Origin: Clostridia bacterium
GTDB lineage: Bacteria; Bacillota; Clostridia; Oscillospirales; CAG-272
Reading direction: 5' to 3'
DNA length: 64,000 nt
Assembly: GCA_017471825.1 (NCBI GenBank)
Contig: JAFURQ010000027.1
Span: 59,478-123,477, forward strand
Below are positions 1 through 64,000 of the stretch, in pieces. The position numbers and the translations under genes were made by a program. The stretch's first letter is position 1; each line of letters begins with the position of its first letter. A model generated the notes under the pieces. It ran no database searches. It was not told the origin of the DNA and worked only from the letters and a program-made list of their open reading frames with translations.

Positions 1-758
1 GAGTGAGTCGGATTGCTTTCGGTGATTCCCGTGCCTGCAAAGATGTCGTTGATTTTGCCGACGGAAATAACCTGAAGTCCGTTCTCCTTCAGTGCATCAA
101 GTATGCTTTTTTTAGGAGGCGCGAGCGAAAAATCGCGTCTGTTAGCCGTGCGCTTATACACTCCGTTATCGTCGGTAAAGGGGCGCGCAATAACTCTGCC
201 CACGCCGTGCTTTCCCGTGAGAATCTCTCTTGCCTTGCGGCAATACTCATAAAGGGTATCAAGAGGCACTACGTCCTCGTGTGCGGCAATTTGAAAAACG
301 CTGTCTGCGGAGGTATAGACGATGAGCGCTCCTGTTTTTACGTGCTCGTCGCCATAGTCGCGAATAACGTCGGTGCCCGAATAGGGCTTGTTACATATAA
401 CGCGCCTGCCGGTTGCCGCCTCAAACGCCTTTATAATCTCGGCGGGGAATCCGTTTGGGTAAGTGGGTAGGGGCTCCTTTGATACTATTCCGGCAATCTC
501 CCAGTGTCCGATTGTCGTATCCTTACCCATGCTCATTTCGCGGAGGCGTGCAATGCTCGCGGTGTGAGAGGGAGGGCAATCGAGGTAATCCACTCCGTCG
601 ATGCTTCCTATGCCGAGCTTTATGAGGTTTGGTATATTGAATTTTTCGGAGTGGCTGATTCGCATAAGCGTATTTGCGCCAACGTCTCCGAAAAGGTGAG
701 CGTCAGGCTCGTATCCGATTCCCAGTGAATCGAGGACTATAAGGAAAACTCTTTTCAT
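1..758 (-). CDS. deoB: phosphopentomutase, partial (C-terminus lies outside the window)
   Basis: The reverse-strand translation from the ATG at 758 reads MKRVFLIVLDSLGIGYEPDA...GKDTTIGHWEIAG...VISVGKINDIFAGTGITES, which is typical of DeoB. Its ATG overlaps the deoD stop (ATGA). It is absent from the ORF track because it runs off the window edge. The plus-strand ORFs 3..470 and 504..728 are shadows of it. Confidence 0.85.
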   Translation of the reverse strand, partial: MKRVFLIVLDSLGIGYEPDAHLFGDVGANTLMRISHSEKFNIPNLIKLGIGSIDGVDYLDCPPSHTASIARLREMSMGKDTTIGHWEIAGIVSKEPLPTYPNGFPAEIIKAFEAATGRRVICNKPYSGTDVIRDYGDEHVKTGALIVYTSADSVFQIAAHEDVVPLDTLYEYCRKAREILTGKHGVGRVIARPFTDDNGVYKRTANRRDFSLAPPKKSILDALKENGLQVISVGKINDIFAGTGITESNPTH

Positions 759-1483
759 TCTTCAAATCTTATAGCGGTGTTAAGCGCTATCTCCATCATT
801 TCTGTAAACGAGCTTCTGCGGCTTTCCGCGTCGAGAGACTCGCCTGTGAAGAGGTGGTCGGAAACGGTGCAGATAGCAAGCGCGCGCTTGCCTGCGTATG
901 CGGCGTTCATATAAAGGGCTGCCGCCTCCATTTCGACACCGAGAATACCCATTCTCTTCCATTTTTTGCTCGCCTCGGGGTCTGCGTTATAGAAAATATC
1001 GGAGGAAAGCAGGTTTCCGACGGCGTAGCTCGCGCCGATTTTATCGGCTTCCTCGATAGCTACCTTCATAAGCTCGTAGCTTGCAATGGGTGCGAACGTA
1101 CCCTCAAGACCGTACTGAACGGCAAAATTGGTGGTGGTGGATGCTCCCTGACCGATGATTATATCGCGAAGCTTTATGCTTTCGGAGATACCGCCGGCAG
1201 AGCCGATTCTGATGATATTGTCTACCCCGAAAAAGTTGTAAAGCTCGTATGAATAAATGCCGATTGAGGGCATACCCATACCGCTCGCCATAACCGAAAC
1301 TCTTTTTCCCTTATACGTGCCTGTGTAGCCCTGTATGCCACGAACGTTGTTAACGAGCTTCGCATCCTCGAGGAAGGTTTCTGCTATGAACTGTGAGCGC
1401 TGGGGGTCGCCGGGCATAAGTACGGTTTTTGCAAAATCCTCGGGAGATGCGTTTATATGCGGTGTGTGAAATTTATTACTCAT
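755..1483 (-). CDS. deoD: purine nucleoside phosphorylase, DeoD type
   Basis: The 242-aa ORF carries VMASGMGMPSIGIYSYEL and GVEMEAAALY motifs and sits in a deo cluster. Confidence 0.9.
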   Translation of the reverse strand: MSNKFHTPHINASPEDFAKTVLMPGDPQRSQFIAETFLEDAKLVNNVRGIQGYTGTYKGKRVSVMASGMGMPSIGIYSYELYNFFGVDNIIRIGSAGGISESIKLRDIIIGQGASTTTNFAVQYGLEGTFAPIASYELMKVAIEEADKIGASYAVGNLLSSDIFYNADPEASKKWKRMGILGVEMEAAALYMNAAYAGKRALAICTVSDHLFTGESLDAESRRSSFTEMMEIALNTAIRFEE

Positions 1484-1497
1484 ATCAATGTCCTTTC

Positions 1498-2166
1498 TTA
1501 ATATCCTGTGATATTGCTTTCTGCTTTTGCTATTTTTACGATTCGGCTTGTGCCGAGTCTTTCTGCGCCGAGGGCTATGAAATCCTCCGCATCCGCAAGC
1601 GAGGATATACCGCCTGCCGCCTTGATTTTGAGCGTAGGAGCGATGTTTTCCGCAAAGAGCTTAACGTCCTCGCGCGTCGCGCCGCCCGTTGAAAATCCTG
1701 TTGAGGTTTTGATGTAATCGGCGCCGGACTCGGATACTATTTTACACATTGCCACCTTTTCCTCGTCGGAAAGAAGGCAGGTTTCGATTATTACCTTTAA
1801 TATTTTGCCCTCGCACGCGGCTCTTATCGCCTTAATTTCGGCGAGAATATCGTCGTATCTCTTATCCTTGAGCATACCGATATTGATTACCATATCAATT
1901 TCGTCCGCTCCGTTTTTCACCGCGTCTGCGGTCTCATATACCTTTGTTGCGGTGGTTGAATATCCGTTGGGGAAGCCGATTACCGTGCAGATGGCAAGCT
2001 TGCCGTCAACATATTCCTTTGCCGCCTTTACGTATGCGGGGGGGATACAAACGGATGCAGTACCGAATTTTATACCGTCATCGCAGATTCCCCGGATTTG
2101 CTCCCAGGTGGCGTTAACTGCGAGCAGGGTGTGGTCGCAGACCTCAAGTATTTTTTTAAGCTCCAT
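1498..2166 (-). CDS. deoC: deoxyribose-phosphate aldolase
   Basis: The sequence [15 protein letters not shown]...IKTSTGF is DeoC-like. The start was moved to the internal ATG at 2166, directly after the tdk stop, because the longer ORF overlaps tdk. Confidence 0.88.
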
Positions 2167-2167
2167 A

Positions 2168-2749
2168 TCAATCGTTTCCTTTCTGTTTCTTTTTTTGCCA
2201 GCACTTATGGCACATGGCAATATATCTGTCGTTACCTCCGAGAAGCACCTGCTTACCGGCGGTAAGAATTTTTCCATCCTTATCTATTCGCGCGTTTACA
2301 ATGGCCTTGGAGCCGCACTCGCATATCGTTTTGATCTCGGATATTGAATCGGCGATTTCAAAAAGGCGAAGGCTTCCCGGGAAGACTCTCGTCATAAAGT
2401 CGGTGCGCAGGCCGAAGCAGAGCACCGGTACGTCAAATTCGTCGACGATTCTGCGCATCTGGTCAACCTGATCGTGAGTGAAGAACTGACACTCGTCGGC
2501 TATAATAACGTCACAGTCGGAGTGCTCCCTTGTAAAAATATCAAAAATGCTTTCATCCTTTAATATAGCATCGCAGGTGGCGGAAAGACCTATTCTCGAT
2601 TTAACCACGGTTTCTCCGTCGCGCACGTCGGTCGCGGGCTTGATAAGCCACACGCGCATTCCGCGCTCCTCGTAGTTGAATTTGGTTATAAGCACCTGTG
2701 CGGTTTTGGATGAGCCCATAGCACCGTATTTAAAATAAAGCTTAGCCAT
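2168..2749 (-). CDS. tdk: thymidine kinase
   Basis: [16 protein letters not shown] is the P-loop, and C-terminal CxxC...CxxC zinc cysteines are present. The start at 2749 has a GGTGA Shine-Dalgarno-like sequence upstream. Confidence 0.9.
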
Positions 2750-2943
2750 TTTTTCACCGTCCATAATAATATATAAATATTATAGCACACTCGCGCGAAA
2801 AATAAAAGAAGGAAAGCGATGTGATTTTTACCAAACTTTTCATTTGTATTTTGTATAAAATTTCACTTTGGGGTGGAAATTTTCAAAAAAGTGTGTTACA
2901 ATATACCGTAATAAATCAAAAACACGGAAAAGGAGGCAGATAA

Positions 2944-5052
2944 ATGGTTCTGATAATCGCGGAAAAGCCGAGCCTTGCGCGTAATATCGTGGCTGGCATA
3001 GGTAAAATGGATAAAAAGGACGGCTATTTTATCAATTCCGATTATATAGTCAGCTGGGCGTTCGGTCACCTGTTTTCGCTCGTCGACGTCGAAACCTATA
3101 CCGGCACCACCGGCACAGGCTGGACCCTTGACACACTGCCTTGCTTTCCCGAAAAATTCAAGTTCGAGCTTAAACGCGGAAATGATAAGAAGGTCGATTC
3201 CGGAGTAAAAAAGCAGTTCTCCGTTATAGAAAAGCTCATCAACCGTCCCGACGTCGATACTGTTGTAAATGCAGGAGACGCGGACCGCGAGGGTGAGATT
3301 ATAGTAAGGCTTTGTATACAAAATTCGCTTAAATCTCCAAAGGAGCAAAAGCGTCTTTGGCTCCCTGACCAGACTCCCGAAACCGTCAGAAAGGCGCTTG
3401 CTGAAATGAAGGACGAGAGTGAGTATAACAGTCTTGCGGAGGAGGGCTTTGCCCGAACCTATATTGACTGGCTGTACGGCGTTAATTTGACACGGTATGC
3501 CACTATTCGCTCGGGACAGCTTCTCAGAGTGGGCAGAGTTATTGTTCCGATAGTCCGCGCAATATACGATAGGGATATAGAAATCAGAAATTTCAAGCCC
3601 GAAATATACTACGCCATACAATCAAGCGCAAAGACTCACGGGCAAAAAATTGACCTTGTAAGTAAACATAAGTTTGCAAAAGACGAGAAAAACAAGGCGG
3701 AAGAGCTCGCAACGCTTTACAATAATACGGGCGCTGTCGTATCTGCCGTTGAAAATAAAAAGGATACGATTTTCCCCGGAAAGCTTTACTCCTTGTCAAC
3801 TCTGCAAAACGTGCTTGGAAAAAAATATAAAATGAGCATGGCTGACAGCCTGAAAATTATACAAAAGCTCTACGAGGAGGGATACCTCACATATCCGAGA
3901 ACCAACTCGGAATACCTTGCAACTGCAGAAAAGGACAAAATGCGCTCGATAATCGCCAACGTTTCAAAGCTTGGATATCCCGTGCGCTTCAAGGACTCGA
4001 AATCAATATTCGATGACTCCAAAATCGAATCGCACTCTGCGCTTACCCCGACATACAAAATCCCCGACGTCAACAAGCTTGATGAAAAGGAAAAGCAGGT
4101 TTATTCCACCGTTTTCCGCAGATTTGTAGCGGTTTTCTGCGCCGAGGAGTGTATTGCGAGCAAGAGCGAGATACGGATAAAGGTTGGCGAGCTCGAGGAA
4201 TTTTCTCTCAAGGGTACGGTAATTCTTGAGCCCGGATGGACGAAATACGATGACTATTCCGGCAAGGATAAGGTCCTGCCCAAGCTTACAGTAGGGGAGT
4301 CGGTTAATATCGATTTCCAACCTACCGAAAAGGAAACCACACCGCCAAAGCATTACACTATCGAGACTCTCAATAAGTACCTTAAGAATCCTTTTAAGGA
4401 CGACAAGGCGAAGGCGCGCGAGCTTGAGGAGGCAGGCGAGGTCGACGATGCCGACGATTACCGCGCAATATTTGAAGGACTCGAGCTCGGCACCGAGGCT
4501 ACCCGTACGGGAATTATAGACAACGCCAGGAAAAGCGGATATATAAATCTCAAAAAGGATGTTTACACTATACTTGGCGGCGGTGAATTTCTTATAGAAT
4601 CGCTTGGACGCCTTGGTATCGCTATGGACAAGTATAAAACCAGCGAGATGGGCAAAGCGCTTAAAAAGGTTTTCCATGGAGAGATGAGCGCTGAAGAGAG
4701 TGTGAAGCTTGCAGAGCGTGAGATTCTCGAAATCTTCAAAAACGGAGGAACGGCGGTTGCTGCGGCGCCCGTACCGACAGGCTCGCTCGGTGAGATAGTC
4801 GGTCCTTGCCCCCTGTGCGGCAAGAACGTTATCAGAGGAAGACAGGGCTACGGATGTATGGGTTACAAGGAGGGGTGCGATTTCAGAATCGGGCTCACCA
4901 TTTGCAAAAAGACTGTACCGATAAATCAAATCCGCGCGCTTCTTGCGACGGGCACGACAGCAAAGCTTCGCGGTTTCATTTCAAAAACGGGAAAAAGCTT
5001 TGACGGAAAGCTGATAATAAAGGATGGAAAGGTTGTTTTTGATTTCAGTTGA
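2944..5052 (+). CDS. topB: DNA topoisomerase III with a C-terminal zinc-finger region
   Basis: MVLIIAEKPSLARNI is the Toprim N-terminus. YLTYPRTNSEYL contains the active-site Tyr region. The C-terminus has CPLCGKNV...GYGCMGYKEGCDF. GGAGG lies upstream of the start. Confidence 0.85.
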   Translation: MVLIIAEKPSLARNIVAGIGKMDKKDGYFINSDYIVSWAFGHLFSLVDVETYTGTTGTGWTLDTLPCFPEKFKFELKRGNDKKVDSGVKKQFSVIEKLINRPDVDTVVNAGDADREGEIIVRLCIQNSLKSPKEQKRLWLPDQTPETVRKALAEMKDESEYNSLAEEGFARTYIDWLYGVNLTRYATIRSGQLLRVGRVIVPIVRAIYDRDIEIRNFKPEIYYAIQSSAKTHGQKIDLVSKHKFAKDEKNKAEELATLYNNTGAVVSAVENKKDTIFPGKLYSLSTLQNVLGKKYKMSMADSLKIIQKLYEEGYLTYPRTNSEYLATAEKDKMRSIIANVSKLGYPVRFKDSKSIFDDSKIESHSALTPTYKIPDVNKLDEKEKQVYSTVFRRFVAVFCAEECIASKSEIRIKVGELEEFSLKGTVILEPGWTKYDDYSGKDKVLPKLTVGESVNIDFQPTEKETTPPKHYTIETLNKYLKNPFKDDKAKARELEEAGEVDDADDYRAIFEGLELGTEATRTGIIDNARKSGYINLKKDVYTILGGGEFLIESLGRLGIAMDKYKTSEMGKALKKVFHGEMSAEESVKLAEREILEIFKNGGTAVAAAPVPTGSLGEIVGPCPLCGKNVIRGRQGYGCMGYKEGCDFRIGLTICKKTVPINQIRALLATGTTAKLRGFISKTGKSFDGKLIIKDGKVVFDFS

Positions 5053-5128
5053 ACCAATTTTTGCCTTCAGCATAGTATAGTATTAGGCGGGCAAGAGCCC
5101 ACCGAAGTAACTCCCGGAGGCAAACATA

Positions 5129-5227
5129 ATGAACAACAACTGCTTGTGCCACATCTTTGATGACAACTGCACTTGGATTGTTATCCTTGCTATCGTTATA
5201 GTTTTCTGTTGCTGCTGCAACAACTAA
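5129..5227 (+). CDS. 32-aa cysteine-rich single-pass membrane peptide, possibly YjcZ-like (tiny sporulation-peptide family)
   Basis: The peptide MNNNCLCHIFDDNCTWIVILAIVIVFCCCCNN was read directly from the DNA. GGAGG lies 9 nt upstream of the ATG, and a strong terminator follows immediately. It is below the 60-aa cut-off of the ORF track. Confidence 0.5.
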   Translation: MNNNCLCHIFDDNCTWIVILAIVIVFCCCCNN

Positions 5228-5240
5228 TCTGTAATGTAAA

Positions 5241-5275
5241 AGCCGATGCGTTTCGCATCGGCTTTTTATTTTTGG
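5241..5275 (+). terminator. rho-independent terminator
   Basis: A perfect 10-bp stem (agccgatgcg ttt cgcatcggct) is followed by TTTTTATTTTT. Confidence 0.75.
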
Positions 5276-5333
5276 CATTATTATTGAACCGTCGGCATAA
5301 GATTAAACAAATAAAAGTATTTTTGGAGGAAAT

Positions 5334-5810
5334 ATGTTTGTATACTCTGTTCGCGCATCAACGGTAAAGTTTTTTGCCGTTATAGCTGTCACGCTTGCCG
5401 TGGTTATAAGTGCGATAGCGATAGGAAATTCAACCGCCGTTACAACCTCTGCGGCAGGTGGGGTTGATTTTAGCGGAATAAAAACGAATGAGGATAGGCT
5501 CGAATTTATTTCTCAATTCGGTATAGAGGTTACGGGAGAGCCAAAGGAAAGCATAAGCTTTGCCGTTCCCGAAAATTTCGATAGCGTTATATCGGGATAT
5601 AATGAAATACAGAAGTCGCAGGGTCTTGATATAAGCAAGTATAAGAATAAAAAGGTTACACGGTACACCTATGAAATAGACGGATACGGGGATTACAGCG
5701 GACCGGTCTACGTTAATCTTATAGTTTATCGTAATACCGTAGTTGCCTGCGACGTGTCCAGCGCAGACCCGTCGGGATTTATCGAGCCCCTTGTCAAGTT
5801 GAACGGTTAA
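5334..5810 (+). CDS. DUF4830-like membrane-anchored protein
   Basis: There is an N-terminal TM helix. The pattern ...RLEFISQFGIEV..EP...F.VPENFD.V...YNEIQKSQGLDISKYKNKKVTRYTY resembles the DUF4830 family as I recall it. Confidence 0.55.
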   Translation: MFVYSVRASTVKFFAVIAVTLAVVISAIAIGNSTAVTTSAAGGVDFSGIKTNEDRLEFISQFGIEVTGEPKESISFAVPENFDSVISGYNEIQKSQGLDISKYKNKKVTRYTYEIDGYGDYSGPVYVNLIVYRNTVVACDVSSADPSGFIEPLVKLNG

Positions 5811-5863
5811 TGCCACCCCGTGTCAAGAAAAACGCCCTCCAAAAGCAATCTGGAGGGCGTTTT

Positions 5864-6805
5864 TTATTCTTCATCTGCTGTATTTTGTACGTTTTCCTTG
5901 CGCTTTGAATACAAAATGAGAGAGAAGGAAAGAGCAAAGCCTATAATAATGAACAGTACGCTGATTATCCAGTACCAAGCATTCGGCATAAGCTCCCCGA
6001 GCGAGAGCCCAGATTCCTTTGCGGTTGATATAAATACGGTCGGAATTGAGCCGACAATGAAGCCGATAATTGCAAAATACGTACCGCGCGGGCATTTTGC
6101 CAGAAGAATCTTCATAATTATGCTGATTATGAAAAATCCAATCACAATTCCGGCGCCCGTTGTTCCGAGCACCGCGATGGAAACGCCGATATCGCGTCCC
6201 TTAAGCAGGTGGTCTGTGGCGATGGATATTATGGGGTTATAGTATCCCAGAATAAGAAGAAGCATGCTTCCCGATATGCCGGGAATGACGAGTGCCGCCG
6301 AGCCGATAAGTCCAACGAGGAACAGAAGCACGTAGCCGCCAAAATTAAGGTTCAGTAAATTTACGTCTGCACTTACCGGTAGGAATGAGAGCGCCAGGGC
6401 GAAAAGAAGGGGGATTATCAAGGCAATAATATTGGTTGCGCTCGGCTTTCCCTTAGTTTTGTCGGTTATGGAGAAAAGTCCGCCGAATGCAAGTCCTACG
6501 AAAATACATACGGTAGGGATGGGAAATGCCTCAAGCGCCCAGCCGAGGGGGAAGAGCAGGGCGAGAACTCCCGCCACCATTCCTATCGCTACGGGCAGAA
6601 GGGTTAAAACGCTTTTCTTAAAATTCTTGAATATGTCTGCAATGGCATCGATAAGCTTCTCATAAATTCCAAGAATCGCAGCTATTGAGCCGCCTGAAAA
6701 TCCAGGGATTATGAAGGCAATGCCGATTAGCATTCCATATATTATATCCGTGAAAAAGGTTTTCACCGCGCAGGATGCGCCAACCTTATTTTCATTCATT
6801 TTCAA
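5864..6805 (-). CDS. DUF368 family polytopic membrane protein (family implicated in undecaprenyl-phosphate recycling)
   Basis: The duplicated IPGFSGGSIAAILGIY / IPGISGSMLLLILGYY motifs are characteristic of DUF368. Confidence 0.75.
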   Translation of the reverse strand: MKMNENKVGASCAVKTFFTDIIYGMLIGIAFIIPGFSGGSIAAILGIYEKLIDAIADIFKNFKKSVLTLLPVAIGMVAGVLALLFPLGWALEAFPIPTVCIFVGLAFGGLFSITDKTKGKPSATNIIALIIPLLFALALSFLPVSADVNLLNLNFGGYVLLFLVGLIGSAALVIPGISGSMLLLILGYYNPIISIATDHLLKGRDIGVSIAVLGTTGAGIVIGFFIISIIMKILLAKCPRGTYFAIIGFIVGSIPTVFISTAKESGLSLGELMPNAWYWIISVLFIIIGFALSFSLILYSKRKENVQNTADEE

Positions 6806-6855
6806 TACTCCTTTTGTTAAGTGTTATTCTGTAATCACGAATAACGTTTGTCGGA

Positions 6856-7701
6856 TTATCTTTTCAATGCTTCAAGCGCATTGAAAAATTCGGTGGGGAC
6901 TGCAAGCGTGCCGCGCCCCGTGCCAAGCTCTATTCCGGGCTTGCGCCAGCCGTGAAAATCGCTTCCGCCGCTTTCAAAAATCCCGTATTCACTTGCAATT
7001 TTTCTTGCAAGAGCCGTTGTTTCATCATCAAATTTAGAATAGAGAGTTTCCATAGCGTGAAGCCCGGCGGCTTTTGCTTTGGGAAGAAATTCGCGTAGCT
7101 CGGGCTCCGAAAGATTAAGGAACGGATGCGCAAGCACAGACACCGCGCCTATGGATTTTATGAATTTGATAACCTCGAACACGTCAAGTCTTTTAGGCTG
7201 TGTGTAAAATTTTCCGTTCTTGCTCAAAAGAGTGTCAAACGCCTCTTCTATGCTCTTAACGTATCCTGCCATCATCAGTTGATGCGCAATATGCGCGCGG
7301 TTTATCTGTCCGCGTGACTCACCGTGCAATTTTTCGAGATCTATGATATAGCCGCCTGCGTTAAGCCGTTCAATAAGCTCAAGGTTGCATTTTTCCTTGC
7401 GTTTTTTCAAATCGTCAACGAGGGCGTTTATCTTTTCGTAGCTTTCTTCTTTTATAAACAGTGCAACTATATGAAGCTCGGTTTCTCCGTAATCGGTTGA
7501 AAATTCAACCCCCGGCACCGCCTTTATCGGCTTTCCTTCGGCGGCGCTTTTAAATTCCGCAAGTCCCGAAATGCAGTTGTGATCGGTGAGCGCAATTGCC
7601 GAAAGACCAAGCCTTACGGCTTCGTCTATCAGCTCAGCCGGGGTGTAGGTTCCGTCGGAAAAATTCGAATGTGTATGCAAATCACAGTAGGGCTTTATCA
7701 T
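6856..7701 (-). CDS. PHP-domain metal-dependent phosphoesterase
   Basis: CDLHTHSNFSDG...ALTDHN is the PHP signature. Confidence 0.8.
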   Translation of the reverse strand: MIKPYCDLHTHSNFSDGTYTPAELIDEAVRLGLSAIALTDHNCISGLAEFKSAAEGKPIKAVPGVEFSTDYGETELHIVALFIKEESYEKINALVDDLKKRKEKCNLELIERLNAGGYIIDLEKLHGESRGQINRAHIAHQLMMAGYVKSIEEAFDTLLSKNGKFYTQPKRLDVFEVIKFIKSIGAVSVLAHPFLNLSEPELREFLPKAKAAGLHAMETLYSKFDDETTALARKIASEYGIFESGGSDFHGWRKPGIELGTGRGTLAVPTEFFNALEALKR

Positions 7702-7728
7702 TTTTCACTCTTTTCGTAGTTTTTATGG

Positions 7729-8727
7729 TTAACGGTATTCATCAAGCACGCTTTTTAATAGCTCGGGGTTATCCGTCATAATGCAGTCACATCCCAGCTC
7801 AATAAGCTCGCGCATTTCATCGGGATCGTTGATAGTCCAATACTGTACCGCAATATTTCTCTTGTGGGCGCGCTTTATGATAGTTTTCTTCGTCAGATTG
7901 AGCTCTATACCGAGATCGTAGCTCATGGGAATCTGAAGGCAGGCAAAATCACTGTTGTCAAAAATATTTACACCAAGAAATTGCGTTATGATAAATTTTG
8001 CGGCGGTGCCTGTGGGGGCACCTCTCAAAAGATCCGGGTATTTAGCCTTCAGCTCATCCTCAATTTCGTCGTGGAAGGTACCGACAACTATCTGATCTCT
8101 GTAATTGGGGTATTGATTAAGCGTAGCGTTTAAAATTTCACACGCCCTGTACCCAAGCTCTCCGTCGTTCTTAATTTCAACGATAAAAAGCAGGTCGGGG
8201 TGGCTCTCGTAAAATTCCGCAAAAAGCTTGTCAACGGTTGCAATCTGAAGCCCTGATTCCTTAAGCTCCACGGCGTCCTTGTGTATTCTTTCTCCGTTTT
8301 CATCCTCAAAGTAGTATCCGAAATTATACTGCTCAAGCTCGGCAAGCGTCATATCCTTTATGTAGTGGCGGTTTGCCTTGTCCTCGCAAAGAGCCTCAAC
8401 CTCCTCGAGCGTGATATCGCCGTTTACGTTGCAGGTTTCATCAATGTACGAGTCGTGGTTGTATACGAGATAGCCGTCCTTCGTGAGATAAAGGTCGCTT
8501 TCTATTATATCTACGCCGATTGTCTTTACGGCTTCTCTGAATGCAAGCATCGTGTTTTCGGGGTTGTTATCACCGCCGCCTCTGTGTGCGGCAATCATAG
8601 GCAGCTCGCCCTCGGCAACAACAAAAGGGTTATTTTCAACGTTTGCTTTTGGCGGAATGAGGTTTATCACCAGCATAAATACTGTGATAACTGCCAGAAT
8701 TATAGCAATAATTTTTAAAGCTTTCAT
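7729..8727 (-). CDS. glycerophosphodiester phosphodiesterase family protein, membrane-anchored
   Basis: There is an N-terminal TM helix, followed by AAHRGGGDNNPENTMLAF...ESDLYLTKDG..V..HD (GDPD motifs). Confidence 0.8.
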   Translation of the reverse strand: MKALKIIAIILAVITVFMLVINLIPPKANVENNPFVVAEGELPMIAAHRGGGDNNPENTMLAFREAVKTIGVDIIESDLYLTKDGYLVYNHDSYIDETCNVNGDITLEEVEALCEDKANRHYIKDMTLAELEQYNFGYYFEDENGERIHKDAVELKESGLQIATVDKLFAEFYESHPDLLFIVEIKNDGELGYRACEILNATLNQYPNYRDQIVVGTFHDEIEDELKAKYPDLLRGAPTGTAAKFIITQFLGVNIFDNSDFACLQIPMSYDLGIELNLTKKTIIKRAHKRNIAVQYWTINDPDEMRELIELGCDCIMTDNPELLKSVLDEYR

Positions 8728-8740
8728 TTTTGCCTCCGAT

Positions 8741-9442
8741 TTATTTGTTCACCGTAAATTTGCAGTTGGGATAGTTTGAGCAGCCGTAAAACTCGCCGTT
8801 TCTTCCGTTTCTCAAAACGAGCTTACCGTTGCATCTGGGGCAGATACCCTTGTCGATTTTCTTCTGATTTTCCTTGATACTCTTCACGTGCTCGCGTGAG
8901 GAAACCGTGCGGCTTGCCGCCGCCTTTAGGGTTTCATATATCCCGTCAATCTCCTTGCGATTATACTTTGTGCCGTCATCGTAATGCGCGAGGTAGTGCT
9001 TCAGGTCGTCAAGGTTGACTACGTATGGCACGTCGATCTTGTCCGCGTTATTCTGCACCATAACTACGAGGGAATTGACCTTGTAGCTCGGGCCGAGCAC
9101 GCGCTCAAGCTGGCGTATGTGAGATTTGTTTTGCCTTATGGGGTTGTTATGCTCGTGCTTCAGATTGCCGAGCACCTGTACCCACTTTTCTCTCTCCTCG
9201 TCGCCGTAAATAATTCCTGCATAGTTTTTCGTTTCTATACAGAAAATTCCGTTGCTTCTGATCTCAACGTGATCGATCTGATGGCTGTTTCCGTATCTGT
9301 CAACAAGCATCAGATTGTTTATCGTTTTGTTGTATGTAGCATCAAAAATCAGGGGATTAAGCTTTGAGTTTACCTTTCTTTCTCCCGCCTTTCCTTTGGC
9401 GTTGTTTACAATGGGTTGTACCATTTTTTTGAAAAATCCCAT
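8741..9442 (-). CDS. NERD-domain protein with a C-terminal topoisomerase-type zinc ribbon
   Basis: GERKV...IDHV..R..GIFCIETKNY is a NERD-like core. The C-terminus carries CPRCNGKLVLRNG..GEFYGCSNYPNC. Confidence 0.65.
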   Translation of the reverse strand: MGFFKKMVQPIVNNAKGKAGERKVNSKLNPLIFDATYNKTINNLMLVDRYGNSHQIDHVEIRSNGIFCIETKNYAGIIYGDEEREKWVQVLGNLKHEHNNPIRQNKSHIRQLERVLGPSYKVNSLVVMVQNNADKIDVPYVVNLDDLKHYLAHYDDGTKYNRKEIDGIYETLKAAASRTVSSREHVKSIKENQKKIDKGICPRCNGKLVLRNGRNGEFYGCSNYPNCKFTVNK

Positions 9443-9491
9443 ACTGTTTCTCCTGTAAAGTGATTTATTTCTAAAGCTTTCAATTTAAATG

Positions 9492-10253
9492 TTAAGAAAA
9501 GGAAATTGTTTTTTTCATCCATACGTGTGGGCGTCCTTGCTCGTATTCTATGCCACCCACTCTTGAATATCCGTTTTTTGCATAGAAATTTTCTGCTGAG
9601 CATTGTGAATGCAATAAAATGCACTTACCGCCCATGCGGTATGCATATTTCTCTGCTTCATTAAGCATACGTCTGCCTACTCCGATTCTGCGATACTCTG
9701 CTAAAACGGCAAACCTGCCCAAGATATAGATATCCGTGTCGTCTTTTTTGAACAAACGGCAGGTGGCAATCGGCTTTTTACCATCCATTAAAAGAAAATG
9801 CTTGGCGCGCTCGTCAATATCATCCCATTCGTCGACTAGCTCTTGCTCTTTTGTAAATACCGTTGTGCGAACGTATTTTGCACCGTCGGGAAGACGGCTG
9901 TAAATTTCAATTTTGCCCTCTCGAGAACCTTCTGTATGTACAGCACTTTTAAAGTATTTCTCTTGAAAGGCTATCCTTTTAGTTATTTCCTCGGCGCTAA
10001 ATTCGACGCCATCGGGAGCGACAACCCATTTTTCTTCAACGTCATCCTCACGGCTAACGGTGGCAATAACGGTTCCGTTAAAGCTTTCGATAGGCTCATC
10101 GACACCCAAAACGTAGGCATCCTGTTCCTCACCGTCGCCTCCGATTATCCCGGGAATGTAGCCATAGTTTACCTCGTAAACTATATTTGCGTGCTCAGGA
10201 TGTACACTTCCGAGTGGTCTGTCGATAACTACGTGAACTCTTTTTCCTATCAT
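9492..10253 (-). CDS. fusion protein: inorganic-pyrophosphatase-like N-domain plus GNAT acetyltransferase C-domain
   Basis: The N-terminus reads VIDRPLGSVHPEH..IVYEVNYGYIPG..GGDGEEQDAYVLG. The C-terminus reads LGRFAVLAEYRRIGVGRRML..AE (GNAT motif A). Confidence 0.65.
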   Translation of the reverse strand: MIGKRVHVVIDRPLGSVHPEHANIVYEVNYGYIPGIIGGDGEEQDAYVLGVDEPIESFNGTVIATVSREDDVEEKWVVAPDGVEFSAEEITKRIAFQEKYFKSAVHTEGSREGKIEIYSRLPDGAKYVRTTVFTKEQELVDEWDDIDERAKHFLLMDGKKPIATCRLFKKDDTDIYILGRFAVLAEYRRIGVGRRMLNEAEKYAYRMGGKCILLHSQCSAENFYAKNGYSRVGGIEYEQGRPHVWMKKTISFS

Positions 10254-10262
10254 AATGCGGCG

Positions 10263-10487
10263 TTATTTTTCCACTTGCTCACTGTCGCACGGCGGATTTT
10301 CATTTTGTGTTATTGCCTCGTCTTGCGCATCCTCAGAGCTTTCTTGTATTTCGCTCATATATCCGGCGGTGATAATACCGGCAGGCAATGCGACTATTGC
10401 AATTCCGAGCACGGAAGAAATCATTGTAATAACCAACGATAAAAATGCACTTCTTGAACCTTCAATAAAAGCATTATTGAGAATACA
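10263..10487 (-). pseudogene. 3' remnant of an ion-transport (K+ channel-like) gene: last TM helix and acidic tail only
   Basis: The reverse frame reads ...SLVITMISSVLGIAIVALPAGIITAGYMSEIQE...EQVEK*, which resembles the post-pore S6 segment of bacterial ion transporters. The frame is closed by TAG at 10488-10490 and no pore or N-terminal part is present. The plus-strand ORF 10255..10545 is a shadow. Confidence 0.45.
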
Positions 10488-10503
10488 CTATTTTTCAATA
10501 TCC

Positions 10504-11238
10504 TTACCAATCGTTTTCTTCTTTAACAACAAATTTCCATCTTAGTTTTTCAGCTCTAATACTGCTATATTTTTTAATATGGTCAAAATCGACCTCATCA
10601 CTGTCTACCCAATAAACCATATCATCTTTAAATATTACACTGGAGGAATATATTCTGTTATATGGTCCAAAGGCAAAGTCGATACAGATACCGCCTTCAA
10701 ATTCTAAAATAGCATCAAACGCTGCTTGTGAGTTGAATTTTAATTGTACTGTAGCTTCTTCTTCGCAACTATAAGGATTTGATTTAGCTGTAATTGAAAT
10801 TAAATACCAATCATGAAATCCACCGGTGTGATTCATCATATCTTCTGCTTCATCTTCGTTAGTTATCTCATTCCATTTGTCAGGATCTATATTAGCATTC
10901 ATTTCTTTAGCTAAAGTTATATATTTTTCATCTACTTGATTAGATTGTTCAATAGCTTTAAATACACTGACGTCTTCAATTAACCAGGGATAACCGGCAC
11001 AACTATCGATTTCGCCCATATTAATTTTTAACTTTGACTTTCTAACAAAACCATCTTCATGTTCATTCATTAAACCAATTTGTCTATGACCGTCACATTT
11101 TGCTGAAAAATAAGCAACAATATCAAACTTTTCATCAATTGGATCATACACAACGTAATGAGGCATATAATCATACTTAAAGTAAGCGAATACATACGAA
11201 TAATAAACTTTACCTTTATACTCTATTCTTGCATACAT
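10504..11238 (-). CDS. hypothetical protein in an AT-rich island; the C-terminal half looks like a polymorphic-toxin immunity protein (speculative)
   Basis: The start was set at MYARIEYK (ATG at 11238) because it is preceded by AAGGAGAG. The longer ORF (to 11355) merely reads through a relic of the rumA 3' end. No family was recognised. Confidence 0.55.
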   Translation of the reverse strand: MYARIEYKGKVYYSYVFAYFKYDYMPHYVVYDPIDEKFDIVAYFSAKCDGHRQIGLMNEHEDGFVRKSKLKINMGEIDSCAGYPWLIEDVSVFKAIEQSNQVDEKYITLAKEMNANIDPDKWNEITNEDEAEDMMNHTGGFHDWYLISITAKSNPYSCEEEATVQLKFNSQAAFDAILEFEGGICIDFAFGPYNRIYSSSVIFKDDMVYWVDSDEVDFDHIKKYSSIRAEKLRWKFVVKEENDW

Positions 11239-11310
11239 AACATTTACGCTCTCCTTGTAAAGAATTTCGCCTGCGGGCGAAAGCGATATTATTTTGCTTT
11301 GCTCAATATA

Positions 11311-11355
11311 GTTTGTCTGACGCGTCAGACAAACGACACTCTCGACGTGGGTCAA
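11311..11355 (-). repeat. displaced copy of the rumA-family 3' end (encodes HVESVVCL), embedded in a 24-nt perfect palindrome
   Basis: Positions 11327-11349 (agacaaacgacactctcgacgtg) match 12872-12894 at 21 of 23 nt, and both encode HVESVVCL. The palindrome gtttgtctgacg/cgtcagacaaac spans 11311-11334. Confidence 0.6.
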
Positions 11356-11358
11356 GAC

Positions 11359-11416
11359 GCCAAAAGGTATATTTTTAGGCTAAAAACAGGGGTTGTAAAG
11401 CCAAAAGGTATATTTT
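11359..11416. repeat. 17-nt perfect direct repeat (gccaaaaggtatatttt) in two copies, 41 bp apart
   Basis: The copies at 11359-11375 and 11400-11416 were read directly. Confidence 0.8.
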
Positions 11417-11473
11417 ATTCTCTCTTTTCCCATTCTTTTGAACTGCGACTTAATTATTTATTTGATCGTTTTG

Positions 11474-12208
11474 TCAATCGCCGATAAACTTCCAATATTT
11501 TTTAGTTATAGCTTCTCTTATCTTATCTTCAAGCATAGCGGCGTGATCGTAATCTCGGCTCTCGTTCCATTCTTGACTACTGTAGCTTGCCGCCATTCTG
11601 CGATACTCCGCCCTTATCACTTCTCTTTGCTCCTCTGTCAGATAGCGAACAGGAGTTTTGCGTATGGTTTCCACATCGCACCCAAGCTCCTCGCCTCTAG
11701 CGCGCATTGTGCTATAATAGTTATCAAGAAGCACATTTTCGTCAATGGGATTTGTAATATCTAAGCTTTTGAGCATTTCGTTTTCACAGGGTGTCATATA
11801 TTCAAACGCGCTTATGTCCGTATAGCTTTTCGAAAAGCTCTCGCCGCGATGTAGAATTCTTTTTGTATCTCCATTCTTTATGTTTGGTGGAAAGTAGGCA
11901 AAGCTACCACTATCCAAGCCATGCTGTCCCCAGCCATAACCAAAAAATTGAAAATCCGGAAATGAATACTTACGGATACATACGTTTTTATCGTTTAGCA
12001 TTTCAATAAAAAGCGACTTTGCCTCGGGGCTTATGGCAACCTTTTCTACGCCGTTAACCTCCGTTTGGTATACAATCGAGTTATAGTTGCCGAATTGCTT
12101 TTTGCCCGCAACAGTGAAAATATATTTGCTATCCTCTTTTGCGGAATCGAAAACGAGCATATCCTCGCCGTTTTCGTCTTTATCAAGGTAAATTTTTATG
12201 TAGATCAT
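11474..12208 (-). CDS. hypothetical protein (244 aa), AT-rich island
   Basis: This is a long ORF with coding-like composition. No family was recognised. Confidence 0.55.
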   Translation of the reverse strand: MIYIKIYLDKDENGEDMLVFDSAKEDSKYIFTVAGKKQFGNYNSIVYQTEVNGVEKVAISPEAKSLFIEMLNDKNVCIRKYSFPDFQFFGYGWGQHGLDSGSFAYFPPNIKNGDTKRILHRGESFSKSYTDISAFEYMTPCENEMLKSLDITNPIDENVLLDNYYSTMRARGEELGCDVETIRKTPVRYLTEEQREVIRAEYRRMAASYSSQEWNESRDYDHAAMLEDKIREAITKKYWKFIGD

Positions 12209-12283
12209 AGTTATTCCTCTCTGTATGTTAAAGATACCGCTATAAAATGAACTTTTGAGTTTTGCTCAAAAGCAATATTGTCC

Positions 12284-12637
12284 TTAACTGTTTTCCTTTG
12301 CAGTGGTGATAGATTTAACTAACATACGGCGGATGATTCCACATTCTTGCAAAAGTTCTTTTGAAATTTGTTCGCTTATTGCATTTGAGCCGACGAGCAT
12401 TTCAATCCAATATTCTGTTTCACCGCACTCTTTTAGTGCAATATGGAATTTGTTTATAAAGTCTGCTTTGCTTACAGCATAGTTAGCCTCATGAATATTT
12501 GCTCCAATAGAGGTTGCACTCCTCACGATTTGATTTACAAGAACACCTCTGCCTTTGCGAGTGTCAACCTCGTCACAGACAGCGATTATGTGTAGAGCAA
12601 GTGCCTTTGCTCTTGTGCGTAATTCGGAATCTTTCAT
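12284..12637 (-). CDS. four-helix-bundle protein (23S rRNA intervening-sequence protein / DGR Avd-like family)
   Basis: The 117-aa protein carries ...QIVRSATSIGANIHEANYAVSKADFINKFHIALKECGETEYWIEML..., a typical TIGR02436/PF05635 pattern. Confidence 0.8.
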   Translation of the reverse strand: MKDSELRTRAKALALHIIAVCDEVDTRKGRGVLVNQIVRSATSIGANIHEANYAVSKADFINKFHIALKECGETEYWIEMLVGSNAISEQISKELLQECGIIRRMLVKSITTAKENS

Positions 12638-12659
12638 ATTCTTCCCCTTTGTGTGGTTG

Positions 12660-12850
12660 GTGAAGTTTTGCTCCTTCGTCGCAAAGTGAAGTTACTCACT
12701 TCGTTCGTAGTGAAGTTGTTCGCTTTGCTCACAGTGAAGTTAAGTTCGCCTCAAAATTACTTCTCACTTGCGCCGCAAGCGACGCAAACTTCACTTCGGC
12801 GGTAGCCGAAACTTCACTGCTTTGCAACTTCACTCGCCGCAGGCGAACTT
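12660..12850. repeat. motif array: GTGAAGT four times in direct orientation (24-26 nt period), then ACTTCAC three times (plus one variant), each separated by a different short hairpin
   Basis: GTGAAGT occurs at 12660, 12686, 12710 and 12734. ACTTCAC occurs at 12788, 12811 and 12827, with the variant acttctcac at 12769. The intervening hairpins are ttcggc-ggta-gccgaa, tgc-ttt-gca and tcgcc-gca-ggcga. A 9-bp pairing aagttcgcc (12742)/ggcgaactt (12842) could close the domain. Confidence 0.7.
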
Positions 12851-14229
12851 AGTTGTCGAGTCTGTCGTTTGAGACAAACGACAGACTCGACGTGTCCTGT
12901 CGCAGGAAAAAGGTCGAAGGGTGTAACTGTGCCGGGGGTATAGCCGAGGTCGGCAAAGAGGCGGCAGTCACGGGCAAGAGTCGTCGGATTGCAGGAGATA
13001 TAGACAATTCGTGAGGGGGAAAGAGATGCCGCAAAGCTTACAAGACGGGCATCGCAGCCCGCACGTGGCGGATCCAGAATTACAACGTCGGGGCGGATGG
13101 TGCGGCCAAGCTCGCGCTCGGCGCGTTCAAGGAGCTTTTCGGTGTCTTTGGCGTCACCCGTGTAAAATTTTGCGTGCTTTATATCGTTGGCGGCGGCGTT
13201 TTCGGTGGCGCATTTTACCGCGCTGTCAATGATTTCTATGCCGATAAGCTCGCCGCACTTGTCAGCCATTGAAAGACCGATTGAGCCTGCGCCGCAGAAA
13301 AGGTCGAGCACGGTGTCAGAGCTCTTTGGAGCGGCGAGCTCGCGTGCCTTGGCGTACAGCATATCCGCCGCCGCGCGGTTTACCTGATAAAACGAGGGGG
13401 CGGTTATCTTCAGCCTTACACCGCCGAGGGTGTCGAAAATGTAATCCCTGCCGAAAAGCGTGCGCCATCCGTTGCCGAGAATTACGTTCGTTGCCGCTGT
13501 GTTGGTATTCAGAAGTATTCCTACTATTTCAGGGTATCTCTCGTTCATTATCCGAACAAGCTCACGCTCGCAGGGAATTGAATCACCGTTTATAACGAGA
13601 GTCAAAAGAACCTCTCGGCTGATTTCGCCGCGGCGTAAATATACGTGCCGCAGGAGCCCTGTGCCGCTCTCTTCATCGTATACCGAAACAGAGTGCTTTT
13701 TGAAGAAGGTGGCAAGCGTGTCAAGAATTTCGCCGAAAATTTCGGGCGCAAGAGGGCAGTGGCGCGCCTCGGTTACCCTGTGCGATTTCGGCGCGTAAAA
13801 GCCTATTACGTAATTGCCATCCTTGCCGATAGCGATGGGGTACTGCGCCTTGTTCCTGTAGCCGACAACCTCGGGGGAGGGAACAGCGGGTGCGATTGCC
13901 ACCTCGCGCAGTCCCTCGTGAGCGAATGCCTCGCGCACGGTTTTCTCCTTCAGCTTCAGCTCATGCTCGTAAGAGATGCTTTTGTATGCACAGCTTTTGC
14001 AAGCCGATATATCGCATCTTCCGTCATGGCGCAAGGGGGATTTTTCTATATATTTCTCTACACGCCCTATGGCGTATGATTTATTTACCTTGATAATTCT
14101 CGAGTCTATAACGTCGCCGCTGATAGCATCCGAAACAAATACTATCTGCCCCTCGTGTCTGCCGACACCGAAGCCGAGATTTGTTATGTCGTTTATTTCG
14201 AGTCTGATAATATCGTTCTTTTTAAGCAT
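12814..14229 (-). CDS. 23S rRNA (uracil-5-)-methyltransferase, RumA/TrmA family (TRAM plus Fe-S plus SAM-methyltransferase domains)
   Basis: There is a TRAM-like N-terminus and a Cys cluster CDISACKSCAYKS. DLFCGAGSIGL, DPPRAGC and YISCNPTTLARD are class-I methyltransferase motifs. The C-terminal tail after HVESVVCL runs into the repeat array. Confidence 0.85.
   Translation of the reverse strand: MLKKNDIIRLEINDITNLGFGVGRHEGQIVFVSDAISGDVIDSRIIKVNKSYAIGRVEKYIEKSPLRHDGRCDISACKSCAYKSISYEHELKLKEKTVREAFAHEGLREVAIAPAVPSPEVVGYRNKAQYPIAIGKDGNYVIGFYAPKSHRVTEARHCPLAPEIFGEILDTLATFFKKHSVSVYDEESGTGLLRHVYLRRGEISREVLLTLVINGDSIPCERELVRIMNERYPEIVGILLNTNTAATNVILGNGWRTLFGRDYIFDTLGGVRLKITAPSFYQVNRAAADMLYAKARELAAPKSSDTVLDLFCGAGSIGLSMADKCGELIGIEIIDSAVKCATENAAANDIKHAKFYTGDAKDTEKLLERAERELGRTIRPDVVILDPPRAGCDARLVSFAASLSPSRIVYISCNPTTLARDCRLFADLGYTPGTVTPFDLFPATGHVESVVCLKRQTRQLSSPAASEVAKQ
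12855..12891. repeat. 16-bp perfect inverted repeat overlapping the last conserved codons of the rumA-family gene
   Basis: The sequence gtcgagtctgtcgttt gagac aaacgacagactcgac was read directly. Confidence 0.85.
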
Positions 14230-14293
14230 TTTTATCCTTTCTGCCTACCCGTGTGAAAAATATCGGCAGATTTAGTAAATAATTATTTACAAA

Positions 14294-15133
14294 TCAAATA
14301 AATCCTTCGCCGAATTTCGAGCGGTATTCCTTTGGCGTCATACCAAATGCCGCCTTGAAGGATTTGGTAAAATACGAGGCATCGGTAAAGCCGCATTCCT
14401 CGGCTATTTCCGCGATTGATTTGTCAGTCAGCTCGAGCATTCTCTTTGCCGCCTTGAAGCGATAGGCAATTATGTACTGCCTCAGCGTTATCCCCTTTTT
14501 TTCCTTCAGCATACGGCTGACGTAGAAGGGGTGATATCCGAATATAGCGCCGATTTCGGTGTTGGAAATCTCCTGGTGCGCGTTTTCCCTTATGTAGCTG
14601 TCGAGAGCCTCGACCATTCGCGCAGGCAGGGCATTTTCGCTCTGCGTTTCCGCGAGCTTCAGAAGCAAGAGCTTCAGCTCCGCTGAAACTTGCGCGCGCC
14701 ACTCGCCCTCAGCCGACGTCGCAACGTTGCACATATTGATTATTTTGTCGCGCTCTCCCTCTGCATCCTCGAGCAAGAGCCACTTGTCAAACGGCTCGAT
14801 ATCGGCAAATACGTGTGCCCTCGCGACGTCAAATTCCTCTGCCGTGCTCGGCATAATTTTCTCTATCGGCTCGGGCATTTCAGCAGTTATATCGAAGGCG
14901 AAAACGCAAGCGCGAAGATATTTGCCCTTTAGCTGATATGCGGTGCCTGCCGGGATGTAGAGAAGGTTTCCTGCTCCGAGGTGGAATTTTTTCTCATTAT
15001 CTATCCCAACCGTAACGTCGCCCGATATCAAATATATCAGCCTCGCATCGTAAGCGCGGCACTTTTTTGTGTTTGTTATTTTTTCATAAATTCCCGCTTC
15101 TCTGACAACGGGATTAAGACGTCTGAAATCCAT
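14294..15133 (-). CDS. AraC-family transcriptional regulator (cupin N-domain plus HTH)
   Basis: The C-terminal SIAEIAEECGFTDASYFTKSFKAAFGMTPKEYR is an AraC HTH. Confidence 0.8.
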   Translation of the reverse strand: MDFRRLNPVVREAGIYEKITNTKKCRAYDARLIYLISGDVTVGIDNEKKFHLGAGNLLYIPAGTAYQLKGKYLRACVFAFDITAEMPEPIEKIMPSTAEEFDVARAHVFADIEPFDKWLLLEDAEGERDKIINMCNVATSAEGEWRAQVSAELKLLLLKLAETQSENALPARMVEALDSYIRENAHQEISNTEIGAIFGYHPFYVSRMLKEKKGITLRQYIIAYRFKAAKRMLELTDKSIAEIAEECGFTDASYFTKSFKAAFGMTPKEYRSKFGEGFI

Positions 15134-15292
15134 AAAAGCTCCGTTTCTGCTGTCAAAATATCATACTCCATACTAATTTTAACACTAAAAACCGAAAAAA
15201 GCAATGCTATTTGCGTCTTTTTTGTTTTTAACCACTTTACAAAATGAATCCCTTGTGATAAAATATTCTCAATTCATTAAAAGAGGCGTCCT

Positions 15293-16300
15293 ATGGAGAA
15301 GATAAATACCAAAAATAACGTTAAGCTTTTTGCTTACGCGGGAATAATATTCGTGGTGCTCGTCTGGGGCTTGGTGCCGCCAACGGTATCCTACATATAT
15401 GATTTTTACTCGGGTGCAGTTTACAGCGCCGCGACCTCTCTTATTGCGGCGGTATCGCTTTTGCTCCTCTCGGTAAAAAAGCTTGATTTACTGACGAATG
15501 ATATGCTCAAAATCGCTATCCCCACGGGAATCTTCAACGGCCTTGCCGACCTCGTGCAAAAAATCGGTCTGCAGTACACCACCCCCACCAAATACGCGTT
15601 TCTTGAAAACCTCTCCTGCGTTGTCGTACCGATACTCCTTTTCATCCTTATCAGAAAAAGGCCCGGAGTTCTTACGATAATTGCAAGCATAGTCTGCCTT
15701 GCAGGCTCGTTTGTGCTCACGGGCATGAATTTTTCCGACGGTGCGGCATCCTTTGGCATAGGAGAAATCCTTTGCGCCCTCGCAGGCTGCTTCTATGGCG
15801 TCAATATCGCCATAACCGGTACGTATGCCAAAAAATTCTACGCTCCCCTCTACGTAATGGTGCAAATCTGGGTGCGCTTCGTTATTTCGAGCGCAACTGC
15901 GGTTGTCCTCAATTTCATAAATATCAACGGTCAACCGATAGAGCAGTTCAAATTTTCCTTTGATATATGGAATCTTCTCGTGCTTTTGGCGCTCGGACTC
16001 GTTTCCAACACGCTCTGCTGGACGATAAGAACCAACGCTATGAAGCACATCTCGCCCAACGCTGTCGCAATCATTATGCCGTTTGCCGCCGTTGTCACAG
16101 GCGTGGCTTCAGTAGCGCTCGGTATGGATGAGCTGACGCCCAATCTCTTGATAGGTGCGGGGCTCGGACTCGCCGCCGCCCTGATGTGCAGTTTTGACGA
16201 TATACTTGAAGGGAAGAAAGCGAATAAAAATAAAAGCTCGGATTCTGACGTTTCAGATTCGACAAACGCAGTTGAAGAAGCAACCGAAAAGATAAGCTAA
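15293..16300 (+). CDS. DMT-superfamily (EamA-like) transporter
   Basis: It has roughly 10 TM helices in two EamA-like halves and is divergent from the AraC regulator. Confidence 0.75.
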   Translation: MEKINTKNNVKLFAYAGIIFVVLVWGLVPPTVSYIYDFYSGAVYSAATSLIAAVSLLLLSVKKLDLLTNDMLKIAIPTGIFNGLADLVQKIGLQYTTPTKYAFLENLSCVVVPILLFILIRKRPGVLTIIASIVCLAGSFVLTGMNFSDGAASFGIGEILCALAGCFYGVNIAITGTYAKKFYAPLYVMVQIWVRFVISSATAVVLNFININGQPIEQFKFSFDIWNLLVLLALGLVSNTLCWTIRTNAMKHISPNAVAIIMPFAAVVTGVASVALGMDELTPNLLIGAGLGLAAALMCSFDDILEGKKANKNKSSDSDVSDSTNAVEEATEKIS

Positions 16301-16302
16301 CA

Positions 16303-16330
16303 AAAAAGCGCCGATGAGGCGCTTTTTTGT
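16303..16330 (+). terminator. rho-independent terminator
   Basis: The stem aagcgcc gatg aggcgctt is followed by TTTTTGTTT. Confidence 0.7.
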
Positions 16331-16363
16331 TTGTAATTAGCGACGAAGAACTCGTGGGAGAAT

Positions 16364-16407
16364 CTGCCCCGTCCTACGAGGCTTCTCACAGAGAAGCGAC
16401 GGGGCAG
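16364..16407. repeat. nested hairpin (10-bp outer stem, 7-bp inner stem) at the 3' end of the 4HB pseudogene
   Basis: The outer stem is ctgccccgtc ... gacggggcag and the inner stem is gcttctc aca gagaagc. Confidence 0.8.
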
Positions 16408-16769
16408 GGATTCGGCCTCCACTTTAGTTTCTTTTCTATCGTGATACAAGATGAGGTAAGCATTCTTTTTATTCTGCCGCAAAGATTACGGAGCGACTTG
16501 AAGGTTTGCTCGTCAATTGCACCCGATGCAAAGATAAGCTTGAGCCAAGACTCTGTTTCTGCACATTCTTTCCTTGCAATTTCGAGCTTGGAATGCATAT
16601 CTGCAAGGCTCTGGGGATATTGCGCCTCGGTAATATTGGCAAATACGCTTGACTAGGATTTCTTGATTTGAAAAACGGTGTTGGAGTCAATTTTGTGCTC
16701 ACTGCAAAGCTTGACAATTTTAACTGCCAATTCTTCGCTATACTCTAAAAGCAAATTGCGTTTTGCCAT
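16386..16769 (-). pseudogene. four-helix-bundle (Avd-like / 23S IVS protein) gene interrupted by an in-frame TAG
   Basis: From the ATG at 16769 the translation reads MAKRNLLLEYSEELAVKIVKLCSEHKIDSNTVFQIKKS*SSVFANITEAQYPQSLADMHSKLEIARKECAETESWLKLI.... The TAG at 16653-16655 sits where the family normally has Gly (G-[TS]-S-[IV]-x-A-N-I). AGGAGAAG lies upstream of the start. Confidence 0.7.
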
Positions 16770-16792
16770 CGTTCTTCTCCTATCCGTCCTAA

Positions 16793-16885
16793 ATCACGGC
16801 AGAGCCGTGATGCCATACGCCCGATGGGCGATTCCATACAATTCGCGAGAGCGAATTGATGCCATGCACAAGACCTTTGGTCTTG
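16793..16885. repeat. motif-hairpin array: GAT(G/T)CCAT(A/G)C three times, alternating with four different short hairpins
   Basis: The hairpins are at 16793-16811 (8 bp), 16819-16829, 16840-16857 (7 bp) and 16869-16885 (7 bp). The linker motifs are at 16809-16818, 16830-16839 and 16858-16867. Confidence 0.7.
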
Positions 16886-16893
16886 AATAAAAA

Positions 16894-16923
16894 AACCTAA
16901 ACCGAAACAATTCGATTTAGGTT
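16894..16923. terminator. bidirectional terminator-like hairpin
   Basis: The 8-bp stem aacctaaa...tttaggtt is flanked by an A-run upstream and a T-run downstream. Confidence 0.5.
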
Positions 16924-16928
16924 GTTTT

Positions 16929-17038
16929 TGGCGCAGAGGGAGGGATTCGATTCTCGCGCGAACTGCGCGCTCGGTCTTCCACGGTCGCGGACGTCCACAG
17001 GAAGTCCGCTCTACACCGTTTCCCCTTCGAATCCCTCC
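16929..17038 (-). other. unassigned 110-nt GC-rich element closed by a perfect 12-bp inverted repeat and ending in ...TCGAATCCCTCCCTCTGCGCCA (tRNA-3'-end-like)
   Basis: ggagggattcga (16939-16950) pairs with tcgaatccctcc (17027-17038). There is an internal 6-bp hairpin gcggac/gtccgc. The minus-sense 3' end resembles a T-loop, acceptor and CCA, but no cloverleaf can be drawn. Confidence 0.3.
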
Positions 17039-17049
17039 TTTTACAAAGC

Positions 17050-17077
17050 AAAAACGTCCGAGCTTTTGCTCGGACGT
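17050..17077 (-). terminator. rho-independent terminator after tRNA-Glu
   Basis: The 10-bp stem acgtccgagc tttt gctcggacgt is followed by a T-run on the minus strand. Confidence 0.7.
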
Positions 17078-17084
17078 CTTTACT

Positions 17085-17159
17085 TGGTGACCCGTGGGAG
17101 AATCGAACTCCCGTTTCAGCCTTGAGAGGGCCGTGTCTTAGCCGCTTGACCAACGGGCC
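17085..17159 (-). tRNA. tRNA-Glu (anticodon CUC)
   Basis: The minus-sense sequence GGCCCGTTGGTCAAGCGGCTAAGACACGGCCCTCTCAAGGCTGAAACGGGAGTTCGATTCTCCCACGGGTCACCA folds into a cloverleaf. The anticodon loop is CT-CTC-AA, the T-loop is TTCGATT, and CCA is encoded. Confidence 0.9.
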
Positions 17160-17178
17160 GTGTCATATTCGCTCGATT

Positions 17179-17207
17179 ATTCTACCACAGTTTTTTTCGT
17201 TTGTCAA
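17179..17207 (-). promoter_or_regulatory. sigma-A type promoter for tRNA-Glu
   Basis: On the minus strand TTGACA is followed by a 17-nt spacer and TAGAAT, which ends about 20 nt upstream of the tRNA 5' end. Confidence 0.55.
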
Positions 17208-17549
17208 GTGTTTTTGGATAACTTTTCAGAAAATTCTCACTTTTGTCTTTTTCGCTTGACGACAGGCAAAATGTAGAAGATGTACGCTTTTATGTATTAT
17301 AAATATAAGGATACTCGGCGAAATGTCTTTTTGCACAAAAAACCTGCGCCAAAATGTTCATTTTGCTACTTTTTTTACAGAAAAGTTAAAAAAATGTGAA
17401 AAACGTTATTGACTTTCATTGTTATATAGAGTAAACTCGACTTACAAGGTTTTGAAACGTGGGCGCTATGGGGAAGCGCCTAAAGCGTTTTTTTGCCCCT
17501 TGTGCAAAATGAATTCTAAAAATTTTTATATGAAAGGAATTTCACTCCA

Positions 17550-20500
17550 ATGAAAAAGTCAATCAAAATTTTGACTCTTGTCCTCGCGTTGGCGTTGATA
17601 TGCGGTGCGCTTGTTGTAAGTGCATTTGCTACTGAAGAAGCGGCTGTAACAGGCGTTACTCAGAGCATACTCATCGACTTCCAGGACTCTCCCACAGAAG
17701 AGGCGTCCTATTTGGACGGCGTTGCTCAATCTGACATTTCAACCGTTCCCACATCTCAGGGCGCAGTTCCTAAGATCGTTTGGAAGGAAACAGGTAAGAT
17801 TAAGATGACTACCTCCGAGTATGACACGGAAAACAAGTACATGCTCTGGACCACGACGGTTGGTGGCAGCACAACCTACATTGACTGTTATCTTCATAGC
17901 AAGCCCTCCGCTTCCGGCGAAGTGCTTAATATGACAGGTAAGGCAGGCACCGATGTAAAATACATCGTTATGGACGTAGACCTTATGCTTCCCACCGAAG
18001 GTGTTGCTCCTAAGAACGCAAACATTCAGTTCCTCAGAAGAACCGTTGCTGACGGCGCTACCGCTAACTCCTTCGTTGATAATGCTACTAAGTACACCGG
18101 TACGGGACTTCCCACAAGCGTTCTGAATATTCAGGCAGACGGTAAGATCAACTGCTATAATTCCGCCGGCGCTTGGGTAGCTAACGGTAAGATCGTCCTC
18201 GGCACCTCTTGGACTCACATTACCGTAGTTCTTGAGAACGAGATTCTTCAGGACGGTGACGGCGTTAATTATGTTAGAACCACCGAGTATTTGTATGCAA
18301 ACGGTGCTCTCGTAGACTCGTTCGTTTGGTTCGATAACAGCGCATGTCCCGACGCATCGGTTTACTGGAATTCAGATAAGACCAACTTCAACTACTGTGA
18401 CGTCAGAGTTAACGTAGCCGGTAACGATACCGAGGCTCAGCTCGCTATCGATAACTTCAACGTTCGTATGCTCAGCAATGAGTACAACGGTAACCTTAAG
18501 ACCGTTCTTACCGACGGCACAAGCATTACCCTCGCTGACGTTAACGTTTACGACCCCGAGAACATGCCCTTCGGTACTCTCGCGGCTACCAACGAAACTC
18601 AGGGCACCTACTACGATAGCTTTAACAAGGCTGTTGCAGCAGCTGCTGATGACGACGTGCTCCTTCTCAACGCTGATCTTACCAAGGACGTAACCCTTGA
18701 TAAGTATCTTGAAATCTACCCCGGCGAATATTCCGTAGGCGATCACCTTAAGGTTGCTGAGGGCTGGCAGGTTGAGTACGATGATGTTGCACTCTGCTAC
18801 TTCACCTCCGAGATTACCGACCCCTACACCGTTACCTGGGGCGCTTGTAACTGCGGACTTGCTGAATGTGATGCAACTCACCCCGGCAACGCTACCTCCG
18901 AGCTCGGTATCGGCGCTAACATCTACGACGCATACGAGCAGGCTGTTGAAAACGGCTACGCTTGGGGCGTTACCGTAGACGGCCGTTACTACTACCTTGC
19001 AGGCTGGACGAACGCTGATACAAGCGAAGAGCTTGCAGCTGACGCTGTAGTAACCGACGAAATGCTCGGCACGAGCGTTACCTACAACCCCATCATCAAG
19101 AGCAAGCTTCCCCTTTACTCTTACGTTGATGCTACCGGCAACGCAGCTATCGGCTTCGACGATAACACTCTTTCTGAGATAGTTGAGCTTGCAAAGCCCA
19201 ACTCCACCATCACCCTTCTTGCTGACGTAGTGATTCCCGATACGGCTCCTATATCAATCAGCAAGAACCTTACCATTGACCTCAACGGTCACGTACTCTC
19301 CGACGTTAAGGTTACCGCTAAGTATGCTACCTTCTCTCCCGGTGCTAACTTCACCATCAAGGGTGACGTAGAAGGCTCTACCGTAGTAAAGGCTCACAAT
19401 ACCAGCGGTACCAACTATCAGGGTGTATTTATTCAGCCCTCTTCTTCATCGGCTGTTATCAATTTCGAGGGTGAAAACCTCGCTGTATTCGTTCCCTGTC
19501 TTGTTGCTTCCTGGGGCACCACCATCAACCTCAACATTGACGGCGGCTACTATGCTAAGGGTAACTCCTCCGACAACGGCGGTTACATGTATGCAAACGC
19601 AAGCGCTAAAACAAACGTTAGCCTTAAGAACGCAACCTTCGGCGATATCCACGGCTTTGATATCTATTATACCAATACCGTGCCTCACACCTTCACGGCT
19701 GATAACTGTATATTCCTTGACTATGTAATTAACGTATTCGTCCCCGGACTTACGGACGCAACTATCACTAACTGCTACATCGCATCGACCGCTAAATTTA
19801 AGTATGAGGCTTCGTGGAAGAACAATGGAAGCCCTGCAGACCTCGGCGGTTCTGCATACCTCGGCGCAGGCAACTGGATTTCAGCCGATGCTGAGATCTC
19901 GCTTCTCAAATACTCAGAGAATATCGATGCTTACGATGCAGCTAACAGCATAGTTGTTCCCGTACAGAAGATCACCTTCTCGACCACTAACGGTGTTGTA
20001 AGCTACGCTATAGCTACTACCGAAACCACCTACACATTCCAGAAGTACACTGCAGACTCTTCCAAGCTTGCTAACGTTACCTGGTATGACACCGACGGCA
20101 CTACCGTTCTCGGCACTACCGTAGGTATCCCCGGTCTTAACGCTTCTGCTCCCGGCGTTCCTGTTGCTGACGGTTGGGTAAATGCTCATTACACCGATTG
20201 GACCAACGCTAACGGCGAGAAGACCACTCTCGTTCCCACCGATGCAACCGAGGTTGCCTTCACTCTCGTTGCGGGCTCCGCGGCTGATTACACCGTAGGT
20301 AAGGTTCCGCTCTGGATGAACTGGGCATATCTCTCTCACTCCAGCATTAACGTTTACGTTCCCGCAAACGCTCCCGCAGGTGTAACTCTCACCGACGCGA
20401 GCCTTAACGGAACCAACCGTTGGGCTAACCTTAACGCTAACACCGGATACACCGTTGCTGACACTGCAGTTAACTGCATGTCCGTATGGCCTCAGATCCA

Positions 20501-21152
20501 TCAGGTTGACAACGGTATTTCCGTTTCCGTAACCTTTACCTACGAGGGCAAAACTCTCACCTATGCTATTACTGCAAACGTAGCAAACTACGTTCAGAGA
20601 GTTCTTGAGAACAACCACAGCCAGGCACAGAAGGAAGCTATCGCAGCTTGGGCAGGCTACGTTATTGCAGCTAACAATGCTGCAGGCGAAACTACCACCG
20701 ATGCCTTCCTTGCAGTTTACAACGGCATAGCTCAGGAATATCTTCCCGAGGCTCGTGAGCTTGGCGTAACCGCAGCTCCTGACGTATCCGCTCTCAGCAC
20801 CTACATTGAATCTGTAACCGGTGCAGTCGGCGCAGACAGCCTTGGCTCCTTCGTGTTCAAGATTACTCCTAAGGCAGCTCTCACCGAGGCAGGCTACACC
20901 ATCACTTGCTCGGTTGCAACTCCCGCGAAGAAGTCCGACGGTAACTATTATATTCAGAACGCTAATGCTCACTACCTTGACAACGAGTTTACTATCAAGG
21001 TTATGAACGGTGAAGAGGTTGTTGCACAGGCTAACTACTCTCTTGCAGGTTACCTCTACTCCATTCAGGGTCAGACCGGCACCACCCTCACTGAGCTTGC
21101 TGAGGCTGCTTGGCTCTACTTCGGCGCAGTATCCGCTATTAAGAATTATTAA
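17550..21152 (+). CDS. large secreted protein (1200 aa) with a signal peptide; candidate surface or S-layer-like protein
   Basis: The N-terminus MKKSIKILTLVLALALICGALVVSAFA is a signal peptide. The composition is rich in Thr, Ala, Asn and Val. Segments such as NLTIDLNGHVL resemble beta-helix/adhesin repeats. Codon choice visibly resembles that of the ribosomal genes. No LPXTG, SLH or other anchor motif was recognised. Confidence 0.75.
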   Translation: MKKSIKILTLVLALALICGALVVSAFATEEAAVTGVTQSILIDFQDSPTEEASYLDGVAQSDISTVPTSQGAVPKIVWKETGKIKMTTSEYDTENKYMLWTTTVGGSTTYIDCYLHSKPSASGEVLNMTGKAGTDVKYIVMDVDLMLPTEGVAPKNANIQFLRRTVADGATANSFVDNATKYTGTGLPTSVLNIQADGKINCYNSAGAWVANGKIVLGTSWTHITVVLENEILQDGDGVNYVRTTEYLYANGALVDSFVWFDNSACPDASVYWNSDKTNFNYCDVRVNVAGNDTEAQLAIDNFNVRMLSNEYNGNLKTVLTDGTSITLADVNVYDPENMPFGTLAATNETQGTYYDSFNKAVAAAADDDVLLLNADLTKDVTLDKYLEIYPGEYSVGDHLKVAEGWQVEYDDVALCYFTSEITDPYTVTWGACNCGLAECDATHPGNATSELGIGANIYDAYEQAVENGYAWGVTVDGRYYYLAGWTNADTSEELAADAVVTDEMLGTSVTYNPIIKSKLPLYSYVDATGNAAIGFDDNTLSEIVELAKPNSTITLLADVVIPDTAPISISKNLTIDLNGHVLSDVKVTAKYATFSPGANFTIKGDVEGSTVVKAHNTSGTNYQGVFIQPSSSSAVINFEGENLAVFVPCLVASWGTTINLNIDGGYYAKGNSSDNGGYMYANASAKTNVSLKNATFGDIHGFDIYYTNTVPHTFTADNCIFLDYVINVFVPGLTDATITNCYIASTAKFKYEASWKNNGSPADLGGSAYLGAGNWISADAEISLLKYSENIDAYDAANSIVVPVQKITFSTTNGVVSYAIATTETTYTFQKYTADSSKLANVTWYDTDGTTVLGTTVGIPGLNASAPGVPVADGWVNAHYTDWTNANGEKTTLVPTDATEVAFTLVAGSAADYTVGKVPLWMNWAYLSHSSINVYVPANAPAGVTLTDASLNGTNRWANLNANTGYTVADTAVNCMSVWPQIHQVDNGISVSVTFTYEGKTLTYAITANVANYVQRVLENNHSQAQKEAIAAWAGYVIAANNAAGETTTDAFLAVYNGIAQEYLPEARELGVTAAPDVSALSTYIESVTGAVGADSLGSFVFKITPKAALTEAGYTITCSVATPAKKSDGNYYIQNANAHYLDNEFTIKVMNGEEVVAQANYSLAGYLYSIQGQTGTTLTELAEAAWLYFGAVSAIKNY

Positions 21153-21253
21153 TCTCGGTAACTGATAAAGTAAATAAATGGTGTTCCTAAAGGAACGAAA
21201 CAAATTTTAATTTAATAACACGAATAAAGCATTAGATTGATTGATTGACATTA

Positions 21254-21283
21254 AAGGCGCGGGCAACCGCGCCTTTTCTGTTT
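21254..21283 (+). terminator. rho-independent terminator
   Basis: The stem aaggcgcgg gcaa ccgcgcctt is followed by TTCTGTTT. Confidence 0.7.
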
Positions 21284-21411
21284 GTTCCTTACCTTTCCTC
21301 ATTTACCATATATTTTGCATTGCTATTTATGCATAGGCTGTGATACAATATTTCACATAGCGGGTACGGGGCCACTGCCGTGCCTGCAATACAAGGAAAG
21401 GAAGGTAATGA

Positions 21412-22353
21412 ATGAATAAAAAGCTAACGAAAATTTGTGCTGTAATATGTATTGCCGCGGCGCTTACGGGATTCACCGTACCGTCATCTGCGGCAGGTAG
21501 TAGCGATGCTTACGGACAAGCCGCGGCGGCAGAGGCACGGGTAGCCGATGCAAGAGCGATTGAGCGAGAATACAGCTTATCCACGGTTTCACAGAAATCC
21601 GTGTACGCATATTCCGCGAGTGATGTCTACCTCGGCTCACAAAATCTCGGCGGCATCGGCAGGGTGATAAACGGCGAGGTGTACATACCTATAAGACAGT
21701 TTATAAGCTCGGTATCATCGCTCTCGGTGAACTATAATTCGAGCTCCCGCACCATAACCGTTACCGGCGGCGGTCACAACGTATCCGTATCGGACGGGGC
21801 ATACGCCCTGTATGCAAACGGCAGGGTGTTTTTCTCCTCCACACCGTCTGTTATTCTTTCAAACGGAAGAATGTACGTGCCTGCAAGGACCCTTGCGCGT
21901 GCGTTTTCATTGACTCTTACGCAGGATGGCAGTGCGGCAAGGCTTACGGGCAATATAGCACCCGTTAAGAGCGGCGCGAGCTTTTACGATGCGGATGCGG
22001 TCTACTGGCTTTCGCGAATTATAAGCGCGGAGAGCAGGGGAGAGCCGCTCATAGGTCAGATAGCCGTTGGCAACGTAGTGCTCAACCGCGTGCGCTCGAG
22101 CGCGTTTCCAAACACTATATGGGGCGTCATATTTGACAGAAAATACGGCGTTCAGTTCAGCCCCGTAGCAAACGGAACGATATATCAGGCACCTACGGCA
22201 AGCGCGGTTTTAGCGGCAAAAATATGCCTTGACGGCTTCTCCGTATCTCCTGATGCGTTATACTTTTTGCGCCCCTCCGCCTCCGAATCGTCGTGGATAG
22301 TGAAAAACAGGGAATATCTGTTCACCATAAGAAATCATTATTTCTTTGCCTAA
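21412..22353 (+). CDS. cell-wall hydrolase, SleB-like (copper-amine-oxidase-N-like stalk plus Hydrolase_2 domain)
   Basis: There is a signal peptide. VYIPIRQFISS / MYVPARTLARAF repeats are present. The C-terminus reads YWLSRIISAESRGEPLIGQIAVGNVVLNRV...FP..I..VIF....QFSPV. Confidence 0.75.
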   Translation: MNKKLTKICAVICIAAALTGFTVPSSAAGSSDAYGQAAAAEARVADARAIEREYSLSTVSQKSVYAYSASDVYLGSQNLGGIGRVINGEVYIPIRQFISSVSSLSVNYNSSSRTITVTGGGHNVSVSDGAYALYANGRVFFSSTPSVILSNGRMYVPARTLARAFSLTLTQDGSAARLTGNIAPVKSGASFYDADAVYWLSRIISAESRGEPLIGQIAVGNVVLNRVRSSAFPNTIWGVIFDRKYGVQFSPVANGTIYQAPTASAVLAAKICLDGFSVSPDALYFLRPSASESSWIVKNREYLFTIRNHYFFA

Positions 22354-22473
22354 TAAAAAGGGTGACTCCGTATTTGCGGTGTCATCCTTTTTATTTTTAT
22401 TTGCGTAACACTTGCTTTTTTTCCTTTTTTATTATATACTATATATGTAAGTTAATTAAAAGAGGTTTTTGAC

Positions 22474-23025
22474 ATGGTTTATACTATTAAGGTAGCGGGG
22501 CTCGAGCGCGATCTTCCTCTTTGCCCCATTTCAGGCGCACTTAACATAGGTGCATTTATTCTTTTTGGCGACGTGGAGCTGACAGAGCGCTGTGCCGAGG
22601 AGCTTAACAAGCTCGCACCCGAGCACGACGTTATGATTACCGCGGAATCGAAGGGTATTCCTCTCATTCACGCAATGTGCCGCTATTCGGGTAAGAACAG
22701 ATACGTTCTCGCTCGCAAATCGGTCAAGCTCTATATGCGCGACGTGGTAAAGTGCGAAACGCAGTCCATCACCACCGCGGCAAAGCAGACACTTTATATC
22801 AACGGTGACGATGCCGAATTTATGAAGGGCAAGCGTGTTCTTATAGTTGACGACGTAATCAGCACGGGCGGCTCGCTTCTTTCGCTTGAAAACCTTGTAA
22901 AGCAGTCCGGCGGCGAGGTCGTTGGTAAAATGGCAATACTCGCAGAGGGCGAGGCGGCTGAAAGAGAGGATATAATATATCTTGAAAAGCTTCCTCTTTT
23001 TGACAACGAGGGTCACGCGCTTTAA
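22474..23025 (+). CDS. phosphoribosyltransferase family protein
   Basis: VLIVDDVISTGGSL is the PRPP-binding motif. Confidence 0.7.
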   Translation: MVYTIKVAGLERDLPLCPISGALNIGAFILFGDVELTERCAEELNKLAPEHDVMITAESKGIPLIHAMCRYSGKNRYVLARKSVKLYMRDVVKCETQSITTAAKQTLYINGDDAEFMKGKRVLIVDDVISTGGSLLSLENLVKQSGGEVVGKMAILAEGEAAEREDIIYLEKLPLFDNEGHAL

Positions 23026-23064
23026 TTTGAAGTGAAATTATTTACATAAAGAAAGGACTTTATT

Positions 23065-23679
23065 ATGGCAGATCTTTTAAATACAGTAACCTCGGCGATT
23101 GATTCGCTTGGCGGCGGCTCGATTCCGATTCTTATCGCTATCGCGGCGGCTTGCATAGCCTTTGCGCTCTTCGGATACCAGATTTTCAGAATACTTCTCG
23201 GCGTTGTCGGCGCATTCCTCGGCGTCTGGGGCGGAATTTTTATATGCAACCTGTTTGAGATAAATAACCTTATAGCAAAGGTTGTTATATGTATTATTCT
23301 CGCAATAGTCGTTGCTGTTCTTATGCTCGGCATATACAAGCTTGCGCTTTTCTTGAGCGGTATGGCGGCAGGCGCTATGCTCGGCTCGTTTGTTAACGGA
23401 CTGGTTGTAGCGGCAGGCTACGAAATGTTCGCCGAGATGCCTATGAACCTCATCATTCCCATCGTTCTCGGCATTATTATAGGTATTCTTCACGTTGTTC
23501 TTTTCAGAATCCTGTTCATTATTGAAACGAGTATTGGTGGAATGGTAGCCGCTATGTATATCATTATGGTTATGATTTGCGGTCTTGCTAACCTCTGGGT
23601 TCCTCTTGCTGTCGGTGTGGTTCTCGGCATTGGCGCGTGCGTTTTCCAGTTTACGTTTGGCAAAAAGGACACGGATTAA
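23065..23679 (+). CDS. polytopic membrane protein of unknown function
   Basis: It has 5-6 hydrophobic helices. No catalytic motif was recognised. Confidence 0.6.
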   Translation: MADLLNTVTSAIDSLGGGSIPILIAIAAACIAFALFGYQIFRILLGVVGAFLGVWGGIFICNLFEINNLIAKVVICIILAIVVAVLMLGIYKLALFLSGMAAGAMLGSFVNGLVVAAGYEMFAEMPMNLIIPIVLGIIIGILHVVLFRILFIIETSIGGMVAAMYIIMVMICGLANLWVPLAVGVVLGIGACVFQFTFGKKDTD

Positions 23680-23689
23680 AAAAATAATA

Positions 23690-23717
23690 AAAAAACGCCC
23701 GTTGGGGCGTTTTTTTA
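23690..23717. terminator. bidirectional terminator
   Basis: The stem acgccc gttg gggcgt is flanked by an A-run and a T-run, and lies between convergent genes. Confidence 0.7.
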
Positions 23718-24494
23718 TTGCATATAGCGGCGCAGCTTCTCGATAGCACCCTTTTCAAGACGTGATACCTGAGCCTGACTGATACCTATCTCGTCGGCGA
23801 TTTCCATTTGTGTTTTGCCCTTGTAAAATCTGCGCGAGATTATATTCATCTCACGTGAGCTGAGCTTTTTGAGCGCCTCTCTTAGTGTTATGCTTTCAAC
23901 CCAATCGCCGTCCGTGTCCGAATCCATCGTCAGCTTATCAATTACGAACATACTGTCCTCGCCGCCATCCGAAAAAACCGAGTCATAAAGTGACACGGGC
24001 TCGACTATTGCTTCCATAGCCGCGCCTACGGCGCGCTCACTTTCGCCGAGGATTTCGGCAATTTCGGCAAGGGTTGCATCTCTTTGCTTCGTTGCGGAGA
24101 TTTCCTCCTTCACCTGTAGCGCACGGTAGGCAAGGTCTCTCATACTGCGCGAAATACGCACCGAATTATTATCACGCAGGTGTCTGCGCACCTCACCGAT
24201 TATCATTGGCACCGCGTAGGTGGAAAATTTAACGTCAAGTTCGAGATTAAAATTATCAATAGCCTTTATAAGTCCTATACACCCTACTTGGAAAAGGTCG
24301 TTTGCACTGTCGTTTTTTGAGGAAAACTTGCTTATAACGCTCAAAACAAGCCGTAGATTACCAACGATAAGCTCCTCGCGCGCCGCCATGTCGCCCTCCT
24401 TTGCCCGCTCCAAAAGCTCACGCTTTTTCGCCTCGGAGAGCGTTGTCAGGCTTGACGTATCAACACCGCATATCTCCACGTAATTTTTTCTCAT
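23715..24494 (-). CDS. sigG: sporulation sigma factor SigG
   Basis: VEICGVDTS..L..L...GNLRLVLSVI.KF...DLFQVGCIGLIKAIDNF...VKFSTYAVPMIIGEVRRHLRDNN..R.SRS.RD.AY.ALQV closely matches Bacillus SigG as remembered. SigF cannot be fully excluded. Confidence 0.8.
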   Translation of the reverse strand: MRKNYVEICGVDTSSLTTLSEAKKRELLERAKEGDMAAREELIVGNLRLVLSVISKFSSKNDSANDLFQVGCIGLIKAIDNFNLELDVKFSTYAVPMIIGEVRRHLRDNNSVRISRSMRDLAYRALQVKEEISATKQRDATLAEIAEILGESERAVGAAMEAIVEPVSLYDSVFSDGGEDSMFVIDKLTMDSDTDGDWVESITLREALKKLSSREMNIISRRFYKGKTQMEIADEIGISQAQVSRLEKGAIEKLRRYMQ

Positions 24495-24681
24495 ATCAAC
24501 ACCCCGAAAAATTCTGTTAAGGCGTTTTTGCCTCTATGTTAGAATTATCTCCAAAAGAGGTGAAAATACACACTAAAATAGGGGGCGTGTAACTTTTTAG
24601 AGCAAAAATATTTGTTCACGGAGTGAATAAAAAGCAAAGAAACATTTACATATAGGCTTGCCGATTTTTCTCAAAAAGAGT

Positions 24682-24710
24682 TTGACAGAAGAGAAGTTTT
24701 ACTGTATAAT
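24682..24710 (+). promoter_or_regulatory. consensus sigma-A promoter upstream of nrdG
   Basis: TTGACA (24682-24687) is followed by a 17-nt spacer and TATAAT (24705-24710). Confidence 0.6.
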
Positions 24711-24740
24711 ATATACATCAAGAATATCACGGAGACAGTA

Positions 24741-25427
24741 ATGGTAATTAAAGGACTTCAAAAGCTGACACTGCTTGATTATCCCGGCAAAATCGCCGCA
24801 ACGGTTTTTCTTGGCGGCTGTAATTTCCGTTGCCCGTTTTGTCACAACGGCTCTCTCGTTCTTGGCGACGGGGCAGAGGGGATAAGCGAGGGGGAGCTTT
24901 TCGCTTTTCTTGAATCAAGGCGTGGTAAGCTCGGCGGAGTTTGCATATCCGGTGGCGAGCCGACTCTTTACAAGGAGCTGCCCGAGCTTATAGTAAAAAT
25001 CAAGGAAATGGGCTTTGCGGTAAAGCTTGACACCAACGGTACAAATCCCAAAATGATAAAGGAGCTTGTTGCAGCAGGGCTTGTTGATTATATCGCGATG
25101 GATATAAAAAGCTCGCCTGCGGGCTACGCGCGCGCCTCCGGAATAAGCGGTCTTGACTTGTCTGCAGTGTCCGAGAGCGTTGATTTTTTGCTTTCCGGTG
25201 CGGTGGAGTATGAATTCAGGACGACCGTTGTGCGTGAGCTTCATACAAAAGAGGATTTTTTGGAAATCGGCAGATGGATACGGGGAGCACGTGCATATTT
25301 TCTTCAACCGTATAAGGACTCCGAGGACGTCATTGAGCATGGTTTTTCGAGTTATTCCGAGGCAGAAATTTCGGCACTTCTCGACGTCGTTTTTGCGTAT
25401 GTACCAAATGCACAAATAAGGGGATAG
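24741..25427 (+). CDS. nrdG: anaerobic ribonucleoside-triphosphate reductase activating protein (radical SAM)
   Basis: It carries the CNFRCPFCHN cluster and is adjacent to nrdD. Confidence 0.85.
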   Translation: MVIKGLQKLTLLDYPGKIAATVFLGGCNFRCPFCHNGSLVLGDGAEGISEGELFAFLESRRGKLGGVCISGGEPTLYKELPELIVKIKEMGFAVKLDTNGTNPKMIKELVAAGLVDYIAMDIKSSPAGYARASGISGLDLSAVSESVDFLLSGAVEYEFRTTVVRELHTKEDFLEIGRWIRGARAYFLQPYKDSEDVIEHGFSSYSEAEISALLDVVFAYVPNAQIRG

Positions 25428-25428
25428 G

Positions 25429-25475
25429 CATACTATATATTGTGACAAAAATCAAAGAAAACACAATATTTTGAT
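25429..25475 (+). promoter_or_regulatory. two candidate NrdR boxes
   Basis: catactatatattgtg (25429-25444) and aacacaatattttgat (25460-25475) are both AT-rich imperfect palindromes of the acaC-TATATA-gtgt type. Their centres are about 31 bp apart. Confidence 0.45.
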
Positions 25476-25484
25476 TTTTTATTA

Positions 25485-25513
25485 TTGACAAAGGTCGGTG
25501 GATATACTATACT
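25485..25513 (+). promoter_or_regulatory. sigma-A type promoter upstream of nrdD
   Basis: TTGACA is followed by a 17-nt spacer and TATACT. Confidence 0.5.
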
Positions 25514-25582
25514 AATAGTACGCCGACTTTTTTGTTTCGGCATTTTTTGACAATAAAATTACAATGTATATAGGAGAGCAAA

Positions 25583-27961
25583 ATGTACACAGTTTTAAAA
25601 AGAGACGGAAAAATCGCTGACTTTGACATTCAGAAGATAGCAAAAGCGATTTCCCTTGCGTTTGACGCGCAGGAAAGGGATTACAATCAGAACATCATCG
25701 ATTTCCTCGCTTTGAAGGTTACGGCAGATTTTGAGCCTAAGATTAAGGATCATCACATTGCCGTTGAGGACATTCAGGACAGCGTTGAGTCGGTTCTCAT
25801 ACAGGCAGGCTATGATGACGTTGCAAAGGCGTACATTCTTTACCGCCGCCAGCACGAAAAAATGCGTAACCTTAAATCAACTATTCTCGACTATAAGGAA
25901 ATAGTTGACAGCTACGTAAAGGTTACAGACTGGAGAGTAAAGGAAAATTCCACCGTTACCTATTCGGTTGGCGGACTTATTCTTAACAACTCCGGCGCAA
26001 TCACCGCAAACTACTGGCTCTCCGAGGTTTACGATGATGAAATAGCAAACGCGCACAGAAATGCCGATATACATATTCACGACCTAGCTATGCTTACGGG
26101 CTACTGTGCAGGCTGGTCGCTTAAGCAGCTCATTCAGGAGGGACTCGGCGGAGTAACGGGCAAGATCACCTCGGCTCCCGCGAAGCACCTCGCAACCCTT
26201 TGTAACCAGATGGTAAACTTCCTCGGTATTATGCAGAACGAGTGGGCAGGTGCGCAGGCATTCTCCTCCTTTGACACCTACCTCGCTCCCTTCGTTAAGG
26301 CCGATAATCTTTCCTATGACGCGGTTAAGAAGTGCATTGAGTCATTCATCTACGGCGTTAACACTCCGTCAAGATGGGGAACACAGGCCCCCTTCTCGAA
26401 CATAACTCTTGACTGGACCGTGCCTGCCGATCTCGCAGAGCTTCCCGCAATTGTAGGCGGCAAGGAAATGCCCTTCAAGTATAAGGACTGTAAGGCAGAG
26501 ATGGATATGGTAAACCGCGCCTTTATTGAAACTATGATAGAGGGCGATGCTAACGGCAGAGGCTTCCAGTATCCTATTCCCACCTATTCCATAACCGCAG
26601 ATTTCGACTGGTCAGAAACCGAGAACAACAAGCTTCTCTTTGAGATGACCTCGAAGTACGGAACCCCCTACTTCTCCAACTACATCAACAGCGATATGGA
26701 GCCCAGCGACGTGCGCAGTATGTGCTGCCGTCTTCGTCTCGACCTCCGCGAGCTCCGCAAAAAGTCGGGCGGCTTCTTTGGAAGCGGTGAAAGCACCGGC
26801 TCGGTGGGCGTTGTTACGATCAATATGCCCAGAATTGCATATCTCGCAGGCGATAAGGAGGATTTCTACAAGCGCCTCGATCATATGATGGACATTGCGG
26901 CTCGCTCCCTCAAAATCAAGCGTACCGTTATCACCAAGCTTCTTGACGAGGGCCTCTATCCCTATACCAAGCGCTATCTCGGCACCTTTGCAAACCATTT
27001 CTCCACCATCGGTCTTGTAGGTATGAACGAGGTTGGACTCAATGCGAAGTGGCTCGGCAACGATATGACCGATCCCGCAACGCAGGAATTTACCAAGGAA
27101 GTGCTCAACCATATGCGCGAGCGCCTCTCCGACTATCAGGAGGAGTACGGCGATCTTTACAACCTTGAGGCAACTCCCGCAGAGTCTACGTCCTACCGTC
27201 TTGCAAAGCACGACGTCCGCCGCTATCCCGCAATCAAAACCGCATCGGATCCTCAGAAAAACGAGACTCCCTATTACACCAACTCCTCGCATCTTCCCGT
27301 TGGCTATACCGACGACATCTTTGCCGCACTCGATATTCAGGACGAGCTCCAGACTCTTTATACCTCGGGTACGGTATTCCACGCATTCCTTGGCGAAAAG
27401 CTTCCCTCGTGGAAGAGCGCCGCAACTCTTATCCGTACTATCGCGGAGAATTATAAGCTTCCGTATTACACCCTCTCGCCCACATACTCCGTATGTAAGA
27501 GCCACGGCTATATAGCAGGCGAGAAGTATACCTGTCCTACCTGCGGCGAAAAAACCGAGGTTTACAGCCGTATCACAGGCTACTACCGCCCCGTTCAGAA
27601 CTGGAACGACGGTAAGAGCCAGGAGTTCAGAGATAGAAAGGTATATGCTAAATCCAAGCTCACAGGCAAATCTCCGCTCAATCTCTCGAAGGTTGTTGAC
27701 GAGGAAAAGCTGATGGAGGCAGATACTCTTGAGGAAAAGGTTCTTCTTTTTGCAACTCCCACCTGCCCCAACTGTAAGGCGGCTACACTCTTCCTTGAAA
27801 AAGCAGGAATCCCCTATGAAAAGCTGATGGCGGCAGACCACCCCGAGCTTACCGAAAAATACGGAGTCCGTCAGGCTCCCACTCTTATCAGCATAAGCGG
27901 CGGTAAGGTTGAGAAGATAGTAAATCTCTCCAATATCAAAGCATTTACCGAGCGTAAATAA
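25583..27961 (+). CDS. nrdD: anaerobic (class III) ribonucleoside-triphosphate reductase with a fused C-terminal thioredoxin/glutaredoxin-like domain
   Basis: There is an ATP-cone N-terminus and the glycyl-radical motif SRITGYYRPV. A zinc site CPTCGEK is present. A roughly 100-aa extension follows, containing TCPNC in a thioredoxin-fold context. Confidence 0.9.
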   Translation: MYTVLKRDGKIADFDIQKIAKAISLAFDAQERDYNQNIIDFLALKVTADFEPKIKDHHIAVEDIQDSVESVLIQAGYDDVAKAYILYRRQHEKMRNLKSTILDYKEIVDSYVKVTDWRVKENSTVTYSVGGLILNNSGAITANYWLSEVYDDEIANAHRNADIHIHDLAMLTGYCAGWSLKQLIQEGLGGVTGKITSAPAKHLATLCNQMVNFLGIMQNEWAGAQAFSSFDTYLAPFVKADNLSYDAVKKCIESFIYGVNTPSRWGTQAPFSNITLDWTVPADLAELPAIVGGKEMPFKYKDCKAEMDMVNRAFIETMIEGDANGRGFQYPIPTYSITADFDWSETENNKLLFEMTSKYGTPYFSNYINSDMEPSDVRSMCCRLRLDLRELRKKSGGFFGSGESTGSVGVVTINMPRIAYLAGDKEDFYKRLDHMMDIAARSLKIKRTVITKLLDEGLYPYTKRYLGTFANHFSTIGLVGMNEVGLNAKWLGNDMTDPATQEFTKEVLNHMRERLSDYQEEYGDLYNLEATPAESTSYRLAKHDVRRYPAIKTASDPQKNETPYYTNSSHLPVGYTDDIFAALDIQDELQTLYTSGTVFHAFLGEKLPSWKSAATLIRTIAENYKLPYYTLSPTYSVCKSHGYIAGEKYTCPTCGEKTEVYSRITGYYRPVQNWNDGKSQEFRDRKVYAKSKLTGKSPLNLSKVVDEEKLMEADTLEEKVLLFATPTCPNCKAATLFLEKAGIPYEKLMAADHPELTEKYGVRQAPTLISISGGKVEKIVNLSNIKAFTERK

Positions 27962-27973
27962 TAGGAGACATCA

Positions 27974-28888
27974 ATGTACGATATTATAATAGTTGGTGCC
28001 GGCCCTGCAGGTCTTACCGCGGCGCTCTATGCGCGCCGCGCAGAAAAGACCGCGCTTCTGATTGAAAGGTCCACCTTCGGCGGTCAGATTACCCATTCTC
28101 CGAGAGTCGAAAATTACCCCGGCTTTCTTGCAATGAGCGGCAATGAGTTCGCTGAAAAGTTGCTTGAACAGGTAATAACCCACGGCGTAGAAATTGAGCT
28201 TGATGAGGTCAAATCAGTTGAAAAAAGTGACACGGGGTACCTCGTTATCACCGAAAACAATGCGTTTGAGGCAAAAAGCGTTATAATTGCGACAGGCTCG
28301 CGCCACCGTCCTCTCGGCATTGAGCGCGAGGATGAGTTTGTCGGTGAGGGTATATCCTATTGTGCAGTATGTGACGGAGCCTTCTATAAGGGCAAAACCG
28401 TTGCTATAATCGGTGGCGGCAACACCGCACTTCAGGAAGCCGTGCTACTTTCGGAAACCGCCAAAAAGGTCTACGTTATCCAAAACCTCGCATTTTTCAC
28501 AGGTGAGGAAAGCTTAATCAATAACATCAAGGCTCGCGCAAACGTCGAGATAATTCTCTCGCACACCGTTGCTCGCCTCGTTGGTGATTCGGAGATCAAA
28601 GGCATCGTTATAAAAAATGAGCTCGGTGCCGAGCGCGAAATATCTGTTGACGGAATATTTGTCGCAATCGGTCAAATCCCGGAAAACACCCCTTTCGCTC
28701 CTCTCGTTGAGCTTGACGAGTGCGGATACATAGTTTCCGGCGAGGACTGCCTTCCCAAAACCGCGCAAAACGGAATATTCGTTGCCGGTGACTGCCGTAC
28801 AAAATCCGTGCGTCAGGTAACAACAGCGACGGCAGACGGCGCAGTAGCGGCATTATCTGCTTGCAGATATATAGATTCTCTTAACTAA
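27974..28888 (+). CDS. trxB: thioredoxin-disulfide reductase
   Basis: IIIVGAGPAGLTAALYA is the FAD-binding motif. CAVCDG is the redox-active disulfide. GGGNTALQEA is the NADPH site. Confidence 0.85.
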   Translation: MYDIIIVGAGPAGLTAALYARRAEKTALLIERSTFGGQITHSPRVENYPGFLAMSGNEFAEKLLEQVITHGVEIELDEVKSVEKSDTGYLVITENNAFEAKSVIIATGSRHRPLGIEREDEFVGEGISYCAVCDGAFYKGKTVAIIGGGNTALQEAVLLSETAKKVYVIQNLAFFTGEESLINNIKARANVEIILSHTVARLVGDSEIKGIVIKNELGAEREISVDGIFVAIGQIPENTPFAPLVELDECGYIVSGEDCLPKTAQNGIFVAGDCRTKSVRQVTTATADGAVAALSACRYIDSLN

Positions 28889-28893
28889 AAATC

Positions 28894-28950
28894 AAACGGT
28901 CTATCCACCTAAAACTCCACACGGGGTAGGGGATAGACCGTTTTTTGTTT
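28894..28950 (+). terminator. terminator-like long hairpin
   Basis: aaacggtctatcc ... ggatagaccgttt forms a 13-bp stem with a large loop and is followed by TTTTTGTTTTTT. Confidence 0.55.
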
Positions 28951-28969
28951 TTTATAACTTTAGAATTAT

Positions 28970-30178
28970 TTAAATGCTTTTTTTCGCAATAGCTGTGAAA
29001 TATGGACGCATATTTTCGAGAATTTCATCCTCAGTTTCAGCCGAGGGACAATCTGTCCAAAGACAGAAACCGGCGCCCTTTACTTTTTCATTTGGGGCAG
29101 AAATAATGTTTCCGGGCATGAACGGAGGAAAAATGTAAGTATTGTCGGTTGTACACTCAGAGTTCTTGGGAGCAAAAATGTAAGGATTCCACTCCTTCAT
29201 AATAGCCTCCGGAGTAACATACGAGGGTGCTTTATCCGGGTAAAGCGTGTAGTAGGTATAAAGCCTTGCAAAATTATATACATTGTGTCCCTTGTCAATA
29301 TAAAATTGCGCTGTGCCCTCGCCGTTATTAGTGTGCGGCGACCAATACTGTATGTCTATCGATTTGTCGATTTCTGCCGCGCATTGCCAGTCCGTATCGG
29401 ATATGCGATAAACGTCATCATTCCACATGCGAACTGATTCGTAGCCGATGCTGCGCAGAAGTGCCGTAATATCGTTCATATAGAGTATGAAGGCATCGTA
29501 TGCAACAGCGTTTTCTTTTCCTGTGCGAACTTTTGCATATTCCTCCCAGTGATCAAGGTTAGACCACTTGGAAACGGTGGGGTCAATAAGCTCCGCGCCT
29601 CCATCCGAGCAGCTCGTCACCTCCGATGTCAAAGCTGCGGCAACCAAGCTCATAAAAGAATTTGCCGTATTCGGTGTATATCTCTCTCGCAAAGGCAACC
29701 GCCTCGGGGTTTGATATATCTATTCCTCGGGAATACAAATTCTGTGATGTTTCGTTGCGTTCGCCTGTTGATTGAACAAGTGAAACCTTTCCGTGCTTGT
29801 GGAAATAGTTGCCGAGGTCAACTCCGTATTTTTGGTGGTATTTTTTTTGTTTTTAGCCTTAAGGTAGCCGTCGTTAAGACAGTTTTCAAGGAAAGGTCTG
29901 TTATCATACCAATACCAATCGTAAATGAATACGTTGATTCCGTGGTTGTAAGCACAGTTGATCTCCATTTCCATAACATCGGGGTTCGCTTCGTTTACGT
30001 ATCCCCATAAAGGCTGCCTGTCCCACACGTAATCAGCAGGCTTGTCGGCGCTGTTCTTTAGAACGTTTTTTACTGTTTACCATTCTCCAAATCCTTCTGG
30101 CCAAAACATTCTTGCACGCAGATCATCACCTGTATATGCCGGCCATACATATGCGGCAACATCATAGTTTTGTTTCAT
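28970..30178 (-). pseudogene. composite decayed glycosidase locus: GH99-like (WbsX-type) N-terminal part joined to a GH20-like part, with one nonsense codon and at least two frameshifts
   Basis: From the ATG at 30178 the translation reads MKQNYDVAAYVWPAYTGDD...GFGEW*TVKN..., with TAA at 30077-30079, then ...PLWGYVNEANPDVMEMEINCAYNHGINVFIYDWYWY. The frame is lost at the A/T tract near 29840. The next frame gives ...SFDIGGDELLGW (GH20 H/D-GGDE-like), with another shift near 29600. The last frame is ORF 28970..29698. Confidence 0.6.
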
Positions 30179-30252
30179 ACGCAACTCCTTACATTGATTG
30201 CTTCAGGTGCTAGTTAATTATAGTTTATCAATGATAAATAGTCAAGTGGTTT

Positions 30253-30274
30253 CTCTCAAATTTTATTTATGCAG
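30253..30274. repeat. 22-nt perfect repeat, copy 1 (ctctcaaattttatttatgcag), covering the stop and flank of spoIVB relic 3
   Basis: An identical 22-mer occurs at 31852-31873. Confidence 0.85.
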
Positions 30275-30388
30275 CTTTTGGTATTACTCCGTTTTGTGCG
30301 CGGTCCCAATCGGTAACGCTTGCAACGTAAATGAGTATAACATGGGTCACCGCGCCGATAAGCTCGCTGTTTTGAATGATATATAAGC
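30267..30388 (-). pseudogene. degenerate relic of the spoIVB 3' end (third copy)
   Basis: The reverse frame reads GLYIIQNSELIGAVTHVILIYVASVTDWDRAQNGVIPKAA*. The intact SpoIVB reads [47 protein letters not shown]. Confidence 0.5.
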
Positions 30389-30417
30389 CATTCCGGTGTG
30401 TAACAAAGATAATAAGT

Positions 30418-30660
30418 TTATTTTATTTCTTGTTCCAGCTTGTTGAATTCTTCGGTGTTGAAAAATTCAATCAGTGTTATTCCAAAACCGTCACAAAGCA
30501 TTTTTAAGGTCACTATTCCGGGATTTTTGCTTTTTCCGTATAAAATATTTTTTATTGACGAGGGAGCGACCGCCGATTCCATAGCAAGCCTGTGTATTGA
30601 CATTTTTCTTTCGCCCAGTAATTGTAATATTCTGTTTTTTACCGTAGTGTAAGTATCCAT
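30418..30660 (-). CDS. XRE-family helix-turn-helix regulator (80 aa)
   Basis: ...ERKMSIHRLAMESAVAPSSIKNILYGKSKNPGIVTLKMLCDGFGITLIEFF is a Cro/CI-type HTH. Confidence 0.8.
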   Translation of the reverse strand: MDTYTTVKNRILQLLGERKMSIHRLAMESAVAPSSIKNILYGKSKNPGIVTLKMLCDGFGITLIEFFNTEEFNKLEQEIK

Positions 30661-30694
30661 TCTTGCTTCTCCTCAAAATACTTTAGTTTAATTG

Positions 30695-30755
30695 TAGCCT
30701 AAACTCCTTGACAAAATGGGCTATATATGATACAATGTAGGCTATAAGTAGCCTT
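30695..30755 (+). promoter_or_regulatory. divergent promoter region with candidate operator half-sites
   Basis: TTGACA (30708-30713) is followed by a 17-nt spacer and TACAAT (30731-30736). TAGGCTA-taag-TAGCCTt forms an inverted repeat at 30738-30755, and another TAGCCTA lies at 30695-30701. Confidence 0.5.
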
Positions 30756-30782
30756 ACGGCTATTGGAAAGGAAGAAGTTAAA

Positions 30783-31724
30783 ATGAATAAACTATCTGTT
30801 ATTAATCCAGAAGATATTAATTCGGAAGACCTTGGTGCGTTGTGGGAGGAAACCAAGAAAAGACAAGCGGAGCTCGTTGCAAAAAGCAACGATTTAGAAT
30901 TAAAAATAAAAAATGAGTGTAAAGAGGTTTATCAAAGAAGCATAACCAATTCTGAAAACCAATTTGCAGCTGCATCAGGAAGAGTTAAAGAAATGATTAA
31001 AAGCAGAAATAAGTGTAGGCGTTCGCTTTCAAAATCGGCAGGTGCGGTTTTTCTTTATGCTTTTATAATTATTTGCTTATCCGTAGTTGTTAATCTGTTC
31101 ATTTTAAAGCTTGAAATAGTAAGTCCCGTGCTTACATATTTAATTTTCGCTGCGGCATCGTTTGTTATTTCCGGAATAACGGTTAAGCTTCGCAATAATC
31201 AACTTAAGAAAAAAATTACACAAATAAATGAAGATGAAGAAATTCTTGAATATGATAGAGCTGAAGCTGAAGCGGGTACACAAATAGAAAGAGAAATTGA
31301 TTACATAGAAAATGAAAAGTATAAGGCTGAAAGAGCAGAAATAGATAGATTGATGAAGGAAAACAACTATGAGGCTGTATTAAACGCTGTAATGAAACAG
31401 AAATACGGCGACACAGTTATGTTTTATTTTAAAAAATTTTCTTCGCTTAGCTATTATGAAATAAAAATGGACGGCGTAGTGTTGTTTAGTTCTAAATCTG
31501 TCAAATATCAACAAGTCAGACTTAATCCCGGTTATCATACAGTAACACTGATTCTTACGACTGAAACAAGTGAAACTATTTACACTAACACATTTACATA
31601 TCAGTATTGTGAAAGTGATTTGCCCGTATTTTTTGTTTGTTCGGAGGTTTGCGGTATAAGCGGCAGATTAAAGCAAGTAGATGCCGAAGCATTCCAAAAG
31701 GAAAGCGGCGTAAACATTTTGTAA
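30783..31724 (+). CDS. hypothetical membrane protein: coiled-coil N-terminus, two TM helices, charged coiled-coil, C-terminal beta-rich domain
   Basis: This 313-aa ORF is divergent from the XRE gene. No family was recognised. Confidence 0.6.
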   Translation: MNKLSVINPEDINSEDLGALWEETKKRQAELVAKSNDLELKIKNECKEVYQRSITNSENQFAAASGRVKEMIKSRNKCRRSLSKSAGAVFLYAFIIICLSVVVNLFILKLEIVSPVLTYLIFAAASFVISGITVKLRNNQLKKKITQINEDEEILEYDRAEAEAGTQIEREIDYIENEKYKAERAEIDRLMKENNYEAVLNAVMKQKYGDTVMFYFKKFSSLSYYEIKMDGVVLFSSKSVKYQQVRLNPGYHTVTLILTTETSETIYTNTFTYQYCESDLPVFFVCSEVCGISGRLKQVDAEAFQKESGVNIL

Positions 31725-31821
31725 TTAGTATTTATTTTTATTGTAATTGTGATACAGTGTAGTTTCTAAGCAATCTGAAAAGTATACATTTTATTGCTCT
31801 CATAGAGCATATAAAGTAAAT

Positions 31822-31856
31822 ACAAAAAGAGAGGGAAGCCTTAGGGCAACCCTCTC
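31822..31856 (-). terminator. rho-independent terminator (minus strand)
   Basis: The 7-bp stem gagaggg...ccctctc is followed by TTTTTG on the minus strand. Confidence 0.6.
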
Positions 31857-31873
31857 AAATTTTATTTATGCAG
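31852..31873. repeat. 22-nt perfect repeat, copy 2 (ctctcaaattttatttatgcag)
   Basis: It is identical to 30253-30274, but here it lies 38 nt downstream of the xylA-fragment stop. Confidence 0.85.
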
Positions 31874-31910
31874 TTGTTTCGCCTTTTGGATAGCAATTTC
31901 AGAGTAGCTT

Positions 31911-32367
31911 TTATCCAAACAGCGTTCTGTTCAGAACGCTCTCCAAATATTCCTGTCTGCCGCTGTTCGGTGTCGGGCAAGTGCGCATTTTTTCCGCGTG
32001 TTCTGCAAGCTCGGCAAGAGTTGTTTTTCCTGCTCTTATCTTCTGTCCAAGCTCGCTGTTAAAGCTCGAGTATTTTTTCTCAACGAACATATCAAGCTCG
32101 CCGTTCTCGATGAGCTCTGCGGCCTTGATAAGACCGAGCGCAAAGGTATCCATACCAAGAATATATGCATAGAACATATCCTCGTAGGTGTTTGAGGGTC
32201 TGCGGTTTTTTGCATCAAAGTTGAGGCCGCCCGTAAGACCGCCTGCCTTAAGCACCTCGTACATGCACATAGTGCTCTCGTATACGTCGTACGGAAACTC
32301 GTCAGTATCCCAACCGAGCAAATAGTCGCCCTGATTTGCATCAATAGATCCAAGCATTGAAAATGGC
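31911..32367 (-). pseudogene. xylA: xylose isomerase, C-terminal fragment only (about 150 aa)
   Basis: GSIDANQGDYLLGWDTDEFP...GGLNFDAKNRRPS...MDTFALGL is the XylA C-terminal third. The upstream part of the frame is unrelated sequence. Confidence 0.75.
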
Positions 32368-32673
32368 TTGTTGCGTGCTATATTTGATTTTATTGATAAC
32401 AATTTTAACAAAAGCTGTACTCTTGAGGATTTGAGTATCGCCATTGGATATAACAGCTCCTATCTCTCCAGATATTTCAAGGAATTTACCAATATGACGT
32501 TTGTTTCCTGCGTCAACCGATACAGAATCAGCAGGGCATGCTATATGTTAAAAAACAGTGATAAAACAGTGCTTGAATGCGCATACGAATGCGGATACAA
32601 ATCCTTGAGGAGCTTTAACAGAAATTTTATGCTGTACGTTGGGGTAACACCAACCGATTATAGAACAAACTAA
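32368..32673 (+). pseudogene. AraC-family HTH domain fragment (no sensor domain)
   Basis: The 101-aa fragment covers only the two-HTH DNA-binding domain (LEDLSIAIGYNSSYLSRYFKEFT..., ...ECGYKSLRSFNRNFMLYVGVTPTDYR). It abuts the xylA fragment head to head. Confidence 0.55.
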
Positions 32674-32685
32674 AACAAATAAAAA

Positions 32686-32728
32686 AGCAAAATCAGACCT
32701 GAAACGGAATGATTTTGCTTTTTATTTT
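32686..32728. terminator. bidirectional terminator-like hairpin
   Basis: The 10-bp stem agcaaaatca ... tgattttgct is flanked by an A-run and a T-run. Confidence 0.6.
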
Positions 32729-32873
32729 ATGCCGCCTTCGGCATAGCATTGAATTCTGCCGCGTTTAGCATATTCTCAATGAAAATTCCATACCCTTCAG
32801 TTGGATTTGCTACCATAACGTGAGTTACAGCGCCGACGAGCTTCCCATCCTGTATGATAGGGCTGCCTGACAC
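32727..32873 (-). pseudogene. displaced relic of the spoIVB 3' end (48 codons plus stop; second copy)
   Basis: It encodes [47 protein letters not shown]. It is colinear with the last 48 codons of the intact gene, but the DNA has diverged by roughly one position in four to five. Homology stops abruptly after atagggctgcctgaca (32857-32872), which is identical to 35618-35633. Confidence 0.75.
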
Positions 32874-32898
32874 GAGTGTGTTCAAGTAGGGACAACAG
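32874..32898 (+). repeat. 22-nt motif copy A (gagtgtgttcaagtagggacaacag), abutting spoIVB relic 2
   Basis: It matches 35312-35334 at 22 of 23 positions. Confidence 0.8.
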
Positions 32899-33082
32899 AT
32901 TTTAACAAATTATTGACATCTTCGACACCATTTATTGAGAAAAAACGTCTTTAGTCGTAGTATTTTAGCATATTTGCCACCCAAACAGCTGATAGCGAAC
33001 TATTTTTCTTGATTTTTTAACGTTTATAAGCGAGGGAATTCATAGGACGATTCCCACCCAAATAATTTTTGTTTCCATTGTT

Positions 33083-33229
33083 TTACTTTGGATTTTTTTG
33101 GGCCTTCTTTGACGATTGTTGATTTTTCTTTTTGTAATAATCCCATATAGCAAACTTCTGTTTGCGGCGGTTTTCGAGTGTTATGTTTTTTGATGGTTTG
33201 CCCTTTTTCAAAAAAGGAGATTTAGGCAT
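33083..33229 (-). CDS. possible 48-aa lysine-rich peptide, translationally coupled to the upstream gene
   Basis: The peptide is MPKSPFLKKGKPSKNITLENRRKQKFAIWDYYKKKNQQSSKKAQKNPK. Its ATG overlaps the upstream stop (ATGCCTAA). It could be a chance ORF in AT-rich DNA. Confidence 0.25.
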   Translation of the reverse strand: MPKSPFLKKGKPSKNITLENRRKQKFAIWDYYKKKNQQSSKKAQKNPK

Positions 33230-34019
33230 TGCTATCACCCCCTAAAATGAAATTTTCTTTTTCGTCAAATTTTCCGTTTTCAACGAGTATGTTTATTTGC
33301 TTGGATATTTCTTCGTTCGGCTCGCGCATTGTTTTCTCAAGTAAAAGTATTTTGCTGACATTGTAAATAGGAATAGAGTACAAAGTGTCAAATTTATCTT
33401 TTTCGAAATATAACAAATACCAATGCTCTTTTTTTACCGAAAACTCAAGCGCTGCGCAAAGAGCGCGTATAACCCTGCCGCCAATGTTAAATTGAAGAAT
33501 AAGCTCGTTCTCTATAGCCTCGTTCAGTTTGTTATACTCCTCGTTAAAGCAAATTCGCTCTTTTTGATATTCGGACTGATTAAAGTATTCGTGAATTAAA
33601 TTGCGAAGATATGCGCTGCGTTTTATTCCTATAGAATCAAGTCTGGCAAACAGCTCTGCATATAAATCTTCGTTTTTAACGTCAAATCGAATATTAATAA
33701 TATCATCGCACTCGTATTCGCTTTCGTCAAAATACAAGTAATCAAATGACTCGGCTAAAAAGTCGAGTATTTTTTCTTGCATTCCTTCAGCTATGCTTGC
33801 TTTAATGTTTTTATCAAGATATTCGCGCAAAAATCCTTTCTTGTAAGCGCGATAAGCAAGCATGTTAGGAAGCATTTTGTTGAAAAATTCATTTTCGTTT
33901 CCAAGTCCGTTTTTCTTAATGAAATTTCTTTTAGAAACTTCAGCGGTCATAAGTCTTGCTAACAAGCTCGGAACACGTAATGTCATTGTTTGTGGGTAAA
34001 ATTTATCTCTCATAATCAT
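33222..34019 (-). CDS. hypothetical protein with a WYL-like C-terminal region (possible ligand-sensing regulator)
   Basis: The segment ...ILQFNIGGRVIRALCAALEFSVKKEHWYLLYFEKDKFDTLYSIPIYNVSKILLLEKT... fits the WYL pattern (x-WYL-x(8-12)-hydrophobic-x-[IL]-x-R/N-[IV]). The N-terminal part is unassigned. Confidence 0.5.
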   Translation of the reverse strand: MIMRDKFYPQTMTLRVPSLLARLMTAEVSKRNFIKKNGLGNENEFFNKMLPNMLAYRAYKKGFLREYLDKNIKASIAEGMQEKILDFLAESFDYLYFDESEYECDDIINIRFDVKNEDLYAELFARLDSIGIKRSAYLRNLIHEYFNQSEYQKERICFNEEYNKLNEAIENELILQFNIGGRVIRALCAALEFSVKKEHWYLLYFEKDKFDTLYSIPIYNVSKILLLEKTMREPNEEISKQINILVENGKFDEKENFILGGDSNA

Positions 34020-34178
34020 AGTATATCATAAATGTAATGCAAAATCAATATATTTTTTGATATATATCAAGTAATATTCACTATTCTTAATAAATAAGTG
34101 TAATACAATATATGAATGCGATTGTATGCTATTATTCTTGTTTTGCTAGTGCTATAATATGAGTGCAATCAAAAAAGA

Positions 34179-34207
34179 TTGACAAATATATGAAAGGATG
34201 TTATAAT
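34179..34207 (+). promoter_or_regulatory. perfect consensus sigma-A promoter
   Basis: TTGACA (34179-34184) is followed by exactly 17 nt and TATAAT (34202-34207). The first ATG of the downstream ORF is at 34211. Confidence 0.6.
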
Positions 34208-34210
34208 TTT

Positions 34211-34702
34211 ATGGGATTAATAAAACTTGTTAATCAGTGGGTATATAAGCACTCTCGAAAGCCGGAGCATTACAAAAGAGTGAAAAATCCGCCAAAAACG
34301 ATTTCCGAAAAGATAAAGCGACCACAAGATGCACGTCAGCAACAGTATAACAATTGGTGCAAAAGATATGGCGTGTATAGCGGTTCATATTTGCCGAAAA
34401 ACCCGGATGCTCTTACGCGAAAAGGGTGGAGAGAAACCACTAATGTGAAAGATAAGACTAAAAAGCATAGGGAATTCCAACGCAAATCAACTTCTCAGAT
34501 GGTTCGATATGATAGCAAAGAGTTCAAAAAAGGGCGATATGAAGATGAACACTACCACTGGGAAAACGCCAAAAGCATTAAAGAAAGAAGAAAGCTTGGC
34601 GAGATGGAAAAATATGTTGATAGGTATGGAAACGTGTGCGCGGATGGCTCCAAGGAGTCGCACTTAGCACCAAAGGACAAAACGTACAACTTTAGGAGAT
34701 GA
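34211..34702 (+). CDS. small, very basic protein resembling a stand-alone polymorphic-toxin C-terminal (nuclease-type) module
   Basis: MGLIKLVNQW...LPKNPDALTRKGWRETTN...HREFQRKSTSQMVRYDSKEFKKGRYEDEHYHWENAK...YVDRYGNVCADGSKESHLAP is Lys/Arg-rich and has His-containing motifs (H-Y-H-W, S-H-L). The start is uncertain: GTG at 34163 or ATG at 34211. No family was assigned with certainty. Confidence 0.5.
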   Translation: MGLIKLVNQWVYKHSRKPEHYKRVKNPPKTISEKIKRPQDARQQQYNNWCKRYGVYSGSYLPKNPDALTRKGWRETTNVKDKTKKHREFQRKSTSQMVRYDSKEFKKGRYEDEHYHWENAKSIKERRKLGEMEKYVDRYGNVCADGSKESHLAPKDKTYNFRR

Positions 34703-35133
34703 TTACAATGAAAAAGCAAGAGTTATTAGATCTGCTTAACAAGGCGGCTGATAGTATAAATTTGCACGATGCAAGCATGTATGGCTTCAAGTGGATAAAC
34801 AGCACCGTTGAGTTTATTATATGTCTTGGCAGCTATCACTATATCATTAACGAGTTAGAAGAACTTGTCGACGATGTAAATAACCGTGTTGTTTTAACCT
34901 TGAAATTTGATGGTATTGAAAATGTTGAATGCGAGTTTTGCGAAGATTTCAGATACGACGATGCTGAAATAATGGAAAATAATCAGCTTGAAAACGGAAC
35001 TTTTGAATTTGTTTTTTTAGAATGCGGTAACCCCGGTAAAATATCATTTAGATATACCAAATTTGAGTGGGATGTTGTTGGTGAATTCGATTATGAGCAA
35101 ATCAAACAGTGGTGTAAAGAAAACGGGCTATAA
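34699..35133 (+). CDS. acidic 144-aa protein, immunity/antitoxin-like partner (speculative)
   Basis: Its start overlaps the upstream stop (ATGA). It is acidic. The pattern LHDASMYGFKWINSTVEF...VVLTLKFDGIENVECEF... resembles immunity proteins of polymorphic toxin systems. Confidence 0.55.
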   Translation: MITMKKQELLDLLNKAADSINLHDASMYGFKWINSTVEFIICLGSYHYIINELEELVDDVNNRVVLTLKFDGIENVECEFCEDFRYDDAEIMENNQLENGTFEFVFLECGNPGKISFRYTKFEWDVVGEFDYEQIKQWCKENGL

Positions 35134-35222
35134 AAAGGAATATATGGATATATCTCTTGATATAGATATGAACATCACCATAACATAAGTTCTATATGAT
35201 GCGGCATTGTCCAGGGAATACC

Positions 35223-35246
35223 AGTGTGTTATAATAGGGATAACAC
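35223..35246 (+). repeat. 22-nt motif copy B (agtgtgttataatagggataacac), degenerate
   Basis: It shares AGTGTGTT-A-A-TAGGGA-AAC with copies A and C. It is also internally palindromic (gtgttat...ataacac). Confidence 0.65.
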
Positions 35247-35283
35247 AATTACTATTAAAATCGAATAATGCTCGGACGAAAGA

Positions 35284-35297
35284 CTGTTGTCCCTATT
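35284..35297 (-). repeat. inverted partial copy of the 22-nt motif (ctgttgtccctatt)
   Basis: It forms a perfect 12-bp inverted repeat with 35323-35334 (aatagggacaac) across a 25-nt spacer. Its 12 nt ctgttgtcccta are the exact reverse complement of tagggacaacag at 32887-32898. Confidence 0.8.
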
Positions 35298-35311
35298 ATA
35301 ACTCACTCGTG

Positions 35312-35334
35312 GAGTGTGTTCAAATAGGGACAAC
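35312..35334 (+). repeat. 22-nt motif copy C (gagtgtgttcaaatagggacaac)
   Basis: It matches copy A at 22 of 23 positions. Confidence 0.8.
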
Positions 35335-35340
35335 TTTTTC

Positions 35341-35470
35341 TATAATCAAGCGAAGCGAATCGACAAGCTTGATTGTCAGCAAGCGAGCGCAGATTGCCCC
35401 GCGAGCGCTCCGTAAACGGAGCAATACACGAAGTGCCGCCGCTCGAGCGGCGAAGCTCGCAAGGAGTATA
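35341..35470. repeat. GC-rich cluster of short palindromes just downstream of the spoIVB stop
   Basis: The palindromes are aatcaagc...gcttgatt (8 bp), gcgagcgc in two direct copies, ctccg-taaa-cggag, and the 16-nt perfect palindrome cgccgctcgagcggcg. Confidence 0.7.
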
Positions 35471-35487
35471 ATTTCACTTTTTCCTCA

Positions 35488-36627
35488 TTACGCCGCCTTT
35501 TGCTGCACCTGACTTTCTGCCGCGTTTAACATATTCTCTATAAAAATCCCGTATCCTTCCGTTGGGTCAGCAACCATCACGTGGGTGACCGCTCCAACTA
35601 ATTTCCCATCTTGTATAATAGGGCTGCCTGACATTCCGCGGACGATGCCGCCCGTGAGGGCTATCAGGGTTGGGTCGGTGACCTTGATTTTGAAGGATTT
35701 TGAGCCGGTTGAGGAGTAGTCAACGTCCTTGATTTCGACGTTGAATATACCGCGCTTGCCGTTCTTGACTGTTGAAATTATTTGTGCCGCGCCGCATTTT
35801 ACCTCGTTGCTTTTTGCGGCGGGCATCAGCTTGTCGCAATAGTCGGGTAGGGTATCGAGCGTACCGAAAACGCCGCACTCGGAATTTTTGGCAATAGAGC
35901 CGAGTGTTGCTTGCTTCAGCACTCCCGTAAGCTCGCCTGCGTGTCCGACCTCGCCCTTCTTACAGCCGCCGAGAGTTACAGAGTTAACCGTGCCGCTTCT
36001 GACGCTGACGTAGCCTGTTCCGTCTGCGGCGGAGACCCCGTGACCAAGACCGCCAAAGGCGAGCGTTTCGGGATCGATAAACGTGACAGTGCCAATGCCT
36101 GCGGTGTGAGCGCGAAGATTTACGCCGAGCTTGTAGACTCCGTCACAGAGCTTGGGTACGGCGGTTACGTTAAGTATTTCTCCGCCTCGAATTATTTCAA
36201 GCTCAAGCTTTTTACCGCCGGAATTTTTCACCGCATCCTCCACCTCGGAGCATTCGTGGACATCTTTACCGTTTACCTTTAATATTCTGTCACCGACAAG
36301 GAGCACGCGTGAGGAGGAGCCGCTTGTCACGGATACGCCGTCCTCGTTAATTATAAGCCCAAAGGCAGAGCCGCCGGGGTATAGCATAATAGCCTCGTCG
36401 TCTTTCCTTTTACCGCCGAAGAAGAGCTCGTAGATTCTTGAGGAAACCTCAACGTTTTTTGATACCGCAGCAACGCCGCCGTCGCTTAAGGTGGCAGGCG
36501 TGTAACATTTTTCACTGTATAAATCGGCAAAACCTGCTGATGCAGAACCGCTGACGGCGGTGCCGAGCAGGCACGCAAGCATACAAACAGCGGTTGTAAA
36601 TTTTAACAATATTTTTCTCATTCCCAT
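35488..36627 (-). CDS. spoIVB: SpoIVB peptidase (S55 family, PDZ plus serine protease)
   Basis: There is a signal/TM N-terminus and a PDZ-like region. GTVTFIDPETLAFGGLGHGV contains the catalytic His, and GMSGSPI contains the catalytic Ser. Confidence 0.85.
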   Translation of the reverse strand: MGMRKILLKFTTAVCMLACLLGTAVSGSASAGFADLYSEKCYTPATLSDGGVAAVSKNVEVSSRIYELFFGGKRKDDEAIMLYPGGSAFGLIINEDGVSVTSGSSSRVLLVGDRILKVNGKDVHECSEVEDAVKNSGGKKLELEIIRGGEILNVTAVPKLCDGVYKLGVNLRAHTAGIGTVTFIDPETLAFGGLGHGVSAADGTGYVSVRSGTVNSVTLGGCKKGEVGHAGELTGVLKQATLGSIAKNSECGVFGTLDTLPDYCDKLMPAAKSNEVKCGAAQIISTVKNGKRGIFNVEIKDVDYSSTGSKSFKIKVTDPTLIALTGGIVRGMSGSPIIQDGKLVGAVTHVMVADPTEGYGIFIENMLNAAESQVQQKAA

Positions 36628-36740
36628 TCATCCCATCGTTTTTACTGAATTTATTTTTCCTCGCAATAGCGGTTGTATGAGAAGAAAAAACAGCCAAAAA
36701 AACAGGTATGAAAAAGCTTCATACCTGTGATTTGTTTTTA

Positions 36741-37232
36741 TTATTCTTCAAAGAAAACCTCTATAAGAGCATTCATAATATGCATCGGACCGGAAGAATA
36801 AATGCACATGTAGCTACTCGTTCTTATCGGGGTATAAAGTTCAATTATTGTACCTGATGGATTTTTCTTGAGCTTAAATCCAGATTGCTCGGCGATTTTA
36901 ATCATTTGAGAAAAATCAACCGATATATCGCCGCAATCTACCTTTATTTCAACAAGATCCGGACTGCATTTGATTTTTGCGGATATTTCCGCTTTGGCAT
37001 TAATCTCGGTGAGCAGCATTTTGAGAAAATGCGCAAAGCCCCTTGCCGATACGTCGATATATCCCATCGCATTGTTAGTGATTTCGAGGTCTATCAGCCC
37101 GCGGAAATTTGAGTTTATAAATTTTTCAACGGCACTTGTAAATTCAAGGGACGAAAACGTAACTATACGGCATTCGGACGGTGAGGTATCTATTACCCTC
37201 GGGATTTTTGTGCCAAGCTTTTGGGGTTTCAC
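36741..37232 (-). CDS. hypothetical protein (163 aa)
   Basis: The ORF overlaps the upstream gene by 4 nt. No family was recognised. Confidence 0.5.
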   Translation of the reverse strand: MKPQKLGTKIPRVIDTSPSECRIVTFSSLEFTSAVEKFINSNFRGLIDLEITNNAMGYIDVSARGFAHFLKMLLTEINAKAEISAKIKCSPDLVEIKVDCGDISVDFSQMIKIAEQSGFKLKKNPSGTIIELYTPIRTSSYMCIYSSGPMHIMNALIEVFFEE

Positions 37233-38305
37233 TGCATTGATATAGATGCGCGGTCAAAGGCTTCAAAGCCGTTTGCAAATTCAGCGCTTACCAGAAGCGC
37301 CACCTTGACTGCATCGATTTCCTTTCCAATAGTATTCTGGATATAAACCGCTTCTATTTCATCGTAAGCATTTTCAAAATGCTCAGGTGATTTATCGGCA
37401 ATATACAGGATGTAATAGCCGTCGTTCATGCCCGTAACTACCTTAATTACATCAGTGGTTCCGTAGAGCTGAGTCGAGAATGCCGCATCGGTGTACCTTT
37501 CGTAATATATCGGGTCGAGCGCGTATTTTCCTATTACAACGCCGTTACGAAGGCTTTCGGAGGCGGTGGAGTTGGCTATCATATACGTAGCAACGTCCTC
37601 CTCGTTACTTTGATTTGATACGCCGTCGCGTATCTCACCAACGCGCTCCTCTGTGAAATATTTGTCCGAAAAGAAGATTTGGAGTGCTCTTACACATTCG
37701 TTACTGTTGTAAAACGCCTCAACATCCTCGCGCATAAATCTTATGACCTCGCCGTTTGCGCTCTTGTCCGCATAATAATTGTCAAGAAGCTCGGAGCAAA
37801 CCGAATATCTGAACATAAGCTCTTGCACGGAGTAGTTCATATTCATATTTTTCAGATATTCAAGATAGGCGTCGTAATCACCGCCAAAGCCCTCGAGAAG
37901 CATACCGTCAACGCTTCCGCCCTCGATGCTTGCCGTGATATAGTCATCGATTGATTCTTCGACAATATCTGAATAAATATCAATGCCCACCTTTTTACAA
38001 AGATGAAAAACGGCATAAATATCAGAAATATGCTTAAAAATAATTTCATCTATGCGCCGGATATACGTTTGCTTGTTTTCTCCGCTCCAAACGCTTTCGT
38101 CACCGCCGTCTATCACGCTTTTATATTGCAAAAACAGCGCGCGGTAGAGCTCGTAGCGTATCTCATACGTTTCACCGTCTGCTTCTATTGTAATGACGGT
38201 TTTTGCTTCTTCCTCGGTGCTTTCAACAGGGGGATAATCCTCGCCGCAAGCGATAAGTGAAAAGCATAACGTTATCAGTAAAATAACGGCAATCAGTTTT
38301 TTCAT
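37229..38305 (-). CDS. putative lipoprotein
   Basis: MKKLIAVILLITLCFSLIACGED is a lipobox. The start was moved to 38305. Confidence 0.6.
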   Translation of the reverse strand: MKKLIAVILLITLCFSLIACGEDYPPVESTEEEAKTVITIEADGETYEIRYELYRALFLQYKSVIDGGDESVWSGENKQTYIRRIDEIIFKHISDIYAVFHLCKKVGIDIYSDIVEESIDDYITASIEGGSVDGMLLEGFGGDYDAYLEYLKNMNMNYSVQELMFRYSVCSELLDNYYADKSANGEVIRFMREDVEAFYNSNECVRALQIFFSDKYFTEERVGEIRDGVSNQSNEEDVATYMIANSTASESLRNGVVIGKYALDPIYYERYTDAAFSTQLYGTTDVIKVVTGMNDGYYILYIADKSPEHFENAYDEIEAVYIQNTIGKEIDAVKVALLVSAEFANGFEAFDRASISMQ

Positions 38306-38485
38306 TTTATCAAAATACTCCGCATCAATAATATAAATATATTTTATCAAATAAAAGAAGAAAAATCAATACCGAAAAAATATATGAGAAATTTTTAGAA
38401 AAGGTTTGCATTATTTCGGCTTTTGTGTTAGAATAAATTGAAAATGCTTTTGATGTTGCCGCACGGCGACAGAATGGAGATTATT

Positions 38486-39418
38486 ATGGAAGAAAACTAT
38501 AAGGTAGCGATGTCGAGGATAATCGATCAGTTCAACCTTGAAACGATTTATTTGCCCGACCTGCCGGAAAATATAGAAATATGCTGCTCGCGCGTTAACC
38601 GCCCGGGGCTTCAGCTTGTTGGCTTTTACGACCATTATGAGCAGGCACGAATTCAGATTGTCGGTAAGGTTGAAAATCTTTTCCTTACACAGCTTGATCC
38701 CGAGGAGCGCCATCGCAGGCTGGAGGACTTTTTCCGCTCTGCGCCTGTCGGTGTTATCGTTACGTCCTCGATAGAAATCGATCCCGCCACGGTTGAGATT
38801 GCGGAAAAATACAAGGTACCGCTCCTTCGCACGAGCGAGCGCACCTCAGAATTTATGGCTGCTCTTATCGCCTTCCTGAACGTTCAGCTCGGCCCCCGCA
38901 TCACCCGACACGGAGTTTTGGTTGAGGTTTACGGCGAGGGTATTCTCCTTATAGGAGATTCGGGCATAGGTAAAAGCGAAACGGCAATAGAGCTTGTAAA
39001 ACGCGGTCACCGTCTTATAGCCGATGATGCAGTTGAGATTAAAAAGGTTTCCGCGACAACGCTCGTCGGACGTGCCCCCGATCTCATTCGTCACTACGTT
39101 GAGCTTCGCGGTATAGGCATAGTTGACGTTCGCCGCCTTTTCGGTATGGGTGCCGTTAAGGAGAGCGAGAAAATCGACCTCGTAATCAATCTTGAGAACT
39201 GGCAGCAGGGTAAAATGTATGACCGTCTCGGACTTGAGGCAGAGACCGTGGACATACTCGGTATCAGGGTGCCGAGCATAGTTCTTCCCGTATGCCCCGG
39301 TAGAAACCTTTCGGTAGTTATCGAGGTTGCGGCAATGAACAACCGCCAGAAGAGAATGGGCTATAACACGGCAGAGGAATTTAATAAAAGACTCATGGAA
39401 TCTATGGGTATGCAATAA
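38486..39418 (+). CDS. hprK: HPr kinase/phosphorylase
   Basis: GVLVEVYGEGILLIGDSGIGKSETAIELVKRGHRLIADD is the Walker A and signature region. The start at 38486 has GGAG 8 nt upstream. Confidence 0.9.
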   Translation: MEENYKVAMSRIIDQFNLETIYLPDLPENIEICCSRVNRPGLQLVGFYDHYEQARIQIVGKVENLFLTQLDPEERHRRLEDFFRSAPVGVIVTSSIEIDPATVEIAEKYKVPLLRTSERTSEFMAALIAFLNVQLGPRITRHGVLVEVYGEGILLIGDSGIGKSETAIELVKRGHRLIADDAVEIKKVSATTLVGRAPDLIRHYVELRGIGIVDVRRLFGMGAVKESEKIDLVINLENWQQGKMYDRLGLEAETVDILGIRVPSIVLPVCPGRNLSVVIEVAAMNNRQKRMGYNTAEEFNKRLMESMGMQ

Positions 39419-39524
39419 TCTTAAATATCATAAAAGGAACGCAAGAAGCGTTCCTTTTTCTTTTGTTATGTATATTTTTTGCGTGTCCTTCATAGTATTG
39501 AATGAAAATGCTACGGAGGTGTAT

Positions 39525-41054
39525 ATGAACAAGCAAATAAAAAAAGATATTGAATCGGGGTGCGATTATATTCTACCCGATTATATGGGTGACATCAAAA
39601 AAATACTTTCCGGTAGGGCGCGGTGTGTGCCAAACGGAAAATTCTTGACCGATTCGGGTGTTGAAATTACCGGAGCGGTTGAATACGAGGTGCTTTACGC
39701 AGACTCCGAAAATCGGCTTACCGCCATCAACATAAGCTCGGATTACTCCGCCGTTGTTCCTGCAAACGCAGAGCTCTACGTAGATACATGGGCGGAGGCG
39801 CGAGTTGGTAGCTTCAATATAAGGATAACAGGGCCGCGCAAGATGAGCTTGAAATCGGCGGTTGAGGTAAATGCAACGGTAAGCGAGCACTCGAGCATCG
39901 GTATCGAGGGAGATGCCTTTGAATCAAGCAATTCGGTAGAAAAAATAAGCCGTGTAATAAACGTTGAAAACTCGCTCTACGGAAAAACGCTCGAGAGGGA
40001 ATTTGCCGAGGAGGGAGAAAGACTTCCTAACACACTCCCTGAGGATATTGAGATAATAAGCGCCACCGGCAGTGTCAGAGTCTACGAAACGCGACCCGTA
40101 GATGACGGTGTGGAAATAAAGGGAGAGCTGGTTATCGTTGCGATAGTGCGGACAAATGAGCAGCCCCCATTTGCGATCAGAAGGGCGATTCCGTTTGAGG
40201 AAGTAGTGGAAATTGAGGGAATAACGCGCGATATGCAGGTAATGGGCGACGGCTATATAACGAGCGCCGTTTGCAGTATTGCCGAGGAGATGGAGGAAAG
40301 CGTTATAAACCTGAACGTTATTGCGGAATTTGAGGCATGCGCCTACACAACCGAAGCAATAGACGTGGTAACAGACGCATATCTTAAAGAATCCGAAACC
40401 AAGTGCGCTTATGAGGTGCTTGAGTACCAAACGTCGGGGGCGTGTCAAATTATTGACGCCGTGATTAATGAAAAGGTTGCCCGTGCAGACGTTGCCTGCG
40501 CCGAGGCTCGTGACATTATTTCATTGAATTGTGATGCAAGGGCTTCGGAATGTGCCCTGACCGCATCAGGCGTTGAAATCAGCGGTGAATTAGCGATTAG
40601 TGGGGTAGCGTGTGAAATTAACGTGGATAATACGGAAACCTATATACCCATTAAGATTACAGTACCTTATCACACTAATGTAAACTTAAATTGTCAAATC
40701 ACGGATAAATCGAGAGTTTCCTGCTTTGTTACGCCTGTTCTTTGTGAGGGCTCGTTTGATGCAGAGGATATGTACTTGAAATGCGCGCTCAAGGTGAAGG
40801 TAAAGGTTGATAATATTGAAAGCGTTACAAGGCTTTCGGAGTGCTACGTCGGAGCTGCCGTCACCGAGGTGCCGACCTCTTCGCGCATAACGGTTTATTA
40901 TCCCGATAAGAACGATACGCTTTTTGGAGTTGCAAAGCGCTTTCATACAACGGCGGCAAAGCTTGCGTGTGATAATCCATTACCCGATGAGGCAACCGCG
41001 GCAATTGATGCGGCATCCTCGCTTGCGGGAGTTAAAAAGCTTATAATAAGATAA
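39525..41054 (+). CDS. DUF3794-domain sporulation protein with a C-terminal LysM (SipL/SpoVID-like)
   Basis: ...DYILPDYMGDIKKIL... is the DUF3794 hallmark. The C-terminus ITVYYPDKNDTLFGVAKRFHTTAAKLACDN is LysM. GGAGG lies upstream of the ATG at 39525. Confidence 0.65.
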   Translation: MNKQIKKDIESGCDYILPDYMGDIKKILSGRARCVPNGKFLTDSGVEITGAVEYEVLYADSENRLTAINISSDYSAVVPANAELYVDTWAEARVGSFNIRITGPRKMSLKSAVEVNATVSEHSSIGIEGDAFESSNSVEKISRVINVENSLYGKTLEREFAEEGERLPNTLPEDIEIISATGSVRVYETRPVDDGVEIKGELVIVAIVRTNEQPPFAIRRAIPFEEVVEIEGITRDMQVMGDGYITSAVCSIAEEMEESVINLNVIAEFEACAYTTEAIDVVTDAYLKESETKCAYEVLEYQTSGACQIIDAVINEKVARADVACAEARDIISLNCDARASECALTASGVEISGELAISGVACEINVDNTETYIPIKITVPYHTNVNLNCQITDKSRVSCFVTPVLCEGSFDAEDMYLKCALKVKVKVDNIESVTRLSECYVGAAVTEVPTSSRITVYYPDKNDTLFGVAKRFHTTAAKLACDNPLPDEATAAIDAASSLAGVKKLIIR

Positions 41055-41058
41055 CGGA

Positions 41059-41096
41059 AAAAGCGGAGATTTCATTTGAAATCTCCGCTTTTTTTA
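41059..41096. terminator. bidirectional terminator
   Basis: The 11-bp stem agcggagattt...aaatctccgct is followed by a T-run. Confidence 0.75.
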
Positions 41097-41570
41097 TAAA
41101 ATAGCTTCCATAACAGTTTTTTGCGGGACAAGTCCCATTTTTTCGTAGAATCTTTTTGCGCCGGGATTGCATTCCCAGACGTTAAGGGTGAGATTATAGC
41201 ATCCAATGCTCTTTGCATACTCTTTTACGTACGTGTAAAGCATTTTTCCTATGCTTGCGCCGCGTTCGTTTTCGTCAACACAGAGGTCGTCAATGTACAA
41301 AGTTTTCATATCGCAGAGTATATTGTCACCCTCGGTCAATTTTATTACGCAAAAGGCGTATCCCACGACCCGTGTCGCATTTTCGGCAACGAAAATCGGG
41401 GTTTTATCATCTGAAATTATGCTTTTCAGCTCGTTATCCGTATATTTTCTGCAATTCGGTTTAAAAACGTCGGGTCTGCCGTTATGGTGTACGGTCAGCA
41501 CCTGCTCGAGCAGATTGCAGATGGCGCTCATATCCGACGCGGTGGCGCGTCTGATTGAAATTTCCGTCAT
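41094..41570 (-). CDS. GNAT-family N-acetyltransferase
   Basis: ...LCVDENERGASIGKMLY... is motif A. Confidence 0.75.
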   Translation of the reverse strand: MTEISIRRATASDMSAICNLLEQVLTVHHNGRPDVFKPNCRKYTDNELKSIISDDKTPIFVAENATRVVGYAFCVIKLTEGDNILCDMKTLYIDDLCVDENERGASIGKMLYTYVKEYAKSIGCYNLTLNVWECNPGAKRFYEKMGLVPQKTVMEAIL

Positions 41571-44113
41571 ATAACCACCTCATCCTGCTCAAGCCAATTT
41601 TTACCGGAGCTTACGTCAACGGTGAGCGGAACAGAAAGCTGCGCGGCGCCCTCCATCTCGGTTTTTACTATTCGCGCGCATCTTTCCACATCCTCGTCGC
41701 GAACCTCAATAACAAGCTCGTCGTGGACTTGCATAACTATTTTTGCATCGGGAAGCTCGTTTTTCAGCGCATTGAATACTCGAATCATCGCGAGCTTCAT
41801 TATATCCGCCGCGGCGCCCTGTATCGGTGCGTTCATAGCCACTCGCTTTCCAAACGCACGCATATTGCCGTTCGTTGAGGCGAGCTCGGGTATATATCTG
41901 CGTCTGCCCATAGGTGTGGAGGTATATCCGTTCTCGGTCGCATTCTTTACCACCTCATCAAGATAACGGTCTATTCCGGGATAATTCATAAGATAATTTT
42001 TAATATATCTTGTAGCTTCCTTGGGGGTAGTTCCTATATCCTTGGAGAGAGAAAAACCGCCGATGCCGTAAACTATACCGAAATTTACTGCCTTTGCACG
42101 CTTTCGCATCTGCTCGGTAACTGCCTCTTCGGGAACTCCGAATACCGCAGACGCCGTCTTCGTGTGTATATCCGCTCCGCTTTTGAACGCCTCGCACATA
42201 TTGTAATCCTCTGAAATATGTGCAAGAATGCGCAGTTCAATCTGGGAGTAGTCGGCGTCAACGAGCGAGTAGCCGTCCTTTGCAATGAAATAGCGTCGCA
42301 TTTCCCGTCCCATTTTGGTTTTTATCGGTATGTTCTGAAGATTCGGGTCTGCGCTTGAGAGCCTGCCCGTTGCGGTGAATGCCTGCTTAAATTCCGTGTG
42401 GATTCTGCCGTTTTCATCGGCAACCGCAGGCATAGCCGCGGCGTACGTATTGCGAAGCTTCGTAACCTGACGGTATTCGAGAATGTCGTCTATAATCGGA
42501 GATTCCGCGCGAAGCTCCTCGAGTGTTTCCGCATCGGTGGAAAATCCGCTCTTCGTTTTCTTTTTGCAGGGAAGGCCAAGCCTTACGAAAAGAACCTCGC
42601 CAAGCTGCTTCGGTGAATTTATGTTAAATTCGCCGCCTGCCTGCATATAGATACACTGCTTCAAACCGTCGGCGAGCTCTGCGAGAGCCTCGGCGTATTC
42701 AAGCATTCCGGAGCAGTTGATTTTGAAGCCCGTCTTTTCAACCTGCGCCAATATGGGCACGAGGGGGAGCTCAAGCTCATCGAGAACCTTGTCCATGCCA
42801 AGCTCGGTGATTTTTTTGCGAAGCTCGGCTTCAAGAGATATGAGCAGAGAAGGGCAGGGAGCACCCTTTGAAACGGTTTTTGAAAGGAACATTGATGCAA
42901 GTGTCTCTATACCTGCGGTGCTTCCGCCCGGATTAAGAAGATAGCCGTACATCATCAGGTCAAGAAAATGCGTGCCCTGCGGCTCTATGCCGTATCCTAA
43001 AAGCGTGTGAATAAGAGACTTTGCATCGTAGCAAATTATTTTTTTGTTATTAAAAATCTCGGAAAGTACAGAAAAATCGCCTGAAAATACAAGGCTTTCT
43101 TCCATTTTGTTACATAAATAGAACTTTTTATCTATGAGCTGTATGGCGAAGGTATCGCCGCATTTTTTTAAGATTTCGTCAGCGCTTGATTCGATGAAGG
43201 TGAATTGCGCCTGCTCGGTTTCCTCGCATTTTTCCTCACCGTCCTGCTTGTCAAGACCGAATTTGGGAATGAAAGAAACAAGCTCAAGCTCCGTGAATTT
43301 TGCATAAAGCCCCGACTTGTCAATGCCACGGTAGCGAAGCTCCTCGAGAGAAAAATCAACCGGCACATCGGTTACAATTTTTGCAAGGCGTTGAGATAGA
43401 TACGCGTTTTCCTTGTCGCGTAAAAGCTTTTCTCTTACACCCTTCGATATCTGCTTGTCGTCAATATTTTCGTAGATTCCGTCAAGCGAGCCAAACGCCT
43501 TTATAAGATTTGCGGCGGTTTTTTCGCCAACTCCGGCAACACCGGGGATATTATCGGAGGAATCGCCCATAAGAGCCTTCATATCCACAAATTGAGAGGG
43601 GAGAATACCGTATTTTTCAACAAACTCCCGCTCCTTCATTGCTACAGTATCGTTATTTGTTGCGAGAAGAACCGTAATTTTCTCATCAATAAGCTGTAAT
43701 AAGTCGCGGTCGCCTGAAAGTATATAGCTCTCGGTCGGCTCGTCACAGCTGTGAGCCATGCTCGCAACCGTTCCTTGAAGGTCATCTGCCTCGTAGCCCG
43801 CGAGCTCAAGCACCTTTATACCCATCAATCGCAGGCACTCCTTAGCATCGTCAAACTGCGACAAGAGCTCGGGCGGCGTGGGATGTCTTCCTGCCTTGTA
43901 CGCATCGTACATCTTGTGGCGGAAGGTGGGAGCCTTGAGGTCAAACGCTACTGCTACGTAAGTTGGGTCGATTGCCTTCATCTGACGGGAAATAATATTT
44001 ATCATGCCGTAGATTGCATTGGTATGTTTTCCGCTCTTTGTTGTGAGTGGACGTATGCCGTAGAAGGCTCTGTTGATTATACTGTTTCCGTCTATTACAA
44101 GTATTTTATTCAT
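41567..44113 (-). CDS. polA: DNA polymerase I
   Basis: There is a 5'-nuclease N-terminus. The polymerase motifs DYSQIELR, RRxAKxxNFGxxYG and QVHDE are present. The protein is 848 aa. Confidence 0.95.
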   Translation of the reverse strand: MNKILVIDGNSIINRAFYGIRPLTTKSGKHTNAIYGMINIISRQMKAIDPTYVAVAFDLKAPTFRHKMYDAYKAGRHPTPPELLSQFDDAKECLRLMGIKVLELAGYEADDLQGTVASMAHSCDEPTESYILSGDRDLLQLIDEKITVLLATNNDTVAMKEREFVEKYGILPSQFVDMKALMGDSSDNIPGVAGVGEKTAANLIKAFGSLDGIYENIDDKQISKGVREKLLRDKENAYLSQRLAKIVTDVPVDFSLEELRYRGIDKSGLYAKFTELELVSFIPKFGLDKQDGEEKCEETEQAQFTFIESSADEILKKCGDTFAIQLIDKKFYLCNKMEESLVFSGDFSVLSEIFNNKKIICYDAKSLIHTLLGYGIEPQGTHFLDLMMYGYLLNPGGSTAGIETLASMFLSKTVSKGAPCPSLLISLEAELRKKITELGMDKVLDELELPLVPILAQVEKTGFKINCSGMLEYAEALAELADGLKQCIYMQAGGEFNINSPKQLGEVLFVRLGLPCKKKTKSGFSTDAETLEELRAESPIIDDILEYRQVTKLRNTYAAAMPAVADENGRIHTEFKQAFTATGRLSSADPNLQNIPIKTKMGREMRRYFIAKDGYSLVDADYSQIELRILAHISEDYNMCEAFKSGADIHTKTASAVFGVPEEAVTEQMRKRAKAVNFGIVYGIGGFSLSKDIGTTPKEATRYIKNYLMNYPGIDRYLDEVVKNATENGYTSTPMGRRRYIPELASTNGNMRAFGKRVAMNAPIQGAAADIMKLAMIRVFNALKNELPDAKIVMQVHDELVIEVRDEDVERCARIVKTEMEGAAQLSVPLTVDVSSGKNWLEQDEVVI

Positions 44114-45162
44114 TCTCCGATATCTTCCTTTTCTTCAGTCTCGGAGCTATCGTCGGGAGCGTCCTCCGTAAAGAAGGTAACAGCCTCTTCCTCTTCTTGC
44201 TCGTCCTCTATATCCATAATCGAAATCTGATTTTCGTCAGGCTCTTCGGCAACTTCTTCGTTGGCGGTAATGGCATCTTCCACTGTTTCCGTGGGCGTTT
44301 CAAGCTCGGCGCTTCTTTCGGCGGAGAGCTTCATAATGCCCTCAACAACAGAGCTCGTTTTGTCCTCGGTGAGATAGCTCGCAAGAAGGAGCTTGAGGGT
44401 AATGAACACAAAGAACATGAGCGTGAGGACGTTTTCGTAGATAGACAGGGAAATTGTCTTTCCCTTTGCGAAATATACTATCAGCGCGGGGATTGACGAA
44501 TAAGCCGAGAGAAGTGCCGCCATAAAGCCAAAGGCGATATACTGCTTCCATCTTTCGCGTCCGAGCGAAAGTCTTATTTCATAAAGGAAGAAGAGCGCTA
44601 TAAACAGATAAGCCATTTCATCGGCTATTTTGTTGGGGGCATTCAAGGGAAGCGACGTGTCGAAATAAATAAACGCGACGTATGCGCAAAGGAACAAAAG
44701 GGTAATGAGGCCGTAATTCGAGCGCTTAATGCTTCTTCTTGATATATAAAGCGCGCTGACAACGAAATATCCGATAGCCAGAAGCGCGAGTATCGCCGCT
44801 ACAAGCGCAAACTTCTGGGTAAAGGTTACAAGCATTTGATTTGAAAATGCAACCGCAAAAAGCTGTACCGAGAGGAAAGCGAGTCCAACGGTTACAAGCG
44901 CACACGGAATATAGTTTGCAGGTGAGGAAAAGGAGGGGATGAGGTTTATCTCCTCGCGCGCACACCATATATATGAAAGGAAGAAAATTATCGCCGCCGC
45001 GGCTATGATGGCGGAAATATTTATAAGAGTAGAGCTTGAAAAATAGTAGCCGTCCTCATCAAGGTAGTTAAGGCAGGCTATGGATCTCAGCACCGTGCAA
45101 GCGGCAGTGAGTAATAAAAATATAGGCAAAAATATGCCGTAAAGCTTCGCTGTTTTCTTCAT
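44110..45162 (-). CDS. polytopic membrane protein with an acidic C-terminal tail, co-transcribed with polA
   Basis: It has 7-8 TM helices and overlaps the polA start by 4 nt. No family was recognised. Confidence 0.55.
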   Translation of the reverse strand: MKKTAKLYGIFLPIFLLLTAACTVLRSIACLNYLDEDGYYFSSSTLINISAIIAAAAIIFFLSYIWCAREEINLIPSFSSPANYIPCALVTVGLAFLSVQLFAVAFSNQMLVTFTQKFALVAAILALLAIGYFVVSALYISRRSIKRSNYGLITLLFLCAYVAFIYFDTSLPLNAPNKIADEMAYLFIALFFLYEIRLSLGRERWKQYIAFGFMAALLSAYSSIPALIVYFAKGKTISLSIYENVLTLMFFVFITLKLLLASYLTEDKTSSVVEGIMKLSAERSAELETPTETVEDAITANEEVAEEPDENQISIMDIEDEQEEEEAVTFFTEDAPDDSSETEEKEDIGE

Positions 45163-45478
45163 TTTCTGTTGCTGTTTCCTTCATTTTATATATTTGTTAT
45201 ATGCGATTACATTATAATCTCAAACAGTATGTAATTATTGTACTACAATATTATTAACAAAATATTACCAAATTAAAATTAGTTAAAAATAGTGCGCAAA
45301 TGCCGAAAATAACCATTAACACGGCTCCGGGTGTTTCAAAAAGAGCGAATCGAGGCGGGGAGAGTGTAGATGCGAAAAAAGCGGAAAAATCCCCATTTTT
45401 GTGAAAAGTGTACAAGCTTGGCAGATAAAATTCGTAAAAATTCATATAAAATTCTCTCTTTTAATTTTGAAAAAAGCC

Positions 45479-45507
45479 TTGATTTTTAAGACATTATAAT
45501 ATATAAT
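45479..45507 (+). promoter_or_regulatory. candidate promoter of the S10 operon
   Basis: TTGATT is followed by a 17-nt spacer and TATAAT. Confidence 0.5.
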
Positions 45508-45767
45508 ATAATAGCTTGAATGCGATGAAGCGGGAGGTGGCTACCCTTGAGGTAGGGAATTTCCGTGGAGCAGTCCGATATATTAACCGGGCGAAAAGAG
45601 AAGTTACGCCTATCCGGGCGTTCTGTGTTCGTTGTCGGTTCCGATAGTCACTGCGGAGACTGTCTGAACTGATTTTGTAAGGGCACAAAAGAAACGCACG
45701 GAGCTGTGTAAAACCTCTTGCCCTTCTTAAAACGGCTTAAGCAATACGTAAAAAGGAGGAAATTATA

Positions 45768-46076
45768 ATGGCACAGGGAAAAATCAGAGTAAGACTCAAG
45801 AGCTACGATGCAGCGATCATCGACGCCGCAGCACAGAAGATAGTTGAAGTAGCAAAGAGAAACGGAAGCAAAGTAAGTGGTCCTATTCCGCTTCCTACCG
45901 ACAAGGAGATCATCACGATCCTCAGAGCGGTTCACAAGTATAAGGACAGCCGTGAGCAGTTTGAAATGCGTACTCACAAGAGACTGATCGACATCCTTGA
46001 CCCCCAGCAGAAGACAGTAGAGGCTCTTATGAGCATCGAGCTTCCTGCAGGCGTTGAGATTGAGATCAAGGCGTAA
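45768..46076 (+). CDS. rpsJ: 30S ribosomal protein S10
   Basis: The sequence is conserved and the gene heads the S10 operon. Confidence 0.95.
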
Positions 46077-46193
46077 GCCGAAAATCGGGAGCTTCAAATC
46101 CCATAATTAACCCACAAGACCTTAGTGGTCAAGTTGGCGATGTCGCGAAAGCGGAAATTCAAACTCGTCAACCAATAACTACATGGAGGAAAA

Positions 46194-46823
46194 ATGAAAA
46201 AAGGCATTATCGGAAAGAAGCTGGGAATGACCCAGATCTTTGACGAAAAAGGCAATGTAATACCCGTAACCCTGATTGAAGCAGGCCCTTGCGTGGTAGC
46301 ACAGAAGAAGACCGTTGAAAATGACGGTTATGAAGCAATTCAGCTTGCTTACGAGGATGCAAAGAAGAAGCACCTCACAAAAGCTGAGCTCGGTCACTTC
46401 GAGAAGGCAGGCATCACCCCAAAGAAGCATCTCAAGGAATTCAGACTTGACGATTGCAGCGCGTATGAAGTAGGCTCCGTGGTAACAGTCGAAACCTTCG
46501 CCAAGGGCGACAAGGTCGACATTACGGGTATCACAAAGGGTTGCGGATATACCGGTTGTGTAAAGAGATGGGGTCACCACATTCTCAGAATGACTCACGG
46601 TACAGGTCCTATCCACCGTCAGCCCGGTTCTATGGGCGTTATTGACCCTGCGAGAATCTTCAAGAACAAGAAGATGCCCGGTCAGTACGGTAACGAGCAG
46701 GTTACCATCCTTAACCTCGTAGCGGTTAAGATTGATGCAGAAAAGAATCTTATCGCAGTAAAGGGTGCGGTTCCCGGTTCCAAGGGCGGCATCGTATTTA
46801 TTCGCGATTCGGTTAAAGCATAA
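46194..46823 (+). CDS. rplC: 50S ribosomal protein L3
   Basis: The sequence is conserved and the position fits the operon order. Confidence 0.95.
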
Positions 46824-46840
46824 CGGAAGGAGGAAACACA

Positions 46841-47467
46841 ATGCCTAATATGAAAGTTGTAGATATGGCAGGCAAGGAAGTAGGCGAAATCACACTGTCC
46901 GACAAGGTTTTTGGTGCAGAAGTGAATGAAGCAATCCTCCACGCCGCAGTAAGAGCATATCTTATGAATCAGAGACAGGGTACACAGTCCACTCTCACTC
47001 GTTCGGAAGTTTCCGGCGGTGGCAGAAAGCCCTGGAAGCAGAAGGGTACAGGCCATGCAAGACAGGGCAGCACTCGTTCTCCTCAGTGGACACACGGCGG
47101 CGTAGCGCTCGGCCCCAAGCCCCGCAGCTACCGCGTAAACCTCAACAAGAGCGCAAAGAGAACTGCACTTTTCAGCGCACTTTCCTCTAAGGTTGAGGCC
47201 GGCGAGATGATCGTTGTTGACAACATCACCGCTACTGAATACAAGACCAAGGCCATGGTTGCGATGCTCGCAGCACTTGGTACTGCAAAGAAGACTCTGA
47301 TCGTTCTCCCCGAGGTTAACAGCTTCGTAATCAAGAGCTGCGCAAACATCGAGGGTGTTAAGACGACTCAGTGGAACACCATTAACGTTTACGATATCCT
47401 CAACTGCGACAGCCTTGTTGTTGCAAAGGATGCGGTAACGAAGATTGAGGAGGTATATGCAAGATGA
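46841..47467 (+). CDS. rplD: 50S ribosomal protein L4
   Basis: The sequence is conserved and the position fits the operon order. Confidence 0.95.
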   Translation: MPNMKVVDMAGKEVGEITLSDKVFGAEVNEAILHAAVRAYLMNQRQGTQSTLTRSEVSGGGRKPWKQKGTGHARQGSTRSPQWTHGGVALGPKPRSYRVNLNKSAKRTALFSALSSKVEAGEMIVVDNITATEYKTKAMVAMLAALGTAKKTLIVLPEVNSFVIKSCANIEGVKTTQWNTINVYDILNCDSLVVAKDAVTKIEEVYAR

Positions 47468-47760
47468 AATCCTATGCAGATATCATTGTAAGACCTCTTA
47501 TCACCGAAAAGAGCATGGACTCTGTTGGCGAGAAGCGTTACAGCTTCGAGGTTGCGAAGGACGCTACCAAGGCAGAAATCGCAGCAGCTGTTGAGGCAAT
47601 GTTCAAGAAGACCAAGGTTGTAAAGGTCAACACCATTAACATGAAGAAGAAGCCCAAGAGATACGGCGTGCACTTCGGTTACACCAGCGAGTGGAAGAAG
47701 GCAATCGTTACTCTTTCCGAGGACTCCGCTCCTATCGCTTTCTTCGATAGCATGAACTAA
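47464..47760 (+). CDS. rplW: 50S ribosomal protein L23
   Basis: The sequence is conserved and the position fits the operon order. Confidence 0.95.
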   Translation: MKSYADIIVRPLITEKSMDSVGEKRYSFEVAKDATKAEIAAAVEAMFKKTKVVKVNTINMKKKPKRYGVHFGYTSEWKKAIVTLSEDSAPIAFFDSMN

Positions 47761-47780
47761 GGGACAGGAGGTAACACAAA

Positions 47781-48611
47781 ATGGCAGTAAAACAGTATAA
47801 GCCGACCACACCGTCGCGCAGAAATATGACCAGCCCTTCCTTCGCTGAGATTACCAAGTTTTCTCCCGAGAAGAGCCTCATAGTTACCAAGAAGAAGAAT
47901 GCCGGCAGAAACAGCTACGGCAAGATCACCGTTCGTCATCACGGCGGCGGAAACAAGCAGAAGTACAGACTTATCGATTTCAAGAGAAATGCTGATGAGA
48001 GCGCAAAGGTTCTCGGTATCGAGTACGACCCCAACAGAACCTCTTACATCGCACTTATCGAGAATGAAGCAGGCAAGAAGAGCTACATCATCGCTCCCGT
48101 AGGCCTTACCGATGGCGACATCGTAACCGCAGGCGCAGATGCAGACATCAAGCCCGGTAACGTTCTTCCTATTTCTCAGATTCCCGTAGGTACTATCATC
48201 CACAACATCGAACTCTACCCCGGTAAGGGCGCACAGCTTGTTCGCTCCGCAGGTGCTTTCGCTCAGCTTATGGCGAAGGAAAACGGCGTTGCACAGGTAA
48301 GACTTCCCTCTGGTGAGGTTCGCATCATTCGCCTCGATTGTAAGGCAACCATCGGTCAGGTAGGTAACCTTGAGCATGAGACCATCAAGCTCGGTAAGGC
48401 AGGTAAGACCCGCCACCTCGGTATCCGTCCTACTGTACGCGGTTCTGTAATGAACCCCTGCGATCACCCCCACGGTGGTGGTGAGGGTAAGTCCCCTGTA
48501 GGCCGTCCCGGACCTGTTACTCCTTGGGGCAAGCCTGCTCTCGGTTATAAGACGAGAAACAAGAAGGCAAGAACCAACAAATTCATTATTAAGCGTAGAA
48601 ACGCGAAGTAA
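47781..48611 (+). CDS. rplB: 50S ribosomal protein L2
   Basis: The sequence is conserved and the position fits the operon order. Confidence 0.95.
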
Positions 48612-48630
48612 TTGAAGAAGGAGAATAACA

Positions 48631-48912
48631 ATGAGCAGAAGCTTAAAGAAAGCACCCTACGTTGAAAAGAAACTTTTCGACCGTATAGTTGCAATGAATG
48701 AAAAGAATGAGAAAAAGGTGCTCAAGACCTGGTCGCGTTCTTCTACTATATTCCCTGAATTCGTAGGTCACACTATCGCCGTTCACGACGGTAGAAAGCA
48801 CGTGCCGGTATACGTAACCGAGGATATGGTAGGACACAAGCTCGGCGAATTTGCACTTACCCGTACCTTTAAGGGTCATGCGGGCTCAAAAACATCGAAC
48901 AACGGAAAATAA
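48631..48912 (+). CDS. rpsS: 30S ribosomal protein S19
   Basis: The sequence is conserved and the position fits the operon order. Confidence 0.95.
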
Positions 48913-48945
48913 TATCGCAAAAAAGCGAGAGGAGGCAATTCCATA

Positions 48946-49287
48946 ATGGAAGCAAAAGCACATCTTAAATATGTGAGAATTTCTCCGCGCAAGGTAAAGA
49001 TCGTACTTGACCTCATCAGAGGTAAGGATACAGACGCAGCAATGGCTATTCTTAAGAATACCAACAAGATCGCTTGCGAATCTCTCATCAAGCTTCTTAA
49101 GAGCGCGGTAGCAAATGCAGAACACAATTTCAACATGGATGCTGGAAACCTCTATGTTTCTGAATGCTTCGTATGCCCCGGACCCACACTTAAGAGGGTT
49201 CAGCCCAGAGCTCAGGGCAGAGCATTCCAGATTCTTAAGAGAACCAGCCACGTAACACTTGTAGTAAAAGAGAAGGAGGTAGGCTGA
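48946..49287 (+). CDS. rplV: 50S ribosomal protein L22
   Basis: The sequence is conserved and the position fits the operon order. Confidence 0.95.
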
Positions 49288-49289
49288 CA

Positions 49290-50057
49290 ATGGGACAGAA
49301 GGTAAATCCCCACGGTCTTCGTGTAGGCGTAATCAAGAACTGGGATTCCAGATGGTTCGTTTCCAAGAAGGAATTCGGTGATACGCTCGTATCAGACCAC
49401 AAGATCAGAGAATACGTTAAGACCAAGCTTCAGGGCGCAGGCGTTCCCAGAATCGAGATCGAGCGTGACAGTGCACGTGTAAGAGTATTTATTCAGTGTG
49501 CAAAGCCCGGTATCGTAATCGGATTCCACGGCGCAGAGATCGAAAAGCTCAGAGCAGAGCTTGAGACTATGGTTGGCCGCCCCGTAGTAGTTAACGTTAT
49601 CGAAATAAAGAACCCCGACGTAAACGCTCAGCTTGTTGCAGAGTCTATCGCTGCTCAGCTTGAGAAGAGAGTTTCCTTCCGCCGCGCAATGAAGCTTGCT
49701 ATCGGCAGAACCATGAGACTCGGCGTTAAGGGTATCAAGGTTTCCTGCGCAGGCCGTCTTGCAGGTGCAGAAATCGCTCGTACCGAGCATTACCATGAGG
49801 GTACTATTCCGCTTCAGACACTCCGTGCCGACATCGACTACGGTTTCTGGGAGGCTAATACCACTTACGGTAAGATAGGCGTTAAGGTTTGGATTTATAA
49901 GGGTGAGGTTTTCGCAGAGAATGCAGCATCCGACAGAAGATCCGACCGTCAGGACAGACGCCCCAGAAGAAACGACAACAATCGCCGCCCTCAGAACAGA
50001 GACGGTCGCCGCGATGGTCGTTCTTTCAGAAAGAACACAGAGGAGGGCAATAAATAA
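49290..50057 (+). CDS. rpsC: 30S ribosomal protein S3, with a roughly 40-aa Arg/Asp-rich C-terminal extension
   Basis: The core is conserved. The tail reads ...[36 protein letters not shown]. Confidence 0.95.
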
Positions 50058-50488
50058 TGTTGATGCCTAAGAGAGTTAAGTTCAGACGCGTTCAGCGCGG
50101 AAGACTTAAGGGTAAAGCTCTTCGCGGCAACACGATATCGAACGGTACGTTCGGTCTTGTTGCTCTCGAGCCCGCTTGGATTACATCCAACCAGATTGAA
50201 GCAGCCCGTATCGCTATGACCAGATACGTAAAGCGTGGCGGTAAGGTCTGGATCAAAATATTCCCCGACAAGCCTATCACGGAAAAGCCCGCTGAAACTC
50301 GAATGGGTTCAGGTAAGGGTTCTCCTGAGTACTGGGTAGCAGTTGTTAAGCCCGGACGCGTTATGTTCGAGATGGACGGCGTTACCGAGGAGCAGGCAAA
50401 GGAAGCAATGCGTCTTGCAGCTCACAAGCTTCCCATCAAGTGCAAGTTTGTTGCAAAGTCGGATATCGAAGCTAAAGAGGAGGTTTAA
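50057..50488 (+). CDS. rplP: 50S ribosomal protein L16
   Basis: The sequence is conserved and the position fits the operon order. Confidence 0.95.
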
Positions 50489-50491
50489 GCC

Positions 50492-50680
50492 ATGAATGCA
50501 AAAGAACTCAGAGAAATGACCGTCGAAGAGCTTACTAAAAAGCTTGGCGAGCTCAAGGAAGAGCTTTTCAATCTTCGTTTTCAGCTTGCAGTCAACCAGC
50601 TTGACAAGCCTCACAAGATCACAGAAGTTAAGCATGACATTGCTCGCGTAATGACAGTTCTTCGCGAGAAGAATGCATAA
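50492..50680 (+). CDS. rpmC: 50S ribosomal protein L29
   Basis: The sequence is conserved and the position fits the operon order. Confidence 0.9.
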   Translation: MNAKELREMTVEELTKKLGELKEELFNLRFQLAVNQLDKPHKITEVKHDIARVMTVLREKNA

Positions 50681-50695
50681 TGGGAGGAAATGAAA

Positions 50696-50956
50696 ATGAC
50701 CGAAACTCGTGAACTCAGAAAAGTAAGAGTTGGTAAGGTAGTAAGCGATAAGATGGATAAGACCATCGTTGTTGCTATCGTTGACAACGTTCGTCACCCC
50801 AAGTATGGCAAGATCATCAAGAGAACCGTGAAGATTCACGCTCACGATGAAGGCAATATCTGCGGTATAGGCGATAAAGTATCTGTAATGGAAACAAGAC
50901 CTCTCTCCAAGACGAAGAGATGGAGACTTGTTGAAATCATAGAAAAGGCAAAATAA
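50696..50956 (+). CDS. rpsQ: 30S ribosomal protein S17
   Basis: The second ATG was chosen because its spacing to GGGAGG is better. Confidence 0.9.
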
Positions 50957-51014
50957 TAAAAATCACTAAACCAGTACGCAGGTTAAAAGCTTGCCGAAAA
51001 AGGAGGAAAAAACA

Positions 51015-51383
51015 GTGATCCAGCAGGAATCGTTAATGAAAGTCGCTGACAACACCGGTGCTAAAGAGCTTCTTTGCATCAGAGTGCTCGGCGGTTCCGG
51101 ACGTCGCTATGCAAGCATCGGAGATATCGTTGTTTGCGCTGTTAAAAAGGCAGCTCCCGGCGGCGTTGTTAAAAAAGGCGATGTTGTTAAGGCAGTTGTA
51201 GTTAGAACTGTTAAAGAGATTCGCCGTGCAGACGGTTCTTACATCAAGTTTGATGAGAACGCTGCAGTTATTATTAAGGAAGATAAGACACCCAAGGGTA
51301 CTCGTATCTTTGGCCCGGTAGCAAGAGAGCTTCGTGAGCATGAGTTCACCAAGATTATGTCTCTTGCACCCGAAGTACTTTAA
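51015..51383 (+). CDS. rplN: 50S ribosomal protein L14
   Basis: The GTG start at 51015 gives (M)[17 protein letters not shown], which is the canonical L14 N-terminus. AGGAGG lies upstream. Confidence 0.92.
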
Positions 51384-51401
51384 TAAAGGAGGAAAACAAT
51401 A

Positions 51402-51728
51402 ATGGAAAAGCTTCATGTAAAAACAGATGATACCGTCGTTGTTATCTCCGGTAATTCCAAGGGTACTCGCGGTAAGGTAATCGCTACCTCTCCTTCCGAG
51501 AAGAAGGTTATCGTAGCAGGTGCAAATATCGTTTCCAAGCACACCAAGGCAAGAAGACAGGGCGAAACCTCGTCCATCGTAAAGACCGAAGGCGCTATGT
51601 ACGCGTGCAAGGTTCAGGTAGTTTGCCCCAAGTGTGACAAGGGCGTTCGTACTAAGGTCGGTTACAAGACCGTAGGCGACAAGCAGGTTAAGGTTCGTCT
51701 TTGCTGCAAGTGCGGCGAAGAAATATAA
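51402..51728 (+). CDS. rplX: 50S ribosomal protein L24, variant with four Cys in a zinc-ribbon-like arrangement
   Basis: The KOW N-terminus is conserved. The C-terminus reads ...[36 protein letters not shown]. Confidence 0.92.
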
Positions 51729-51744
51729 TGAGGAGGAAGCACTG

Positions 51745-52284
51745 ATGTCAAGATTTGCAGAAAAGTATAAGAGCGAAGTTGCTCCCGCACTCATGAAAAA
51801 GTTCAACTATTCTTCGGTAATGCAGATTCCGAAGTTCGACAAAATAGTTATCAACGTAGGCTGTGGCGACGCAAAGGATAACACCAAGATAATTGACAAC
51901 GTTATCGAAGAGATCTCCCTCATCGCAGGTCAGAGAGCAGTTCCCACCTACGCACACAAGTCTGTAGCTAACTTCAAGATCCGTGAAGGTATGAAGATCG
52001 GCGTTAAGGTTACCCTTCGTGGTGAGAGAATGTATGAGTTTATGGATAAGCTCTTCAGCTTCGCTCTCCCCAGAGTTCGTGACTTTAAGGGTATAAACCC
52101 CAACGGCTTCGATGGCAGAGGTAACTATGCTCTCGGTCTTAAGGAGCAGCTCATATTCCCTGAAATCGAGTATGACAAGGTTGACAAGATTCGCGGTATG
52201 GATATCGTATTCGTAACCACCGCAAAGACCGATGCCGAAGCAAAAGAGATGCTCTCCCTTATGGGCGCACCCTTTGCAGAGTGA
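51745..52284 (+). CDS. rplE: 50S ribosomal protein L5
   Basis: The sequence is conserved and the position fits the operon order. Confidence 0.95.
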
Positions 52285-52300
52285 TTAAGGAGGAAAAGAC

Positions 52301-52486
52301 ATGGCTAAGAAGTCAATGATACTTAAGCAGCAGAAGGAACCTAAGTTCTCTACTCGCGCTTACAACAGATGCAAGATCTGTGGTAGACCCCACGCCTACC
52401 TCCGTAAGTACGGAATCTGCCGTATCTGCTTCCGTGAGCTCGCTTATAAGGGTGAGATTCCGGGCGTAAGAAAGGCATCCTGGTAA
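52301..52486 (+). CDS. rpsN: 30S ribosomal protein S14, type Z (zinc form)
   Basis: The protein is 61 aa and carries [20 protein letters not shown]. Confidence 0.92.
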
Positions 52487-52642
52487 TTTAATTTTCACTA
52501 ATTAAATTCTCTAAACTATCGGTAGGAAATTACAAAAAGACCGTTGAAATTTCAAGCGGTACCTTGTGGTTTAACCCCCGATATGCCGCCGCGAAAGCGG
52601 CAGCAAGAATTAAGAAATGCTTGCATATAGGAGGATAAAAAA

Positions 52643-53041
52643 ATGCAGATTTCAGATGTAATCGCAGACATGCTCACAAGAATAAGAAATGCTAATGACG
52701 CAAAGCATGAAACTGTTGATATTCCCGCATCCAACCTTAAGAAGAGCATCGCTCAGATTCTTCTTGAGGAAGGTTATATTAAGAACTACCAGATCGTTGA
52801 AGACGGCAAGCAGGGCATCATAAGAGTAACTCTTAAGTATGCCGCAGGCAAGCAGAAGGTTATTCACGGTCTTCGTAGAGTTTCCAAGCCCGGTCTTCGT
52901 ATTTATTCCAATTGCGAAGATATGCCCAAGGTTATGAACGGTCTCGGTATCGCTATCGTTTCCACCTCTAAGGGCGTTATGACGGACAAGAAGGCAAGAC
53001 AGGCAAACGTCGGCGGCGAGATTCTCGCTTTCGTTTGGTAA
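52643..53041 (+). CDS. rpsH: 30S ribosomal protein S8
   Basis: The sequence is conserved and the position fits the operon order. Confidence 0.95.
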
Positions 53042-53059
53042 GAAAGGGAGGTAACTATA

Positions 53060-53599
53060 ATGTCAAGAATAGGAAGAGAGCCTATTGCGGTTCCCGCAGG
53101 CGTAACAGTCACTATTGCTGACGGTAACGTAGTTACTGTCAAGGGTCCTCTTGGAGAACTCACCCAGACCTTTAGCACGAACATCACTATCGCACAGGAG
53201 GGTGATAAGCTCATCGTAACCCGTCCTAACGATCAGAAGGAAAACCGTTCGCTTCACGGTCTTACCAGAACTCTTCTTAACAACATGGTAGTAGGCGTAA
53301 CCAAGGGCTTCGAGAAAAAGCTCGAGATCGTTGGTGTAGGTTACAGAGTAGAAAAGCAGGGAAGCAAGATCGTTCTTGGTCTCGGCTACTCTCACCCCGT
53401 TGTATTTGAAGAGGCAAACGGCGTTAAGTTTGAGATACCCGATACTACCACTATCATCGTTAAGGGTATCGATAAGCAGGCTGTAGGTCAGGTTGCTGCC
53501 GTTATAAGATCTAAAAGACCTCCTGAACCCTATCTTGGTAAGGGTGTTAAGTATACCGGTGAAAGAATTCGCCGCAAGGCCGGAAAAACCGGTAAATAA
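53060..53599 (+). CDS. rplF: 50S ribosomal protein L6
   Basis: The sequence is conserved and the position fits the operon order. Confidence 0.95.
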
Positions 53600-53617
53600 T
53601 GAAAGGAGATTAGTAAA

Positions 53618-53977
53618 ATGGTCAAGAAAATTGACAGTAACTTACAGCGTCTTAAAAGACACAAGAGAGTTCGCGGTAAGATCTCGGGTACTCCCGAAAG
53701 ACCCCGTCTCGCTGTATATCGCTCGAATATGCACATCTCTGCGCAGATCATCGATGACGTTAACGGCGTAACGCTGGTAAGCGCTAACTCTTATGAAAAG
53801 AGCTTTGAGGGCACCGGCTCCAACAAGGAAGCAGCTCGCAAGGTTGGTAACACTCTCGCACAGAGAGCACTTGAAAAAGGCATTTCCGCAGTAGTATTTG
53901 ACCGCGGTGGCTACATTTATCACGGACGTGTATCAGAATTAGCAGAAGGCGCAAGAGAAGGCGGCCTTAAGTTCTAA
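53618..53977 (+). CDS. rplR: 50S ribosomal protein L18
   Basis: The sequence is conserved and the position fits the operon order. Confidence 0.95.
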
Positions 53978-54030
53978 TCGCTGGTTTGTACACTGTTTCC
54001 ACAAGAAACATCTTATTAAGGAGAAAAAAC

Positions 54031-54534
54031 ATGGCAAAAAGAATCAATGCAGCTGAGCTTGATCTTCAGGAGCAGCTTGTAGTATTAAACCGTGTTTCCA
54101 AGACCGTAAAGGGCGGTAGAATCGCTCGTTTTGCAGCTATCATGGTAGTAGGCGACGGAAATGGACATGTAGGCTTCGGCCTCGGTAAAGCAGCAGAGGT
54201 TCCCGATGCAATCCGCAAGGGAATCGAGGATGCAAAGAAAAATATGATCGAAGTATCGCTTAACGGCTCCACCATACCTCACGAGGTTATCGGTGAGTAC
54301 GGCGCAGGCAGAGTTCTTCTCAAGCCCGCCGGCCCCGGTACCGGTATTATCGCAGGTGGTACTGTTCGTACTATTCTTGCTCTTGCAGGAATTAAGAACA
54401 TTCGTGCTAAGTGCCTTCGTTCTTCTAACCCCACGAACGTAGTTAAGGCTACCTTCGAGGGACTTAAGGCTCTTAAGACTGCTGAAGAAATTGCAGCTCT
54501 GCGCGGTATCAGCGTAGAAGACGTTAAGGCATAA
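54031..54534 (+). CDS. rpsE: 30S ribosomal protein S5
   Basis: The start was set at [14 protein letters not shown] (ATG at 54031), with AAGGAG upstream. Confidence 0.93.
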
Positions 54535-54547
54535 GGGGGTAACGGTA

Positions 54548-54727
54548 ATGGAAAACGTTAAGGTTACACTCGTAAAGAGCCTTATAGCTTGCAAGGCTAA
54601 TCAGATCGCGACTGCAAAGTCGCTCGGTCTTAAAAGACCCGGTGATTCCATCGTATGCGCAAACGACGCAGTTTTGATGGGCAAAATCAAGGTTATTTCA
54701 CACCTTGTAAAAGTTGAAACCGTTTAA
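54548..54727 (+). CDS. rpmD: 50S ribosomal protein L30
   Basis: The 59-aa ORF MENVKVTLVKSLIACKANQIATAKSLGLKRPGDSIVC...KVISHLVKVETV was read from the DNA. It is below the ORF-track cut-off. Its position between rpsE and rplO is canonical. Confidence 0.88.
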   Translation: MENVKVTLVKSLIACKANQIATAKSLGLKRPGDSIVCANDAVLMGKIKVISHLVKVETV

Positions 54728-54751
54728 TCGGAATTGAAAGGAGGATAAAAT

Positions 54752-55195
54752 ATGAAGCTCCATGAACTTTCACCCCAGGAAGGCTCCGTAAAGGCAAGAT
54801 TCCGCAAGGGTAGAGGCGCAGGTTCCGGAAACGGAAAAACAGCAGGTAAAGGTCACAAGGGACAGAACGCTCGCTCCGGCGGCGGTGTAAGACCCGGATT
54901 TGAGGGCGGTCAGCTTCCCCTTTACAGAAAACTTCCCAAAAGAGGATTTAATAACTACAGATTCGGCAAGAAGTATGCCGTAATCAACGTTCAGTCTTTG
55001 AATAACTTCAACAACGGCGACGTAGTTGACTGTGAGGCGCTTCTTGCTACCGGCATCATCAGCAAGTGCTACGATGGTGTTAAGGTGCTTGGCGAGGGCG
55101 AAATCACTAAGGCACTCACTGTTAAGGCAGCAGTCTTCTCGGCAACCGCTAAGGAGAAGATTGAAGCAGTAGGTGGAAAGACTGAGGTGGTATAA
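54752..55195 (+). CDS. rplO: 50S ribosomal protein L15
   Basis: The sequence is conserved and the position fits the operon order. Confidence 0.95.
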
Positions 55196-56647
55196 ATGCT
55201 TCAGACACTTAAGAACGCATGGAAAACAAAGGAAATAAGAGGTAAGATTCTCTTCACTCTCTTCATTCTTTTGATATACCGTATAGGTACAGTTATTCCC
55301 GTTCCTTTCGTCGAGGCAAACAATTTCGCGGGCTCATTCAGCGGAACCATACTTGACCAGATGAACATACTTTCGGGTGGCTCTCTTGGAACGGCAACGC
55401 TTTTTGCTCTCGGTGTATCACCCTACATTAACGCCTCAATTATAATTCAGCTTCTTACCGTCGTATTCCCTAAGCTTGGCGAAATTGGAAAGAACGACAA
55501 AGAGAAGATGAACCTTATTACTAGAATTACAACTGTTGCTCTTGCAATAGTTACCGCAATCGGATACTACTTCCTTCTTAAGAACAACGGCGCGCTTACC
55601 AACGCTGCTACAAGCGCTGATAGCTCGATGGCTTGGTTCTACGGAATAGTAATCGTTGCTTGTTATTGCGCAGGCGCTTCGATCATTATGTGGCTTGGCG
55701 AGCGCATTAACGAGAAGGGTATCGGTAACGGTATTTCAATGATCCTTTTTGCAAATATCATTTCCGTAATTCCTTCCTTCTTCTACAATCTTATCTCTCT
55801 TGTAGCTTCTACCTACAGCTACGAGAAGAACGTTTGGCTTTACGCTATACTTTCTACACTCTTCGCAATCGTTCTTATTGCAGTAATCGTTGCTATGTTT
55901 ATGTTCGTAATCTGGGTAACGGGCTCTGAAAGAAGAATTTCTATTCAGTATGCAAAAAGAGTTGTTGGACGTAAGATGTACGGCGGTCAGAGCCAGAACC
56001 TTCCCATTAAGCTTAATATGACCGGCGTTATGCCCGTTATATTCGCAAGCTCCATCGTATCTCTCGTTCCCACAATCCTCGCACTCTGCGGTGTAACCGA
56101 AGAAACAGAGGGCTTCTGGGGCGGTTGTGCAAGATTCCTTGCTGCCGATGGCGTTATATATCCTATACTTCTGTTCGTTCTTATTATTGCATTCGCATAC
56201 TTCTATACTCAGATCTCCTTTGATCCGGTTGAGGTTGCAAACAATATTAAGAGACAGGGCGGTACTATTCCCGGTATCAGACAGGGTAGACCCACCGCAC
56301 TTTATATCAAGAAGATTCTCGGCAAGGTAACTCTTGTCGGAGCACTCTTCCTTGGTATCGTAGCGGTTCTCCCCGTTGTTGCAGGTCCTCATATTCTCCA
56401 GCATATTATTGCTTGGATAGTAAACGGTTCTCCCGATGCTCTCGCAGCAGAGGAGCTTACCGCACAGGGCATGGGATGGTACGTAACAGGATATCTTGAG
56501 CCTATGCTTGAGCAGCGTGTTTCTTCGCTTACAAGCTCGTTCACCTTCGGTGGTACAACCCTTCTTATTATAGTAGGTGTTGTTCTCGAAACATTCAGAG
56601 AGCTTGAGGCACAACTCACTATGCGTAACTACAAAGGTTTCCTTTAA
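55196..56647 (+). CDS. secY: preprotein translocase subunit SecY (483 aa, longer than usual)
   Basis: The TM topology and motifs are conserved. An extra segment of roughly 45 aa lies before the last TM helices. Confidence 0.93.
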   Translation: MLQTLKNAWKTKEIRGKILFTLFILLIYRIGTVIPVPFVEANNFAGSFSGTILDQMNILSGGSLGTATLFALGVSPYINASIIIQLLTVVFPKLGEIGKNDKEKMNLITRITTVALAIVTAIGYYFLLKNNGALTNAATSADSSMAWFYGIVIVACYCAGASIIMWLGERINEKGIGNGISMILFANIISVIPSFFYNLISLVASTYSYEKNVWLYAILSTLFAIVLIAVIVAMFMFVIWVTGSERRISIQYAKRVVGRKMYGGQSQNLPIKLNMTGVMPVIFASSIVSLVPTILALCGVTEETEGFWGGCARFLAADGVIYPILLFVLIIAFAYFYTQISFDPVEVANNIKRQGGTIPGIRQGRPTALYIKKILGKVTLVGALFLGIVAVLPVVAGPHILQHIIAWIVNGSPDALAAEELTAQGMGWYVTGYLEPMLEQRVSSLTSSFTFGGTTLLIIVGVVLETFRELEAQLTMRNYKGFL

Positions 56648-56670
56648 TTTCTCGCATTGAGGTACGAAAT

Positions 56671-57303
56671 ATGAAGATAATTTTTCTTGGCGCTCCCGGC
56701 GCAGGCAAAGGCACACAGGCGGAGAAAACCTCCGTGCGCCTCGGTATTCCTACAATCTCAACGGGTGCTATCATCCGTGAGGCTGTAAAAACCGGCACTG
56801 AAATGGGACTCAAAGCCAAAAAAAGTATGGAGCAGGGTGCTCTTGTTGAGGATGATGTAGTAATCGGAATCATTAAAGAGCGTCTTGCAAAGTCGGACTG
56901 TGCAAACGGATTCATCCTCGATGGATTTCCCCGTACGGTACCGCAGGCAATAGCACTTGAAAAAATGGGCATCACGCTTGACAAGGTTATCTCGATAGAG
57001 GTTCCCGATGAGGTTATCTCCGCGAGAATGACAGGCAGACGCGTTTGCTCCACTTGCGGCGCATCCTATCACGTTACCGATAACCCCTCGCGTAACGGCG
57101 AAACCTGCGATAAATGCGACACGCCCCTTACCGTAAGGGCTGATGACGCTCCCGAGGTAGTGCTTTCACGCCTTGCAGTATATCACGAAACCACAGAACC
57201 CCTCAAGGATTATTACAAAGCGAAGGGTATGCTTGAAATCGTTGACGGAAACGGTCCTGTGGAGCAGACATCTGCTCGTACTCTTGAAGCAATAGGAAAA
57301 TGA
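56671..57303 (+). CDS. adk: adenylate kinase (zinc-lid type)
   Basis: GAPGAGKGTQ is the P-loop. The lid carries CSTCGASYH...CDKCD. Confidence 0.95.
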   Translation: MKIIFLGAPGAGKGTQAEKTSVRLGIPTISTGAIIREAVKTGTEMGLKAKKSMEQGALVEDDVVIGIIKERLAKSDCANGFILDGFPRTVPQAIALEKMGITLDKVISIEVPDEVISARMTGRRVCSTCGASYHVTDNPSRNGETCDKCDTPLTVRADDAPEVVLSRLAVYHETTEPLKDYYKAKGMLEIVDGNGPVEQTSARTLEAIGK

Positions 57304-58052
57304 TTATTATCAAAAATTCCGAGCAAATTGCTCTTATGAAAAAAGCCGGTCAGATCACGGCAGAGGCGTTGCTACTTGCCCGTGATCTTGTCAGACCGGG
57401 AATCTCGACTAAAGAGATTGATACCAAAATACACGCGTTCATAACGAAATGCGGCGCAGTCCCGTCTTTTCTGGGATACGGCGGATTTCCGGGCAGTGCT
57501 TGTATATCAATCAACGATGAGGTCATACACGGAATACCCTCGGCGAAGAGAATTCTCAATGAGGGTGATATCGTAAAAATTGATGTCGGGGCTCGCTACC
57601 GCGGCTATAATGGCGACAGTGCAAGAACGTTTCCTGTCGGCAAGGTAAGCGATGAGGCCCTGAGGCTTATTTCGGTCACTGAACAAAGCTTCTATGAGGC
57701 GATGAAGTTCGCGAAAGCGGGCAATCGCGTCGGGGACATCGGTTCTGCGGTTGAGAATTTCGTCATTTCAAATGGCTTCTCGGTAGTCAAGGAATACGTC
57801 GGACACGGCGTTGGAGCAGAGCTTCATGAGGATCCCTCGGTTCCCAATTATGGCAAAGCCGGTAAGGGCGCTCGCCTTTATCCCGGCATGACCCTTGCTA
57901 TAGAGCCTATGGTTAATGCGGGTGTCGAAGGAGTTAAGGTACTAAAGGACGGTTGGACGGTGAAAACTCTCGACGGTAAGCTTTCAGCTCACTACGAGAA
58001 CAGCATCCTGATAACCGAAGGAGATCCTATTATGCTTACTGTTGTGAGCTAA
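57300..58052 (+). CDS. map: type I methionine aminopeptidase
   Basis: The metal ligands are conserved and the gene follows adk. Confidence 0.93.
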   Translation: MIIIKNSEQIALMKKAGQITAEALLLARDLVRPGISTKEIDTKIHAFITKCGAVPSFLGYGGFPGSACISINDEVIHGIPSAKRILNEGDIVKIDVGARYRGYNGDSARTFPVGKVSDEALRLISVTEQSFYEAMKFAKAGNRVGDIGSAVENFVISNGFSVVKEYVGHGVGAELHEDPSVPNYGKAGKGARLYPGMTLAIEPMVNAGVEGVKVLKDGWTVKTLDGKLSAHYENSILITEGDPIMLTVVS

Positions 58053-58075
58053 AATATTAAAGAGGAGAAATTGCT

Positions 58076-58297
58076 TTGGCAAAGAACGATCTTATCGAAT
58101 TTGAAGATTGTGTGGTTGTGGAAGTGCTTCCCAATACTGTCTTCAAGGTAAAGCTCCCGAACGGTCACATTGTAACCGCGACAATTTCGGGCAAGCTTAG
58201 AATGAATTATATCAGAATTCTCGTCGGAGATACGGTAACAGTCGAGGTTTCGCCTTACGATATCTCAAAGGGTCGTATCACCTGGAGAAAGAAATAA
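58076..58297 (+). CDS. infA: translation initiation factor IF-1
   Basis: The S1-like fold sequence is present. The apparent start is TTG, with AGAGGAG upstream. Confidence 0.9.
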
Positions 58298-58322
58298 TAT
58301 CTCGAAAGGAAAGGTATTAAAA

Positions 58323-58436
58323 ATGAAAGTTAAGCCTTCCGTCAAAAGAATTTGCGAAAAGTGTAAGATCATTAAAAGACACGGCAAAATAATGGTCATC
58401 TGCGAAAATCCGAAGCACAAGCAGCGTCAGGGCTGA
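58323..58436 (+). CDS. rpmJ: 50S ribosomal protein L36 (zinc form)
   Basis: The 37-aa [40 protein letters not shown] was read from the DNA. Confidence 0.9.
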
Positions 58437-58497
58437 TATTCGGGTAGGAATTACGCAAATCCGACGACATTAAATTTAAAAAGGAGTATATATCGAA

Positions 58498-58866
58498 ATG
58501 GCTCGTATAGCTGGTGTTGATATTCCCAACAACAAGCGCGTTGAAATCGCGCTCACATACATTTACGGTATCGGTCTTAAGAGTTCTCAGGATATCCTTG
58601 CAAAAACAGGTATCAATCCTGACACTCGTGCAAAGGACCTTACCGAAGCTGAAGTAGCCGCGCTCCGTGATGAAATCGAAGCAAACTATCGTGTAGAGGG
58701 TGACCTCCGCCGTGAAGTTGCTCTTAACATCAAGAGCCTGGTTGAAATCAATTGCTATCGCGGTATCAGACACAGAAAGGGTCTCCCTGTAAGAGGTCAG
58801 CGTACCAAGACTAACGCAAGAACAAGAAAAGGTCCCGCAAAGACCATCGCTAATAAGAAGAAATAA
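58498..58866 (+). CDS. rpsM: 30S ribosomal protein S13
   Basis: The sequence is conserved and the position fits the operon order. Confidence 0.95.
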
Positions 58867-58879
58867 GGAGTGAGATAAG

Positions 58880-59272
58880 ATGGCAGTAGCTAAGAAAGTA
58901 ATCAAAAAGCGCCGCGAACGTAAGAACGTTGAAAAAGGCGTAGCACACATCCGTTCCACTTTCAACAACACAATAGTTACTATTTCCGATATGCAGGGCA
59001 ACGTAATTTCCTGGGGTACTGCAGGTGAGATGGGCTTCAAGGGCTCTAAGAAGTCTACCCCCTACGCAGCTCAGACCGCTGCTGAGCATGCAGCAAAGCT
59101 TGCTGTTGATAACGGAATGAAGACTGTTGAGGTTCTCGTAAGAGGTCCCGGAGCAGGTAGAGAATCTGCAATCCGCGCTCTTGCAACCGCAGGTCTTGAG
59201 ATAACTATGATTAAGGACGTAACACCGATTCCTCACAACGGTTGTCGTCCTCCTAAGCGCAGACGCGTTTAA
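58880..59272 (+). CDS. rpsK: 30S ribosomal protein S11
   Basis: The sequence is conserved and the position fits the operon order. Confidence 0.95.
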
Positions 59273-59291
59273 TCAAAGGAGGTAATGTAAA

Positions 59292-59918
59292 ATGGCAAGA
59301 TATACAGGCCCTAACTGTAAGCAGTGCCGTCGTGAAGGTTGCAAGCTCTATCTTAAGGGTGAGCGTTGCACAAACGGCAAGTGCGCATTCGACCACAGAA
59401 GCACCGCCCCCGGTCAGCACGGCGCGGCTCGTAAGAAGGTTGGAGAATACGGCAAGCAGCTTCGTGAGAAGCAGAAGGCAAGACGCTACTACGGCGTACT
59501 TGAAGGACAGTTCAAGCACTACTATGAAATGGCAGAAAAGATGGAAGGTATTACCGGTGAAAACCTCCTTATCCTTCTTGAAAGACGTCTTGACAACGTA
59601 GTGTACAGAATGGGTATGGCAGCATCCAGAAAGGAAGCTCGTCAGCTTGTTCTTCACGCACACTTCACTCTTAACGGTAAGAAGGTAAGCATTCCTTCCA
59701 TTCTCGTTAAGGCCGGTGACGTTATCGCGGTTAAAGAGTCCAGCAAGGAAAGCGTAAAGATCAAGGCTCTTGCAGAGCAGATGGCTACCACCACTACTCC
59801 CAAGTGGCTTGAGAACGATGCAGCTAATCTTACTACCAAGGTTGTAGCTCTTCCCGAAAGAGAAGACATCGACTTCGAGTTCGAAGAGCAGCTTATCGTC
59901 GAGCTCTATTCCAAGTAA
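59292..59918 (+). CDS. rpsD: 30S ribosomal protein S4 (with an N-terminal Cys4 cluster)
   Basis: [31 protein letters not shown]... is followed by the conserved S4 domain. Confidence 0.95.
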
Positions 59919-60041
59919 TCCCTCCGATACGAGCGCAAGAATTTTGGAAGATCTCGCTTCAATGCTACAGTCTTTCACAATTCTTCGCTTCATATCAGTT
60001 TATTTTAATTTAAACAAACACAAACAGGAGGTAATTTTAAA

Positions 60042-61019
60042 ATGATGAACGCAATAGAGAAGTTCAATATTAATGTGGCAAACGTTTCGGAAGATGAAAG
60101 CGAAGCAATATTCGTAGTTGAGCCCCTTGTGCGCGGCTACGGTATTACTCTCGGTAACTCTCTTCGCAGAGTTTTGCTTTCCACCCTCCCCGGCTATGCT
60201 GCAACAAGCATAAAGATTGACGGTGTTCTTCACGAAATCTCCGCTTGTAACGGAGTTAAGGAGGACGTTCCCGAAATCGTGCTTAACGTAAAGGGAATAG
60301 TTGCCAAGGTTGAATCCGAGGGTCCCAAGACCGTTGTAATAGACGTAACGGGTCCTTGCAATGTAACCGCAGGCGATATCACTCCCGATGCCGATCTCAC
60401 CATTCTCAACCCCGACTGGCATATTTGCACAGTATCCGAGAATGCTCGCTTCTATATGGAAATCACCTTTGACGAGGGCCGTGGATACGTTCCCTCCGAT
60501 GTAAACAAGCAGATTTACCTTGCAGAAGCAGGTGCGAACATGGGCGCTCCTATCGGTCTTATCTTCGTTGACTCTATTTTCACACCCGTATATAAGGTTG
60601 AATACAACGTAGAGAACACCCGTGTAGGTAATATTACCGACTATGACAAGCTTACCGTCAAGATAAAGACAAACGGCACAATCTCCGCAAAGGAAGCAAT
60701 CTCCCTTGCCGCCAAGGTTCTCAACGAGCACCTCAAACTCTTCATCGATATGTCAGACGAGGCCAAGAAGGCTGAAGTTATGGTAGAGAGAGCAGAGGTT
60801 AAGAAGGAAAAAGTCCTTGAGATGACCATTGAGGAACTTGATCTGTCGGTTCGTAGCTTCAACTGCTTGAAGCGCGCCGGCATAGATACGGTTGAAGATC
60901 TGATTGAACGTACCGAGGATGATATGATGAAGGTTCGTAACCTCGGCCGTAAGTCCCTTGAGGAAGTTATACAGAAGTTAAGTTCTTTGAACCTCAGTTT
61001 GAAGAAAGACGAAGAATAA
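60042..61019 (+). CDS. rpoA: DNA-directed RNA polymerase subunit alpha
   Basis: The N-terminal and C-terminal domains are conserved, including [17 protein letters not shown]. Confidence 0.95.
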
Positions 61020-61038
61020 GAAACAGGAGGAAACAGAC

Positions 61039-61398
61039 ATGAGAAAACTCGGCAGAACCACCGCTCAGCGTAAGGCTATGCTCAGAGGCATGGTAACTCT
61101 TCTTCTTGAAACCGGCAAGATCGAAACAACATATACCAGAGCGCAGGAAGTATCTGCAAAGGCAGATGAAATGATCACCCTCGGTAAGAAGGGCGACCTT
61201 GCTTCCTATCGCGCGGCTCTTGCTTTTATTACTAAGGAAGATGTTGCTAAAAAGGTATTCAGTGTTATCGCTCCCGCTTACGCAAACGTAAACGGCGGCT
61301 ATACTCAGGTATACAAGATGGGTCCCCGTCGTGGTGACGGAGCTGAAACCGCTATCGTAAAGCTCGTAGCAGTTAAGGCAGAGGAAACCGAAGCATAA
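61039..61398 (+). CDS. rplQ: 50S ribosomal protein L17
   Basis: The sequence is conserved and it is the last gene of the alpha operon. Confidence 0.95.
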
Positions 61399-61419
61399 TA
61401 GCCATTGGCTAAAAAGAAA

Positions 61420-61448
61420 AAGGAATCTCGTATGAGGTTCCTTTTTTG
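61420..61448 (+). terminator. rho-independent terminator of the alpha operon
   Basis: The stem ggaatctc gtat gaggttcc (with one G-U pair) is followed by TTTTTTG. Confidence 0.7.
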
Positions 61449-61553
61449 ATTGAAGAGATTAGTCATGAGGAACAAGATTTCCTTTATACTATTGACAATG
61501 AGAGTTATTTAAACTATAATTGTTTTAGTTAAAATAACTTTTGGAGGCTTATT

Positions 61554-62597
61554 ATGAGCAATATTCCTGTATATTGGAAAACAAGGCTTGACGAGGTTGA
61601 AGAAACCTTGAAGCTCGTAAAAAAGGGCGTTGTAACGCAGCCTGCGGTATCTGCCGGTGGAAGACCTATTTATATGGTTGAGTACGGAAAATCAACTCTC
61701 CCACCTCGTACCGCAAACTGTTCAAGCGCACTCGGTGCCTGCGGTAAAATTGAGTGCTACGCAGATAAGAGCAGCCCTGATTACATTCCCACAGTATTCC
61801 TTTGCGGATGTGTACACGGCGGCGAATTTGAAGGCACGGTTGCTATGCTTAATCTTATAAAGCTTATTGAAACCGGCACAGATTATCGCGGCGAGCGTAA
61901 TGATGAGCTTGTAGAGCTCGCGGAAAAGGTACACCTTATTCTTGTTCCTATGGTTAACCCCGATGGAAGAAGCCACATTCCGTTCGACTCCTTCGTTGGA
62001 AGAACGTTTTATGATCTTCGCTATTATAATCAGGGAACCTGGAAGGACGGCTCGCTTTGTGGCTGGCCCGAATGTAAAATGTTCCATCCGATAAAGGATT
62101 ACGTTGACTATCTCGGCGGATATTTCAATGACGACGGAGTGAATATGATGCACGAGGATTTTATTGGAGGTAAGCTCTCAACAGGAACACAGCTCGTTTT
62201 TGATATATGCCGCGAGCACGCTCCCGATTTTTCCATTCTTCTTCACGGCGGAGATAACTCTTATCCTCACATTCTTCCACCTGATTATGCATCTAAAAAG
62301 GCTAAGCTTGAGGTTCTTGCTGTAATGGATGCGGTGAAGGAAAGAAGTGAAAAGGAAGGAATCGGCTTCAGTCATTTGGGACTCAGAGAATCGGAGAACA
62401 ATCCGAAGCCTCCGTCATTCAATCTTATTTCCGCTATGCACCACTGTTGTTCTGAGCCTGCGATTACGTATGAATCAAATCAAGGTCTTATAGAGCACAG
62501 AGAGCCATGCTATACGCATGACCAAATCTATCTTTCACATATGATTCTTTTTGTTGAAACGTTACGTGTACAGCTGAAACGCTACAACAAGATATAA
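61554..62597 (+). CDS. M14-like zinc carboxypeptidase/deacylase family protein (tentative)
   Basis: VHGGEFEG is an HxxE zinc motif. ...LILVPMVNPDGR is a typical M14-like segment. Confidence 0.45.
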   Translation: MSNIPVYWKTRLDEVEETLKLVKKGVVTQPAVSAGGRPIYMVEYGKSTLPPRTANCSSALGACGKIECYADKSSPDYIPTVFLCGCVHGGEFEGTVAMLNLIKLIETGTDYRGERNDELVELAEKVHLILVPMVNPDGRSHIPFDSFVGRTFYDLRYYNQGTWKDGSLCGWPECKMFHPIKDYVDYLGGYFNDDGVNMMHEDFIGGKLSTGTQLVFDICREHAPDFSILLHGGDNSYPHILPPDYASKKAKLEVLAVMDAVKERSEKEGIGFSHLGLRESENNPKPPSFNLISAMHHCCSEPAITYESNQGLIEHREPCYTHDQIYLSHMILFVETLRVQLKRYNKI

Positions 62598-62689
62598 AAT
62601 TAAAAAAGCATGGGCGTTTGCCTATGCTTTTTTAATTTTATATGATAAAACAAAGAATTTTTCCATCACGGTATGGTAAAAATATAATT

Positions 62690-64000
62690 TTATTCGCCGT
62701 GCTTCTTTCTTAAAAATTCGACGTTCCTATCCACTTGCTTTTTGTGTAGCGGATACCAAAACCACAATATAAGCGACAGGGAACCAAATCCAATTGCGGG
62801 AATAAGCGTAGAGATGTTGAATACACCTTCAAGAACGTCGCGGTTAAATGCCGTCTCTTGCGTATATCCAACAATCGATAACAAAAGTCCCGATAAACCG
62901 GCAGACGCCGCTTGCCCCAGCTTTCTTGCGAAGGAATACATAGCATATATAGATCCGTCCTCGCGTATTCCGTGCTTTATTTCGGAATAGTCGATTACGT
63001 CGGTTATCAATGCCCACGACACCATAGCAAAAATTCCAAGTCCAATCCAGCTTATGAAATTAAGTCCCACGTATACCCAAACGTTTTGCGGTCGCAGAAA
63101 GAAAAGGAGAATGCAAACTCCTGCCGCCAGAAGATTTGACACAACGCTTATTTCCGCCTTTCCAAATCTTCGCGCTATCGGCTTTGCTATTGCGGCGGCA
63201 AAAATCATTCCAAACATCATCGCAAACGTAGAAATTGACTGCGCCGTGGAATTGTTATAATAATTGGGGTAAACGTAGTTCGCCATTGACTGAAGCGTGA
63301 GCTGTGCTAAAAGCATAACCACCGATGCAACTATTATCGAAAGCAGAGCCCTGTTTGATGCTACGTTTTTTAAAAGCTCTCCTACGCTTCCTTGCTTTTT
63401 TTGGCTTTTACTCTCTTCGGGAACAACTCTCTCTGTCACGAGAAAATAGCAAATAACATAGCAAGCTATGGCGAGTATTGAAAATACTCCTGCAATGGTA
63501 GTAAAGGTCTTACCGTCAAGTACGGTGTTTCCTTCTATCTTTTTATAAGCCAAAAGAGGAATTCCTGCGCCTACGATAACTCCCGCGAGCGTACTCCCCA
63601 TTGTTCTGAAGGTGGAAAGCGATTGTCTGTCGTCCGGCTCTCTCGAGATGGCGGATGCCATAGAGCCGTAGGGAATGTTTATAGAGGTATAGAAAATGGA
63701 TCCCCATAATATATACGTTACAGCGAGCCAAACAATTTTGAACCACATTGCCGCATCGGCAAGTGAGCTTTGATATATAAGAAATGAAGCGATAGCAACA
63801 GGACCGCACATTCTTATTATCCAGGGCTTAAATTTGCCGTTTTTTGTTACACGTCCCCTATCGCATATGCGTCCCATTGTAACGTCGGTGAACCCGTCTA
63901 TGAAACGCGCAATCATCATAATAGCGCCGACTATACCGGCGGATACGCCCATTACGTCTGTATAAAATTTCAATAGGAAGCTGGAAGATAAAATGAAGGT
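62690..64000 (-). CDS. glycoside-pentoside-hexuronide (GPH):cation symporter family transporter, partial (N-terminus lies outside the window)
   Basis: ...FYTDVMGVSAGIVGAIMMIARFIDGFTDVTMGRICDR... is the GPH signature region. There are about 11 TM helices. The frame stays open to the window edge. Confidence 0.8.
   Translation of the reverse strand, partial: TFILSSSFLLKFYTDVMGVSAGIVGAIMMIARFIDGFTDVTMGRICDRGRVTKNGKFKPWIIRMCGPVAIASFLIYQSSLADAAMWFKIVWLAVTYILWGSIFYTSINIPYGSMASAISREPDDRQSLSTFRTMGSTLAGVIVGAGIPLLAYKKIEGNTVLDGKTFTTIAGVFSILAIACYVICYFLVTERVVPEESKSQKKQGSVGELLKNVASNRALLSIIVASVVMLLAQLTLQSMANYVYPNYYNNSTAQSISTFAMMFGMIFAAAIAKPIARRFGKAEISVVSNLLAAGVCILLFFLRPQNVWVYVGLNFISWIGLGIFAMVSWALITDVIDYSEIKHGIREDGSIYAMYSFARKLGQAASAGLSGLLLSIVGYTQETAFNRDVLEGVFNISTLIPAIGFGSLSLILWFWYPLHKKQVDRNVEFLRKKHGE

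Follow-up and report, generated by a model that had tools for sequence, protein, structure and literature searches.

The 22-nt motif that marks both ends of the cassette beside spoIVB, in the 64,000-nucleotide stretch of clostridial DNA analysed here (the window), probably represents the core of half-sites used by large serine recombinases (LSRs, serine integrases), and the cassette is probably a grounded member of a recombinase-less family associated with spoIVB; we assign this whole explanation a probability of about 0.75. Sequence comparison places the motif within the 24-nt half-sites P and P' of LSR-family att sites, as their conserved part. LSRs would insert mobile DNA into spoIVB at the TG dinucleotide between the Met and Ser codons of G-M-S-G-S-P. 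Copy 1 of the motif would then be the P arm of an attR-type joint with a displaced spoIVB 3' end; copy 2 the P' arm of an attL-type joint with a 20-nt B arm, inverted relative to the attR and with its centre changed from TG to TA; and copies 3 and 4 a disabled attP-like palindrome of 49 rather than 50 bp, one base short. Transcription termination between spoIVB and the cassette genes is most likely the present role of the palindrome. The cassette appears to belong to a widespread family of recombinase-less units that accumulate downstream of spoIVB, and to be immobile at present; it is regarded as grounded because neither a recombinase in the cassette nor an orthologue of the cognate LSRs in the genome was found. 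The evidence comprises site identity and geometry, relatives that bear LSRs and share these sites, the recurrence of the joint, and the occurrence of one cassette in attP and attL/attR states.

Distribution of the motif

A pattern search allowing up to three mismatches located four copies of AGTGTGTTNANNTAGGGAYAAC in the window, namely, copy 1 (m1) at 32875-32896 (+ strand, no mismatch), copy 2 (m2) at 35223-35244 (+, one mismatch), copy 3 (m3) at 35286-35307 (−, two mismatches) and copy 4 (m4) at 35313-35334 (+, no mismatch). The outermost copies (1 and 4) are in direct orientation. The expected number of chance matches in the window was 0.01, and none of 100 shuffled sequences gave four matches, in agreement with the initial annotation, which had argued against chance repeats. 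All coordinates in that annotation were correct on re-checking, as were the perfect 12-bp inverted repeat (35286-35297 and 35323-35334, spacing of 25 nt) and the identity of the inverted copy to the reverse complement of 32887-32898. The inverted copy had been described as partial; it is present, and extends over the full 22 nt.

The motif was absent from the rest of the 1.63-Mb genome in a genome-wide pattern search, which left the spoIVB locus as its sole site, with no random scatter through the genome. It was detected in 5 of 200 genomes of the same family, and the reversed control gave no matches. Some genomes of the same genus contain spoIVB and lack the motif.

Organisation of the cassette and spoIVB

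The intact spoIVB (35488..36627, − strand) encodes 379 aa with PDZ and Peptidase_S55 domains (Pfam Peptidase_S55, 1.4e-68, full profile). A complete attB-type sequence lies inside the gene at about 35610-35655, with the crossover TG appearing as CA on the + strand at 35632-35633. The breakpoint position in spoIVB was set by aligning the relic with the gene. Codons 332-379 plus the stop codon (35488..35633, −) form a replacement 3' end that is part of the inserted unit, and this end shares 82% nucleotide identity with the relic at 32754-32872. The cassette unit thus spans 32873-35633; it brings a new spoIVB 3' end, so spoIVB stays intact, and with no gene interruption excision is unneeded. Elsewhere, 36 complete units share this layout.

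The displaced spoIVB 3' relic (32727..32872, −) corresponds to aa 332-379 (tblastn 2e-20; Pfam Peptidase_S55 positions 175-210), is 85% identical in amino acids to the live 3' end, and retains its own terminator hairpin (inverted repeat) at 32677-32728. Copy 1 adjoins the end of homology between the relic and the intact gene; that it abuts the relic breakpoint, as proposed earlier, was confirmed by the alignment. The resulting attR-type hybrid site (32849..32896, −) consists of the P arm GTTGTCCCTACTTGAACACACTCG (32896 to 32873, including copy 1), a TG centre (32872-32871) and the B' arm TCAGGCAGCCC... (from 32870 downwards). This joint recurs in family genomes, genome contigs and metagenomes.

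The cargo (32897..35198) holds four ORFs and no recombinase: 265 aa (33222-34019, −), 51 aa (33083-33238, −), 179 aa (34163-34702, +) and 144 aa (34699-35133, +). None had a significant match in Pfam, PHROG or NCBIfam. Homologues of the 265-aa protein adjoin pairs of an EndoU-type toxin and a small gene, both at spoIVB and elsewhere.

On the spoIVB side, the cargo ends at an attL-type hybrid site (35199..35244, +), inverted relative to spoIVB, with the geometry of the canonical attL of the recombinase-bearing islands described below (genomes G201 and G202). Its B arm GCGGCATTGTCCAGGGAA (35199-35218, +) derives from spoIVB and encodes G-I-V-Q-G, its centre is TA (35219-35220, +) where the canonical site has TG, and its P' arm CCAGTGTGTTATAATAGGGATAAC (35221-35244, +) includes copy 2. 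The initial annotation had overlooked this 20-nt duplicate of the spoIVB B arm adjoining copy 2. The window cargo lies between P|B' and an inverted B|P'.

Copies 3 and 4 make up the 49-bp attP-like palindrome (35286..35334), which on the + strand reads RC(P') at 35286-35309, a single centre base at 35310 and RC(P) at 35311-35334. A TTTTT run follows directly (35335-35339), and the predicted RNA fold has an energy of −30.1 kcal/mol (z = −6.2). The clustering of copies at one end had been noted before and is real; the cluster would be not a row of accessory sites but an inverted attL and the attP-like palindrome, both fossil. The central dinucleotides do not match among the sites (TG in attR, TA in attL, and one central base instead of two in the palindrome), and the sites therefore look disabled; they are presumably dead.

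A GC-rich insert of about 126 nt (35347..35472), recognised from the sequence and flanked by a TATAAT duplication, separates the spoIVB stop codon from the palindrome. The distance from the S-site to the palindrome is 297 nt in the window versus 170-171 nt in most loci. The insert is missing from most related cassettes, in which the palindrome begins about 20 nt past the spoIVB stop, and relatives of the insert occur at other positions in nine loci.

Recombinase-bearing islands and the deduced attP

Islands in G201 (locus L133) and G202 (L134) split spoIVB at the same codon, G-M|S-G, in the catalytic serine motif. The island attL joins the 5' part of spoIVB, TG and the forward motif (...CAGGG(C/A)ATG|TGAGTGAGTTATAATAGGGACAAC), and the attR joins the reverse motif, CGTG and the 3' part (GTTGTCCCTATATTGACACACTCGTG|TCCGG...). 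The outer flanks, when joined, read G-M-S-G-S-P. The canonical attP deduced from these attL and attR sites is 24 + TG + 24 = 50 bp. Each half-site contains an inner block at the crossover (CACACTCG) and an outer block (GTTGTCCCTA) with a variable linker between them, an arrangement that would fit the two DNA-binding domains of an LSR subunit. The P-arm linker differs slightly between LSR islands (TATATTGAC) and cassettes (CTACTTGAA).

The island carries three tandem LSR genes (Resolvase + Recombinase + Zn_ribbon_recom) that end 17 nt before the right joint (L133). LSR triplets were identified in L133 and L131, and L132 showed the same ORFs by inspection; two IMG/VR contigs have the same triplet arrangement. 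Related islands split spoIVB in G201, G202 and probably G206. The adjacency of these genes and the architecture of the sites suggest that LSRs bind the motif. The earlier proposal that the copies are recombinase recognition sequences at the ends of an inserted cassette is upheld, as far as sequence can tell, and the genome-wide and cross-genome checks that it called for came out in its favour.

No recombinase gene (Resolvase + Recombinase + zinc-ribbon) was present in the window cassette or in the 36 other complete units, and the window cassette was therefore classified as bounded by LSR sites rather than as an autonomous LSR element. Among the cassette-type joints examined, no LSR gene lay beside any joint of the CTACTTGA type. 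The window genome had no orthologue of the cognate LSRs, the best match (about 31% identity) being on other contigs. Across 22 genomes (20 cassette genomes and both island genomes), the cognate LSR occurred only in G201 and G202. Given a MAG completeness of 90% and the poor binning of mobile elements, an LSR acting in trans may have escaped detection.

Recurrence and comparison of related cassettes

The motif was found to flank other cassettes as well: about 100 further loci from gut Clostridia MAGs have it at this spoIVB breakpoint, often in stacked cassettes with varied cargo; stacked arrays of two to three units are common. The joint of motif-CGTG followed by the Ser codon of SGSPI is identical in four family genomes, and about 78 of 83 genome matches and all 15 metagenome matches to the joint pattern continue in frame as SGSPI...AVTHV. 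The xyl type, L050 and L114 have the attR joint and a plain terminator only, with no motif cluster.

The B arm next to the equivalent of copy 2, with attL geometry, is kept in 20 clusters. The centre is not TG in 18 of these 20 attL-type sites, and ten carry the same GA mutation with different cargo; cargo turnover is thus independent of that crossover. TG centres are kept in both sites of L042 and L048. Platform spacings of 171, 27 and 60-63 nt, the 49-bp palindrome and the GA centre are common to many cargos. Related palindromes measure 49 bp in 15 loci, 48 bp in four, 47 bp in two and 50 bp in L093 only; the length is thus 47-49 bp in 21 of 22 cases, and the centre letters are free.

The cargos of L093 and L048 are 95.5% identical over 1165 nt. 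In L093 the P arm of this cargo meets P', and together they make a TG-centred attP of 50 bp; in L048 it meets B', and B-TG-P' is also present. An LSR attP × attB inversion would be expected to produce just these two states. L054 and L117 share a block of 94-100% identity that stops exactly at motif-CGTG and at the copy-2/B-arm site, and the flanks outside it are only 40-78% identical. Identity between the live and relic 3' segments is 95-99% as far as the tail in L115, L101, L051, L083 and L117, and 80% over 146 nt in the window, L054, L119 and L075.

Origin of the layout and alternative explanations

Canonical attP × attB or attL × attR recombination alone does not give an intact gene together with an attP-like site, an inverted attL and an attR. 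The gene-restoring layout would have arisen when an LSR recombined attP with attB in inverted orientation and DNA entered by way of the spoIVB 3' segment, either homologously (Campbell-type) or through the LSR; the extra step may have been homologous recombination, a non-canonical reaction or a healing event. The near-identical live and relic 3' ends in several genomes fit homologous recombination or gene conversion and site-specific entry equally well. This route and the present immobility of the cassette are both inferred.

How much of this machinery still operates separates the preferred reading from two others. The cassette might be a live non-autonomous element, with cargo flipped, excised or exchanged in trans by the LSR triplet of a co-resident island; a spoIVB platform would then host recombinase-mediated cassette exchange in nature, acting on cargo bounded by a B arm and a P arm. 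In favour of this, one cassette occurs naturally in both recombination states (L093 and L048), near-identical site-bounded cargo blocks sit behind different platform variants in different hosts, arrays are frequently stacked, L042 and L048 have TG at both sites, and in the window the attR retains TG and the live gene an intact attB. We nevertheless consider a live element unlikely, in view of the TA centre of the window attL, the 49-bp palindrome, the non-TG centres of 18 of 20 attL-type sites (ten with shared GA and different cargo), and the failure to find the cognate LSR in the 20 cassette genomes or any LSR beside the CTACTTGA-type joints. At the other extreme, homologous recombination alone could account for the cassettes: circular or linear DNA would enter via the conserved spoIVB 3' segment by a Campbell-type single crossover or a flanking double crossover, and the motif copies would be scars of one ancient LSR event with no current role in DNA movement. 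The high live/relic identity in L115, L101, L051, L083 and L117, a platform geometry inherited across many cargos and the lack of recombinases in the cassettes are consistent with this account. It is quite unlikely, however, as the L054/L117 block stops at att-site edges instead of at variable points in homologous flanks, the P|P' of L093 and the P|B' of L048 are related by an exact exchange at TG, and 80% identity over 146 nt (window, L054, L119, L075) makes a poor substrate for RecA-type integration. A broader reading, which is conceivable and which on balance we doubt, treats the spoIVB 3' end in gut Clostridia as a natural cassette-exchange platform built on serine-integrase chemistry, with cargo flipped, swapped and stacked by trans-acting LSR triplets. 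Its constant backbone would comprise the replacement gene end, the disabled attP acting as terminator and the inverted attL, thereby keeping the protease intact, with a cargo slot between the B arm and the P arm; it would work as an 'integron', and its autonomous counterparts would be the LSR islands that interrupt a sporulation gene expressed in the forespore.

Two further explanations deny the motif a role as LSR half-site. The initial annotation read the copies as arm-type sites of a tyrosine integrase or as Tn7/Mu-like subterminal transposase repeats, a suggestion understandable from several 22-nt copies in both orientations, unevenly divided between the ends. This reading is hardly credible: the copies would be core half-sites (P or P' arm), since they abut the crossover dinucleotide and each pairs with a spoIVB arm or with another copy in the manner of LSR half-sites; no tyrosine recombinase, DDE or TnsB-like gene occurs in the window cassette or the 36 other units; a 146-nt diverged gene segment takes the place of a short target-site duplication; the end copies are direct rather than inverted; and the autonomous relatives encode LSRs. 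Tyrosine-integrase arm-type sites were rejected on the lack of a Phage_integrase match in the cargo and the position of every copy at the crossover point, and Tn7/Mu-like ends on the direct outermost copies and the lack of both a short duplication and a transposase. The motif could alternatively be mainly an RNA or transcription element unrelated to recombination, namely, a bidirectional terminator or attenuator downstream of spoIVB, perhaps with a promoter-like TTGAAC-17-TATAAT. Copies 3 and 4 do pair into a stable hairpin with a U-run, the palindrome lies about 20 nt past the spoIVB stop in most loci, and promoter-like hexamers occur inside motif copies. Such an element would leave unexplained the fusion of copy 1 with the relic, which falls at a fixed codon in about 100 loci, the fusion of copy 2 to the spoIVB B arm, and the same sequences at both ends of spoIVB-splitting LSR islands; moreover, the variants compared showed no compensatory changes between the palindrome arms, no Rfam family matched, and spoIVB occurs without the motif in genomes of the same genus. 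It is insufficient as the sole explanation and very improbable as the main one, and the preferred reading retains termination as a secondary function of the palindrome.

Comparison with known systems

The sites resemble LSR att sites in their length of about 50 bp, two imperfect inverted half-sites and a non-palindromic central dinucleotide (G201/G202, L093), and the system resembles LSR systems in its hybrid attL and attR after integration and in insertion within a protein-coding gene. Unlike LSR elements, the window cassette lacks an integrase, leaves the target gene intact, and has an inverted attL and a shortened attP besides the attR. Streptococcus ICEs with a serine-integrase triplet at one extremity insert in, and disrupt, mutT, traG and hsdM (PMC4701971). 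G201/G202-type islands likewise have at one end a tandem row of three Resolvase + Recombinase + Zn-ribbon genes, whereas their target, the catalytic-serine codon of spoIVB, is not among the reported ones. IMEs have been reviewed (PMC5704250).

Known intervening elements of sporulation genes, including skin in sigK, SPbeta in spsM and gin in gerE, are excised by serine recombinases (PMC4191935, PMC5499854, PMC5595907). G201/G202-type islands similarly split a sporulation gene and carry LSRs at the element end, and precise excision would rebuild the gene. In B. subtilis, the known intervening elements lie in mother-cell genes and spoIVB is expressed in the forespore, so that the present target differs from the known cases. 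The window spoIVB is also uninterrupted, and the cassette brings a replacement 3' end. No paper tying spoIVB to intervening elements was found in the searched literature.

SCC arrays of staphylococci and enterococci occupy the 3' end of rlmH/orfX and use the serine recombinases CcrAB/CcrC. Shared features are the 3' part of a conserved gene as serine-recombinase target, with the function of the gene kept, and tandem stacks of cassettes with varied accessory cargo, many without their own recombinase. However, short direct repeats of the attB core delimit SCC elements, whereas the present units replace about 150 nt of the gene and carry a fossil attP and an inverted attL; the enzymes and hosts are unrelated. 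The resemblance to integron arrays lies in stacked, promoter-poor, recombinase-less cassettes of diverse cargo at a fixed platform, the newest nearest to it. In contrast to integrons, IntI and attC/attI are lacking, the sites are double-stranded LSR half-sites, and the platform is the coding 3' end of spoIVB. No tyrosine recombinase was found in or beside the array, and integron cassettes were rejected because GTTGTCC/GGACAAC, at the motif ends, departs from the attC core GTTRRRY/RYYYAAC. Classical CIMEs are bounded by attL and attR of tyrosine integrases in direct orientation. CIMEs and tandem accretion are matched in that the cassette is recombinase-less, att-bounded and beside a conserved gene with a duplicated 3' end; unlike CIMEs, the window sites are of LSR type and one is inverted.

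An unexplained repeat is thus replaced by a defined set of recombination sites. The candidate attP/attB pair (50 bp, TG centre) would be new and comes with identifiable serine integrases, and such parts serve genome engineering. Insertions at this locus are widespread among Clostridia of the gut and rumen; the hot spot is absent from the searched literature, and its cargo includes genes for sugar use, toxin-antitoxin pairs and defence-type ATPases. By bringing a spare gene end, an element whose target is the catalytic-serine codon in an essential protease of sporulation would leave that process unharmed. The spoIVB-splitting islands raise the question of how a forespore-expressed gene is rebuilt without germ-line loss of the element.

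Older layers beyond the relic

Beyond the relic, an older layer (31852..32726) is the remnant of an araC-xylB-xylA cassette (NCBIfam: xylose isomerase, AraC-type regulators). It contains an AraC C-terminal fragment (32368-32673, +), an xylA C-terminal fragment (31911-32444, −) and the final scrap of the tail of the next relic (31852-31873), a 22-mer repeat. An intact homologous araC-xylB-xylA cassette is present in L011/L082, bounded by the spoIVB 3' end and motif|relic. The oldest layer ends at a degenerate joint, …TTGTTACACACCGG|AATGGC… (30253..30420, −), with a third, decayed spoIVB relic at 30392-30267 (−; tblastn E = 2e-5 for NGLYIIQNSELIGAVTHVIL).

Copies of the motif in the window

A search of the window for AGTGTGTTNANNTAGGGAYAAC that allowed three mismatches or fewer returned exactly four copies, against a chance expectation of 0.01, namely, copy 1 (32875-32896, + strand), copy 2 (35223-35244, + strand), copy 3 (35286-35307, - strand, two mismatches) and copy 4 (35313-35334, + strand). 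None was found in the rest of the 1.63-Mb assembly; the genome-wide search called for by the initial annotation thus pointed to this locus only. All coordinates in that annotation were confirmed by direct reading of the region, as was its 12-bp inverted repeat with a 25-nt spacer, and the inverted copy described there as partial proved to be a full copy. Intact spoIVB occupies 35488-36627 (- strand). Copy 1 begins two bases past the end of homology between the intact gene and a displaced, diverged spoIVB 3′ end, the relic (32727-32872, amino acids 332-379, 82% nucleotide identity to the live gene).

Distribution of the joint

The motif was detected in five more of 200 same-family genomes, with no match for the reversed control. 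It abutted a spoIVB relic whose first codon is that of the window relic in G124, G175, G109 and G186, and a motif pair stood 30-45 nt past the stop of full spoIVB in G032, G109 and G186. Three same-genus genomes carried spoIVB with neither motif nor relic beside it and therefore represent empty sites. The joint of motif and relic was scanned as TGTTGTCCNT-N7-CACACTCGTG in 185,579 species genomes, which gave 91 stretches, and the first 80 were examined. Among the stretches listed, all but one came from gut or rumen MAGs assigned to Clostridia, and approximately 78 of 83 matches continued in frame as SGSPI...GAVTHV after the joint, so the breakpoint follows the Met in the catalytic GMSGSP motif. 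The same in-frame continuation was present in all 15 further loci from a metagenome scan. An exact-protein look-up of the window's spoIVB matched no other contig.

Large serine recombinase islands and the nature of the motif

Large ORFs were located directly upstream of the joint in two IMG/VR contigs and one MAG locus. All six such ORFs in loci L133 and L131 contained Resolvase, Recombinase and Zn_ribbon_recom domains, which identifies them as large serine recombinases (LSRs), and they fell into three orthologous positions, hereafter the triplet (L133 14297-19251, in the island type of genome G201). In streptococci, triplets of serine integrases are documented at the ends of integrative elements whose insertion disrupts genes (PMC4701971).

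The spoIVB gene of G201 is interrupted by an island of 18.9 kb. The left joint reads ...ATCCAGGGCATG followed directly by TGAGTGAGTTATAATAGGGACAAC, in which the forward motif is identical to window copy 3; the right joint reads GTTGTCCCTATATTGACACACTCGTG followed directly by TCCGGTTCC..., and the final LSR gene stops 17 nt upstream of it. A second island, in genome G202, has the same left joint with different host sequence in front. TG is the only dinucleotide common to both joints and the rebuilt gene, which gives attB as ...CAGGGCA-TG-TCCGG... and attP as P(24)-TG-P′(24), where B and B′ are the spoIVB half-sites and P and P′ those of the element. The attP inferred in this way, GTTGTCCCTATATTGACACACTCG-TG-TGAGTGAGTTATAATAGGGACAAC, spans 50 bp and has the imperfect palindromic form usual for serine integrases. 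Each half-site is composed of an inner block (CACACTC) at the crossover, a variable linker and an outer block (GTTGTCCC), and two linker variants, TATATTGAC and CTACTTGAA, occur in P arms. By this sequence comparison, the motif is the conserved portion of the P and P′ half-sites.

The initial annotation had taken the motif for recombinase or transposase binding sites of the arm type or resembling Tn7/Mu ends. The reading as recombinase sites is supported by the match to LSR att half-sites; the arm-type or Tn7/Mu analogy was abandoned, the sites having the structure that defines serine-integrase att sites. A transposase-like staggered cut producing a long target-site duplication was likewise dropped after the LSR joints were found. 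Resemblance of the spoIVB target to the motif, suggested by the CCCTATTATA that they share in the window, was also discarded, since in other hosts codon choice alters the letters of the target freely.

Islands with three tandem LSR genes split spoIVB at the catalytic-serine codon in L133 (G201:C13:41000-60500), L134 (G202:C62) and probably G206:C24/C111, and no intact spoIVB remains in these three genomes. The gene is forespore-expressed in Bacillus subtilis, so rebuilding by excision would strip the island from the spore chromosome. As intervening elements the islands resemble skin and SPbeta; however, the known intervening elements of sporulation genes are mother-cell cases, whereas the host gene here is forespore-expressed. 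No paper tying spoIVB to such elements was found in the literature searched.

Organization and state of the sites in the window

Along the direction of spoIVB (- strand), the 5′ part of the gene is followed by an intact attB (centre 35633-35632), a replacement spoIVB 3′ end (35631-35488), a GC-rich palindromic insert of approximately 126 nt that lies beyond the spoIVB stop (35347-35472, TATAAT duplication at its flanks), a palindrome of P-like and P′-like halves (35334-35286), a 41-nt spacer, a reversed attL composed of P′ arm (copy 2), centre and B arm (35244-35199), the cargo, and an attR of P arm (copy 1), TG and B′ (32896-32849) that continues into the displaced 3′ relic. Beside copy 2 lies a B arm absent from the initial annotation, GCGGCATTGTCCAGGGAA, which encodes G-I-V-Q-G. 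A B arm is kept beside the equivalent copy in 20 clusters, at the spacing of a canonical attL.

The centre of the window attL is TA versus the canonical TG; elsewhere it is GA in ten cases, TA in four and TG in only two. The window palindrome is 49 bp long, with a single central base and not two; elsewhere the length is 49 bp in 15 loci, 48 bp in four and 47 bp in two, and the centre letters vary freely. The TA centre and the 49-bp palindrome argue for disabled sites in the window. The palindrome lies approximately 300 nt from the live attB in the window and approximately 190 nt in most relatives, in direct orientation; an active attP so placed would delete the gene end, and selection would thus be expected to favour its inactivation.

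The palindrome has a predicted RNA fold of -30.1 kcal/mol (z = -6.2) and, read in the sense of the cassette's + strand genes, precedes UUUUU, an arrangement that fits a terminator guarding spoIVB against antisense transcription. The internal loops of the palindrome hid it from a simple terminator scan, and an Rfam scan of 32000-37000 for structured RNA gave a sub-threshold chance hit only. The motif copies themselves give rise to near-consensus sigma-70-type hexamers, TTGAAC-17-TATAAT at 35295-35323 (-) and TTGTCC-17-TATAAT at 35207-35235 (+). TATAAT is contained in the P′-type arm, and the att sites might double as outward promoters.

Relatives of the insert at 35347-35472 were observed at varied positions in ten other spoIVB cassette loci (78-92% identical over the matching parts; 84-90% for longer relatives), and several lie inside relics, creating ...THV/ILLCGAS... 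reading frames. The window's own genome carries a single full copy and a partial relative adjoining an LSR gene on contig C32.

Natural traces of recombination

Loci L048 and L093 share a common cargo (95.5% identity over 1165 nt). In L093, cargo and P arm are joined via TG to the P′ arm, forming a perfect 50-bp attP (1143-1192); the palindrome and spoIVB are 30 nt away. In L048, cargo and P arm are joined via TG to the B′ arm and, on the opposite side of the cargo, the same P′ arm is joined via TG to the B arm (attL/attR state, 577-620 and 3549-3590). Coordinates in both loci refer to the strand on which the junction pattern reads forward, opposite to the stored one. To judge by these junctions, the two loci are exactly what attP × attB recombination between a pair of inverted sites in a single molecule would start from (L093) and yield (L048), and the two MAGs constitute a natural record of serine-integrase inversion.

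Loci L054 and L117 have host spoIVB 5′ parts only 40-60% identical and share a block of 94-100% identity, which begins at the copy-2/B-arm site and ends at motif-CGTG; their palindromes, spacers and gene ends are only 54-78% identical and of different subtypes. The edges of identity at the sites indicate a cargo slot bounded by att sites, which moves independently of the platform (replacement gene end, palindrome and inverted attL).

Search for a cognate recombinase

No recombinase was detected among all ORFs of the window cassette (32873-35633; Pfam, PHROGs and NCBIfam) or among the 98 ORFs of 36 complete units. A 342-aa ORF in L043 that resembled an integrase N-terminus by eye was rejected for lack of Pfam support. 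The window's genome contains six LSR-like genes, the best only approximately 31% identical to the spoIVB triplet, and no cognate LSR was found there or in 20 cassette genomes. LSRs at 34-37% identity occur in five cassette genomes, with no motif near them, and no LSR adjoining a CTACTTGA-type P arm was found. Exact scans aimed at excised or circular forms gave no matches for the canonical attP in metagenome contigs or for the P′ arm in viral contigs.

Classification and origin of the layout

The window element has the att structure, encodes no integrase and has mismatched site centres, and is therefore filed as a recombinase-less cassette that is bounded by LSR sites and probably grounded. None of the canonical LSR reactions tried yields an intact gene, an attP-like site, an inverted attL and an attR together, so a further step is required, through homologous recombination or through a non-canonical exchange of half-sites. 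The simplest routes would be an attP × attB inversion preceded or followed by Campbell-type homologous integration of a circular DNA with a spoIVB 3′ segment, or else an exchange of half-sites at TG by a non-canonical reaction. Live and relic gene ends are near-identical in several genomes and approximately 80% identical in others, a spread compatible with either route plus gene conversion. The outcome is like that of SCC-type or integron-type stacks, but the chemistry is different and the gene-restoring platform is novel.

Cassette family, older layers and cargo

The 36 complete units range from 0.39 to 7.1 kb. Their cargo includes AraC regulators with xylose, fructan or other sugar genes, glycyl-radical enzyme with activase, sialidase, DUF4143 ATPases, AAA_21 (AbiEii-like), Schlafen/AlbA_2 and DUF4417 proteins, and Fic/Phd toxin-antitoxin pairs. 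Units often stand in arrays of two or three, and in some cassettes the attR joint and a plain terminator are the only such boundary features. The window comprises three layers. Downstream of the studied cassette, two older ones span 30253-32872: a decayed araC-xylB-xylA cassette, with an intact counterpart bounded in the same way in locus L011, and an oldest layer with XRE and membrane protein genes, at the end of which lie a degenerate joint and a third relic of spoIVB (30392-30267). An identical 22-mer, ctctcaaattttatttatgcag, is present at 30253 and again at 31852.

The cargo of the studied cassette (33083-35133) consists of two overlapping small ORFs and, in divergent orientation to them, a gene for a 265-aa protein. 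Close relatives of this protein (87-95% amino acid identity) are also located in spoIVB cassettes (L156-L158), and distant ones adjoin genes for EndoU-type toxins at unrelated loci that lack the motif, which assigns the motif to the platform and not to the cargo. Genes of this family are divergent from a small toxin-like gene and a second small gene (L159, L160 and L161); the toxin-like gene is EndoU_bacteria in relatives and an unrelated 179-aa ORF in the window. In L156, the same regulator-like gene (95% amino acid identity) accompanies a different two-gene module, so the two-gene pair is exchanged within the cassette.
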